Source of the DNA: Kondoa subrosea | Taxonomy: Eukaryota | Direction of reading: 5' to 3' | Length of the DNA: 64,000 nt | Assembly: GCA_039545335.1 (NCBI GenBank) | Contig: BCIN01000002.1 | Location: 1,067,118 to 1,131,117, forward strand | In this document: positions 1 to 64,000 of the stretch, piece by piece | Numbering within the stretch: position 1 is the first letter of the stretch | How the letters are laid out: the number at the start of each line of letters is the position of its first letter | Made by a program: the position numbers and the translations under genes | The notes under the pieces: generated by a model | The model's database searches: none | Seen by the model: only the letters and a program-made list of their open reading frames with translations | Told to the model about the DNA's origin: nothing

Positions 1-4299
<4,299 letters not shown>

Positions 4300-4403
4300 A
4301 GAGAATGTTTTGTAATCGATTGGGTGACTTGTATTTTTTCGTGGGCATGCTTTTCGAAGTCAAACCATTGTACCTTGCATTGGATATACCGGGTGTCTGA
4401 TGG

Positions 4404-5527
4404 ATGGATTCACTATGGAAGCTTGAACAGACCTTAGCAGATCATAAAGGCCCTGTTCATTGCGCTGTCTTCTCATCTGGAACTGGTGGATACTTAATCA
4501 CTGGAGCTCAAGACAGAGCTGTAAGACTATGGAATCCCAAGACTGGAACTCTAGTCAAGACTTATCAAGGGCATGGCTATGAAGTCTTAGGCGTTGCACC
4601 GTAAAGCTCCAAGCAATTCATGCGTTTTAGATGAAAGTACTCAAGAACTGCTGGACAGGTCGCACGACAACACTCGACTGGCTTCTTGTGGTGGAGATCG
4701 TTCTGTCTTCTATTGGGACGTAGCGACTGGTCAGCCAATCAAGCGATTTGCAGGACATGCATCAAGAATCAACACAGTAGCTTTCAACAGAGAATCTACG
4801 GTACTCGCTAGCGGTAAGCGCTTCCGGATTTCAATTCACTACAGGGCTGATCACTCTTGACACTAGGGTCTTTCGATGCAAGTGTTAGATTATGGGATCT
4901 CAAATCACAGCAACGTTTGCCTATCCAAGTACTGGATCAAGCAAAAGACTCTATCACTTCTCTTATCATTACGGATCATGATATCATCGTCGGATCGGTA
5001 GATGGTTCGGTGCGCTGGTATGATTTGCGAGCCGGAGAACTTTATGTCGATTACTATGAGAGTGAGTTCATTGTTCGGACGAAATTCCATGAGGTGCTCA
5101 ACGTGGACTGTAGATCCTGTTACTTCAATCAGCTTGACAAAAGATAAACAGACTATACTCGTTTCAACTCTGGATTCCACTATTCGATTGATGGACGTCA
5201 ACAATGGCTCACTTCTGCAAACGTACAAAGGTCACAAGAACAATTCGTACAGAATCAAAGCCTGTCTAGACTCAAAGGAAGCGAATGTGATCACGGGCGA
5301 TGAAGAAGGCAACCTTTGGACGTTTGATCTGGTAGAGGTAAATCATTGCTCATCAGACATTGTAGCTGTCTGATAAGGAAAAACAGGGACATTGCGTAGG
5401 CAAACAATCAGTCGATACTGGAGGCAAAAGCGTCCTGTGGACTGCGCATCATCCGCTTGCTGCTGAGAATTTGGTTGCAACGGCTGATGGGGCTGGCTGT
5501 GTGAAGATTTGGCAGAAGAAGACCTGA
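4404..5527 (+). CDS. WD40-repeat protein, MORG1/WDR83-like, multi-exon
   Basis: YLITGAQDRAVRLWNP, YQGHGYEVLGVA, LASCGGDRSVFYWDV, SGSFDASVRLWDLKS and YKGHKNNSYRI are joined by ~50-nt GT-AG introns. Stop 5525-5527. Confidence 0.85.
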
Positions 5528-5771
5528 GAGCCTACCTTATAAAGGGACGTCGCTACGGTTGCGAAACCAATCCATAGCTCAAGACGTGAGCTAGTTCCAT
5601 TGGAATAGCTTGGAAATTCAGCTGATGTTTCGTAGGAGGGACGAGCTTTAAGGCGAATATCGTGGCATCAGGAGACAAAATTCTACATAGCTGAATTGAA
5701 CAACTACAACGTGTTAAGATCATAGCAGGTACAAAGCAAATGGTCCCTTCTAATTCCATCTATCCGTATCG

Positions 5772-7052
5772 CTAAGCATAGTGGTTTACATTCTTCATGT
5801 GCAATTGCAAGTGATGATCTGGACTCTTCGCAATTGCCTCACGCAAGCCGTCGAGGAAGTCTTTATGCCAAGATGGCTCTTTGTTCGAATAACGCTCGCG
5901 CAGGTTCCAAATTGCTTTGTCGTAGCTTGCTCCGACTGCTACAGCATTCATCCCAGGCGCAGTACACTGCTCACACATGAACAATAATTACTATGCAAGA
6001 AACGCGGTACTTACGGCATTAACCTCGGCAGCAATATCTCTTCTGTATGCCCTCTCGCGTTGTTGTTCCATGTCCTGACAAGACTGGATTCAGGTCGCAG
6101 AGAGACTTCCGCCCCAAACGACCTACTGCCTTGTCATTCTTGACCAGCCCATGAGCAGCAGACAAATGTCCATGTAACTAAACAATAGCGAAATTTAGGG
6201 GAGCCCAGTCTGCATATAGGTCGACGGGCATACCACGTTTATGTACGAATCGGCTATTCGAAAAGACTTGAGAATCGCAGCGTAGTCTTGAGCCAATGCA
6301 ATCTCTTCCGACTTAGCTGTCGATCGCCGCTTAAAAAGAGCTTCTTCATCCTGGATTCTCTCACGAAGCTAAAGGGAGCTTGAATTGTGATATTAAGCTA
6401 AGAAGAAGTACTACTTATCGACTCTATATGGCCGAGAATCTCTTCGAACTGTATAACAATTGCTATAGGTAAGCAATTACCAAAGCAGATGGACTGAAGT
6501 TTGACCACCTTTTCAGCTAGCGTGGCTGAACTGGACTTGACATTATATGTAGTTCGAGTGCTTTCTTCTCTCTTCAACAAATCTCGTAACTCGATGACGA
6601 GACTTCTTTCGCCAAAAAGCTGTATTGATGTGAGCTTCGTAATTGGAGGAAGTCAAGCTTTTGACACTCACTGCATTGTAGGCGGCATTGGCCTTAATAT
6701 TATCATGTGCTAGGAAAGCCTTGAAGCTCTTCGCGTGCTTCTCGCGATTGCCAACTTTGTAATCGGCTTCTGCTACAAACAAAACGCGAGTCGCTCGTTG
6801 CCAATTTTCAAGACATTCCTTGAGCTCGGCAGAAGACTTATAGCTAGGACCCCGGACTTTGTGTTCGGGCAGCTTTCGCTCGCTTGGACCTGGAGCTGAA
6901 GCGCTGACATCGGATAGAGGCCGAATGTTGGGAGCTGAGGCCTGGGGGATAAGAACAGGATGAGGCTGGCCTTGCTGTTTAGTCCGTGCAAAACCGGAGA
7001 ATCGAAGCCATGACTTTTGCTTCTTAGGTTCGTCGACTGATTGCTGAGGCAT
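5772..7052 (-). CDS. hypothetical multi-exon protein, 3' end uncertain
   Basis: ORFs 6543-7052 and 5772-5984 plus intervening open segments with intron-like gaps. No recognised family. Confidence 0.4.
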
Positions 7053-7602
7053 GATATGCTGATATCTTCGCGCAAGCAGATGTAGAGACAGGAAGAGCAG
7101 AAGAAACTAAGCGAAGAGATGCTCGAATTACCATTCGGCGGAACAAAGGGGCCTTCAACAGCAAGAAGAGCGATACAGCATCCCATGGAGCAGGACATCG
7201 AGGTGGATTAGAGACATGCGAGCTAGTAGATGAGAGCTACAAAGTCGTGCAAAGCCTTAAAACCGAGGTCGACCGATAAGAAATTGCTCTCAGGCTTCCG
7301 CGGAAACAAAGGGAAAGAACACCAATCCAGCGAAATAAAGAGAGCCATCGAGATCAATACCAATACGGGATAGTCTGAATACCCTTTCCTCACAAGCTTG
7401 ACGGCCAATGTCTAAGCTTTCGCCAATTTGAGATTGCGGAGTCGTTCCAAGACAGCGATGCGACTCAAGGCCTTTGATAGCGCCTACGAAGTCACCCACT
7501 GCGGAGACAAGTCATGATATTCTGCTCTCTTAAGAGAAGAGGTCCAAGCGCGAACTTTAGTGCATTGCATCTTTTCGTTGCTCTTTTGTCTTCCCCATCT
7601 GT

Positions 7603-8784
7603 ATGCTGGGCATGCTCTCTCTATTATTGTTGCTAGCTCTCTCTCTGTCTATCACAGCCCAGGACTTGACTGATCCTCTCTTACCTTCGACAACCCAAAT
7701 AACAACATCGAATCAAGACGTACCTTTTCCTACAGCTTCCCTTGCTGCCTCAGCTACTTCTACAGCTCTCAACGCTCAACCTACATATACTGACAATCCT
7801 TGCGATTGCCTCTGCTCCAATGCAGCGGTTCTTTTGTATACGTGCTACAATCGAGCTCCCTCATTATCCGATGCTGGAGCTGTAGAGTCCGTTCAATCAC
7901 ATTCTAAGAAGTAGAAGAAATGCTAATAGGTTTTCCTAAAGCGAAAGCTGTCTCTGTGATGAAGGAGATAGTCAGAGTGCTTGTTTTAGATGTATGGTGG
8001 AAAGCGGGCAGCAAGCGTACTTAGCCGGTGGAGAGCAAGGAATGGATTGCCCTGCTAGTCAATCGTTCAATTGCGAGTATTGGATCTACCACATAAGGCA
8101 ATGATTGACGAAATGGGTCAGATCCACTTGTGCCAGGTAAGCTTGAAGCAGGACTAGACCCCAATTTGCTAACGGCTGCTGCAGATTACAATAATCAAGC
8201 TATGACCTCTACTTTGGTCAGTGCGCTATCATAAATTGCGAATAACTCTCATTTTTTTTGTAATGGTCTGACAGATTGCAACACAAGCTTATCAATTTGA
8301 CTTCATGGTGAGTTTGAGCTGGTAGACGTTCTTGTGTCAACTAATGGCTGTTGAGACAAACGCCTATGTCTACCCGACTCAAGCGACTCTCACGTTACCT
8401 TCTTGCCCAACTTCACTCGGAACACCAACAAATGGCTACCTCGCTTTCCCCACACCTTTAAAGAACATGAAACCGCTCTACCCAGAAGCATCTATCGATC
8501 CAGCAGACTTAGTGATCTTTACCACCGCTTCAGATGGATCTTTAGCTACTCGAACAGCTTTCACAGCAGTGACAGCAGCAATGCAAACTTCTGCTATTGC
8601 TTCTTATGGTCCTGAAGAGACGAGCGGTGATACTACTGACCCTAGTATTCTGCAAGGTCAAGATGGTGCTGATTCTGTACCTGAGCAATTGGGAAATGAT
8701 GGCGGAGAAGAAGATTCGAGCGCTATAGGAAGTAATGTGGTTAGGTGGGCTGCTGTAGTAGGATTGATAGCTCTTGTACTGTAA
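7603..8784 (+). CDS. secreted Cys- and Ser/Thr-rich, probably GPI-anchored cell-surface protein, multi-exon
   Basis: Signal peptide MLGMLSLLLLLALSLSITAQ, Cys-rich middle exons, hydrophobic C-terminus SSAIGSNVVRWAAVVGLIALVL. Confidence 0.7.
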
Positions 8785-9152
8785 TAAGAGAGAGATGTAT
8801 TCTCGGCTTATGACCGAATTTGAGGACGACATTCCATGTCATCGCTCTTCAAGTGAACTTGTTAAGATCGACCAAAATAGTCAGTAGCTCTGCCTCGACC
8901 AATCTGAGGCGTGGGCTGATTCCTGATACTAGTCATACAGCAATGGACAAGAACGACGCAAACGGTTCGCTCCTCTTGAGTTTAGATGATCGCGAATACC
9001 CAAAGTTGAGATTTGGTTTATCTTTGCAGTACACAAGATTGGTGCTGGCCCACAACCTAAAGGAGGGTAAGTTCCGGGCCCTGCGACGCAAACTGGATTC
9101 CCGCTTGAAGTCTCGAGGAATGAGCTGATCAACTATTTGGTGTGATAGAAAG

Positions 9153-9647
9153 ATGGCTTCTGCTGTGAGGAAGGTGAGCAGATCCTCATGGAGTGCGAAT
9201 GATACCTGGCTGACTTGTAATGGATCAGGATCCGGCTGTAATGCCTTTGGCCATCATGTAAGCCTGACGAAACTGGCTCAATCCCAAGTAACTGAATATG
9301 GTGCTTTCTACAGCGTCGTCATGGGTCTGGGAGCTGCATTCTATATGTTCTCAAATAAGACCAGTGCGCATCGACTCACGTGACTATAAATGATCATCTC
9401 ATATTGAGAACCAATTCCTACAGCCGAAGAGAATGTCAGAACTAGAGTACCGGAGAAAGCTGCTATGCCCAAGTTGCCATCTAAATCAGCTTCATTGGGA
9501 ATCAACACTAGCAGCATTTTCACATCGGGTTCATTCATTGGCGATTTAGCTGTATGTTGCTCGTTTTTCTTTCTGTTATGGCAGCTGAAGATGATTGCAT
9601 CGTACAGTCCCGTTTTAGGCAGTAAAGTCTTGGCTTCACGGTATTAG
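9153..9647 (+). CDS. small single-TM protein (weak resemblance to NDUFA4/MLRQ-type proteins), 4 exons, 3' end uncertain
   Basis: Splicing of canonical-looking introns gives MASAVRK|DPAVMPLAII|VVMGLGAAFYMFSNKT|KPIPTAEENVRTR. The family assignment is inference. Confidence 0.45.
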
Positions 9648-9808
9648 GGGCACGAGTCAAACGAATATGTAATAATCAAAGCATCACAGAAAAGCAAAGT
9701 GAATCCATTGCGCGATCAAAAGCACTGCTTGCGGTACAAGCACTAATATCGCTTCTCTGCGTTCTTCTCCTCTCTACTCTATTCTTCTCTGCGCAAGACA
9801 GCTCCCTA

Positions 9809-12343
9809 CTACTTCGCTCCCCTTCCCTTGGATTTGGGTTGTTTGAACGAAAAGCGTGGAACATAATCCTGCTGCTCCTCTCTTGCAGAAGGCATAGGTG
9901 TAGGCACAGGTAGTTCACCAAAAGGACCAGCAGCTTTACGTTGTAAAGTAGGACTGGTAGAAGGAGTAGTGGTAGTTGAGCTACTGCCTGTAGAAGTGGA
10001 AGAAGAAGCGATCGATTTCTTCCTTCTAGTAGATCGTCCCCACTGTTGATGATTACAAGCAGTCAGATGATAACAGACTGATCCATGATTTGGGAAAGCT
10101 TACGCCTTTACTCTTTGGCCCTAGAGGAGCGAAACCGGAATCCTGTACTCCGCCTACGATCTTGATCGGTGTGCTTGCTTGACTAGCGGTCCCAGCAAGA
10201 GATAAAGAGCTACTACTAGTACTTCTTGACCGTCTCATCTGACTCTCATTACCACCAGCTACTGCAATTTCCTTCAACGACAGTTTAGGCCAATCATCTG
10301 CAAAAGGATCTTGTTCATCCAAAGGCGAAATCATTTCATCCTCCTCCTTCATCTCAGTTGAATCTCTACGTTGCTTCAAAAACAATTCTTGGCACAAAAG
10401 GGATAAAATGGCAGGATCTTCAGGTAAACCTTGGAAAGCGTTGGTTGAAATCTGACCAAAAGTCGTTTCGATAGGAGTACTGAGTACTTCATCTTTCGGA
10501 TGCCATTCAATTTTAGGTAAAGACGAAGATCGAATGATACTGTAACGACCGAGAACTGGACCTCGACCGATGAAATCAATTCGTGTGATCTGACATGTCA
10601 AGACCATCCTCAAGTAATGTATACGGGTGTACAGAGTGACTCACCTTGTTTCGTTTGACAAAGCGACGCAAGTCTTTCAATGCTGGAGCATGTTCTGGTG
10701 ACATGGAATTGACTAAATCTAACGAAGTCTCGACAGAGCTCGAAGATCGTCGAGTACGCGTAGGTGAAACGAGCGGTACTCCCGCAGTGATAGCATTCTT
10801 CTCGGGTGGCGATAAGCTAAGGATAAGCTGTTGAAGCCTAGGCATGTTCGGTAGGTTTGTAGCAAGTAGCATCTATTGAAGTAATAAGCGGGGCAACAGA
10901 TTGTAGGATAGGAAGAACATACTAGTCGGGTGAAAGGAGCTGCGCAAGTGATGCGAAGTCGCTTGACATTTTTGTTTGCTTCGGCCAGAGCATCAACGCC
11001 TTCGAGTGACAGATCATAAAAGTCCACTACGATACCGATATGAGCATTACGTATCGCTGCATGAGAGTAAAAGACCTACACTCAAGTACAGCGAGATTAT
11101 GTGCAACCTTCAAAAGCTGATCATACAAGGTTGTCGGGCATGCTCTAAGCTGAAGTTCGGGTGCTACCCTATCGAGCTGACAATCGCTTTGACGAGTAAT
11201 GGAGAAGACTTTCAGATTTGGATGAGCAAGTAGATGTCCAATAGATTGTAAGTGGTTAACACTCCAGCTGCGGTTCAGGTTATTGACTATTTACTTTTGG
11301 TCAGAACAGAAAGTACCTGAAAACATGTGCTCTTTCAGTGTAGGAGACAACGATAGCATTGAAACTTTGGCAAGATCGAACTACCTCCCAACATTTCTTG
11401 GACAATCTCGATTCCACATCTACCAAAGTTAAATTTTGTAGACTCTCAGACTCTTGCAGCAGAGCATGAATGCCCAAATCGGTCAGTTTGCTGGCTCGTA
11501 TGTTTCTCAGGTCCAGCAAAACTAGTCGAGGGCATGAATTGGCAATTTCTTGCAAGAGCTGATCGTCGACAAATTGGTTGTCGGAGATGTGCAATTCGGC
11601 TAGAAGAGGTAAATTCTCTAGGCTGGCTGATAGGACTCTGGTGCCGGATTGATCGAGAGAAGCGAGAGATAAGCTGGTTAAGGTTGCAGGTAAGGAAGCG
11701 AGAATCGAGCCGTTCCAGCGAGAGAGAACGGTGCGCTGCGGTTCATAGAATAATGCAGTTTCTTCCTTATCTTGCGGTCTAGGTGCAAAGTTTTTCATTC
11801 CAGCCAAGGAGCAGCTGAAGTGTTTTAAAGATGAGCTGGATAGCCAATTGCCCAATTCTTGTGATACCGGTGCTGATAGAGCACTGTGCCAGTTGAAAGT
11901 GTGTAAGTTGTCCAGCCGGACAAGTACTTCCGCCAAAGCGGTCTGATTCAGTGCGTAAATGAAGTCGTTTGTTGCGACATTAGGCTCAACGATGCTGAGC
12001 GATTCCACGAGATGGGGTAAAGTGAGAGAGTCGACCAAGCTCTGAAGTGGACATGCTAAGTCGCTTGACGTCGCAATCAACAGTGCATCATCAAGATTGG
12101 ATAATGACACTGTAGAAATGCATTAAGCAGGCAAAGACAGCGGTGCGATAGAGTCTTACCGTCTCGATAAAGCAGAGTACGAAGAGCCAGACTGATATCC
12201 GGACCGCAGCAGTACAGGAGATTACGTAAAGTGTAGGCATTCAATGGCAAGAATTGCAAGATACGGAGCCAGCAGTCGACAGGCAGCTGTTTCTGCTGCA
12301 TAGCTCGCTTGAGCAGCTTCTGCGTACTTGAACGAGAGCTCAT
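9809..12343 (-). CDS. F-box-like / RNI-type leucine-rich-repeat protein, multi-exon
   Basis: N-terminal LPVDCWLRILQFL; LRR-like LENLPLLAELHIS, CPRLVLLDLRN, LTDLGIHALL; Ser/Thr-rich tail. Stop TAG at 9809-9811. Confidence 0.7.
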
Positions 12344-12836
12344 GCGTGCAGGCGGAGGCTGTCGACGTCAAAAGAAAAGATATCAAGAGGCTTTGAACAA
12401 GGCTACAGGTCGATTTCCTCTTATCTGCACGCGTCCGCAAGACCTCAGTCAACGTACAAACCTCTCTTTGGCCTTCTGAGCTCAGAAGTCGCGCTTTGGA
12501 TTTTGCGAAACTTGGCCCGAGCTTGTTTTCTTTTCCGCGCCTCTGCGACATTGGCTGGCAAGTCTGTGTAGGCTGCACCAAGGTCCTCCTTTCTCTGGAT
12601 TAGCTTAGCATTGAGGCTATGTCATGCGACAGTGGCAGTTCGTCACAAATTGCGGAAGTCTCTTGACCTGGAGCAGCCGCGTGTCTGTCGTTTCTGGGTC
12701 TGTACAATTGATGCTATAGCGCAATCTTGTGGTAGTGAGCTGGCAGCTGTGACTTCTGTCGCAACTTCGCAAGATAAGCAATCTTCTGCTTCCGCTTGGA
12801 CACCTTTTATTCTGCATCCCCTCTTCTCACAACATC

Positions 12837-13852
12837 ATGTCTCAAGCGATAGTCGAGGTGAAAGGAAGTTGTCCTCTTCAAAACCTTCCGATTGAAGTAC
12901 TTCTTATGCTTCGCACTTCTCTCTCGATCGCATCCTTAGTCAACCTCTCTCAAACCTCGCATTATCTGCGCACGGTCTACTGGCAAGAGGGAGCAGTGAA
13001 AGCAGCATGTTTCGCAAGAGGTGTCTCACGGCCTTTGGCTGAACTTGGTGTTCCTTCAGACGAGCGATGTCCCGACTATCGAACTTTGGCTGCTTCGATG
13101 GTACATCATGTCCGCAAGTGCAAATTGACAGTATGTCATTCCATTTTGGATCAGGATGAGGGTAAGCCGACCGATTCATTGAGCTCAGAGCCAAAGCTGA
13201 AAGCTTGGCAAAAGGAGATTACAAGAAGAGTGTCATTACAGTGGAGGATGCAAATGCGATAGCAAGAAAAGCGATAAATTTCTCTTTCCAGCCAGACTGG
13301 AGCGATCTAGCCGATCAAATCAAGTGGAAGACTTGCTTGAATTTCAAGAGCGCAGTCGAACTTATGAGTACTACGACAGACAACAAAGCGAGAACATACC
13401 GCGTTGGAAAACACTTGCCGGTCGCCTGTCTGCATTGCTAGGCTCACAGGCTTCAACGTAGTTGACTTTAAGGGGCTTATGTTGAGCCTACTGCATTGCT
13501 CCAAGATGCCAATTATACAAGTCACTTATTCCTACCAAACACAAAAGGAAACATTGCATAATGACGAGGGATGCACTATAGCGGACGCTATTCAAGTTAT
13601 TTTGATTGGTAGGCTATAAAGCAAGTCTCCTGAATTTCGCCGCTCAACCCGCTTGTACTTTTTAGTCGCACAATATTTGCTTCGGCTGAAGAAGATGTCA
13701 GTGATTGGGTCAGATCGCAAGAAGGTTCGGATTCAGACGATACAGAGGTTGACAAAGATCAGTTAGAGAATCAGCCTATATTCGAAGAGCTCTTGAATCA
13801 ATGGGACGGGCTGTTGGTAAGCATTCAGCTTGACACAGGAGTCTTTTTGTAA
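12837..13852 (+). CDS. F-box domain protein, multi-exon
   Basis: PLQNLPIEVLLMLRTSLSIASLVNLSQTSHYLR F-box motif. Spliced frame ends at TAA 13850-13852. Confidence 0.65.
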
Positions 13853-14307
13853 TACGTACATCACATTACATTACATTACAGGCGCGTAAATGTCAACGCT
13901 CGGTTGATGGTTTCATGCATGATTTTGCCTTCTTCTAAACGAGAGGTTAGTCTGTGTACCAAACGTCCCAAAGTCATCTCAAATCGTCCTGCCGACATTG
14001 AAGGATTCTTCATGAAACTATCCGAATGAGCATCGAATTGGTTCGCGCCAACGGCCATTGTGGGCATTGTATGTTCAGTTGTTCGTATACTTGTACTTTC
14101 CGTCGTGCATAAATAGACCTGCTGTCCCGAGCCTGCAAAAGTCGATGTGAAAGAGACATCCATTCTGTTCTCGGCAAGGAGTGACTTCTACCCAAGTCAC
14201 CAGTCAAAGACGAGATGAAAGTCGAGAAGAGGATAAGAGCGGTGATGATGCACGGAACAGGCAACGTGATCTTGAATCGTCATCGAAATCGACTGAAAAT
14301 GAATTCA

Positions 14308-15988
<1,681 letters not shown>

Positions 15989-16215
15989 TGTGATATCAAG
16001 GTGGTTGCTTTGAACAGTGCTCCTTGTTGAATGGAATCGTCAGCGTTTGCAAAGCCTACAAATTTGGCATTGTTAGCAACGTGACGGGAGACCCTCAAGT
16101 AAGTCAGAGGAATGAATGACTCTAAAGAACATGTATGTAATGCATATGTCTAATCACAAATAGTGCGCAAATCTACCCCTGAAGAAAAGAAAACCATAAC
16201 CCAAATGTGCTCGAA

Positions 16216-19200
16216 TCAAATCGAGACCTCGACCAACCACTCCTCTCCAGCTCCTTGACCTGCTACATCGATCTTGATCAGCGACATCTCGCCCTTCTCA
16301 TCGATCGAGCATTCCACAGGCGCATCATCAATTTTGAAATGAATCGTTCTAGCTTGAGAACTGGGAACGATGAAACCAAGTTGCCCGGCAAAATCGACCT
16401 TGACAAGCAATCTCTGACTTCCATCCTTGACTTGTTCTTGAATCGTCTCTTGCACTTCTTCCTCTATATCCGGGACTACCTCATCTTCTTCCTCTTCGGT
16501 GACAGAATCAGACTCCGCAACAATCGCTTCCTCCTCCACTACTTGACGCTCTTCAGCTGCATTCGTGTCGACAGAGGCTGGAGCCGTTTGATCTTTGATC
16601 TGAGCCGCTTCTTCAGCGACAGATCTATCTTCTGCTTGCTCAACGTTGACTGGCTGATGGCTTTCGCTCGAACCTTGTAACAGAGGTCGCTTTTCTTCTG
16701 ATACACCCTGCAGCCATTTGAAGCTGAATAGGAAGACCATAGCGCCTATACTAGCTTGACACCAATTGAGCAAAGTTCGGATTGGTGAGTGGAAGAATGC
16801 GCTTTGATCGAAAACAGGAGAGGAAGGTACTGGAGAAGGTGATACAGAGCGAAGACCTGTAGCTCCGTACAATGCTGGAGCTCTTCGAGTCGTTCGAGGT
16901 GATTCTTCTGGTGCAGGAATTTCGGCCTCAACTAGTCGGCCTTCCGAGGGCACATCTGCAGGTGCGGCCAAAGCACGAGATGGGATACTCTTGACAGGCT
17001 TGACAACTTGCGGCGCCTTAGATTTTGGTTGACCAGGTCGCTTGACGATCTTGGTAATAGTACGAGATTGCATAGAAGTACCTTCGGTCGAGGAGTAAGA
17101 AGTTACAGCATTCACGCCGCCCAATTTGTCGATCAGGCCGACGCAAGCGATTTGAATCTTTTCCCCTCCCTTCGATGTTATGGTGTGCATGGACACAACC
17201 GATAGCAGATCGAATTCTTTCTTGTGCAGCTCGATGGGAAGAATTGGAGCCGAAGAAAGTGACTCAGTTTTGGCTTCTTGTTCAACATCGAAGTCAGCCA
17301 GCGAAACGACTTGACCGGTTTGTTGCGAGTAAACAGCATAGTCGCCCTTTCCCTGACCGATCAAAGCAGAAGCCACATCTTTGCGGGAAAGAACGTCCAA
17401 AGCGACCGCTTCGCCAGCTCGACAATGCCAAACGCCTAAGACCGCATCTCCAGTTTGCGTGGAATAGCTCATCTTCATAGCTGGTCCATCGTTCTCCGCT
17501 AAATCGTCAATGAAGACAGTCGACGCGAGTCTTGAAGCCTTGTTCTGTCTTGAAGATGAACGGTTCTGTAGAACCTTGACTGAACCATCTTTTCGCTGAG
17601 CTATAATCTTGTTGACGACAGACTGATCGTGCTGATCAATGTTATCGGTAAGGTAGATAGGAGCTGATGAGAAGGTTCGAAGAGCTGCATGAGGTAAGCT
17701 GTAAGGATGTTTAGACTGGAACATATCGAGATCGGGAGTGTAGGACAGAGCTTTCGATAATGTACCGAGGTGAGAGGCATAAGAGAAGTGGAATCGATGG
17801 CTATCTTCAACATCAGGAAAGTAATCGTCATGCTGACTGTAAATCATCAAGAAACATAAGCTTTTCTTGACTGCTATCGTGCACAAGCTACTTACCGGAC
17901 GATCGCACCCTCAGCATTCTGATCAACACCTAGACCAAAAGCGCCAGAGTTGAAGCGACCAGACTGAGACATGCAATGAATCATTCCTTTTCCGAACACT
18001 TCTGCCGCAGTTTGAGTCATCACGGCCTGCCCATGCGTTTTAACCTTCGCTTCTTCTTCGCCTTCAGTCAGCGCATCCAAGAAGCTCTGATTATCAACTT
18101 TGACAAAAGAGATTCCAGTGGATTTGAGGGTAGAGAAATAGTCATGCCAGAATTTTGGCCAATGTTCGAAAAGAGGTAGATGACCATGCGAGGTTTTTCC
18201 CGTCGCCTCTTCGTGAAAGGTACATGCGAAGAGAGGGTATTCTTTGGCAAGAGGCGAAGAAGGGGAAATAGAGCCCCAGTAGCCTTGGAGAGTTAGCCAA
18301 ATGCCAATAGATTTGAAGAAAGGGAATTTCTGCTTGATTATGTCGATACCACGAGCTAGATCATCGATGGACTGGCTTGAAGCTGACTCTTCTTCGCTTT
18401 CGATTTCCGATACTGACATGTTTGGTGAAGTATAGCCAGAGTCAATTGGCTATCTGAAGGATTCAGCTTTTCCAATGCTTCATATATACTAGACTCCATA
18501 CCTGAGCAGACTTTGAAGACTGAACATCGAACCAGCCTGGTCTCGCTCCAAAACTCTGCAACACCTCTTCTTCTCCTTCCTTGATCGTATCCGCCCAACC
18601 ATCGTCAAGTAGCAAAGAATCAAATGAGTCGCTCATTCCCGATTGGACCAAATCATTAGAGTACTCGACCACTTGACTTAAAGTGTAAGGCTTGTTTAAG
18701 CTATTCCAAGTACAAAGTCTCAATCCTTGAGGTTCCACAGGTTTAGATTCAGCTATGGAGCCAGAGTATTGAACACCGTCTGCTTCAGCTACAGCTTTGG
18801 CAGCAACTTGAACCATTTCTTTCAGCAAAGCATCCAATTCCCATTCTTTTGCCCAACCAACTACACACTTCCCTTCAGACGATGTTGCAGAAGGACCACG
18901 TTCACATCGAAGCCAAAGTGGTGTAGTGAGAGTATCGTTCCAGTCGCCTCTGACGGAAGCGAAACAACCATTCGAAGCAAGAGGTAAGAGCGCTACTAAA
19001 GTTTGCGAATCTTTGACATGAGGGAAAACGAGGAGCTGAGTGTTTCGATCTGACGAGACTTCACCTAGATGAGGTAAGAGACGAGGAAGTTGCCATGTAG
19101 TCTTGGTCTGCTCAATCACGAAACCGCTAAGTCCTGCTTGAGGTTGACCAAGAGGGAAAGATTCGATTTGACCCGGTGGAGTACTTTCGTTGACTGGAGC

Positions 19201-19665
19201 GGAGAGAAGATGGATGCCTTTGCTAGCTTGATGCGTCGAGAAATGAGAAGGTAAGTTTGCTAGAACGTCGTGGAGCTCCAGGTTCAGGGAAGAAGCATCT
19301 CCGCTGATGATGATACGACCATTGGCGCCTTCTGTTCCTAGCCACTGGTAATCATTCTCGCCATGTCGAATGCGATAAGTGAATTCGAGCTCTTCAGCTT
19401 CGCTTTGTATTTCCAGAGGTAAAGTTGCACAAAGGGGCGCGCCGTCGAGAGATAGAGTCTTGGTGAAAGAGAGGCTTTGCCATTGTCGGGTAGAAGAGCC
19501 CAGCCAAACTAGAAAGATACAGCTTATCAGCGTCGGGAAGCAGGGCGGAAGTCTGATCGAATTACCTTCTAGAGCTTGCTCACTGTCCGACCAGCAATAG
19601 AATGTCAAAGATTTGGATGAGCTGGCCAAGGTAGTGGAGCCTAGCGCTGGGCGGAAGCAGTGCAT
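16216..19665 (-). CDS. raffinose synthase / seed imbibition protein Sip1-like (GH36-related), 3 exons
   Basis: LCTWNSL, LLLDDGWAD, IGIWLTLQGYWGSI, GISFVKVDNQ (nucleophile Asp), IHCMSQ, R..DDYFP, PDLDMFQS.H, PIYLTD, GLIDKLGG. Confidence 0.85.
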
Positions 19666-21485
19666 CTTTTCGAATCAATGACTTCAGGGGTCGCAGCGTA
19701 CAGGTGGATACAGCAAGTTCACAGAGACTTCTAGATACAGCTGTAATAGCGGCGAGCCAGTCGCCGAGAGCTGTCTTGAGCTGGATGATCGTTTGGGTCA
19801 ACACCAAATTATGAAAATATTTCCTTTGGGGTTGTCTCGAAACCAAACAAAGCTGTGTTGGAGTCACGCGCTGCGGCTTAGCCTTATGTCGTCCTCAAAA
19901 GTCCGACACTACGCGTAAACGAAGCTCTTGTCTGCCTGTCATTGCGACATCTAATCTTTTGACTTGTCTCAATTCTTTCATTGTGAAGATGCTGCTGTAT
20001 GTCACGCTGCCTGGAAATTGCTCTGCTTCTCTTCATCTGTAATCTTTAGTCTTACCAATGTACGATATGTATCCAATTCGAGCAGTCTTAGGCAACCGCC
20101 TCTTCGAGTGATCTGACATTGCTAAATTGCGAGCGCTTGCAACATGCTCCTGTGCGTAACAGTCAGCTGAATAATTTTAGAGCCCAACGCGTCTTTCTCT
20201 TTGTCTCTTTGAGCTTTATCGGCTCGCAAATCCTCCGTTGCAAAGATGCCAGAATCCTGTCTGCCCGCTTCACAGACGTCTATACCCGAGGCTCTCTCTT
20301 TATACTGTATGGCCTTGAATTTCGCCTGCCTTTATCAGTAGGCTGGTACTTACAGACCGAAAAGCTCTTTACTCGCCTTTAAGTTACTAGCGCGCCATGT
20401 CATTACAGACTTACATTGGCTCACGGACTACTGACTAAAGTGAGGAGCGACTTGGATCAGAAACAGCCCTAGCATCTTGCTCGCAAGGGCCTACAAAGTG
20501 TCCGCAGCATTTTCAATTCACGTTGCATAAATTGTGATTTACTCAGGGCATTGGTATAGCATGATAGAGGATGTGATCTGGGCACACGTCACTGCAAGGC
20601 CAGATAGGGGCGAAGCTTTAGAAAATTCATATTGGCAAATACCGCTGAGATCAGCCGAAATACATGCGATTTGAGCAAATGCCATTTTCTCTTGACCCGC
20701 CGACCTATTTCGCTTGAGGTTTCATTTGCTCCAATCAAGGCCACCAAGCTCTCAATAATGGCAGCAAAGGCTCTGGTCTTCTCGGGTGAAGCCAATGCAG
20801 ACTCCTCTGCATTATCGCCATTTGCAGTGTTTTCCAATCGAAGCGACCCAAGGCACTTCTCGGACTTCTATCGCCCTGTAAACGGCTGTTATTTCGAACA
20901 GGGATCCCTACAGCACAGTAAGCACTCTCGTAGGACAGGCAGAGGACAGACTGGTGCTGATTACGTGATCAGGATTAGAACGCTCAGAATGCACTCAATT
21001 CTCTTCGGCTGAACCTGGTAGACAACGTTGGAGCTCTAGTAATAGCAGCGATGCCTTTTCTGGCTCTTCCTCGTCGGATTATTCAGATTCGGTTTTTCGG
21101 CAGTATGCGACCAATCGAACAGAAGAATACGCACTCTACGATCAATGCACTGATGTGAATAGTCAATCTCTGCTATGGCATGCATCCAAAGAACGCGAAT
21201 ATTCTCGGTCTGCGCCAGGTCATCAAATTCAATTTCCTGACAAGAGTGCACGCCATGTTGTTCCTTCTGGGCACCAGACTTCTTACTCTGAGGGTCATCA
21301 ACCAGTTTCTTGCTCACCTCCTGAAGCCGCCAAACAAGCTTATATCAGCGCAAATGATCGGCCGCCGAAATCCACTTCTTTGCTTAGCGAAAGGCAATCG
21401 GAATTTTCCAGTTTGCCGTTATTATTCAGTTAGTCCCCCCTATCTCTCCTTTGATTCTGCCACTCTCTTTATTCACATCCGCAAA

Positions 21486-22578
21486 ATGCTAGACACTCGA
21501 GATGTTACGCAACAATTGCAAGGTTTAGGCATTGAAGATCAAGCTCGCTGCACCGCTTCGGAACACGCTCGCGCTCATTCGGATTTGGACGAACGAAGTG
21601 CTACTGTTGGTGGACCGAGCATGAACAATCGTAAATTGGGTCTATACAAGTACGGGAGAAAGGGACAAAAGCTCGGCTTTGATGCTGATCGCGATTGCCT
21701 CTTTCTTTGACAGAACCGAATTATGCAGAAGCTGGGAGGAGAAAGGCACCTGCCGCTACGGTCAGAAATGTCAATTTGGTAAGCTGGGCAAGTGCCGCTC
21801 TTGCCACATCCTTAACTTATGGTGCTTCGCGGTTTACAGCTCACAGCAAATCTGAACTTCGTACGATTGATCGTCACCCAAAGCACAAGAGTGAGATTTG
21901 TAGGACGTTCTGGTTGAATGGGCAATGTCCTTATGGCAAGCGTATGGTTTCTCGTCTGAAGTCTTCGCTCGCCTCTGAAGTTTTTCTTTCTAAATAGGTT
22001 GTTGCTTCATCCACACTATCCTACCGGGCTCTAATCAACCTCTCTCGACTACACCAGCGCATGACATTCTAGTCGGCAAATTTCATCCGCAGCATCCGCA
22101 AGACATTTCAGCTGAGCCTACTTCTCGCTTACACGCCCGCAAAGCCAGTGGCAACTACTCAAGCTTCCCGTCTCAAGGTCTACCCACCTCGCTGGCCGAT
22201 GAAAACAGTACCAAATCTGTTCATTTCACACCGAATCCAGGTCATCCAGGTCTGAAACTGAAGCTCGACTGTGTCGACTGGCCGATGAACGAAAGCAGCT
22301 TTGTCCCAAGCACATCGCCGTCCAGCCTTTACTCTTGCTATCCACGAAGTCCCAGTTCTTCCTCCTCAAGCCGGAGCTCACCTTTCATTTACGATGGCAA
22401 TTCTTCCTGCTCTTCAATTCCGTCTCGTGACTGTTACAGTCCGAAGTCGAGAAGCTCTTCCCTTTACAGCTCAACGGGTTCCAATGGCCAATCTTGGCAA
22501 GACAGCGGCAATTCATCGACTGAAACAGCAATGGGTCCACAAACTCGCTTTCTAAACGATCTGTTGAACGACTCCTAG
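21486..22578 (+). CDS. TIS11/Cth1/Zfs1-type tandem CCCH zinc-finger mRNA-decay protein, 4 exons
   Basis: Spliced sequence LYK|TELCRSWEEKGTCRYGQKCQF|AH...RHPKHKSEICRTFWLNGQCPYGKR|CCFIH, followed by a Ser-rich tail. Confidence 0.88.
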
Positions 22579-23017
22579 CTATTCAACTATCAAATCAAGG
22601 CAAGACTGCAAGAAAAGTAGAACGAATCTGTAAACATCACTTCTCTGTCAAATACAACATTTTGTCCAGCATGGCTCCTCTTCTATACTCTCTCTACATT
22701 ATTATACTTGTCTAAGGTCGACAATCTATGATTCCATTTCTTGGGTTTCCGGTTTCCCTCATCATTTCTGTCGCACATCTCCTCCAAGAAGATACTTTTT
22801 TGGGCTCGCTGGCTATTAAGCAGAAGAAGAATTTTGAAGAGAGGCGGCATCAAAGGGCTCCGTTGTAGTGTATCCTTCATACTCTCTGTTTGTATAGTCG
22901 GCTTAAATTATGCTTGTCGCGATGATCATGTTGACTTTCTCTTTGTTGTTCTGGAACCGCGACGAATCTCGTCAAAGCCACGCGGACTTGTATACCTAAG
23001 GATAGACGATACCCACT

Positions 23018-26000
23018 ATGCGTTTTATACAGCCAGAATGGGTGATCCACGCTGACGAGCGAAGCGAAAAGAAACCTTTGCAATCAATTACTTCAGTCTC
23101 TCCTTCGCTTGATGGAACTCGAATAGCTACTGGAGCACTGGACAGCAAAGTACGAATCTGGTCTACTGCTCCTATTCTGGATGAAAGCAAAGCAGATGAA
23201 GCAAGATTGCTTTGTACTGGAACAGCTCATAATGGTGCTGTAATGTGTGTTCGATTCTCTTCTTCTGGTAATCACATTGCATCTGGTGCGGATGACCGGA
23301 TATTGGCTGTCTGGGAGAAACAAGAAGGAGCAGGAGGAAAAGTCTTTGGTACAAACGATGTCAATGTAGAAAATTGGAAACCTATTCGTTTGCTTGCTGG
23401 TCATACCAATGACATCCTTTCCGTCGCTTGGTCGGCAGATGATAGCTTCTTGGCTTCTGGTGGTTCAGATTTACAAGTCTTGGTTTGGGATGGCATTACT
23501 TTCGCGCCAATTAGGAAACTAGAGTTGCATTCTCAGTTCATCAAAGGTATTGTCTTTGATCCAGTTGGAGAATTCTTGGCTACTCAGGTTAGTCAACGAT
23601 GTGCCACAGGCGAGATTGTAGACTGAGTCTCAATCACAGGATTATGAATCGCTCAAGATCTGGAGAACAACAGATTGGTCTCTCGAGCAAGACATCACTA
23701 AGCCTTTTGTCGATGCACCAAATCAAAGTTGGTTTTCCAGACCGACGCAAGTCATCTCGCCTGTAAAATGCTGTATGAGCTAATTCATCTACAGATGGTC
23801 ACCCGAGGGAGCTTTTCTCGTCGCACCCAATACCATGAACGGTCCGATCTTTGTTGCAAAAGTCATCAGCCGTCCTCTATGGGAGACCAATGTCAGCTTA
23901 GTTGGTCACAAAGCAGTTGTCGAACTGGCTGCTTTCAACCCTCACCTTTTCATCAACAAACCGGAAAAACCTGAAACAGGCGACAATACTTGCACTGTCC
24001 TTGCATTAGGAGCTCAGAGCAGTATTTCATTTTGGCTTACTTCAGCTAACCGACCTCTTTTCGTTATGCACGATGTATGCGCAAGAGATCTATTGGACAT
24101 TCAATGGTCAAGAGATGGTACAAAACTTTGGTTCTGCTCAAGTGATGGTCATGTTGGCGTTTTGGAATTTGACCTGAAGGAATTCGGTGCCCCACTTGCT
24201 TCTGCTCAGGTAATCCCGAATATCCATGCTTCTTATGGTTTCAACAAACCTCAACCGAGCAAGGCTATTGTACGAGACGACACTCCTATGTCTCAATCCT
24301 CGCAAACTCCAAGTGGCCCTCAAAAGACCACGATCATGGCAAATGGCAAGAAAAGGATTCAACCTAAATTCATCAGTGCACCTCAAGCTATTCAACAGTC
24401 TTTCGATGGAGCGAGTACTTCGTCTTCTGCTGTCAATTTCCCCGTCAATCCTTTACCTCAAGCTACTTCTTCTCGACCGCGACCTGCTTTAGGCTCTGTA
24501 CCAAGTTTCGCTTCTCTACCTTCCGATAAATCAGCAAAGGCACGTCAATCAGTTTTCGCCGACGCCAATGCAGCACCTGCGGCTTCTTCTTCCGCTAGCT
24601 CTGCAACTGCTTTTCCTCCGTCTCCTGCTACGGCAGCTGTACGACAAAGTTCTTCGCTTCGAAACAATGTACTGTACGATGATCCGGAACCTCTTTACGC
24701 ATCTTCTTCTCGAGCAAGAGATCAGATTCCCCCTGTTATGGACGTGGATTTCTCATTGAAACCTAGATTGAATCGCCATCCAAAAGGAATGACTCTAGGT
24801 GGATCGAGGGATAAAGAAAAAGGAAAAGCAGTGGTGGATGTAACACAAACGGAATTACAACCTTCTTTCTTGCCCGTTGCGAATGGAAGTGATGATTATC
24901 GATTGGCTGTTCCTAGTGTGATGACTTACGGAAAAGCGGAAATGAATCAAGTTACTTTAGGTGAAGCAGAAGACAATGTACCTGTTGAACGATTGGAATG
25001 GAGAAATTTCAAAGATGGATCCAACCGACCTTCGGAAATCGCACTGATTTTGCCTGGTACTGGTGCGAATGGGCAAGATAGAACTCTTTGGGTTGACTAT
25101 GTGGAACACAAAGTAGTGTCTGGTACTTGGAACGGTGTATTTGGAGCAATTTCCATGTTGGATGGCTCTATTGCAGTATACTCACCATCCGGTCGGAAGT
25201 GAGTACATTCTTTCAAGCCCACAATTTGCAGCTAATGTGATATAGGATCATGCCAACTCTGATGCTAAACGCACCTTGCGCTTTCCTTGATGCAGCAGGC
25301 GATTTCTTGCTAGCTATTACTGCTCGAGGTCGGCTACATGTATGGGATGTGAAATCCTGCAAATCGGTCGGCTCACCCTCCAACATCTCTGATATCTTGC
25401 TCGCTTCTTCATCTAAATCAGCACTCTTAATCACTTCCGCTCGAATACGTCCAAACGGTTCACCAGTCTTGACACTTTCGGATAGCAGAGCTTTAGCTTA
25501 CGATTCGGATTTATCTTCTTGGTTGACTGTTTCTTCCGCTTGGTGGTCCAAAGGTAGTGATTTCTGGGAAGGAAGAACCAGAGGTCGGAATGCAACAGCC
25601 TCAAGAGGTGTTATGAAGAATTTGGAAGGAACAGTGAATGATTTGATTGTCAAGAATATCTCGGATACAGCTAAAGGTATCATCAACTCTGCTATGGATG
25701 TGGATGAAGAAGAAGCAGTTAGTGTTGAAGGTGTTGAGATGGAGAAATTGGGTCAAGAAGATGAATGGAAGAATGCAATGAGTTTAGGTCATTTGGAAGC
25801 GAGAATGAGTGCCTGCAAAGTTTTGGATTCGCCAGCAGAATACAAGACTTTCTTGCTACTTTATGCTCAACGGATCGGAAGTGAAGGGTTTAGGAGTAAA
25901 GCTGAAGAACTGATCAGAGAATTGATGGGTCCTATTTATTTGTGAGTCGTCGTCTTTCTGACTGCGTGAGACCAGCTTAAAGGAATGCGCCGCAAAGCAA

Positions 26001-26256
26001 ACCTGGTTCATCTGAGCAATGGCAATCGACTGTTCTTGGTATGGGCAAACGAGATCTGCTTCGAGAAGTCCTTATCGCGTGGAGTAAGTCCTTATCTCTG
26101 AGCTTCAAAGCTCGAACCAATGTGCCCAACTAGCTAAAACTACTTCACTGAAGAAATTGGCTACTGACACACAAGGTCAGTACTTCTATCGTTTTGCAAC
26201 GCGTTGCTGAATCAGCAAAATCTCTGACAGACCTGCTAAGAAGAGTAACAGATTGA
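23018..26256 (+). CDS. HIR1: histone chaperone HIR1/HIRA, multi-exon
   Basis: PEWVIH, RIATGALDSKVRIWS, NVENWK, FDPVGEFLATQ, B-motif NGKKRIQPKFI, C-terminal Hira domain SLGHLEARM...AEELIRELMGP. Confidence 0.93.
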
Positions 26257-26324
26257 TTGCATGTACTGCTCCAAATTTGTAATGACATTGCTTTCATCAA
26301 ACCACCATCAATTCGTAATTTCGT

Positions 26325-26714
26325 ATGCTTGTTCGATCTGCTTTGCTGGCAGAATATACCTATCCTAAGATTTCTACCTCTGGCGCACCGCGTATGCCTC
26401 AGAAGCTCAAACGAGCAAGAGCTTCAATGGGATCAGGGTCGGACAAAATGAGGATGGAATTATCCGCTCAATTTAAAGCTAGAGCTGCTGAGATGGAGGA
26501 TAGACCAGCGAAGCGACCAATGAAGCAATCAGTGAAGCAACGTTATGGATTGAGACCTAGTTTCAGGCAGGACAAACCAGAAGGGGCAGCGAGCGATTTG
26601 ACGAGTGTGAAGTTGGTAGATTTGCTTGGATCAAAGCGAAAGAAGGGATCTGTTATGATAGAGGACAAGAGTTGGTTATCGAGTTTGCTTCCTAAAGATC
26701 AAGAGAAGAAGTAG
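26325..26714 (+). CDS. hypothetical basic protein
   Basis: 129-aa single ORF with protein-like composition. No family recognised. Confidence 0.35.
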   Translation: MLVRSALLAEYTYPKISTSGAPRMPQKLKRARASMGSGSDKMRMELSAQFKARAAEMEDRPAKRPMKQSVKQRYGLRPSFRQDKPEGAASDLTSVKLVDLLGSKRKKGSVMIEDKSWLSSLLPKDQEKK

Positions 26715-28329
26715 TAGTACCAAAGCTCTCGATATGCGTGCTGCTGTAGGAATTGCGCTTCTGGTCAGGCCGGCTTACAGCAAATAGTTACGACGTAAGC
26801 ATCCGTTGTAACGCTTGCTGGAGGTGTTGTGATTCTGATTCGTTTCAAACAGACAGTATCCACTCGACTTCACATCGGAACGTGGATCGTTGGCTTTAAA
26901 CTTCGGAGCGGTCCAATACCTGTTCTCATACACAAAGAGCAAGCTTGCAATTACGTGCTAGGAAAGATTGTTCTTCTTTTCCATTTCAAGTGCTGCGGTT
27001 AGTCAATTTGAAATAGCATCTGGGAACTTGTGAGCTTATACAATCTTTCTTTCATAGCAATCTTCTCGCTTGATACCTCAGTAGAAGCTCGAGTCATCCA
27101 GACCTTCGCTAATGCCGGTTCAAGGTCGCTCAAGTCTTGCTGTGTTTGGGGTTACTTCTTCGAATAGGACTTCGAAGTTTCTACATTCAGTTAGTTGCTA
27201 CCTCACATTGTATACTACCACAGCAAGTAGACTCAGTGAAATGCACATTCTTGTCCCCTGTTACTTTTGCTGATCTGTAAATGTAATTCGAGTTGCTCAT
27301 CTTCGCACAATACATACATAGCGGACATATACAGATATTACAATGAACTATAGACAAGTCAGAGAGAATTGTTGCCGCCCGCACTATGCAAGTAGGTAAT
27401 GCGCTTGCGAAGAACATCCTCAGCTGCTTCTTCTTGATCAAAATGATTACGCCAGTCCCCAATTGATTGCGCTACCTTTGCGAATGTTCCCTGCGCCATA
27501 GGTGGTGTAGGAAACGATTCGTCTAAACCTGATGACGATGTATCGCAACCAGTCATACTTGGTCTTGCTCGAGGTGCATCTGCTGGGGAAGGAAGACGCG
27601 TGGTAATTGACGACATGGTAGTGTTTGTTGTCCTTCTTTCGCTTTCAGCGCGGAGCAGTGCTGAGTAAGAGCATTAGTTTTATGTTTCATAAAACTATAC
27701 TGATAATGCTCACCTCGGAAGGAGCATAAATTTTCGACGGCGGCTAAACAGCAAGTGATAAGCAAGGAGACTACTATCTGAAATAAGACTAACTCACTAT
27801 CCAATAGCGCTTTTCGAGCTCCCCAATACCAAGCTATTCTCCATGGATCACACGCAATTAAAGCGAGATAAATGTGTGGAGCTCTTTGTTCCAATTGCTC
27901 CGATCTCTCTAATCAATCTTGAATCTCTGCATCATCCCATCCAGACAATGAACCATTTGACACATCGGTACATTCCATGACTGAATCCAAGAAGCTTTTG
28001 ATGGGAGTGGGAAGAAAGACAGTGATAGGAATGGTCTCAGGTCCTCCAATAGGATACACATAGTATGTTCTATTCAATTCCCGACACTGATATCCACTTG
28101 CTGTTTTGCATAGCTTCATGAGGTAAACTTGAAGGTTGTGCGATAGCAATCAGGTCTGCTGGGGGGTTGCTGTGGATCTTGCATAAGCAGGTGTAGGGCA
28201 ATGGTAGAGGTCTAATAACAGGCGACCAGGCAATAAAGGTAACAACTGTTTTGGTGGTTCAGCGCTGGATCTATAATTCGTATTGCTCATCTCGACACGG
28301 CCATCTCGCCTGGTATATCTTACGTTGAA

Positions 28330-29615
28330 ATGGCTGATATCAATGCAGATGAAGCTGTCAATCGCAGACGCATGGAAGAGAACCGCTTGAAAGGTTCGCT
28401 GCCCTGCCTGGAATCGTCATAATATCACTGGAATCTCATTCACTTGATTCGGCGCAGCTAAAGCAAAGGTCGTTGAGCGAGAACGTGCTCGTGCGGCTGC
28501 TAGTGTACCCAATCAGAACAATAAGCGGCCACTGGAAGTCAGTAAGTCCAAGTCTGATCAATCTCGTCTATCGAGTTTCATTAGAGCGTGGATTCACAGC
28601 ACCAGCAGATAATACATCACCAACAGCACCTGGAGGTAGACATGTTCCTTCTCAACCTTATGCTTCCACATCCGCTTCTCGCTCGCTGCAACATGCCTTG
28701 AGCAATCCACCGCCTCAAGCTTCCGGTTCTGGTTCTAGTATTGCTGCAGCTAAAGATTCACGCGGGAAAGAAATTAGGACTAGCGAGTTTGTAGATTATG
28801 ATCTATCTACCCTCAAGTGAGTTGCATCATTCTTAAGCATTTCCTACTCTCAAAGCTAATGTTGAAGTATGAAGGAATTCGAAAGGTGGTTTTCTTTTGA
28901 TTGAGGAAGAAGATGATCCAAGACAAGCACGTCAGCGTAAATTAGAAGATGAAAGGAAAGCACAAAGAATGAAAGAAGCCGTTCGACAAGGTTTAACGCA
29001 AGATCCAGCTTTGTCTCATGGTGATGCTCATCCAAAATGCCAAGAATGTGGTACTGTAGAACTCGATTTTCAATTCCATAGAGTTTTTGGCGTAAAAGTG
29101 TGTCCGAAATGCAAGACGGAGTTTCCGGACAAGTATAGTTTATTGACCAAGACGGAATGTAAAGAAGATTATCTTTTGACCGATCGTACGTTCTTGTCTC
29201 CATCAATCCTTTTGTACAAGGTCTCACGATTAATGGTGCAGCCGAATTAAAAGATGTAGAACTTCTTCCACATTGGCTCAAACCGAATCCTCATAGATCT
29301 TCTTATTCAAATATGATGCTGTTTCTTCGATGTCAAGTAGAAGCTTTTGCCTTTTCAGACAAGAAATGGGGTTCACCGGAAGCTTTAGATGCAGAGTTTG
29401 AGAAAAGGACAGCAGAAAAGAAAGATAGAAAGAAGAAAAAGTTTGAAGATAAACTCAAAGATCTACGCAAGAGGAATCGAAACAATGTATATCAGAAAAG
29501 ACAGGAAGCAGCTCATGTTCATGATTTCAGCGCGGGAAGTACAAAATTGCCTGATGGGAAAGAAGTTGAGCGATGTGCGGATTGCGGGTTTGAGGTTGAA
29601 GTAGAGTCCTTTTGA
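28330..29615 (+). CDS. RAD14: nucleotide excision repair protein Rad14/XPA, multi-exon
   Basis: [17 protein letters not shown], Zn finger CQECG...[64 protein letters not shown]...CADCG. Confidence 0.95.
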
Positions 29616-30096
29616 GCCGGTCTGTCAGGCAGTTGTAACATGGTGAGTACTTTCTCATTTACTTTGGACGTCGCTCAAGCGTGTGTTCACACAGCTGTAT
29701 TTATGTACTATCGACTTCATGCTCAGGTAAATATTGTCAACAAGCGGTTATCAAGTTCCTATTGTATGAAAAGCGTTTTGCCTTCACTGTCTTCATCTTC
29801 TGTTGCTCGAGTTGTGCCCTTTTGTAGCTTAGCAGAAGAACCACCAAGTAGACTAGCGGTGATATCAATGTCAGGCTCGCAACCAGACATAGCGTTGGGT
29901 ATGTGCAGAATATTGTTTAGAAGGAAAAATAAATTCGAAAGCTTGTCCTGCATTCGCGACGTTGATTACGTAATTAGGGCTGGTTTCTCCTTTCCTCTCC
30001 TCTTCTCCTTGTCTGCGAGCTACAGCAATCCAATCGGCTGTTGTCTCCTTCTTCTTTCACCTGTTTCTTTCCATACTTCCGCTCGCTCGCTCAATC

Positions 30097-31239
30097 ATGC
30101 CTTCAAATAAATCCTACCCAGCTCAATCAGTGGATCACCGCAAGAAGTTTGAGGTGATTGCCTGCAATTGGTGTGGCCAAGAAAGAAAGGACATTAACCT
30201 CAAAATTTGTGCGCTCAGTGAGTTCTTCGACCGGGTTTTAAGTTCTCAATCAGTATAAATAGGTTCAACGTGCAAAACAGCTGGCTATTGTGATGCTGTC
30301 TGTCAGCGAAAAGGGCGTCAAACTCTGTAATGTGTAAGTCTAAGCAGTACTGATTGGATTGAATTAAGAACAGACTGGAAAGAACATAAACCCAAATGCT
30401 CCGAGTCCGCCTTGACTGGGCGCTACCTTACTCTCTTACCAGCAGGCTACGCCGATGCTCAAGGTCGATTCTTGCCTGAAAGTATTTGGGGCAAAGATAT
30501 AGATCTGTGGATCCGCGAGCATCAAAGCGCGTTAATTCCGCTCGGTTATCACACTCTTGGCTGTCCAGATCCAGAAGAATACAATTCTAGAGCAGCAGCC
30601 GAACGCAAAGTCATCATATTTAACGTCAAAAGACAACCTGTTGAACCTATCTCTCATCGATTCAAAATCATATCTGAACACACAGGAAGAGAAGTCGCTA
30701 TTCAAAGAGCTTTTCCTGATTCAGCGTTCGCCAGATCACGTGCACAAGTACAAGAAACCCGTACATAAAGAACCTGTGCTGAATCCAAATCCATTGATAT
30801 GACTTTCATCTATCAAGAGATGACTGCACCGGATCAACTAAGTTATCTGATTCTTCTGTATCTTGGGATGGGGCAGAAGCGGTGCGAACTGGCTTTCGAC
30901 CAACTGATCCGCCAAATTGGGTTCCGTCAGTACTCAAAGCTAAGATACACGGTGAACCTATACCGGCAGATCCAGAAGAAGAGGATGAGTTACCAGAGAA
31001 TGAGAGATTGCCAGCAGCATTTAAAGGTTAGGCAACTTAACTCGCGCCTTAGACTGAATTCATTGTTTCGCTTAGGACTGAACATGAAGAGGAAAGGTAA
31101 TGTCATGTGGGGTGGAGATGCTCTAAGACCCGACAACATTCAAGGTGTGTCTCGTATTGTTCTTTGCCGTGTAAGCATCTCAAATATTTTGGGCAGAGGT
31201 GGATGGGCCATTCGGGAAATACACGACGATGACAATTAA
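30097..31239 (+). CDS. MYND-type zinc-finger protein, multi-exon (frame around 30760-30820 unresolved)
   Basis: CNWCG...LKIC|..CKTAGYCDAVCQRK|DWKEHKPKC zf-MYND signature. It ends ~30 bp before the left duplication breakpoint. Confidence 0.65.
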
Positions 31240-31267
31240 TGTTCCGGGGCTGGAGAAAAAATAGCAT

Positions 31268-31309
31268 CGGTTTGAGGTGACTTTGAAAAGGTTGTGTGCT
31301 CTAGAGTAG
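31268..31309 (+). pseudogene. orphan 3' fragment of the NmrA-like gene (RFEVTLKRLCALE*)
   Basis: Near-identical to the last 13 codons and stop of the gene at 45678-46707. The upstream part of the gene is absent. Confidence 0.85.
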
Positions 31310-32159
31310 TTGTGTTTTGTTGTGTTTTGGTGAGTCTGTATCACCGTCTTTGGTTTATACTGATCGATTTCTGAGAAAATCAGTCAAAGAGATAGCTAAA
31401 AGCTTCATCTTCTATGATGATTTGTCGTCTAATGTGTCGTAGCGCTTTCAATTATTGTCGTTCCATGAAGTATGTAACTACCCCGACTGATCGACATGGC
31501 TTCTTTAGTTGTGTATCTGCTCCTCTTCATCCTCCTCTATACCTTCCTTTTCAAACTTCCTTGCTTATGGTGGATATCTTCCTTTCTTTCCTCTTCTGTG
31601 TCTTGTCTGCGCTACGTCTCAATTAGTATCCGGTACAAATTCCGCTGACTCGTGAGCAAAAAGATGCCTGAGTTGATCTCAATGAGTGCTTGTCCGCAGA
31701 GGAAGACAAGTAAGCGATCAAGATAACCTGGCTTACGTGGTTCCGTCAGCGATCCTTGAATTACTTTTGAGATGCTTCCACTGCTCTGCTGCTGTTGACA
31801 GGGCTGCGGATATCGTCTCTGTGGGAGCACATAGAACACCGGGATCAGATTTGAGTTGATGATGATGATGCTCTGCTCAACCTTCTTGCTTGATCTGTGC
31901 AGGCACTGACACAGTTGAAGGTATCAAATCAAAGGTGCGATGATTTCGCTCGTGAACACGAGTCACGATGATATGAGATGCTCGATTGGCTTCGCAGTCA
32001 GCTACAGCCGACAAGCACGGTGCAAGAGTGAACCCTGTCATCCCTGCGCCCGTCGTTCTAGGGCCATATGTCTTACAGAAATATCATTTGTACTTTCTAT
32101 ATGTTACAGATGTTTTGCTCACCTCATCGCACGCAAACCTATGTCTTGCTTACGTAATC

Positions 32160-32282
32160 GCCTCTATAGCTCGTCCGCCTCCTTACCTCACCTGCACGAA
32201 TGAAAGCTCATAATTGATACAGAGTTGGGAGAGCGTACGACTGAAGTTCGTAAGGTCACCCGTTCAAACCGGGTTGGAGGCA
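32160..32282 (+). tRNA. tRNA-Phe(GAA) with a 50-nt GT-AG intron between positions 13 and 14 (exons 32160-32172 and 32223-32282)
   Basis: Joined exons give a 73-nt cloverleaf: acceptor GCCTCTA/TGGAGGC, D stem GCTC/GAGC, D loop AGTTGGGA, anticodon stem TACGA/TCGTA, loop CTGAAGT, T stem ACCCG/CGGGT, loop TTCAAAC, discriminator A73. Confidence 0.93.
32173..32222 (+). other. spliceosomal-type intron within tRNA-Phe copy A
   Basis: GTCCGC donor, GCTCAT branch motif at 32206-32211, ACAG acceptor, 50 nt long. Confidence 0.8.
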
Positions 32283-32289
32283 CCTTATC

Positions 32290-32328
32290 TTTTGCTCGGC
32301 GGTCCTTTGTCACTTGCTTCCTTTTTTT
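32290..32328 (+). terminator. putative Pol III oligo-T terminators (T4 at 32290-32293, T7 at 32322-32328)
   Basis: T-runs begin 8 and 40 nt downstream of the tRNA. Equivalent runs are present in copy B. Confidence 0.5.
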
Positions 32329-32764
32329 ACTCGCTATCCAAGGCATGGGAAGACGGAATACGTGCGAGAGCTCACAGCAAATCATCCTGCTGTGCGCACG
32401 CAACGAGATGCAGTCCAGAGCTCAGCAAAGACAAGTCAATGTCCTTGCGATTTTAATCAATGGACAGGCTCAGGCTTCCAGGCAGTACAGAAAGACATAG
32501 CAATCTCAGTGCAGCGCTCGGGAGAGATATGAGCATATAGGAGGTGAACCTGACCGATTGACATGAAGTGGAAGTTCAGAATGTCGCACAGCCAGAGTGC
32601 AAGACGAGGCAGAGACACCAGTGATTTGGCTCTGCACAGAGAACAAGATGAAAGTACAACAGAAAGGTGGGATGAGATGACCAGGCATCAGGAGTGAATG
32701 TCGAGAAGCGAGAAATCAAGGCGGCAAGAGCAGTAGCAGCAATAACCATTCCGCTGTAACGCTT

Positions 32765-33681
32765 CTACGCAGGAGCCTTCTTCTTCTTATCCCTGTGGAA
32801 ACAGTCAGCTCTGCAATATTTTAAGCGACGAGTGACCGACTCTACGATTTCAACGTTGCTGCAAAAAGACATCAGCAATGGGTACACTAAAACATGACTA
32901 AAACGCACTCTTCTGGTACTTTACCTCCTCCTAGAACAGCAGCGACTTTAGGCGTCTTGTCTTGCAGCATTTCCTCCACCTTGAACACAATGAGCTTACG
33001 AACCTCTTAGCACGATGATTTGGGCTCACCTCGTCAGCCACATCTCCCTGTATCACAATCTCATCTTCTCCCTGGTTGTTCTTGCTCACGGAAGCTCCAG
33101 TAGCAAACTTGTTGGCAAAGAGTTTCGAAGCCTTCTTCAGGTCGATGTCTGTCAGTCAATACCGCTGTCTGATCAGATCTATACTGATTGCAGCTATATG
33201 AACCGACCAAATACTTCCAGACCATGTATAGCAGTAACATACTTGCGCTTATTCCGTTCAATGCGCTTGATGAGGACTTTTGAATTTTGACGCTTCTTCT
33301 CAGCTTTCTCGTCTTTCGCAATAGCTTTGGCTTCCTTCTTCCTCGCTTCCTTATCCAGGGAAGATTCAGCTAACTTTGGCTCGAGTCCAGTTTCACCCTC
33401 TTTGAGTTCTGCTTTACTATTAGGATCTGTAGATGAGGCTTGTGCAGCAGCAGAAGTAGATCCATAGATTGTAGCAAACAGATCAGGATGTTCAGATGAG
33501 AGCCAGGTCTTGCACCTGAGTTTCTACAAGTAAGCGCAAAGATCTGATAATGAGAAATGCGAATTGACTTGGACAGCCTGGATCCATATTGGCAGTACTC
33601 GGGTGGGAAAGTACATATAGCGCAGTATAGAGGTGTCTGCTCTTTAACGATCGTCTTCTGAGGTGTTGCTACTTCTGTCAT
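32765..33681 (-). CDS. TMA22: translation machinery-associated protein 22 / DENR (SUI1 domain), 6 exons
   Basis: [16 protein letters not shown]n motif, [55 protein letters not shown]. Ends DKKKKAPA*. Confidence 0.93.
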
Positions 33682-33780
33682 TCTTGGATGTAATGGAAAG
33701 ACAAGTGCATCATTTGTTACAATCTAAACTCTTCTGCCACACTGCTACACATCTCGATCATCCAAATATCCTCGATATTC

Positions 33781-35311
33781 TTATAGACGTGACTGAGGCG
33801 CTGCCTTGTTGAAATGATCTTGAGCAATATGCAGAACATCTTCAGCCTGCCGAGGAAAGTTCATTAGGTGCAGCATAGAAGTCAAAAGACAACGTACCAT
33901 GCCCCAACTACATTGGTAGCCAGCCTGTGAGATTCAAACCGATGCAGATGAGCAAAAAAACATCTTCAACGTGTCAATCCTCACCGGTCCAATGCCATAG
34001 CAGCTGTCGTAAACTCAGTACAATATACAGTATAATATAGAAGACACTTACTGTATTACAGGCACCGTCACACCTTTCGTATTCGCGCCTCGAGGTAATA
34101 GCGATTTCTTGGTAAGAGGCAGCTTGACCATTTCCTTTTCTAATCTTGGCCCACCTTTCCTACTTGGTCTAAGACCCACGTTGTGTGATATAATCTCTAT
34201 TCCTTCCACCCCATTACCGCTTGAAACGTTTGGATCTAAGGCATAGCATTTCTTGAGTATGTCTTGCGCTAAGTTATAGTCGACTGATAGACTAGGCAGA
34301 ATTTGTCAGCTCAGACGCATGGTGAACCGTGTTTTAAGACCGCTTACTCCCAATTGCCCACCTGGAAGCAACCACCTAGGATCACATTCCCGTTCGGCCT
34401 CGGTATAAGATAAGAAGCGCTAGGTTTTTCTAGACTATATTATCAGCCTCGATACTCACTTCTACGATGATGCAAGACTGACCATCAAGTTTACTTATTG
34501 TAGCCTTGACTTTCGGTGCGTGAACTAATATGGTTTGTCCTCGTATCGGTTCGACCTCTTGATCTTCCACGCCCAACAATGATTTCGCACCCAGAGCTGT
34601 ACAGTTGATGACCATAGAAGTACCAGGTACAGCAGCATAAGCATGTTCTAAGCTTGGCACCGTTCTCTTCGTTATCTGTACTCCACCTTCTCTTAATTTG
34701 TTTGCCAAAGCTTGAAGATAAGCAGGAGCATCCATTGTTAAAGTCATGAATTTAGCTCCGTAGCCAAAAGAAGGTGGGAGTTGAGATTTAGGAATCTCTT
34801 GATAATCCTTGAGGAAATCAGCAAACCAAACTGCTTCATCTGCTAATTCTTTGGAAGCGTAGTAATTGATTCCAGGTGTATCCATGATATGCATGGAAGA
34901 ACCTAAAGCTCTTAAAGCGTTGAAAGTGAATTTCTCCCAACCTTGCATTCGTCTGACAATCATCTGGAGCCTTAGTCAGTGTACGGACTAAATGAGGAAA
35001 CTTACAGATCGTCTTTCTTCGCAAAGGAAGCCCAATTCGCACCCTGTCATTACATTCTCAGCTTGACTCAAATCTTGAATAGTGGGAAACGGACAGCCCA
35101 AGGTGAAGCGAAGCCTTCGACCTGAATCAGCGATTTCCGAGAGTCTGGCATAACGGTGCATACCTTGCGACTGTACATCCTCTGGCAGATCTCTTGCAAA
35201 GATAGAAACATCGTATCCCGCTTCATGCAATTTGGCAGCGCATGATAAGCCGAGTACGCCTGCTCCAAGGACTGTGATTTTCTCTTTCTTGCTGCTGCTG
35301 CTGCTGCTCAT
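33781..35311 (-). CDS. D-amino-acid oxidase, peroxisomal, multi-exon
   Basis: [10 protein letters not shown] dinucleotide-binding motif, [52 protein letters not shown]-terminal PTS1 -SRL*. Confidence 0.92.
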
Positions 35312-35938
35312 TTGTACTGCTTGGTGGTTGAAAACAAAAGGCGAAAGCTTATCAGTTCGAAGCGAAAGCGGGGTAAGACCAATGCATTGACTGAATCAGA
35401 GCGAAGGACAGCAGCTATGATTACATGTGCAGCTATGTCTGATGCTTATCTGAAATCGATCGTTCGTCCTATGGCTGCGCTTGACGCCAACAACAATTGA
35501 AGCTGAACGAAGTAATCCGCGTACGTACCTTGTTCCAACGCCACTTGAGTAGATGTACTGGGAAGAGCAGTGTGAGGTAAAGAAATCCAAGCTAGTCCGA
35601 GTTTCCTTCAATACAGGTGAGTGAATGCGAAAGTAAATCTACGCGACAGCATTCGCTTCGCAAGTCTATGGCGACAGGAACGCATGGAGACTGCCGTAAG
35701 CACGTGAGGAGAAGTACGATAGAGAGATAAAAGCACTGCCTCTCCGACGTGATTGAAATGACATGAACATTGAACAGCCTCAGGGCAAATGGTGACACTG
35801 CCACCATGAATACAGAATATGAAGGGACAGGTCCTCTTCTCCTTCCTCATATCATACTCACTCGCATACATCTGTCCAAGCAAGCGAACGAAACGGAATA
35901 CAAGAGACAACAGAACTTCAAACAGAAACAACGAAACC

Positions 35939-38100
35939 ATGGGAACGAAATCTGGCTTATTGATAGCGGCTGTTGGCATAGCGATCGCTATCCATTCGTA
36001 AGCTTAAAGATACTTCTGCTGGAACCAAACGCTGACAGGCATATCGCAGTCACAGGAAGAAAGCACAACAAGGCAAGATTGCAGCTGGTCCTACTCCGGC
36101 TTATGCTGCTGCTCAAGGGCCTGCATCTTCTTCTGGATTGCTTAGAGATGCTTCTGTCATTTATCATCGTAAGCTGCAACTCTCTTCGGTTGCAATTAAT
36201 TCGCTCAAATGACATGTTGGATGGCCATAGATCTCTGCGAAGGAGTCTTGGATCAACATCTTGAACCTTTCTACCCACCTAATTCGTATCAACTCCAGCA
36301 AATTGCAGACAGGATTGCTCAAACTGGAGCTCTGGAACAAGTAGCTCATGCTTGGAATCTACCACCTCAGTTTGCTTTGGATCTTGTGCGACTAGCTCTC
36401 TTCGATGTCGTCCTTCTCGTGGACGATTCTTCTTCTATGCGAAGCGGGAACAGAATGCAGGAAATGCAGACCATCGTCTCGGAAATTGCCTTCTGCTGCG
36501 GGACTTTTGATAGCGATGGGATTGAGATCAGATTCATGAACTCTAACGATGGAGGTAACGTGAGTTGACGTCTTTTAAGCGTCATATTGTACTGAGGTTT
36601 GAAGGCAGAACATCAGAAATGCTGGAGACGTTGCTGCTGTTTTGGCTCGCAATCCACCCAATGGGTAGGCTCTATGCTTAAAAAGCTGTGCCATACTGAC
36701 AAATACAAGCAGAATGACTCCTATGGGTGCTAGCATGAGGTATTCCTTGATATGACCGGCATTTGACACAAAGTCTGACCTCGTATATAGGGACAAGATT
36801 CTTCGTCCTTTGATCGTCGACAGAGCTCGTCAAGGCACTCTCCGCAAACCAGTACTAGTTCTGACTCTCACGGACGGTGCTGCTTCGGATCGACCAAGTG
36901 ACACAATCGAATCCGTTATCTTCAATGCTAAGCAAGACCTGAAGAACACTCGCTATACTGATAATGCGGCTTCTTTTGCTTTCTCTCAAGTCGGTAATGA
37001 TGAAGGAGCAATTCAGTTCCTGAGTGATTTGGATGATAATGCTCGGGTTGGTGAAATGATTGACGTGAGTCATCGCTTCTGTTTCTTGTAATACAGATAT
37101 TTGAATTCTACTTGATTCAGGTCACTTCCAATGCAGAACATGAAACGAAGCAAGTGTTGAAAGCTATGGACAAAAAGTCCGACAAGTTGCCTGCTGAGTG
37201 GAAAAACATTAAAGATTCAGTCAAATCAGACAGACAAGTCTGGGAAACTCTGTTCAGGATGAAACGTCTTGTTGGTGGTGTGCATTCGGTGAGTTCCAAT
37301 CATTTCTTTCACGGCCGCAGCTCATTATTTTCCCCAGTGGTACGATGCTACGGACGAGAAGAAGAACAGCAAGCGCAGCAGCTGGCTAGGCGGTGATAAA
37401 GATCCAGGTATGCTTCTGGTTTTTGGATCGATCGTCTCGCTCAGTCATTTTCCTGCAGTGTATCGCCCTCATTGGTCTGAGCAAAAAGATTTCCAAGCTA
37501 GATCCGAAGCTCTGCACTCTCAACGCGGCTATCATCCATACCGACCACAAGCTGCAAATGCCGGTTACGCACCGCAACAGCAATACAATGGCCAGCAACA
37601 AGGATCCAGAGATGCTTTTGCTTCACCACCTCCTTCTGCTCCTATGCCTCCTCCTATGCAACAATACAACTCAGGTTATCATAACAATTCGGGATATAAT
37701 AGTGGATATAATCAAGCTCCACCACCTCAGCAGAACTTTGGATTCCCTCAGAACGATTACCAATCTAATGGATTTCCTCCACAAGGCGGATACGACCAAC
37801 AGAACAACGGTTACTCGCAGCAGCAACCTATGCAAGGTGGCTTCCAACCAATGCACGGAGGCTTCCAACCAGCAAATCAAGGTGAGTTTCTACTCCGCAA
37901 TTTCTTACGCGATAAATTAGGACGCGCTGATTTGTTGATGTCTCTCAGCTTATGGCGCTCCTCCTGCCGCTCAAGGCTTCTCTGGACCAGACCCTTACTA
38001 CAATGGCGCACCGCAGCAACAGCAAGGCTATGGGTATCAGCAGAATCAAGCGTATGGCAATCAACAACCGCCTTTCAATTTCCCGACACCTCAGTATTAG
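35939..38100 (+). CDS. von Willebrand factor A domain protein with Q/N/G/Y/P-rich C-terminus, multi-exon
   Basis: MIDAS motif VLLVDDSSSM, DSDGIEIRFMN, TPMG, KPVLVLTLTDG, FSQVGND..AIQFLSDLD. Hydrophobic N-terminus. Stop TAG 38098-38100. Confidence 0.8.
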
Positions 38101-38331
38101 CTTGCCCCCATAGCCCTTGTAAAGCCATTGATGTACCATTGTAGTAGTGCTGTTCGCTCTTGTGTCTGCAGAACTTTTCAGATGTCCTTCTGATCTTTGT
38201 AGTCGAAAATCTTTATAAACTCGAAACCGCCGAAACTCATCTTGCCCTCAAACCGTTCTCTTTCTTCTGGAAGGCGAACCTCTCTTTTACACTGCGCTTG
38301 AGCTGACTACACCTTTGTGACTGCCACAACA

Positions 38332-41300
38332 ATGGGAGATGCTAATCAAACGTGAGCCGCAATGTCTTGCATTACTCAGATGTACATGAGTCGCTGACCT
38401 GCTTGTCTTGCTATGCCACAGTGAACGCATTGTGATCTCTGATAACACTCCTACCGATGGCTCAGAAGTTCGTATGCTCTCGCTTCATCTGTTCTCATGC
38501 ATGTCTGAAACTGACTTGTTTCCTTATGCTAGCTCTCGCTCGAAGGCCAGAAACCATCAGTTGTGGTCAACGAACTAAGATTGGTGTCAATGCCTTCTCA
38601 GGTGAGTTTCTGCATGTTTCAGTAACCGTAGCATGTTAGCTAACTTCATGCTGCGGTGTGATCAGTCAAAGAGCTACCTCATTTCATCGTCTTCCACTAT
38701 GATGTATGTTCTCTCCTCTGACCCATTTAGTCTCTCTTCTCTTACGTACCCAAACAGATTCAAATCACTCCCTTGAGAAAAGGCGAAACCAGTCGCCGCA
38801 GCACTGACAAAGATCTTCCACCTGAAGTCTCTCGTCGAGTTGTAGAGTACATGACTCAAACTCAACGTATGTTTGGTGACGAGAACATGCATGTCGGTTT
38901 CGACGGAAAACGAAACCTGTACGCTCGCGACAAGCTGGCCGAAGGCGATAACAAAGCTTTCGAGTCGCAAGCTGTGAGTCTGTTTGATTGCGCTTCTGGC
39001 TAGTTGTTCATCAATATTGACCTGCAGTGGGAACTGACGATTCCTGACGATGAAGAACCTGAACAAAATGGTCATTCGAATGGTCGTTCTCATGGTCGTC
39101 CTAATGGTCACTCCAATGGTCATTCGAACGGTGATTCAAATGGCGATGCCAAACCTCGAGGTCAAGGTTTCAATGTGCGAGTGAGTTTTCGCTTATTGTC
39201 TTGCTTTGCCTTTTTTCATTGATCACCAATAGATGAAACATGTCGGTACTATCGACTTGAGCGATCTAAACCGTTTCCTAGGTGGATCAGTATCTTCTAC
39301 CGAAGGTATTCAGCTCTCGTTGATGGCTTTGAACGTCTTGATCAACACTATGCCTGCCTACACTTACCCAAGCAAGAAGACTTCTTTCTTCCCTCCTGAC
39401 ATCCAACGTGACTCTACTGCTCAACATGCTGCCAGTAAGTCATTCTTTCATACCTGGATGTGTTCAATTGGTGTGACAGTTGTACCTTACAGGTTCTAGA
39501 GGTCGAGGTGGTGGAGTGAGATCGTCCTTTGCTTCTTTGAGTGCTAGCTGATGCAATTCACAGCGAGGTGGTAGAGGTGGTGGACGAGGTGGATTTGGCG
39601 GAGGCGGAGGACTTCCTCAGTCGACTGAATCTGGTGCTTTTGCCTTGTCAAAGGGTATTGAGTGAGTTTCTCGTATGCAGTGCTATAGATTCTCTTGACG
39701 TGTGGAACTTCTCACAGAGTTTGGCGTGGATACTTCACGTAGGCTTGAGGCTGCCATGGCTATGGCTACTCTAATTTCTTGCTATGCAGCTCTTTGCGTC
39801 CCACGTTGGGCAAGCTAATTGTCAACGTTGATATTACTCATCAGGCATGTTTACCAGATCTCGACTCTTCTGCCATTGCTGATCTGCGAACGATTAAATA
39901 CAGCCCTTCGTCTCTGCTGGTTCTATGATCCAAGTCGCCCTCGCTATCACTGGTGGTCGCGATCCTCGCAACTTGGTCTCTGAAATGTCTGATCGTCGTC
40001 GTGGTTGGATCGAGCTCGAACGAGTTCTCAAAGGCGCTCAAATCAAGTGCCGATACGGTGCTTCTAGCACAGATGTACATCGTCGTAAAATCAAGGAACT
40101 CGGTAAAGTCGGTGCCAATAAGCAAATCTTCGAGTTCAATGGTACTCGCATGTCTGTGGCCGAATACTGGCAGCGTACTTACAACTCTCGTCTCGAGCAT
40201 CCCGATCTACCTTGTATCCGTGTCAGTGCTACAGCTTGTGAGTAATAACGTGTTTATCTTTTTTTTAATGCTGATTTTCTGCGCACAGGGTATCCAATCG
40301 AAGTTTGCGATCTTATGGTCGGTAACAAATACAATCGTACTCTTTCGCCAGATCAGGTAGCTCAAGCGATCAAGTTCACTACCGTCAAACCTCGCGAGCG
40401 TATGGAATTCATCAACAAGATCAGATTCCTTTCTCCGACTACCAACCCTGCTTTGAAAGATTGGGGAATGGATTTCGAAACTAGATCGATGGAGATCGAG
40501 GCTACCATCTTAGACCCTCCTACTATCAAGCTTAAGGAGTATGTACTTTTACTGATCCTCCCGAGCCTGCATTGAATACCCGCGTCAGTCACCGCGGTGG
40601 TCGCGATCGAACTCTGTGAGCCTTTCTCAGTCTATCGATCGAAAGGCCAACTTCTGACTTCCTTCTAGCACTCCTGCAGAAGGTGCTTGGAACCCAACTC
40701 GAGAAAAGCTAGGCTTCTTCAGACCTGCTGTGCTCAATCACTGGGCTGTTGTCGTCTTCAAGGACGAACGCAACAGTTTCTTTGCTCGAAGAGAAGCTCA
40801 ACAATCCATTCAAGAGCTGTGCCGAGCCATGTCTGAATCTGGCATGGATGTCACCAACACCGCTCCCGAGATTATCTTCAGTATGTCTGCGTTCTGTTAC
40901 CTTGTTCTCCCCTTTAATCTCTATTGCCAGCCGGCAACGATGAATACAACGATGTTGCTCAAATCTTCAAGAGAGTCGGCAAAGATCACTACACGAGATA
41001 CAGCGCAGTCCCTCAGCTTATCGTATGCTACTTGGCTAAGCAAAACTGCCCCGACTATGCTGCCATCAAACGCTTTGGTGACATCGAACATGGGGTGGCT
41101 ACTCAATGCATGTCGATTGAAAAGGTCAAGACCAAGGGCAATGGTGTTTACTACGCCAATGTCGCTCTCAAAATCAATCCTAAGTTGGCTGGTGTCAACC
41201 AAATCCTGGACTCTGGATCTTTGCAAGGCTTCGATGACGTCCCTTCAATGATCTTCGGCGCTGATGTAACTCACCCACCTCCTGACTCTCGTGACCCTTC

Positions 41301-42441
41301 AGTCTCTGCTTTGGTCGGATCAATGGATCGATATGCAGCTTCTTACGGTACCACTACTCGAATCCAGTCTGCTCGTGTTGAAAACATTGAGAACCTGGAA
41401 GACATGTGCACGGATTTACTCAAGATGTTCGAGCAGAAGAACAATCGCAAGCCTCAACGAATCATCGTATACCGAGACGGTGTCTCTGAGGGTCAATTCC
41501 AGATTGTTATGCGCAAAGGTCCGCTCTCATGTTTCTCCACTGATCTAACGGAATGTTAATGTCCTATTGCAGAGGTTACTGCTTTCAAGGCTGCATTGCA
41601 AAAATTCAACAATGGTGGCGCTCCTATAAAGATCACTTATATCGTTGCTGCCAAACGCCGTATGTCCCCGACCTGTCTTGCATTTTTACTTGAATCTGAG
41701 CTGTACATCAGATCACTTCCGCTTCTTCCCTACGAGTGACCGTGACGCAGAACGCAGCGGCAATGTCAAGGCTGGTACTGTGAGCTGGTCTCTTGCTTGT
41801 CACGTCTAAGCATAATACTTACAAGAGGCTTTGTAGTGTATTGATCGCGATATCACAGATCCTACTTCTTGGGACTGGTACCTGCAATCTCATGGCGGTT
41901 TATTGGGAACCTCTCGAAGCTCGCATTACACCGTTCTGCTCGGTCAGTCATTGCAGCAGCTATCTCATCGTTCGCTGACCTGGACATGCATACAGATGAG
42001 AACAAGTTCTCGGCCAATCAGATTACTTCGCTTTCCTACAACTTGTGCTACTTGTACGCTCGCAGTACTCGTTCCGTCTCTATCGTCACTCCTTGGTCAG
42101 CTTATTTGCTCTTTTGCTAATCTATTGAGAACGCTAAATTCGTGTTCAGCTATTACGCTCATCATGCTTGCGTTCGTGCCAAGTTGTTGGCTCAACCTCA
42201 AAATGAAGATGCTCAGTCTTCCTTCTCAAACGCTTCACGCGGTTCTCAAGAGTCTGCTGAGCGTCAAAAGGTGAGTCGCCTCGGTTGCTAATGAGATGAA
42301 GTCTGACCTCGGGATACAGCAATTGGATGCTTACAACTCCAATATGAAGCCTCTTCACAACAAGATCTCTGATGTAAGTCCTGATTCATCAGTCGCTCTT
42401 TCACTAGCTTATTCCTCTTACAGACTCTTTACTTCCTTTGA
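38332..42441 (+). CDS. Argonaute (QDE-2/Ago1-like), ~20 short introns
   Basis: N domain ([19 protein letters not shown]), LWRGYFTSLRP...VNVD, PAZ ([25 protein letters not shown]), MID ([20 protein letters not shown]), PIWI ([62 protein letters not shown]). Ends TLYFL*. Confidence 0.96.
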
Positions 42442-42668
42442 TTGGGAAATCTCTGTACTATCTTTGCTCTCTGTATAATATTGGGTCGTCGGTTTTCTGG
42501 GATTGGATAGACTACGGGAAGAACAACAGGATTGAAATGACAAGGCTTTTATGTCAATATTTGCATGCCACTGACGCTGCTGTCTGGCTTATACGGTAAT
42601 CCTCCGTTGCCTTTTCGCGCAGGACATTTTGACCAGATTCGGTCTCAATTCTCTACAACGGAGCTGAA

Positions 42669-43468
42669 GATGAAGCGTTCCACAAGACGAATCAAGTTGG
42701 ACTCAGCCAGGGACAACAGGCAGATCCTTCGCTCTTCGTCTGATGAAATCGTCATGCAACATTTAGTGAAGCTGATTGTGACCAACTCTCGAATCAATCG
42801 TATAGCTTACGAAGCAAAGGAGACTCAAGACTTCATTGAGGCCGAAGAGCAGCTCTCGAATGCATTGAGGGAGAGACTTGCTTTGCAAAGGCAACGACGC
42901 GACGACGTTAGAGCACAGGCTTTGGCAGAGCGCCGTCAAGAATACCTCGCAGCGGGTGCGGAACGCGATAAAGCTATCACAGCCTATCAGCGACAGCCTC
43001 AACGCTATGAAGACATCGATACAGTCAGCTTCGAGGCAGCTAATGGCTCGTATTCGAGCTGTCGAGCAAAATGACCAATTCTGGGACAAGTCTATACAAG
43101 ATGCTACAGATCGATTCAATAGTCATGTAGGCGAAAAGAAAGCTGAACACGCTCAGGTCCTAAAGATGTCAAGCGAAACCTGCTTGTCTAGAAAAGGGGT
43201 TTCCTGTGTCAAGGCGCGCGACATTATAGCCGAGGCTGAACGTTCGTTGCGCGAAGCTGGCAATGTCTACATCATCCAAGCAGATCGAGTAGAAAGATCT
43301 GTATTCTACGCCAGGCAACGAGATCCTTTACAGCGGCTTCAGTATCCGGCTTTATTCCAAGATGAATGTGAGCTGCAAAGGACTTCTGGTCTGAGTTACT
43401 GTCTGACTGTTTTGATAGTACGAGAGCTGATCATCCTCAATCTAGCATTTCGCAAGGAAAGTCAGTAG
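42669..43468 (+). pseudogene. coiled-coil hypothetical protein with an apparent 1-nt frameshift near 42985
   Basis: Helical ORF ...ERDKAITA continues as ISDSLNAMKTSIQSASRQLMARIRAVEQ only in the next frame. No intron signals are seen at the junction. Confidence 0.45.
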
Positions 43469-43735
43469 AATCAAAGCTTCTCGATTCAAAGTCTCCCGGT
43501 GTCAATTACCTCTATTCCCGTTGTACAACTTTGCGATCATCTTTCTTGCACCCTCATCGTTCGCTATTCCCTACTTATGGTGAATTGCGAGTCGAATCTG
43601 TTTTGTGACCATCCGCGATATTGATCCTTTCTACCATCAATCTTTGCTTGTTCGACTGTTGCAAGGTAGGTGCACCCAGAATAGGCTTCCTCGGGCCGAT
43701 GAGTAGCGCAGGATTCGGAAGTGCTCGGCAAAAGT

Positions 43736-44262
43736 ATTGAACGGCACAAGCGCAAGTATGTTACTGCTATACATGGTCTGGAAGTTTTTGGTCAGTTCAT
43801 ATCTTTGCAATCAATATGTAGTTGATTGTCATGAGTTTGAAACGACAGACATCGACCTGAAGAAGGCTTCGAAACTCTTTGCCAACAAGTTTGCTACTGG
43901 CGCTTCCGTAAGCGAGAACAACCAGGGCGAAGATAAGATTGTGATACAGGGAGATGTGGCCGATGAGGTGCGCCTAGGTCATTCTGCTGTGGGCTTCTCA
44001 AGCTCATTATATTTCAAGGTTGAGGAAATGCTGCAAGACAAGACGCCTAAAGTCGCTGCTGTTCTAGGAGGAGGCAAAGTACCAGAAGAGTGCGTTCTGA
44101 TCAGTGTACCAGAAGAGTGCGTTCTGATCAGTGTTCTAGTGTACCTTTACTGATGTCTCTTTTGCAGTAATGTCGAAATCGTAGAGTCGGTCTTTTGTTG
44201 CTCAGTATGACACAGAGCTGACTTTTTTCCACAGGGATAAGAAGAAGAAGGCTCCTGCGTAG
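43736..44262 (+). pseudogene. 5'-truncated TMA22/DENR copy (SUI1-domain exons only)
   Basis: [33 protein letters not shown]...DKKKKAPA*. The start codon and N-terminal Zn motif are missing; frame and splice sites are intact. Confidence 0.8.
44079..44132 (+). repeat. 27-bp perfect tandem duplication spanning a splice donor
   Basis: GTACCAGAAGAGTGCGTTCTGATCAGT x2. Single in copy A. Confidence 0.9.
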
Positions 44263-44734
44263 AAGCGTTGCAGCGGAATGGTTATTGCTGCTGCTACTGC
44301 TGCGCTTGCTACCTTGATTTCTCTTTTCTCGATAGTTCTGTCTGGTGAAGTCGTCTCACCTCTTTGTTGTGCTTCTTCTTGTCCTCTGCACGTGAGCCAT
44401 ATTACTGGTGTCTCTGCTTTGTCTTTTACTCTGGCTGTCCGACATTCTGAACTTCCACTTCATGTTCATCGGTCAGATTCACCCCTTATATGCTCATATC
44501 TCTCCCGAGCGCTGCACTTGGATTGCTATGTGTCTCTGGACTGCCATGGAAGCCTGGCCCTGTGTATTTTCACAACCGCAAAGACATTGACTTGTCTTTG
44601 CTGAGCCTCGGGACTGCATCTCTTTGCGTAGGCATGATCCGCTGTTTGTTCGCGCGTTGGCTGCCTATCTCCTCATGCTAAAATAGCGAGCAAAAAAGAA
44701 GCACGAAACAAGGACCGCCGAGCAAAAGATAAGG

Positions 44735-44857
44735 TGCCTCCAACCCGGTTTGAACGGGTGACCTTACGAACTTCAGTCGTACGCTCTCCCAACTCTGTAT
44801 CAATTATGAGCTTTCATTCGTGCAGGTGAGGTAAGGAGACGGACGAGCTATAGAGGC
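44735..44857 (-). tRNA. tRNA-Phe(GAA) copy B with a 50-nt GT-AG intron at 13/14 (exons 44857-44845 and 44794-44735)
   Basis: Exons identical to copy A. Intron 44795-44844 is identical at 49/50 nt (donor GTCCGT). Confidence 0.93.
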
Positions 44858-45677
44858 GATTACGTAAGCAAGACATAGGTTTGCGTGCGATGAATTGAGC
44901 AGATCACATAAGACATATAGACAGTACAAATGATATTTCTGTAAGACACATGGCCTTAGAATGACGGGCGTGGCATGAGAGCGTTCACTCTTGCTCCGTA
45001 CTTGTCGGCTGCAGCTGACTGCGAAGCCAATCGAGAATCTCGTGTCATCGCAACTCTTGTTCATCAGTGAAATCATCGCACCTTTGATTTGAAACCTTCA
45101 ATGTCAGTGCCTGCTCAGATCAAGCAAGAAGGTTGAGCAGATCATTGCGTGCATCATTCAAATCTGACACCGATGTCCAAACATAGCCAATGTCCACAGC
45201 CTTGTCAGCAGCAGCCGAGCATCGAAAGCTCTCAAAGATAGGCTCAAGAGTTCTCAGGCGGTTTCATGTAAGCCAAGTTACCTTGGTCGCTTACTTGTCT
45301 TCTTCTGCGGACAAGCATTCAGTGAGACCAACTCAGGCATCTTTTTGCTCACGAGTCAGCGGAATTTGTACCGGATACTAATTGAGACGTCGCGCAGACA
45401 AGATATAGAAGAGGGAGAAAGGAAGATATCCGACATGAGCAAGGAAGTTTGAAAAGGAAGGCACAGAGGAGGATGAAGAGGAGCAGATACACAACTAGAG
45501 AAGCCATATCGATCAGTCGAGGTAGTTGCATACCTCATGGAACGACAATAATCGAAAGCGCTGCGACTCATTAGGCCAGAAGTCATCATATAGAAAGGAA
45601 GGCTTTAGCTATCACTTTGACTGAGAAAATCGATCAGTATAAACCAAAGACGATGATACAGACTCACCAAAACACAA

Positions 45678-46707
45678 CTACTCTTGAGCACACAACCTTT
45701 TCAAAGTCACCTCAAACCGCTCGGGCTCTCTACCCAAATACCTCTTCAGCTCATCCGTCACCACACATGTCTCTCCTTGTCGAATAGCCGCGAAGCTTTC
45801 TGCCCAAAGAGGAGCTATTTCGCCTAGATTCTGCTTGACTTCTTCGCTATTGATGTATTCCTCCATAGAGACTTGCTTGATTTCGAACTTCCTTCCAAGG
45901 ACATTACTGACAATGTTTGCGGCTTCTTGTAGCGAAAGAGATTGTGGACCACTGAGAATGATCTTGTGGCCATTCCTGAATTCTTTGACATGTGTAGAAT
46001 AGCGGAATAAGATGTTGGCTGTAGCTTCTCCCAGTTCAGGTCTGTGAACAAAAGCAACGCCCGGCCCACTTCCATCATGCGGAATTCGGATGTCTGTTGA
46101 TTGTGACTTGGGAGAGATGAAACCTAGATACATGGAAAGAGCTGAGCTTGAGTAGAGACCATGGCGGATTATCATATAAGAGAAGTCGGCATTTGTAGAT
46201 GCGATGCGAGCAAGATAAGTCTCAGTATTGATGTGGGCGCGCATCACAGCTGCCACGGTAGTATCGCCATAACCAGCATATGCGAGTGAAGAGTAGACGA
46301 TCTGCAAGCTGGGCATGAGTCTATGCAGAGGGAAGCAACGCATTGCGCTCACTGTCTTGACACCTTGAGCTACGGCAGCATCGATGGCTTGAATGTGCAA
46401 TTTGGTTCTAGCGTCCCTCGTTCAGTATTGACCGAGGTCTAAGACACTAGAAGCACCTCAGATCCACATCGAACGAAGGGTACGAGATGAGATTGAGCAC
46501 ATCGATCCCCTTGAAGACACCTTCCAAACTAGCAGCATCTTCGAAATCGCCTTTGCGGACGATAGCACCCTTCTCAGCTTGTTCTTTGAGTTTGTCGGGA
46601 GTTCGAGCGATCAGAACTACCTTCGATGGTTCGGTAAGGATTAAGAGATGCTGTAAAGTCAGATTGCCGACATTGCCAGCGGCTGGAAAGATACCAATCG
46701 TTGCCAT
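45678..46707 (-). CDS. NmrA-like NAD(P)-binding atypical SDR, multi-exon
   Basis: MATIGIFPAAGNVG, VRKGDFEDAASL..VFKGIDVLNLIS, AIDAAVAQGVK, YSSLAY, IIRHGLYS, VHRPELGEATA, LSGPQSLSLQE. Confidence 0.85.
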
Positions 46708-47707
46708 GATAATCTTGTCGTTTATGAGCAAGGACAAGAGGGCACAAAAGGAAAACAGAAATTGCAAAGCGCGTATTACTAAGTGTCACTACTAAGCAGA
46801 GATCAACGAATTCTTCCTGCCTATGACTGAGCAACATCAAGTGGGCAAAGCAGTCCACACAATGAGTCACCAGAGACAGAGATGTTCTGCCAGGATTGTC
46901 ATTCATGGCTTTGCAGCGACGAAAATGAATATGCGATGAGATCGAAAAATGCGGGAAGAAATCCTGGTGCAGAGTTGCGGGACTAAAGGTTGAGAGCGCA
47001 GGCAGAAATGTGAGCGTGCCACAGACAATGCCAGCACTTAAGATGAGATTTGGGCCTCTTCGACGCCGTTTGCGGAAAACGCGAAGACAGGTCGTTTCTG
47101 GACTAGCGATGCTGCGATTATGGCAATGTACACTCTTGCAACCGTATCAGGTCCTCTCAGCAGCTTCAATTCGCCCGCTGCATCTCTATTCTTGCGGAGC
47201 TCGTCTCACTTCATGATTTCAGCAAACCTCATGAGTCTATTGTTTCATTGCCCTGTGTCCCTCGGCTTCATCTCTAGGGATCTCTCTCTGCAGCTTCTGT
47301 AACAACCTAAACTTCGCGCGAACCTTCCTTTGAAGCTGCGAAGGGCGACTGGCACTCTTTTTTGGCTTCGGTACTACATTTCCCCAAGCAAATAAAGCTC
47401 GGCAGTCAGCCTTTATTGATGATGTTCTCGTCGTGCCCTCTCTTATCCATGAGCTGTTTGCATCCCTGATCAGGCTTTCTCTTCTCTGCCCCGCCGTCGT
47501 TCAAATGTCCGACAGAAATTAGTAAAGTACGGGCAGAAGAGCAAAGGAAAAAGCAAAGACAGGAGAAGAAGGCGAAGATAAACGGATCGCTATCTTCAAC
47601 ACGATTACCAATTGAAGGGGTAAGATTGCAAATGAACGTATGGCAAACGAATCGGATTACATGCGATAAATATGAGTGAATATGAATATGAGGAGGTAGC
47701 TCATTGC

Positions 47708-50568
47708 TTATGGGTAGCACTATTCCCAAACATTGAGTACAATGGAAAATTGGCAAGTCAGAACGCTTACAGAAAATCTTGGATCAGCGGCTCCCTTCCA
47801 GCCTATGCACTTGAAACAATTGAGCAGCTTCTTTGGATCGTATTTGGCCTTGAGGGCGACGAGCTTTTCGTAGGTAGATTTGTCCCAGAAAGTGCTTTCG
47901 TAATTGGGTTCATCGAAGTATGACTGCACAAAACTATCAGAATCGAGCACAGATGGTATATTCGGAAGCACGAACCTCGTTGATGTAACTGTTACCGTCT
48001 GGCTTGAGCTGCCTGAGGATGTCGACGGCCTTGTTCAAGGCATCGAGACGACCTTTCTTGTATTCCAAAGTTGAGTTAGCAGACCAAGCTGCTGACACCA
48101 TTAGACCTACACAACAGAGTGAGATAGATACTGACCAACACCACCCCATGAGTGAATGACGGTCTTTCTCCATGATTTGGGCTCTGAAGTTTGACCAGTG
48201 TATGGCGTTCTGACCGGGCCGACTAAGCAGAGTTGTAGAACTGGAAGCACGATAGTTAGCTTTGCACAAAGGGAGATAAGACCGAGACCTACTTGGCCCA
48301 TACACTTCATCAGTAGGCTTGGCTGGGTTGAGTGCAAGCATGTAGTCTTGGTAAGCCCTAGTACAAATATCAGCGGCAGACAATCCAATAGATCAGGACA
48401 GACTCACTTGACGGTCTTGTTGACCATGTCTGGCGCCCAAAGTTCTTGAGTCATCAATCTTGAACCAGCGACAGCAGGTTGGGCAATAGGTCTGTATAAG
48501 ACATGAGCTGGGTTATGCTAGAGCATAAGAAGGACACTTTCGCAGCTTCGCCAGAACTTCCTACCAGGTAGTTTGTGACTGTGAAACAAAGTCAGACGAA
48601 GTGAAGAAGGAACAGACATTAACTGACAAGCTTCATAGAAAGTCTTGACAGGGAATACGCCATTTGCGACGATCTGTTCCTTGGGGAATGTAGCAGCCCA
48701 ATCGGTGATGGGTTTGACGTCTTTAGCGGCATCTTCGTTGCTCAAAAGTGGGTTGACCAAGATGATGGCAGACATTTCTCCAACTCTTGGAGTTATAGCA
48801 AGGTAGCCACCCCATCCTATTGAGACACAAGCGAAATAAGGAAGCTGCTGAGAAAGAGACTTTGGACATATGTACCGGTAGATTGTAGAGCAAGCGAGCG
48901 ACCAACAGTCAGCTCAACGAATTCGAGTGCGCTGCGGAAAAGATCAGTAAACGCTCCGTCGTATCATACGATTGCTCACCTGTCGACAGTAGGTGTCATG
49001 CTTGAAGACAAATAAGGAAATAGCTTTGCAGACTTGATTTGGGACTCACATTCCAACGAAAGCAACTTGAAGAGGCATAGGTGGGTGAGTGATGTGCGTA
49101 GACTCAAGTACAACTCCGACAGTGTTAGGTCCTTATCATGGTATAATCAGCTTTTTGCAGATTGCCTCAGAAGTGAAGAAGCTCACCTCCACCTGCAAGA
49201 GCGAAGAAGACATCTATGTTCTGGCATCGAGAAGCGGTAAGAAGACCTTTGCTCGGTGTGGCGACCTTGAATTCGATACTAAAAAGGATTGAAAACCTTC
49301 AGGCAAAAGACGAGGAAAAAAATTGATTGCCTTACACATTATCGACACCCAGACCAAGATGACTCGATAACGCTGAGTGACCTCCAGCCATAATCCATCC
49401 TCCTCTGCAAGAATATGATCAACGTCTGAAACGGACGGCGGGCGAAATCAAACGAACGACATTCCAACAGTTGAAGAAGATCCTCCAACGACGGTGAAGT
49501 TGTTCTGATCAGCGTATTTGAAGACTTCGCCGACTGCAAAGTTACGTAGAGTCAGATAATGATGCTTGTTTTCTCAAGCTCGTGGCTCACATTGCTGACC
49601 GGCACCGACTGTTATAGCTGGGAAGGTCTGATTGCATCCAGCTGCCATGTAAGAATCGGTGTGATTCATGGCGCGCAAATTGTGAGTCCAGACACCAAGG
49701 GAACCTGGAGCACTTGATCGACCTTGGTAATCGTGACCTGCGAAACGAAAGTCAAAACATTGTATTGTTGTGGGAGAATGATCACTGACCAGTGTTCTTG
49801 ACATTAAGCGGGACACCAGTCTTTTCCGAGAAAGCATAAGCAGCCATAACATCTGAAGATTTTTGCACGTCGATCTGCGCAATAATGTAAGTGTCAAGAA
49901 CGGAAGAATAAACCATAGTTCGCAAGCGCACATAGTATGCTGATACAGCGCCTGGTGAACTATGTCAGACAATTCCTCAGCGGAAAGAATTTGCTATCCC
50001 ACCTAAACTGCAGGCACCAGCAGTTGTTGTGGTGTCATTGGGGTTGACATAGTTGAGAATACATTGCTCGCTCTTGCTGATACATCCGCTCCATTGCGAC
50101 TCAGCGTAACCACCAATAGAACCAGATTGGAAAGCTACATTAAAAGGTCTGAGTATGGGAACAGAATTGCATTGAGGTCAGAAACTCACTGTCTATCGAC
50201 CAATTCTGACGAGCTACAGCACATTGCTGAGCATCATACTTTGGTGTTGAAGCAAAACCTTGTCCAAAATCTTTGAAGCAAGGCGCAGCGACAGGTTCTC
50301 CAGCATACAGACGACCTTCGACTGTCTTGTTCAGCTGATCCCATTGAGATTTGCTGACTTGAGAAATAGGTGTGCCGTTAGCGGGAGGTGCAGGGCCAGT
50401 ACCTGGCACAGTTCCTCCAGGCGGAGAAACTGGTCCGCCTGCTCCAGGAGGTGGACTTGGGGCAGCATAAAAGGAATCAGGCATGAGGTTGACGTCGGCG
50501 CCCATATCGAAAGATGGCGCCGCATTTGCAGAAAGAAGAGTAGCTACCAAAAGTGTCGATACGAACAT
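47708..50568 (-). CDS. secreted FAD-linked oxidase, berberine bridge enzyme-like, many exons
   Basis: Signal peptide MFVSTLLVATLLSANA, Pro-rich linker, VKNTG|HDYQGRSSAPGSLGVWTHNL (covalent-FAD His), GWIMAGGHSALS...GVD, C-terminal BBE motif YINE...FW...LKAKYDP..LLNCFKCIG. Confidence 0.88.
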
Positions 50569-51580
50569 TTTTGGCAAGAAAAGTCTTAGGGAAAGAAAAG
50601 AGAGACGAGGAGCTGGAGGAAAAGCTAAGGGAAGCTTATTACGCCGTTGCCACAGATTGATAAGGCCATAAGGCTCGGCTGATTGCGCCGCAAATATAAA
50701 TGCAAGTCTAATAACGCCAGAAGATTGGCATAAATGCATCGATAGAAATGCATCGACCTTCGCAAGAAGACAAAGAGATTCAACGTCATAAGCGAGTCAT
50801 AGGAGCAGAGCATGTGTTGAGCAGCGGAGCGGACTTGTGGGAAACGTGAAAGCATAGATGACTGAATTTGCATGGATGACCCGTTTTCTCGGAAACTGCT
50901 GACCCTCAATCACTAGGTATAACCGCCTAATACCCTACGCTTGCTTGTGGATTGTCCGACATCGTAATTATGGACCTTTGCTTGAGAAAAAAGTAGCATG
51001 ATCCATACTCAAATTGATGTGCATTCGATCTTGCAGAGACAGCTATAAAGTGAAGAAAACAGTACTCCTTGAATAGACCAGGTGCATCGTTCTCGATTCG
51101 GTGCTCTGCGCTTAAAAAGAAGCAAGCCAAAGGTATATTGTAGCAATTTGCTTGCCCGGTAAGAATCGTTAAGAATAATGGACCAGAAGTAGCGAACGGC
51201 GTCGGGAGCAGAATAGTCACAAGGCCGAAAGCTGGTGAAGGCATAGCAGCTCGCAGAGGTATCTTTCCATGTATTTTGCGGACATCGTTGATGCTCTACA
51301 ACATGAACAGTTTGAGGTTGACGTTGCGGTCGGCAATCTCTCGCTTCCTAATTATCTCCTCAGCACGACTTCTCGGCTGTACAAGCTTGTGTATCGTGTC
51401 GGAAAGAATGCTCTTGTTGCAATGTCTGCTTCTATATCTTGTTTGACTCCCTTTGTTCATCTTCTGTTTCCCTGTACGCACTGAACGCCCCTGATCTTCT
51501 GCCAATTGCACGACATTGTCCGTGATGTGTTCGCGAAGCGGAAGCCGTCTCTTCTATTAGCCATCTAGCATTCAGCTATC

Positions 51581-53077
51581 ATGCATCGGATCTCCCTGTG
51601 TCTTTCGCTATTGCTGGCTAGCGTCAGAGCAGCTTCTCTACTTAATGCTACAGCAGAGTTCAGAAGTTACGAAGCCGGAGCGACTTTGGAAAACTCCACG
51701 GCACAAGGTAATCCGCATTGTATCATTGCCTCAACGCATCTGACACAGTCATAGGCAGTGTATCTTTTCTCTGGACTCCACCAACAGGTAAATCAAACAA
51801 GACAAAGCCAAGATGCACACTTCTGACTTTGGTTCTAAGGTGTTGCCATAGTCTTGACAGTCGCTAAAGGTCTCAACAACCTTACTGACAAGTATCCTTG
51901 GCACATACATTCAAAAGTCGTACCAGGAGCTACAGCAGTTGGTGTTGATCCCTGTTCGCAATTGGGTGACAAGCGTATGTTCACTGTTGAAAGATTTCGC
52001 AAAGCTGAATATTCTAGTAGTCAATCCCTCTGGCACGGCTGCTGTTTGCGATCCCAACACACCAGGAAAGTGTATCATGGGAGATCTGGGCGCAAAATTC
52101 GGCCCTTTGCCTGGCAATCGATTAGGTAGAATCAGTGAGTCTGTCGCACAATCTTCTTTTGAGTACTCCATTGATAGCTCTCAGGTGATTTTTATATCGA
52201 TGAGTGAGTCTTCTGTCGTTCCCCACGTACATGTCTGATGTGCTTTGAAGCACTTTGCGCTTTTGGCCACAGGATTTCAGTCTGCTTGGAAGAAGCTTCG
52301 CGATTCATCAGCCTGATGGATCGCCTTTCGCATGCGGTTAGCAATCTTCTCCTACAGTCGTGTTAACCTAAAGCTAATTTGACACGAAGGCAACATCACT
52401 TCAGTCGGCCTAATCTCGTCTCGATGAAGAAGGCGCTAATTACAATATTTACAGCTTATTGATGGGACGATGAAAGCCGACGGTACCTCTTCTGAAGTAG
52501 TCAGCACTTATCAAACCTGTAAGCTAAATCTTTCCTTCCGCATCAATTGGCCCTAATCTCGGTCTCACCTTTTAAGACCCTGATCTCTCCTATGCTGCAC
52601 CGACTGGCGACCCACCCACTTTACCAAGTCTATTTGATATGCCAGATGTGGTGTTGAACATCGTGGACGGAACAAGAACGATCACAGCTGCTTCACCTGC
52701 ATTTACTTATTTCGCTGGATTAGGTAGTGCAGATCTGCCTAAGAGCGGTAACAAGTCAGTACTCTTGACTCCTGTTGATGTAGGTTGATATTTGTAATAG
52801 GGCTGGAGCACTCGTTGCTGCTGTCATTCAGGGAATTTCTGCTCCTGATACAATCGACAAGCCGAAACAAGGCGCTAGCTCGATTGGTGATGCATCAAAA
52901 ATGGCCAAGAAAAGCGTTGCAGCAAGTGGAACGAGTGCACCGTTGGCTGACTCGACCGAAGGCGTAGTTAGAGACCCGACCAGGCAAACGCTCAACACTT
53001 CTGCCGCTTTTTTCCTGTCTATCTCTTCAGTATCAATATCAATTTTGGCAATGACTGCAGGTTTCTTAGTCGTTTGA
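51581..53077 (+). CDS. secreted GPI-anchored Cu/Zn-SOD-fold protein (Cu-only SOD-like), multi-exon
   Basis: Signal peptide, YPWHIH, CIMGDLGAKFG, LLGRSFAIH..DGSPFACG|NI, S/T-rich stalk, hydrophobic C-terminus AAFFLSISSVSISILAMTAGFLVV*. Confidence 0.75.
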
Positions 53078-53246
53078 TTGCTAACAGCGGGTTCGTCATG
53101 GTCAGGGGCGGAATTCATGTTTCAATAGGTATGGAATGGAATGTATCGGTCATAGCAATGCAAATATATGTGTGTTACAACATGACTTCTATCTCTACAC
53201 TGTACAACCTTATGCAACTGAAATGTCCTGAATATAAACATCTGCA

Positions 53247-56200
53247 TCAGCTTTCCGACAACTGGAAATAACTTGAAGCGAATAACGCTTCATGCTGTAG
53301 CTGATCCCGTACGACAGCCCAAACGTGAAGGAACAGATGAGGAAAGCGCTGCGTGAAGTAAGAGAGGAAATCTTCGGGCGGTGAACCAAGGCTCTTGCGA
53401 ACATTTTCCGGCAGATCCAGAAAATGATGTTTCTAAATAGAGTCAAATGTCAGCGACGCACTCCAGAGGAGGAAAGATCTGACCTTGTTCCGTATTACTC
53501 TTAACAAGTCACGCACAGATGTGCCATCGTACTTTCGATATTTCCCTAGATTTTCAACCAAGCTCTTATCTAGCCGCTTCAACCAGTCATTGCCGACCAC
53601 TGTACAAGAAGACTCCAGCTGGACAAGAACGTCGTCCGGCGGATCTCGCTCCATGATTTCGAATCGGTCACTTGCCTCACAGAGGAAATTGAGACGTAAA
53701 GTAGGAGTCCAGAAGAATGGATGCAAGATTACCGCTTCAGCCGTTGGCCTAAACGAAACATCACAAATATTTCATACAATACTCTTGAGCAGACTCACCT
53801 CAAGGTAGGATCATCTTGGATCATTGAGTCAATCATGCTTTGCGCTTCATGTGCTTCTTCACCGAGATTATCCAGCTTGACGAGACATGATTGTTTATTA
53901 AGGATATTCATCTCTCTCTCGTATTTTGACCCGAAAGGATGTTCTCCGGATGTCAGCACATAGTAGAAGATACAACCCAGAGAGAAAATATCGAGCGATC
54001 TTGTTAAGCGCTTGGTTGCTATCACAGACTTTCCAGCACTTCCTGTATCCAGTAGAGAGCTCTTCGTACTACTAGAAGGACTGATTGAGGGTTCATTCGG
54101 GTTCACTTCGCCTCTCAGCACTTCCGGCGCTCGATAGCCAAAGGAACCTGCCGCATGATTTACTGTTTGCTGAAAACTTGACTCGTCGAACTCTAATTTC
54201 CGACATAGCCCAAAATCGGAGATAAGCATCCGAACAGCTGGAGCACCTGCAACTTCGCCTTTCTTGCGCAAAGGCGGATTGAGGCTGACTAAGATGTTTT
54301 GAGGTTTGATATCGCGATGAACGATCTTGAGGCGGTGAAGATGTGCCAACCCAGAAGCGATCTGCTTCAACGCTCGTTTCGGTTCGAAGCCAGCCACTAA
54401 TTCTGGCCAATTCGAAGGTGATTCAATGAGGTCTGCCAAGGAAGCTGGACAGAGTTCAAGAGCGATGTAGAGGAAATTGTCGCGCTGTTCTTTGCAAAAG
54501 TAGCGAATGACATTCGGATGCTCGTCACTTTCTTGTAGAAGAGATACTTCATGAGTTGCTATCGTAGTAAAGTGCTTGAGCAACCGCTTGACCGCAACAG
54601 CACGACCTTGAAAAGCGCCTTTGAGCACAACTGTGCCGTGTGATCCGTAGCCTGTGATACACAAGCATCAAAGACACCATAACGGTGGTAAAAGATGATC
54701 GACTAACCTAATATCGCGTCTGAAACAGACAATGATCCAACCTTAACATTAGGACTAGGTTTAATAATTGCTCCTTCTTCTGGCAAAGCGCCATCATGTT
54801 TTGCACCATCCAGTTCAAACCCGTTCCGTTGACTAGGTTTTTTCCCTCGTTTTCTTCTAGTTCGTTTCTTCTTCAATGGCGATGATCCGTCAACCTCGTC
54901 GACATCATCTTCGTTAGCTGTATCGTCATCTCTAGAATTGTCTGTCTTGTCTGTTTCTGCTGGCACAGGTGGAAGTTCTTTATTGAAGCGAATCAAAGGT
55001 GCAGAAGAGGAGGATTCATTTTGTTGAGGTCCAACTTCTTTGTGATCTAATGTGGGGGTGACAGGGTTGGGCTTAATTGTATTGTTTGTGCTTGGCGAGT
55101 TGCGCGGCTTCAGCTTTAGCTTGAAAAGAGTATAGCAGAGTACAGATATGAGACAAATCAGCACAGGTAAAGTGCTAGGTTTGAGTAGATCAGCGATAGC
55201 TGGGGAGAATGTAGATAGACCAGTTTCATAAGAAGTTGATTGTTCTGGCAAACCAGGTCTCGATGTTATTGGAGGATCAATACCCATACGTGGAGGAAGA
55301 GGGGAAGGTTCGACAGGATCTAAGAGGTTCAAAGGTGACGTGACTTCTTCTATTCCGTCTTCCAGATCATGCAAACCCAGTAAGCAATCACTTCCTTCTT
55401 TACAGCTTGAAGGAGCTTCGCGGGATTGTGAAATAGCTACCAAAGGGAATTGATGTTTGCTCATAGCGTACAAAGCGCCACCTTGATGTTTAGATAATTG
55501 ACCGATAAAAGCAATATCAGGTAAAGACTGCAATACTTTCAGACCGGCTGGAATTCGGTCGACTTGACCCATCGTAGGTTGCTTTAAAAGCATAGGTTGT
55601 GCTTGAGCAACATCTTGATTGCGTAGTAGATCGTAAGCGATGTCAAAAACGCCAACAACCGGCGAAGCGAAAGGATTTATTGAAGACCACTGAATTGCTG
55701 TTTCGCCCGCTCGGAAACAGATCAATGAACCATCCGACGTCGGCTGGAAATATCTGTCATCAGGAGTTCGCAGATATGAGGCTTGTTGGGAGCTTGATGA
55801 TATGGATGAAGGATGGAAAGAGGTGTAGGAAAGGCTTTGAATCAGATTGCCGGTGTTCTTGGCCAGAATGGACAGCTGATACTCTGCAGAGTGTGAAAAC
55901 TTAGTGCACGTCCAATATCATGTATGCTACCAAACACACCTGTTCTACCCAGATACAGCAAATCTCTTGGCCTAGATTGTATCCCTTCTTCGCTCTCCGA
56001 GTCTATCATTCCCTTTCTGTTGCTTTGCCATTCGCACCAACCAGCTTCGGGACCAAAGACACCGGCCAATTTGCCTGTTGCAAGATCCACGCCAACCAGA
56101 GAAGTAGTCTTTTGACTGACAAACATGCGAGAATCGTCTCCAGGGAAAGTGAAAGGTGAAAGATTGACTAATTCAGCGATCGACAGGGGCAGTTTGGTAG

Positions 56201-56753
56201 TGCTTTGCTTAGAGCGAGAGTAGACAAAGATAGAACCACCTTCAGCAGGTTCTAAGATGTAAACTTCGTCTGATTGATCCAAATCAGGTGCCGTTATTTG
56301 TGATGACAAGTCTTTGGAGTGATTGCGCTCTACTTTGACAGTAGTTGAGGAAGAAGATGTCGCAGGATATTGCGAACTGGAATTGACCAAAGGTTGAGAA
56401 ATCACATTATCGGTGCCGGAGCTTGTGTCATGCAAAGACCAGACCCATTGACCCGTTGTACGCTTGACTGCATGCAATTCGCCGTCTACAGTCAATACCA
56501 AAGCTATATCTCTCAACTCCCAGTCGTGATTCGAGGCATGGAACACAGGTTCAGAAGCGAGGCCGCTGTTTACGACAGCTCTTGCTTGATACAGATCTTT
56601 CAGTTGGCCATCTAAGTCAGCCAGAGCTCTTCGACGTTGTGTTCTCGCTTCCAATGCTTTGCTATTGTCTGCACTTTTGACCAAACGGAGGAAGCATAAG
56701 ATCAGCAGGAATATGTTAAATTTGCCATGGGTATAGCCAGAATATACAGGCAT
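53247..56753 (-). CDS. IRE1: ER stress sensor kinase/endoribonuclease Ire1, multi-exon
   Basis: Signal peptide, lumenal domain (TVDGELHAV, LPLSIAELVNLSPF), TM segment, kinase (GYGSHGTVV, LQESDEHPNVIRYF, HRDIKPQNIL, MLISDFGLCRKL), KEN RNase (HPFFW, GKYRKYDG..VRDLLRVIRNK|KHHF). Confidence 0.96.
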
Positions 56754-58138
56754 TGGGGTATGACATAGGCAGGCCTCAATCCAGATAAGACATTGGCCGA
56801 AAGGAAACGTCTGTGTGGATGCATTTTGGTCCATATTTTGTAAGATTTGCATAATTTTGTTCATTTTCTCCCTTTTCATCGACAACGCATTTTCAGGTCA
56901 ACGCGAACCATCACCCAAACTCAAGCCATCGCTTTCCGAGAATTCTAGCTAGTCCTATTGAGTCACTTCCGCCGGCACACGTGCGCAGGAGCTTGCAGTC
57001 TTTCGCTTGAGGAAAGCAGCTTTGGTCGCTTTTGGTTCCACGAGCTTCCAGTACACCACTGAGCGATGTGAGTACAGCTCCGATGCAATCCCGATGCCAG
57101 CACCCTGCTCTGCTGGCGCATAATCGTCATGGCAATTTTCATACTTTCACGCGACTTGACAGTCAAGTTACGCGTTCTGAGCTCTAGAAGTTCTTAAAAG
57201 GGCAGTTGGATGGGTTAATCATCAAACACTAGCAAGGAAGGACGCGATTCACCATTCTCGAGCAATTTTGCGGTCATGACTGTTTAGCACTTGCTAGAGT
57301 CTGGGCACGCGGTAAGTACAGTCAATGCCATGGATATGCTGCCGTCATGAAGTAGATTAAGTAAGTGCCACCTTCTGCTCGCATCTTCGCTAATAGGATG
57401 ATCTACAGGACATATGCAATTTCTGTCTTCGACGGATGTGGACAGTCTCTGGTCTCGGAGCCCCTTCCTCTGTCCTCTCTTGACCTTCGCTAATTGTTCC
57501 AAGCTTCACTGAAAAGCCCGCGATTTGGCTCTGTTTGCGACTCTCGTTCTTTTCTCGTCTTTGTGATCTTGCGCAAGTGAACCATCCTATTGATCGAGTA
57601 GGATCACTCCGCCACACTGGGCTGTCATTGATTCCGCTCATCTTTTCAGTCTTCCCTATGACGACACCCAAGGGGAAGAATATGTCTGCCTCGCAATCCC
57701 TCCTCTTGTTTTCCGGTCTTTCTCTGCTCGCTTGCTTCTGCGGCTTTGTGATGTCGCTCTGCAGACTCTCCGACTGTCGATCTCGCATGTGAAGATAACG
57801 TTTGACCTGTGCGAGACATCACTTTCGCGAGAAAGGTACGCATTTTACATTCGCCTTCTGCGAGTCCTTCAGATGCGGTAAGCTGGGGAGGGTACTAAGT
57901 GTGCAGCTCCTCAAGAAGATGTGAGATCCAAAGCGAAGAAATTAAGGCAAGTCAGAATATTTGAGAATTTGAGCGTGCAGCTCTTTTCGAGAGGCAGGCT
58001 CGAGCTCCCTTCCATCTCTTTGCGCGGCGCTATATCCAGCTTTCTTCCCCTGCTGCACGCCATCACTCAGTAAACTCTCCTCACAATCACACTTTGTGCG
58101 CACACGGTTGAGACGACGATCCTCGAAGACGCGACTTA

Positions 58139-60957
58139 GTGACAATCCTTTTGATCCGGCTCCCTGGTGTCCGAGAGACTGTCGAGAAGCTTGCTGGCCA
58201 CAACGAAGCAAAGCTTATTCAACCCCAAGCTCACATCGAGCTCTGGAATACCAGTCTTATCTGTGGCAGCTTTGTTCGCAGAATTCCATTGATCCGAGCA
58301 ATTCCAGCGACTCCAGCACAAACCCCAACGCAAGCTGCGGATTCCATCTCAGCTATCAAGCTCTACGAAGCTGCGCGCAGCAAAGCTGTCTCCGCAAAGC
58401 TAGAAAGTACACATTCGACTTTGATTGAGGAATTTCAGGGGCTCTCGTTCAACTTGCATTCTCTAGCTTCCTTTATCTCTTTGGTTGCTCTCACACTGTC
58501 ACTTCAAAGATGCGATCCTCAGTGGAACAGTCGGCTCCTTTTTCTCCTCCATTGCAAGAGTATGATCAAGATTACACACCTACCATGCCAGACATAGCCA
58601 GCTTTGCACCTGTTCTCAGCAGCAAAGAGGACAGCTTTGCATCGCTTCCGGCTAACGGTCTATTGACTCCTGCTCCATCCCCGGTCAAGCGCAAGCCAAC
58701 CAAAAGCAGCACTTCAGCTAAATCTAAGAAGATGGATCTAAGCAATGTTATCTTGCCTCCTTCTATGGGTCGAACGAATAGTACTTCAGATGAAGTCAAA
58801 AAGAATGCAATCTTACCTAAACCTAAAAACAACCCTCAGCAACCGAAGAGACAGGAAATCCAAACTTCGATTCCTGCTTTCATGAAAGCTGGGAAACCTG
58901 TTGGGAGACCCAGAGGTCGTCCTCGCAAGAACCCTCTACCTGTTGCGAAGGCTTCAACTGCTGAAGCTAAATTACCTGCAATGGAGAATACAAATCAAGT
59001 GAGCCCCTTTCAGTGCTCTCTGGTCTGAGCTTGCTCTTATCATAAGCTGCATCAGAATATTGAGCAAGAAGTCATTGTATCGACCGATAAGCGACAGCGA
59101 GCAGATTCAGATCTTTCGCCTCGCAAGAAACAAAAAGCTGTTGAACCGCTCGAAATCTCACACGATCCCACTCCTGCTCAGTCTGCTTCACTCTTTGAGC
59201 CTTTCGGATCACCAGTTTACCTTCAGCCCTCTCCTTCGCTCGATCCAGCTTCACCAACTCTGACCTTCTCAATGCAAGTGGATCCAGTCTCAGGTCAAGC
59301 GACCCTTCTTCCATCCCGCTCATCCTCTTCATCTCTTACGAGCGAAGTATCGACTACACCTTCCTCGGCTACATTCTCTACCAAAGCTACTTCAGTCAGC
59401 TTTATCGAACCTTTCAAGCAAGAACAACTTCCTCTTCTTTACCGAAAAATGACTGCCGCTCTTGTACCGGGTATGGGCAGGGTCTTGTTCGAAAAGTCGG
59501 TATTGGTGGAGAGATTGGGTGAAGATGGTGCAGAGAAGGCAATCGTTTCAGCTTTTGACCGATCGAGAAGGAACAGCGTCGGCGACTCTCCTACCTCTTC
59601 AACTTCACCTTTGTTACCTTTACGTTTGCCCGATGGAAGAGCAAAAGAAGATCAAGTGAGAAAATGGTTGGAAATGGGATGGGAGCATGATGAGGAGGAA
59701 GAAGAAAATCGAGCCATGGCTGTTTTAAAGCCTGAGAACAGACCGGAGAATCCGATTCCTTCTGCCGAGCTGGGCATGGCTGAGGATGAAGAAATGGCAT
59801 TTGTTCAACCTTTGGATCTGGAAGAATTGGTTATGCAACAAGGAGGCAAATCATTGCGCTTGCTGAAGCGACGTAAGCCAGAAGAGGAAGAGGACAGTAC
59901 ACCAGTACCATCACCAACTTTGCTTCCGCCTATCGAAAGTCTCGATATGCCTGCTTTTGCTCCGGCCAACAAGCGAAGACGTGTTGCATCTGAGGAGCCT
60001 ACAACCTGTATCTGTAACAAGACCACATCTGATGAAGCTGGTATGGTGCAATGTGACGCTTGTCGAGTGTGGTTCCATCTCACTTGTCTGGCGATTGACG
60101 ATGCGGACGATCTGCCGGAAACTTGGTTCTGCAATCAATGTGCACCTGCGCCAACGTCAACTAATCCTTTCTCTTTCCTTCGCGAGAGCACACCAAATCC
60201 GCCCCTCATGTCTCGCGAACCAACATTGGTTCACAGTTCACCGAAATTGAGCAGAAGCATTCAAGGTTTCTCAAGTCATCTGGATTACGCTCTGGCGCCT
60301 TCTCCTATCCCTTCCAGTGGCCTTTCTTCTTCCTTTGTCCAGGCACCGGTGTCCTCCCGACCGAGTTCTCGGACAGCCAAGAGAGCTGGAACTCGTCGAG
60401 CAAGTGAACATTTTAGGAGAATCTCCAATGACTGGATCGAAGAAGTACCACAAATGACTCGGTGTCCGACGGATATGACAGACTTGTCTTTCTCGCCCCG
60501 AACTCCATCAATGAGTCGACTTCGTCAGCAACGAGGATCAATTGTCGATGCACTTGGTTACGATGAAGCTGGCGAGCGCGAGTATAATGTTTGGGATGCT
60601 ATGCTTCAAACACCAAGTCGAAGTGTTGTTTTGGAAGATTGGTCAACTGCTTACCCTATACCGAGTGTTCGAAGGAAATCCACGAACATTTTCTCTGATC
60701 CTCTCAACCATGCTTCTCAGCAGCATTACGCACCAGAAGTTTACTCCTACCCTAAGTTTCGCCCTCACGCTGAAGAATTGATGGAAACGCATCCGGTACA
60801 TGTTCGGTTTGCTGATCCTCAATCTCACCGGGAGCAAGACTTTCTTCCCAATACTGGGTTCAAACGTAACAGCGAAGCAATGCAGCGGATCGCTACACCT
60901 GCTATGGCGCGAAGTAACAGTGGTCTGGGCATAGGGTTTGGAGACTTCTCTTATTGA
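58139..60957 (+). CDS. PHD-finger and AT-hook chromatin protein; 5' end unresolved (probably further upstream, ~57.6 kb)
   Basis: AT-hook GRPRGRPRK; PHD CICNK...MVQCDACRVWFHLTCLAI...PETWFCNQC; long final exon ending at 60957. Confidence 0.75.
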
Positions 60958-61271
60958 TTCATTAAGTACAACGTGAGTCTCAATTAGTCTCTTCCCAGCA
61001 GAGCAGTATCTGATAGTTGTCTCCAGTCTCTCTATAAGTTTCGGTATCTGTCTTCGCTTAATTTCGACATCTTTGATCTGTGCTGTGAATGTACATAAGC
61101 TGGCTTCATTCTGTACACAACAGCAAGCGAAGGAATATCTCAAAAGAAGATGAACCAAAGTCATTGTTTTGCATCATATAGGGCTCTTAGTTTTCAGTTT
61201 CATCTCATCACCCGAGTTATTGTTCCTTGTTTCCGAAGCTTAAAAGAAGTAAAGAGGGATAGCATGCATTT

Positions 61272-63272
61272 TTACAATATATTTACATTCGCCCTAGTCT
61301 GCGACTTATCCTCTGCTTCGTCGATTTCCGACACCGCTTGCTGATGCTTTCGAGACTCCATCTTTTTGTTTCTAGGGTTCCGTTTCCGCTGGCGATGGCG
61401 AGGGTCGCCGACCCTGCCATTCTCGCGCGCTTTCTGCCAATCGTCATGTTCCTTCACATGTGCTTCGTCAATCGTGGAAAGACCATGTCGTTCCAAAGCC
61501 CATTCCACGCCTTCTAGCACATTGGCAGCGATATGATTCGGACGGGGATGCGGAGGTTCGCCTTGAGAACGAGAATAGACTCCAGTTTCGACAAGCACGC
61601 TTTTCCAGATTCCGCCTATTCTTGACGCTCCCGCAATATCGGAAGCGGGATTGTCGCCAATCATGTATCTGGAGTCGTGTTGAAGAGAGCTCATGAGAAT
61701 TGCCTCACGGTAAGCGAGCAGAAGTACTAACATTTTACTCAAATCCACTCGACGACGGTTGTATATTTTTTCAAGCATTCTCGTCGCAAAGTGATAAGTT
61801 TGCTTGGATGGTTTGCCAATTGTATGAAGAAGCAGGTCGCGTCCGGTGACATGTTTGTAAACGATCTATGAAGATGGTGCTTCAGATGATGGGTCTGATA
61901 GCTACAGCAAATAACCTCACTTTCACGGCTGCAATGAAAGCACCTTGGCCGAATCGCGGATTCGGGTAGCTGCCTTTGTATATCAAGTCCGGATTGCTGA
62001 AGTATACAGGGATCTAAAGCGAGTCCAGCTGCATGAGCAAGATCTCAGGTGAAGCGCCAAGTAGACTTGCCTGCCACTCGTGCCTCTTCCCTGCCTCTTC
62101 TTGGCTACTTGTGTTTGTCAAGTCCGGCGACTGTTCGATCGACTCGTTTGCTGCTTCTGGCTCATTATTCGCGTTTGAAGATTCTTGCACTGCTTGCGAT
62201 TCTTCTCGACCCTCATCAGGCGTGTCAGTCTTCTTTGATAATAGTGAGAGACTGGGCAATGCTTCGCTTTCCTGTTCCTTCGGTGAGCTCTCCACCGTCG
62301 ACAGCAAATCTTCAAAGCTGGGTAACGAATCTCGCCGCTTGGGTTGTATTGACGTGTCTCGCTTGGGTTTCGAGTTCATTATTTGACCATCTTTACTTGA
62401 AGCAATATCGACAATAAGTTGAATATCGCGTCCCCAGTCCCGACTATCGTGAAAGACGAAGACGGCGCCAAATTTGATTGCGTCGAAATCCGCTTCCTAT
62501 GAACAGAAATTATGAGCGGGTCCAAGAGTCATGACAGGAATCATGTGACCGACGATACCTTCAAGTGATTCTGGATCAGGTGAGCTCAGAGGGAAGAAAT
62601 CATTTCGCCAGCGCATGATATCCTGAGGTAGGTAGACATTCTTGAGACCATATGAATGGGCAATCTCTCGGCCAGCCTCGCCTTTGCCTCCTATCACAAG
62701 GACTGGCTGGTCGCTGTAATTCTTGCTACGTATTGTATGCCTGAAAGGTGTATGGGACTGTAGTATCCTCTCTACCGGAATGTCCATCTCAAGTTCCTCA
62801 GAGAGCAGCTTAGCTCTTTCTGCTTCGCTGAGCCCAAAACGTTCAGTTCTGCTTGACTGTATGCAATGTATAGAAGAAGACTGACGTGACACCTCCTCCG
62901 TTAGTGCATAGGATCCAAGGCAATCTTCGTTCATTGAGTAGAGCTAAAGCTTTCTTGCCTTGCGGTAATCTGAATGAATCCCTCATGAGTCATGTCGCCT
63001 AAAGGTTCAGCTTATATATGGGCATACACCTTCTTCCCTTGTAAAAGGACTCCATCGATATCGAAGCAGAAAGCAGGTAGCCAACGTTTCTTGTTCTTCT
63101 CCTCGGGGTAGAAGGTCGTTGGGATTGACTCGGCTTTTGCAAGCACTTCATCAAGCCTTTGAAGATCTTTCTCAGTTATTTCTTGAGGCGGAGGTGGTTT
63201 CCATGTGCTGTTGTAGCGTCTGCTATGGGCTATACATGTGCGAAAGAGCAGGCGACGAGCGATGACCGTCAT
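61272..63272 (-). CDS. HAD-superfamily subfamily IIA hydrolase (HDHD5/CECR5-like), probably mitochondrial, multi-exon
   Basis: Arg-rich presequence, FCFDIDGVL, ILQSHTPF, FVFHDSRDWGRDIQ, FSNPDLIY...PRFGQGAF, GKPSKQTYHFA, YMIGDNPASDIAGA, SVLVETGVY. Confidence 0.88.
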
Positions 63273-64000
63273 GAAGGAACTTGCAACTTAATTGTTTTCT
63301 TTCGTTGTCGGGCAATGGACAGTATTTCTGAAGCGCGCTCTTGTACTGTGCTGTTACAGCTGACTCCTTTCATTCATCTGTATTATCCCTGGAGCGACTG
63401 TTATATCTCGTTTGTGTTCATCTCTATCTCATGTTGCGCCTGTCCGACTTCCTCAAGCTTTGCTGTGAGCTCAAGCGCTGTTTCACTAGCTTTGGTCGTT
63501 GTTCGCATGGTTGCAGGACAGGGCTCTAACGTCTGCCAAGGTAAAGCTTCAAAGGCTTCAAAAGCTTGGCTGTGTATAGCATCTCAGAATTGGCCTTCGT
63601 TTCTTGACCTCGTTTTTCTTGTCTTCACTACTAGTCACTCCTTGTCTTGCACCGCAACTCTCTTGTGTGCTGTCCACTCTTTCCACGAACTTTTCATAAA
63701 TACCCCTAAACGATAAATACTCAACTCACACAATGCTATCCGCAACTTTGATTCTATTGGCTGCAAACCTCGTTTCTGCTCAAACTTATGATCGTCTAGC
63801 CGATAAAGTGGTCCCTTATGAGTATGTTGCTTTATTGCGATCCTACAATGTCCTTTGACTGACCGAACAAACAAAGACAACGCCCATTCAAGATGGATAC
63901 CGTCGCTACTGGACGCGGTGAGATTTTGATCCACTGTCTGCCGAATAAGACTGAAATGTGATATCAGGTCCTCAATATGGATGTAAGCACAATCTGTAGT

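Follow-up and report, generated by a model that had tools for sequence, protein, structure and literature searches.

Putative spliceosomal introns in the D arm of fungal tRNA-Phe(GAA) genes

How could a tRNA be matured from a gene that is interrupted in its D arm by a segment resembling an mRNA intron? The question is raised by a locus within a 64-kb stretch of DNA, the whole of which was analyzed and is referred to below as the window. In the standard account, nuclear tRNA introns lie at position 37/38 and depend for their removal on a protein endonuclease together with a ligase, and the spliceosome acts on mRNAs and on a few snRNA or rRNA precursors. A reading of this DNA made from its letters alone (hereafter, the sequence-only reading) had proposed that the interrupting segment, or insert, is a spliceosomal intron and that the spliceosome matures this tRNA-Phe. 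The sequence-level predictions of that proposal that were examined in the present computational analysis all agreed with the data, and the proposal is considered supported; the excision itself we infer.

Structure of the split tRNA-Phe loci

Deletion of the insert from the first locus (copy 1, 32173-32222) left, according to both ARAGORN and folding, a 73-nt tRNA-Phe(GAA) in which all pairs of the four stems (21/21) are standard, just as had been noticed from the letters alone. G20, the GAA anticodon, and A73, taken here to be Phe identity elements, are present in the mature sequence. The earlier description of the insert as a 50-nt segment with a GT donor, a branch-like A 12 nt from its end, and a YAG acceptor was likewise accurate (Table 1). 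Exon 1 comprises the 5′ strand of the acceptor stem, U8, A9, and the 5′ strand of the D stem (GCTC), and the 5′ half of the A box lies within it; exon 2 comprises the D loop, the GAA anticodon, the T arm with the B-box-like GTTCAAACC, and the discriminator A. The insert falls between tRNA positions 13 and 14, within both the D arm and the A-box region, the A box spanning tRNA positions 8-19 and the B box positions 52-62 in the numbering given in PMC3978253. Because the flanking letters differ, the junction cannot be slid by one base in either direction, and the GT and AG ends are therefore real rather than an artifact of where the cut was placed.

Table 1. Coordinates of the two split tRNA-Phe loci in the window
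Feature	Coordinates	Strand	Length or remark
Copy 1, leader block	32124-32159	+	36/36 same as copy 2
Copy 1, exon 1	32160-32172	+	13 nt; tRNA positions 1-13
Copy 1, GT-AG insert	32173-32222	+	50 nt; GTCCGC...GCTCATAATTGATACAG
Copy 1, insert donor GTCCGC	32173-32178	+	
Copy 1, insert CTCAT	32207-32211	+	branch-like A at 32210, 12 nt from insert 3′ end
Copy 1, insert acceptor CAG	32220-32222	+	
Copy 1, exon 2	32223-32282	+	60 nt; tRNA positions 14-73
T runs 3′ of copy 1	T4 32290-32293, T7 32322-32328	+	
Copy 2, exon 1	44857-44845	-	13 nt
Copy 2, GT-AG insert	44844-44795	-	50 nt; donor GTCCGT
Copy 2, exon 2	44794-44735	-	60 nt
T runs 3′ of copy 2	T4 44724-44727, T6 44692-44697	-	

A second copy is present on the opposite strand, where removal of 44795-44844 likewise restored a canonical tRNA-Phe(GAA) in ARAGORN. 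Both copies lie within an inverted duplication of ~2 kb (31268-33285 versus 43713-45719; 14 repeat pairs), and divergence between its two arms is unevenly distributed: the 5′ flanks are identical at 710 of 858 positions (82.8%) and the 3′ flanks at 792 of 1019 (77.7%), as against 36/36 in the leader, 73/73 in the two exons, 25/25 in the trailer, and 49/50 in the insert. The sole difference within the insert, C in copy 1 and T in copy 2 at insert position 6, converts GTCCGC to GTCCGT and so toggles between two donors that are found in local mRNA introns. At the ~20% divergence of the flanks, ~10 changes would be expected per 50 nt, compared with the one observed, and this likeness of the inserts may reflect either selection or gene conversion of the 184-nt tract. 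The insert was also considered as a member of a repeat or introner family and rejected as such, since blastn-short against the window matched only its own two copies.

With respect to Pol III promoter parts, both window copies have a B-box region, an A box split at 13/14, and T runs on the 3′ side, the latter being candidate Pol III terminators. In addition, TATATG is found ~60 nt 5′ of the tRNA in both copies, and the conserved block immediately upstream of exon 1 would be a leader or a promoter. The window probably holds two functional nuclear tRNA-Phe(GAA) genes.

Conventional searches did not recover either gene. ARAGORN reported no tRNA on the intact window, whether its canonical-intron option was on or off; Rfam assigned no family to the locus at gathering thresholds, and its scan of 31000-46000 at E≤1 gave no tRNA match. 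The sequence-only reading had anticipated that standard finders would miss the gene, and ARAGORN and Rfam were indeed silent on intact DNA. The sole match at the locus obtained from Rfam at E≤1, to RF04354, was discarded, being on the opposite strand, sub-threshold, and at chance level. To set the restored tRNAs against chance, all GT..AG segments with lengths of 35-120 nt, 42,189 over the two strands of the window, were deleted one at a time, and every resulting construct was submitted to ARAGORN. This control yielded 10 junction-spanning tRNA calls, every one of them tRNA-Phe(GAA) (10/10), and the calls fall at two loci only, 32173-32222 (+) and 44795-44844 (-).

Both tRNA-Phe loci are intergenic; on the minus strand, a SUI1-domain gene from ~32930, and on the plus strand, a gene with its end near 31240, are the nearest coding segments. 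Among the domains encoded in the window are Piwi, DAO, and SUI1, and the best matches of the Piwi exons, at 44-54% identity, are to Pucciniomycotina (Microbotryum, Phenoliferia, and Leucosporidium) and to Agaricomycetes. By its sequence, the window represents fungal nuclear DNA, and its matches point to a basidiomycete host, probably a member of the Pucciniomycotina, with no close sequenced relative in the database searched.

The sequence-only reading had also asked whether an uninterrupted tRNA-Phe(GAA) gene exists elsewhere. Two DNA contig runs from one sample, one of which may be the source of the window, were compared with 32060-32380 at ≥80% likeness, and no intron-less copy was seen: none of the contigs over this interval at that likeness contained a joint across the insert. 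A single unbranched contig of 129 nt covers 32179-32307 and thereby includes the larger part of the insert together with exon 2 and the trailer; a second contig, whose flanks have diverged, bears the C>T change at 32178 that marks copy 2; and nothing else over the tRNA at ≥80% likeness was present in the contigs of the sample. Any intron-less gene sharing this exon 2 would have made the contig branch at the insert/exon boundary. The word depth of the common contig is 113.8, versus 58.4 and 58.8 in the flank contigs, an approximately twofold difference consistent with the two window copies having collapsed into one, depth not being a copy number. These contigs are moderate evidence that both detectable tRNA-Phe genes bear the insert, with the proviso that the contigs and filters may conceal an intron-less copy.

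Resemblance of the insert to local mRNA introns

For comparison with the insert, a set of introns was assembled from protein-coding genes in the window. A codon-usage filter, for which 13 long ORFs served as training data, picked the coding segments, and frame-consistent GT..AG introns between adjacent same-strand segments were evaluated with an iterated score for donor, acceptor, and length; the score contained no branch-site term, and the tRNA loci were outside the training set. From 38 junctions, 30 introns of ≤65 nt with a score of ≥7 were obtained, a self-trained and inferred set of which some members are false. Their lengths range from 47 to 62 nt, a range that includes the 50 nt of the tRNA insert and bears out the earlier statement that this length is typical of the genome. 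The donors are GTGAGT in 11 cases and GTCCGC in two (41519-41572 and 15721-15767), plus others. A CTNAY motif 8-20 nt before the 3′ end was found in 15 of the 30, whereas among the other GT..AG segments 45-62 nt in length it was found in 846 of 8,916 (9.5%); the copy 1 insert, with CTCAT followed 12 nt after the A by its end in CAG, falls within this same 8-20 nt interval. On donor, acceptor, and length together, the copy 1 insert scored 8.69, placing it in the lower third of the local introns (7.0-14.5), and just 0.85% of 42,247 other GT..AG pairs in the window attained this score.

The individual mRNA introns on which the sequence-only reading had drawn for its comparison also proved sound. 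The Argonaute intron at 41519-41572, with the donor GTCCGC, is confirmed by an in-frame stop and by its coincidence with gaps when a homologue is aligned by tblastn, and removal of the DAO intron at 35094-35044 (-), with the donor GTCCGT, gives one continuous reading frame. Thus, each of the two donors seen in the tRNA inserts is also used by genuine mRNA introns of the window. The vWA intron at 37289-37337 contains GCTCAT, as had been claimed, with 13 nt after the A. The insert has the features of a U2-type GT-AG intron, namely, fixed GT and AG ends, a donor used locally, a branch motif with a YAG acceptor, and an appropriate length.

Split tRNA-Phe genes in metagenomes

Metagenomes were scanned with a pattern consisting of the 5′ strand of the D stem, any 38-68 bases, and the D loop through to the Phe anticodon loop; the pattern left the sequence of the insert free but required the Phe anticodon, and its results speak to tRNA-Phe only. 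The scan returned 34 loci, of which 15 are truly split in the D loop (L004, L005, L008, L009, L012, L013, L015, L017, L020, L021, L024, L027, L030, L032, and L033). The other 19 were rejected as ordinary tRNA-Phe genes that matched the pattern upstream by chance, the apparent insert ending in the normal D-stem strand. All 15 split loci can be read as carrying GT...AG introns at position 15/16, two bases further along, and they are kin by descent, not 15 independent events. When the D-loop intron was deleted, ARAGORN gave tRNA-Phe(GAA) in 14 of the 15, the exception being L027, which has an additional insert of 55 nt (GTAAGT...CAG) in the T stem, at position 51/52. A canonical 37/38 intron is also present in 13 of the 15 genes, which therefore contain two kinds of intron each. 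On the intact genes, ARAGORN made no call at 11, an aberrant call at two, and a truncated call at two.

The 15 loci contain 10 distinct D-loop introns of 49-52 nt. Their donors are GTAAGT, GTAGGT, GTGGGT, GTAAGA, GTACGA, GTAGAT, and GTAAAT; the branch motif is CTAAC in nine and CTGAC in one, with 10-12 nt after the branch A; and a YAG acceptor is present in all 10. In the alignment of these introns, the only columns kept in at least nine of 10 are GTA, CTAACA, and AG, and the median pairwise identity of the interiors is 28%, which is the pattern expected if selection acted on the splice signals alone. As in the window, T runs follow the genes that were read for this feature, with a T9 ~40 nt past L013 and a T run 8 nt past L027.

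A dehydrogenase fragment beside L013 has 83-94% identity to proteins of Helotiales (Lachnellula, Hyaloscypha, and Cadophora), indicating that at least one metagenome group is ascomycete; in the other group, an ORF kept in the flanks of L005, L021, L024, and L032 had no protein relative that could be found. None of the 15 metagenome genes is split at the 13/14 position of the window, and the window intron is therefore probably a separate gain, independent of the metagenome introns. On balance, we lean toward the view that at least two fungal phyla include species that make their cytosolic tRNA-Phe, possibly the sole supply, by way of D-loop introns that the spliceosome would remove. The phyla in question are represented by the basidiomycete of the window and by the Helotiales-like ascomycetes, and this view includes the one T-stem intron (L027).

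Route of removal and comparison with known introns

An intron of the SEN/BHB type would be recognizable by its location at position 37/38 or by a bulge-helix-bulge (BHB) motif at its cuts; the insert lies at 13/14, and no BHB was found at its junctions either in folds or in a register scan of our own. In minimum-energy and cloverleaf-constrained folds, the 5′ cut is located beside a bulge of one base, and the 3′ cut falls within a short helix. The register scan looked for a four-pair central helix ending ≤3 bases before each cut, plus flanking helices, without a positive control; its best register has 3/4 central pairs, 1/3 outer pairs, and 0/3 inner pairs. A convincing BHB fold at the junctions, which the sequence-only reading had held to speak against its own proposal, was thus looked for and not found, a result that we take as a negative of moderate weight.

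The motif bears on the first of the alternatives to spliceosomal removal, namely, that the insert is a noncanonical tRNA intron cut by SEN/TSEN acting independently of the mature domain, or by another nuclease, and that the exons are then joined by tRNA ligase. Some ectopic tRNA introns of the Guillardia nucleomorph are described in PMC3978253 as lacking a defined BHB motif, so a missing BHB is not decisive. Moreover, protein enzymes are the route of removal of all nuclear tRNA introns described in the accounts of tRNA splicing in PMC10946435 and PMC3978253, and such enzymes cut the ectopic introns of Cyanidioschyzon, nucleomorphs, and archaea; the 37/38 intron in 13 of the 15 metagenome genes also means that the endonuclease pathway acts on the same precursors. 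Nevertheless, besides the absence of a BHB at either junction, removal by a protein enzyme leaves unexplained the exact GT and AG ends, the donor hexamers shared with mRNA introns, and the distance of the branch motif in the window, as well as the conservation of GT(A), CTAAC(A), and AG amid interiors of random-level identity in the metagenome introns. We regard this alternative as unlikely.

A further alternative keeps the spliceosomal intron but places it in a longer, capped precursor transcribed from an upstream RNA polymerase II promoter, the Pol III promoter function having been lost. The A box is interrupted in the window and metagenome genes alike, the 36-nt leader is perfectly kept between the copies, with TATATG upstream in both, and a longer capped 5′ exon would be a better substrate for the spliceosome. 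The leader and TATATG, however, would suit either polymerase. Opposed to a Pol II precursor are the Pol III-typical T runs after both copies and the metagenome genes, the intact B-box region, and the composition of the introns, none of which has five or more T in a row, with at most two in the window inserts; in addition, no adjacent coding segment on the same strand could provide a host transcript, the locus being intergenic. We assign a Pol II origin only a small chance of being correct. Finally, there is very little likelihood that both loci are pseudogenes, derived from a tRNA-Phe that was killed by an insertion and then duplicated while a working gene persists elsewhere: the split A box and an inventory of genes taken from 64 kb of the genome would be in keeping with this, but the exons are without defect and fully identical despite the divergence of their flanks, neither an intron-less junction nor a further piece of ≥80% likeness over the tRNA was seen in the sample's contigs, a random insertion would not bring along a GT, a donor of local type, a branch motif, and a YAG (0.85% of other pairs score equally), and similar split genes, their signals conserved and T runs downstream of them, are retained in other fungi.

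The explanation that we prefer, and consider likely, is that the insert is a U2-type GT-AG intron and that the spliceosome matures both tRNA-Phe genes, each split at 13/14 in the A box. The second intron-bearing copy and the D-loop-split tRNA-Phe genes of other fungi lend this explanation further support. Transcription of the locus, for which RNA polymerase III is the simplest candidate, would rely on the intact B box plus an element upstream and would end at the downstream T runs; Pol III is assumed here because the B-box region is intact, the T runs are terminator-like, and the introns are without long T runs. The spliceosome would recognize GTCCGC or GTCCGT, the CTCAT branch site (A32210 in copy 1), and the CAG acceptor, and the insert would leave as a lariat, with GCTC being joined to AGTTGG. 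Until this removal, neither the D stem and loop nor the folded tRNA could form.

Some features of the locus count against spliceosomal removal. Transcripts made by Pol III have no cap, and a 5′ exon of 13 nt plus leader, uncapped if made by Pol III, may be a poor substrate for the spliceosome. Pairing with U1 would be weak, since positions +3 and +4 of the donor are both C and the exon terminates in CTC, which is off consensus; the donor context of the DAO mRNA intron is as weak as that of the tRNA insert. Finally, the insert splits the A box, and transcription by Pol III is not assured.

Spliceosomal introns in noncoding RNA genes are known, and a tRNA as their host would be new. In the full-text library searched, which covers part of PubMed Central and few subscription journals, no description of a spliceosomal intron in a tRNA gene was found, one phrase match reading "non-spliceosomal tRNA introns", and we know of no such report. 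Among small noncoding RNA genes, that for U6 is a Pol III gene, and Rhodotorula hasegawae, discussed below, belongs to the Pucciniomycotina; Rhodotorula is also among the Pucciniomycotina genera in the best protein matches of the window, beside Agaricomycetes. According to the relevant parts of a 2018 review, the U6 intron of S. pombe is removed by the spliceosome, many yeasts likewise have an mRNA-type intron in U6, up to four mRNA-type introns are found in one fungal U6 gene, and the U1, U2, U5, and U6 genes of R. hasegawae bear mRNA-type introns; rRNA genes are named among the hosts of spliceosomal introns in that review, and tRNA genes are absent from its host list (PMC5855946). Like the insert in the window, the fungal snRNA introns are short, have a canonical donor, branch, and acceptor, and lie inside a small structured noncoding RNA gene. 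In contrast, the host in the window is a tRNA, with a 5′ exon of 13 nt and an internal A-box promoter that is split. The reverse-splicing origin proposed for the U6 introns is not obviously applicable to the window tRNA, because a tRNA is not located at the spliceosome's active site. Spliceosomal introns in the rRNA genes of ascomycetes were reportedly described by Bhattacharya et al. in 2000, as cited in PMC5855946; these are GT-AG introns whose host gene is transcribed by a polymerase other than Pol II, as would be the case in the window, although the host RNA and the polymerase differ. Ascomycetes (Helotiales-like) are also the source of at least some split tRNA-Phe genes in the metagenomes.

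The canonical 37/38 introns share with the window insert that they interrupt a nuclear tRNA gene and need precise removal. They differ in location, since the window genes are interrupted at 13/14 and those from metagenomes at 15/16 or 51/52, and the window insert, unlike canonical introns, has neither pairing with the anticodon nor a bulge at the cut sites; conversely, GT, branch, and AG signals have no role in the endonuclease splicing of canonical tRNA introns. Another group comprises the ectopic introns of Cyanidioschyzon merolae, the Guillardia nucleomorph, and the Crenarchaeota, which, as presented in PMC3978253, are defined by or attributed to BHB motifs. Like the window insert, these occur in the D arm or at other noncanonical sites, disrupt the A or B box, and cause tRNA finders to fail; unlike it, the BHB-type introns as described there carry no GT, branch, or AG signals (PMC3978253).

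If spliceosomal maturation of these tRNAs is correct, tRNAs would constitute a new class of spliceosome substrate, the standard account of nuclear tRNA splicing would be contradicted, and a third nuclear tRNA splicing route would exist beside that of endonuclease and ligase. It would also follow that a very short 5′ exon can be spliced in a highly structured RNA, probably made by Pol III, and that the supply of an essential tRNA, hence the capacity for translation, is coupled to the capacity for mRNA splicing. The phenomenon would have been overlooked because tRNA finders skip such genes, and annotations of the fungi concerned may seem to lack tRNA-Phe.

Exon ends and introns of the metagenome tRNA-Phe genes

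Among the metagenome loci carrying D-loop-split tRNA-Phe genes, seven (L008, L013, L015, L017, L020, L027, and L033) have AC, rather than AG, at the end of the exon preceding the GT of the D-loop insert, while L030 has AT at this junction. If spliced out with GT-AG ends, the inserts of the seven AC loci would thus leave C as residue 15 of the tRNA. In all seven, position 48, the tertiary partner of position 15, is an A. Placing the cut two bases earlier would restore G15, but the ends of the excised segment are then not GT-AG.

The tRNA-Phe gene of L027 has a GT-AG intron in the D loop, a canonical intron at 37/38 and a third insert, which interrupts the T stem at 51/52. This single tRNA gene is thus predicted to carry three introns, belonging to two kinds. 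Most of the split metagenome genes are preceded, 25-40 nt 5′ of the tRNA, by an element that reads AATAAG or resembles a TATA box; features downstream of two of the genes are listed in the table.

Features of the metagenome loci and of the window
Feature	Location	Strand	Description
Third insert of L027 tRNA-Phe gene	L027:713-767	plus	55 nt, GTAAGT...CAG
Trailer of Helotiales-like tRNA-Phe gene	L013:736-790		~40 nt, hairpin then T9 run
T run after L027 tRNA-Phe	L027:790-804		begins 8 nt past tRNA
Inverted segmental duplication	window 31268-33285 and 43713-45719		~2 kb, arms 78-95% identical
RF04354 (Plastid-ycf2 5′UTR RNA) match	window 32177-32283	minus	Rfam, sub-threshold
Inferred mRNA intron	window 15721-15767	minus	rare donor GTCCGC; reading frames only

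Genomic setting of the window tRNA-Phe genes

Both window tRNA-Phe genes lie within an inverted duplication that also includes 3′ sequence of a DENR-like gene with a SUI1 domain; the inner ends of its arms are separated by ~10.4 kb. Besides the tRNA, several sub-blocks reach 94-100% identity (e.g., 31600-31699 and 33100-33149).

The RF04354 match lies on the strand opposite to tRNA-Phe copy 1, scores 27.2 bits versus a gathering score of 65.7 (E 0.05), and most likely represents a tRNA-like chance resemblance. The donor GTCCGC of the copy-1 insert recurs in a further putative mRNA intron, the host gene of which encodes a raffinose-synthase-like domain (upstream exon, 16225-17874).

Follow-up and report, generated by a model that had tools for sequence, protein, structure and literature searches.

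The question raised by this locus is whether two tRNA-Phe genes, each split by 50 nt at the edge of the D-loop, are working genes, and what kind of intron interrupts them. The window (the whole 64,000-nucleotide stretch of DNA that was analysed) was eukaryotic in character, with a GC content of 43-49%, many short introns, and genes of the SNF2/HSA, HIRA, Piwi, protein-kinase, PHD, and raffinose-synthase-like kinds. For the raffinose-synthase-like ORF a single homologue was obtained, 49% identical, and the atlas neighbours of the SNF2 and Piwi pieces belonged to mixed phyla. In copies A and B alike, 13 nt of exon precede the 50-nt insert and 60 nt of exon follow it; the parts are placed as follows.

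32160-32282, plus strand: copy A, whole gene
32160-32172, plus strand: copy A, exon 1
32173-32222, plus strand: copy A, 50-nt D-loop insert, donor GTCCGC
32223-32282, plus strand: copy A, exon 2, with a partial Rfam tRNA match at 32220-32276
44735-44857, minus strand: copy B, whole gene
44845-44857, minus strand: copy B, exon 1 (tRNA positions 1-13), identical to exon 1 of copy A
44795-44844, minus strand: copy B, 50-nt D-loop insert, with donor GTCCGT, CTCAT branch-like motif, and ACAG acceptor
44735-44794, minus strand: copy B, exon 2 (tRNA positions 14-73)

The initial annotation had reported that the copies are identical at 73/73 exon and 49/50 insert positions, and both figures were reproduced. 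Their sole difference is base 6 of the insert, which is C at 32178 in copy A and T at 44839 (minus strand) in copy B, as had been stated. After removal of the insert, ARAGORN recognised both copies as a 73-nt tRNA-Phe(GAA) with a complete cloverleaf. With the unspliced genomic sequence of the window ARAGORN called 0 tRNA genes, the Rfam search of the window showed no tRNA at the gathering score, and exon 2 alone reached a sub-threshold 20.8 bits (threshold 29) against the Rfam tRNA model. The insert follows tRNA position 13 and precedes position 14, which places it at the 5' border of the D-loop; it leaves the anticodon loop CTGAAGT intact. The A-box region is cut by the insert (TAGCTC/AGTTGGG) and the B-box region is intact in both copies, the boxes being assigned by their consensus sequences. 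A TTTT run follows 8-11 nt past the tRNA 3' end, at 32290-32293 for copy A and 44724-44727 for copy B. An Rfam match to the Plastid-ycf2 5'UTR at 32177-32283 (minus strand; 27.2 bits against a gathering score of 65.7) lies on the antisense strand of the tRNA and was set aside as an artefact.

As a reference for the splice signals of the insert, 17 mRNA introns of the window were collected by reading-frame continuity, comprising five in the TMA22 gene, four in the Piwi gene, and eight between long ORFs, the latter from Pfam-supported genes. TMA22 was also the gene on which divergence in exons and introns was gauged and from which traits of local introns were taken. The set was checked by hand and replaced an automatic intron learning (hard EM on 171 ORF pairs) that had converged on noise, namely GTC-rich coding segments. 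Introns at 33207-33149, 32840-32793, and 41519-41572 are examples of it, and two of the features behind it are the following.

32765-33681, minus strand: TMA22/DENR-like gene of duplication arm A, 6 exons, 218 aa
41519-41572, plus strand: Piwi-gene intron, 54 nt, donor GTCCGC as in the insert of copy A

The reference introns were 48-61 nt long (median 53), those of TMA22 measuring 53, 59, 50, 50, and 48 nt. A G at +5 was present in 13/17, a pyrimidine at +6 in 16/17, a YAG acceptor in 14/17, and YTNAY, the branch-point consensus, with the A at a distance of 8-30 nt from the 3' end, in 12/17; all of these rules combined were satisfied by 10/17. The mRNA donors were loose at +3/+4 (GTC, GTG, GTA, GTT) and kept G5 and Y6, giving a GTNNGY-like pattern. 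For the Piwi intron, the Piwi domain match stops 4 nt upstream and the frame resumes across the 54-nt gap. A donor candidate with GTCCGT at 7887-7929 had no downstream coding support and was rejected. The statement that both donor variants of the tRNA inserts are used by mRNA introns was thus upheld for GTCCGC, by the Piwi intron, and for GTCCGT no mRNA intron was verified; C and T both occur at +6 among the verified mRNA donors.

The insert ends at boundaries fixed by the cloverleaf, GTCCGY...ACAG. Because the cloverleaf leaves the junction no freedom (exactly 50 nt are removed), the GT...AG ends were not chosen by the analyst. With G5, Y6, a CAG acceptor, a CTCAT motif whose A is 12 nt from the 3' end, and a length of 50 nt, the insert passed every rule drawn from the local mRNA introns (G5, Y6, YAG, and YTNAY with the A 8-30 nt from the 3' end). 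GT..AG ends were found in 524 of the 127,900 50-mers of the window, and all intron rules were satisfied by 16 of the 127,900, genuine introns included. The chance that a fixed 50-mer of this window meets all the spliceosomal rules is about 1.3e-4, for rules defined after the data had been seen and for 17 reference introns that are our own reading of the frames. Runs of four or more T, at which Pol III would stop, were absent from the insert and present in 5/17 mRNA introns. Near the 3' end of an mRNA-intron candidate (62553-62497), the insert's GCTCATAAT is found again. Judged from these signals, the insert looks like a local spliceosomal intron; by its junctions, scored below, it is not visibly of the bulge-helix-bulge (BHB) type.

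A pattern scan of metagenome contigs gave 15 loci, among which L005 and L007 were the only true interrupted tRNA-Phe genes; in the other 13/15 a normal tRNA-Phe gene happened to have TAGCTC upstream. The pattern covered inserts at 13/14, and the insert at 15/16 was found by luck. The same kind of scan on prokaryote genomes gave one locus, a false positive that was an archaeal tRNA-Phe with a partial upstream repeat. L005 and L007 were counted as one lineage because they are 99.6% alike over 1283 nt. The gene lies as follows.

560-700 of L005, minus strand: interrupted tRNA-Phe

The mature tRNA-Phe of L005 was identical to that of the window at 59/73 positions. Its insert is also 50 nt long and is unrelated in sequence to the window insert; leader, insert, and trailer share nothing with their window counterparts. 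The insert can be read at 13/14, 14/15, or 15/16, and GT...AG ends appear only at 15/16, where it reads GTGGGT...CCTAAC...TATAG. Without the insert, ARAGORN gave a perfect cloverleaf of tRNA-Phe(GAA). A TTTT run follows 4 nt downstream and TATATAA stands about 35 nt upstream. The L005 donor GTGGG copies the D-loop TTGGG, so that exon 1 and the intron start rebuild an A-box-like sequence, and the insert is flanked at both ends by a 7/8-base direct repeat (AG-K-TGGG) resembling a target-site duplication. The window insert carries neither A-box mimicry nor a flanking direct repeat. Upstream of the L005 gene GGGGTCACCCCCCAAATGAACA-type inverted repeats were observed, and its single ORF had no Pfam match.

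An origin of the inserts by tRNA duplication was sought by local alignment of each insert to its own tRNA, sense and antisense, and the scores were no better than those of shuffles, of which 342, 1241, 1892, and 533 of 2000 reached the observed score (inserts of the window and L005). For a repeat or transposon origin, the window insert, leader, and trailer had no other match in the window beyond chance matches of 9-13 nt.

The insert might instead be an ectopic tRNA intron cut by a relaxed tRNA-splicing endonuclease, the GT...AG ends and the branch-like motif being coincidental. Ectopic D-arm introns occur in red-algal nuclear tRNA genes, some without the central helix, and most of the ectopic introns of the Guillardia nucleomorph are unable to form a BHB (PMC3728597). 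Some Cyanidioschyzon ectopic tRNA introns lack the central BHB helix and are still processed, and because of these "no H" introns the absence of a BHB is compatible with endonuclease cleavage (PMC3728597). The heterotetrameric TSEN enzyme removes only introns at 37/38, and non-heterotetrameric eukaryotic endonucleases might cut non-canonical sites (PMC10485636). The window insert, at 13/14, is not placed as a canonical TSEN-type intron at 37/38 would be, and its position outside 37/38 in a nuclear tRNA gene is that of an ectopic intron. At three cut offsets, the junctions of copies A and B formed 0-1/4 pairs of the central helix, with poor flanking helices, and those of L005 formed 1-2/4; a BHB was scored here as a 4-bp central helix between two 3-nt bulges, an assumed cut geometry applied without a positive control. 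Folded alone, the insert reached only −1.3 kcal/mol, with no stable fold, and in the cloverleaf-constrained fold the 3' junction lay inside a 3-bp helix. The poor junctions, the low chance of a fixed 50-mer satisfying the spliceosomal rules, the agreement of the insert with local mRNA intron length, and the independent L005 insert, which is also textbook GT/CTAAC/TAG, all argue against endonuclease removal, which we consider very unlikely.

With the cloverleaf enforced, insert bases 2-5 and 7-9 could pair with the final base of the insert and with the bases at the start of the D-loop. This possible pairing of 32173-32181 with 32222-32229 comprises 7 pairs, two of them G-U, and would bring the splice junctions together; it was not seen in L005.

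Both copies lie inside an inverted duplication, and a much more conserved block surrounds each of them.

31268-33262: duplication arm A, running from a non-coding snoRNA-like region through tRNA-Phe into the 3' part of TMA22
43736-45719: duplication arm B, inverted relative to arm A
32124-32307, plus strand: near-identical block, copy A side
44710-44893, minus strand: near-identical block, copy B side, 1 mismatch at 44839

Aligned with 45719-43736, the stretch 31268-33262 was 83.7% identical; the 2046 columns included 221 mismatches, and 66 gaps were opened. The identity peak was centred on the tRNA, as the initial annotation had expected, with the midpoints of block and gene within about 6 nt of each other. 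The block is identical at 183/184 positions (54 and 129 identical bases around the single mismatch). Its extent of 36 nt upstream agrees with what had been noted before, and its downstream extent was corrected from about 23 to 25 nt. Between the arms, identity was 276/291 (95%) in the TMA22 exons, 154/238 (65%) in the TMA22 introns, 347/467 from the TMA22 stop to the block, 73/73 in the tRNA exons, 49/50 in the tRNA insert, and 61/61 in the tRNA flanks. The TMA22 introns, with 154/238 identical columns, are therefore far more diverged than the block, in agreement with the earlier claim.

The 96 codons shared by the TMA22 arms showed 12 synonymous and 3 non-synonymous differences, resulting in a pS of 0.187 (synonymous sites 81% alike), a dS of 0.216, a dN of 0.014, and a dN/dS of about 0.065. 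From a dS of about 0.22 it follows that the duplication is old and that both TMA22 pieces have been under purifying selection. At 43736-44300 (plus strand) in arm B, TMA22 starts only at about codon 122; this 3' part has all its exon frames and splice sites intact. By its sequence, this piece is probably an expressed and selected coding piece rather than a pseudogene, and it is perhaps fused to other upstream exons. Intron 4 of the arm B piece (44079-44132, plus strand) contains an exact 27-nt tandem duplication, so that the final 8 nt of exon 4 and the GTGCGT donor are present twice.

Outside the tRNA the block has 111 bases, and these contained 1 difference (110/111). The probability of at most one difference was 0.019 at the coding-exon rate, 2.6e-9 at the synonymous rate, and 1e-19 at the intron rate. 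On account of these values the block is not neutral, yet its similarity exceeds that of coding sequence under strong selection. It has sharp edges, with 10 mismatches in the 29 nt immediately upstream and about 50% identity immediately downstream, so that it adjoins the most diverged sequence of the duplication. The downstream end lies 13 nt beyond the T-run. In the comparison of the arms, ordinary introns conserved only their ends and branch region. Among tRNA gene copies, and likewise between inverted repeats, short conversion tracts often occur, and a short, sharp, near-identical tract on a tRNA within a diverged duplication is what concerted evolution of duplicated tRNA genes looks like. 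The block has the form of a gene-conversion tract, being sharply bounded and more alike than the selected coding sequence of the same duplication. Compared from two sequences only, a short gene-conversion tract would fit the block at least as well as base-by-base constraint.

The conservation pattern had been read as a sign that the leader and the intron interior are constrained, and this argument was not borne out, given the excess over coding exons, the sharp edges, and the end-only conservation of ordinary introns; a recent gene-conversion tract, which had been named as an outcome contrary to that view, fits at least as well. Purifying selection over leader, intron interior, and trailer, acting on a compensating promoter or on a required precursor structure, appears unlikely to us. 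The block is centred on the gene and spans the expected upstream promoter, transcription start, and terminator, the split A box needs some compensating element, intron bases 2-9 can form seven pairs with the 3' junction and D-loop, and the donor of L005 does rebuild an A-box-like sequence, all of which speak for such selection. It is opposed by an identity that coding exons under strong selection do not reach (P = 0.019 for the exon rate), by the reach of this identity 13 nt past the T-run, by edges that are abrupt rather than patchy, by the lack of a stable fold in the insert alone, and by the L005 leader, insert, and trailer, which are unlike those of the window.

If conversion explains the identity, the genes need not be functional to be alike. 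They could be dead, each with its A box broken by a 50-nt inserted piece, with a functional intronless tRNA-Phe elsewhere and with identity arising from conversion between pseudogenes. One route to this state would be a spliceosomal intron reverse-spliced into a tRNA, followed by retro-integration. The split A box is as expected for dead genes. However, the duplication is old (dS 0.22, introns 65%) and cloverleaf, B-box region, and T-run are nevertheless perfect in both copies, and conversion of dead copies would homogenise them, not preserve perfection. All splice signals are kept, the sole change being the C/T at +6, both of which are found in working donors. L005, the second lineage, is built in the same way: its tRNA is perfect, and a TATA-like box and a T-run accompany it. 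Function is thus supported by the perfect tRNA, B-box region, and T-run kept in old copies and by an independent lineage with the same design, and we regard the death of both genes as improbable. The earlier view that this is not a decayed insertion was sustained by the perfect cloverleaf, the intact B-box region, and the TTTT kept in both copies despite the old duplication. Genomic contigs from two DNA runs of one sample, each amounting to about 19 Mb, showed no joints and no variants among the matches listed when searched at 80% likeness; this result does not bear on intronless copies, because matches as short as 60 nt may escape such a search.

The reading we prefer, and hold with about evenly balanced confidence, is that copies A and B would be working nuclear tRNA-Phe(GAA) genes with an ordinary U2-type GT-AG intron at 13/14, the block being the product of recent conversion together with selection on the tRNA. 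The tRNA-Phe precursor would then be transcribed with the intron included, and the spliceosome would excise the insert, for which GTCCGY would serve as 5' splice site, the A of CTCAT would form the branch point, and the first AG downstream of it would be the acceptor, while RNase P and RNase Z would trim the precursor ends. An intact B box and an intact T-run downstream make Pol III the most likely polymerase, and the case would then parallel the spliced U6 gene of fission yeast. Against Pol III stands the A box, which is merely split, with no A-box-like replacement within the window intron, and the promoter role that had been proposed for the intron is not visible in the window. Alternatively, the tRNA might be the tail of an upstream Pol II snoRNA-host-like transcript. 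More tentatively, and with less confidence than we place in the genes of the window, at least two unrelated and poorly sampled eukaryote lineages may possess a tRNA-Phe that matures only via the spliceosome, from a Pol III precursor or a snoRNA-host Pol II precursor.

Nuclear tRNA introns are usually presented as a separate class, located at 37/38 or, in a few algae, marked by a BHB, which a protein endonuclease removes. Like the canonical introns at 37/38, the window insert is a short intervening sequence whose removal is needed for a functional tRNA; it differs from them by its 13/14 position and by having no anticodon-intron helix. As in the ectopic introns of Cyanidioschyzon merolae, a nuclear tRNA is split outside 37/38, the D-arm included, and as with the ectopic-intron genes of C. 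merolae and Archaea, the genes are missed by standard tRNA finders (PMC3728597). The C. merolae and archaeal introns are BHB-defined and cut by the tRNA endonuclease (PMC3728597), whereas here GT-AG ends, a branch motif, and mRNA-intron length are found instead.

Spliceosomal introns are known in the U6 gene of Schizosaccharomyces pombe and other fungi, and also in Rhodotorula U1, U2, and U5 and in ascomycete rDNA (PMC5855946). The window insert resembles these snRNA and rDNA introns in that a GT-AG intron with 5' splice, branch, and 3' splice sites splits a conserved structural RNA, the U6 host being, moreover, a Pol III gene (PMC5855946). Those introns have lineage-unrelated sequences and varying sites (PMC5855946), and likewise the window intron at 13/14 and the L005 intron at 15/16 are unrelated. 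The difference is in the host, which here is a tRNA, a kind absent from the list of hosts in that review (PMC5855946). A tRNA is not known to lie near the spliceosome's active site, and unlike the snRNA and rDNA cases, the intragenic A-box promoter is split here. Splicing of the S. pombe U6 was demonstrated, and the tRNA-Phe insert is known here from sequence alone.

A full-text literature search, with most subscription journals outside its reach, returned no account of a tRNA gene that carries a spliceosomal intron. Two kinds already known appear to be combined in copies A and B: the spliceosomal intron that interrupts a structural RNA gene, and the ectopic tRNA intron. If the preferred reading is true, a tRNA gene needing the spliceosome would connect two systems of RNA processing that are regarded as distinct. 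If, beyond that, tRNA-Phe matures only in this way, translation of Phe codons would depend on mRNA-type splicing. Such maturation would provide a third route of tRNA-intron removal beside endonuclease and ligase and the self-splicing group I introns, and the tRNA would join U6, U1, U2, U5, and rRNA as hosts of spliceosomal introns. The genes would also form a natural test case for the splicing of Pol III transcripts and for transcription with a split A box. Annotation of the tRNAscan or ARAGORN type would systematically miss such genes, and an apparently "missing" tRNA-Phe would be present. The two sites (13/14 and 15/16) with unrelated introns would suggest recurrent intron gain in the same loop. 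If, on the other hand, the copies are dead, the finding shrinks to a curiosity of concerted evolution.

The same-strand region upstream of each tRNA is non-coding and was inspected in both arms.

31268-32120, plus strand: non-coding region upstream of copy A
44895-45719, minus strand: non-coding region upstream of copy B
31414-31420 with 31487-31490: C/D-box-like pair, ATGATGA with CTGA
31857-31868 with 31906-31909: second C/D-box-like pair, TGATGA repeats with CTGA

Sorted by position mod 3, its mismatches (13/11/9 and 18/13/13) followed no codon periodicity. It was 81-90% conserved between the arms, except for 59% at 31747-31845, and it also carries GT...AG intron-like signals. From these features the region is possibly a snoRNA host gene; the Rfam scan of the tRNA flanks named no snoRNA. 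Contigs of runs X1 and X2 matched the window up to about 32012-32036 and 44998-45050 and then diverged, which suggests that about 150-190 nt upstream of each tRNA lies a short element with further copies in the genome.
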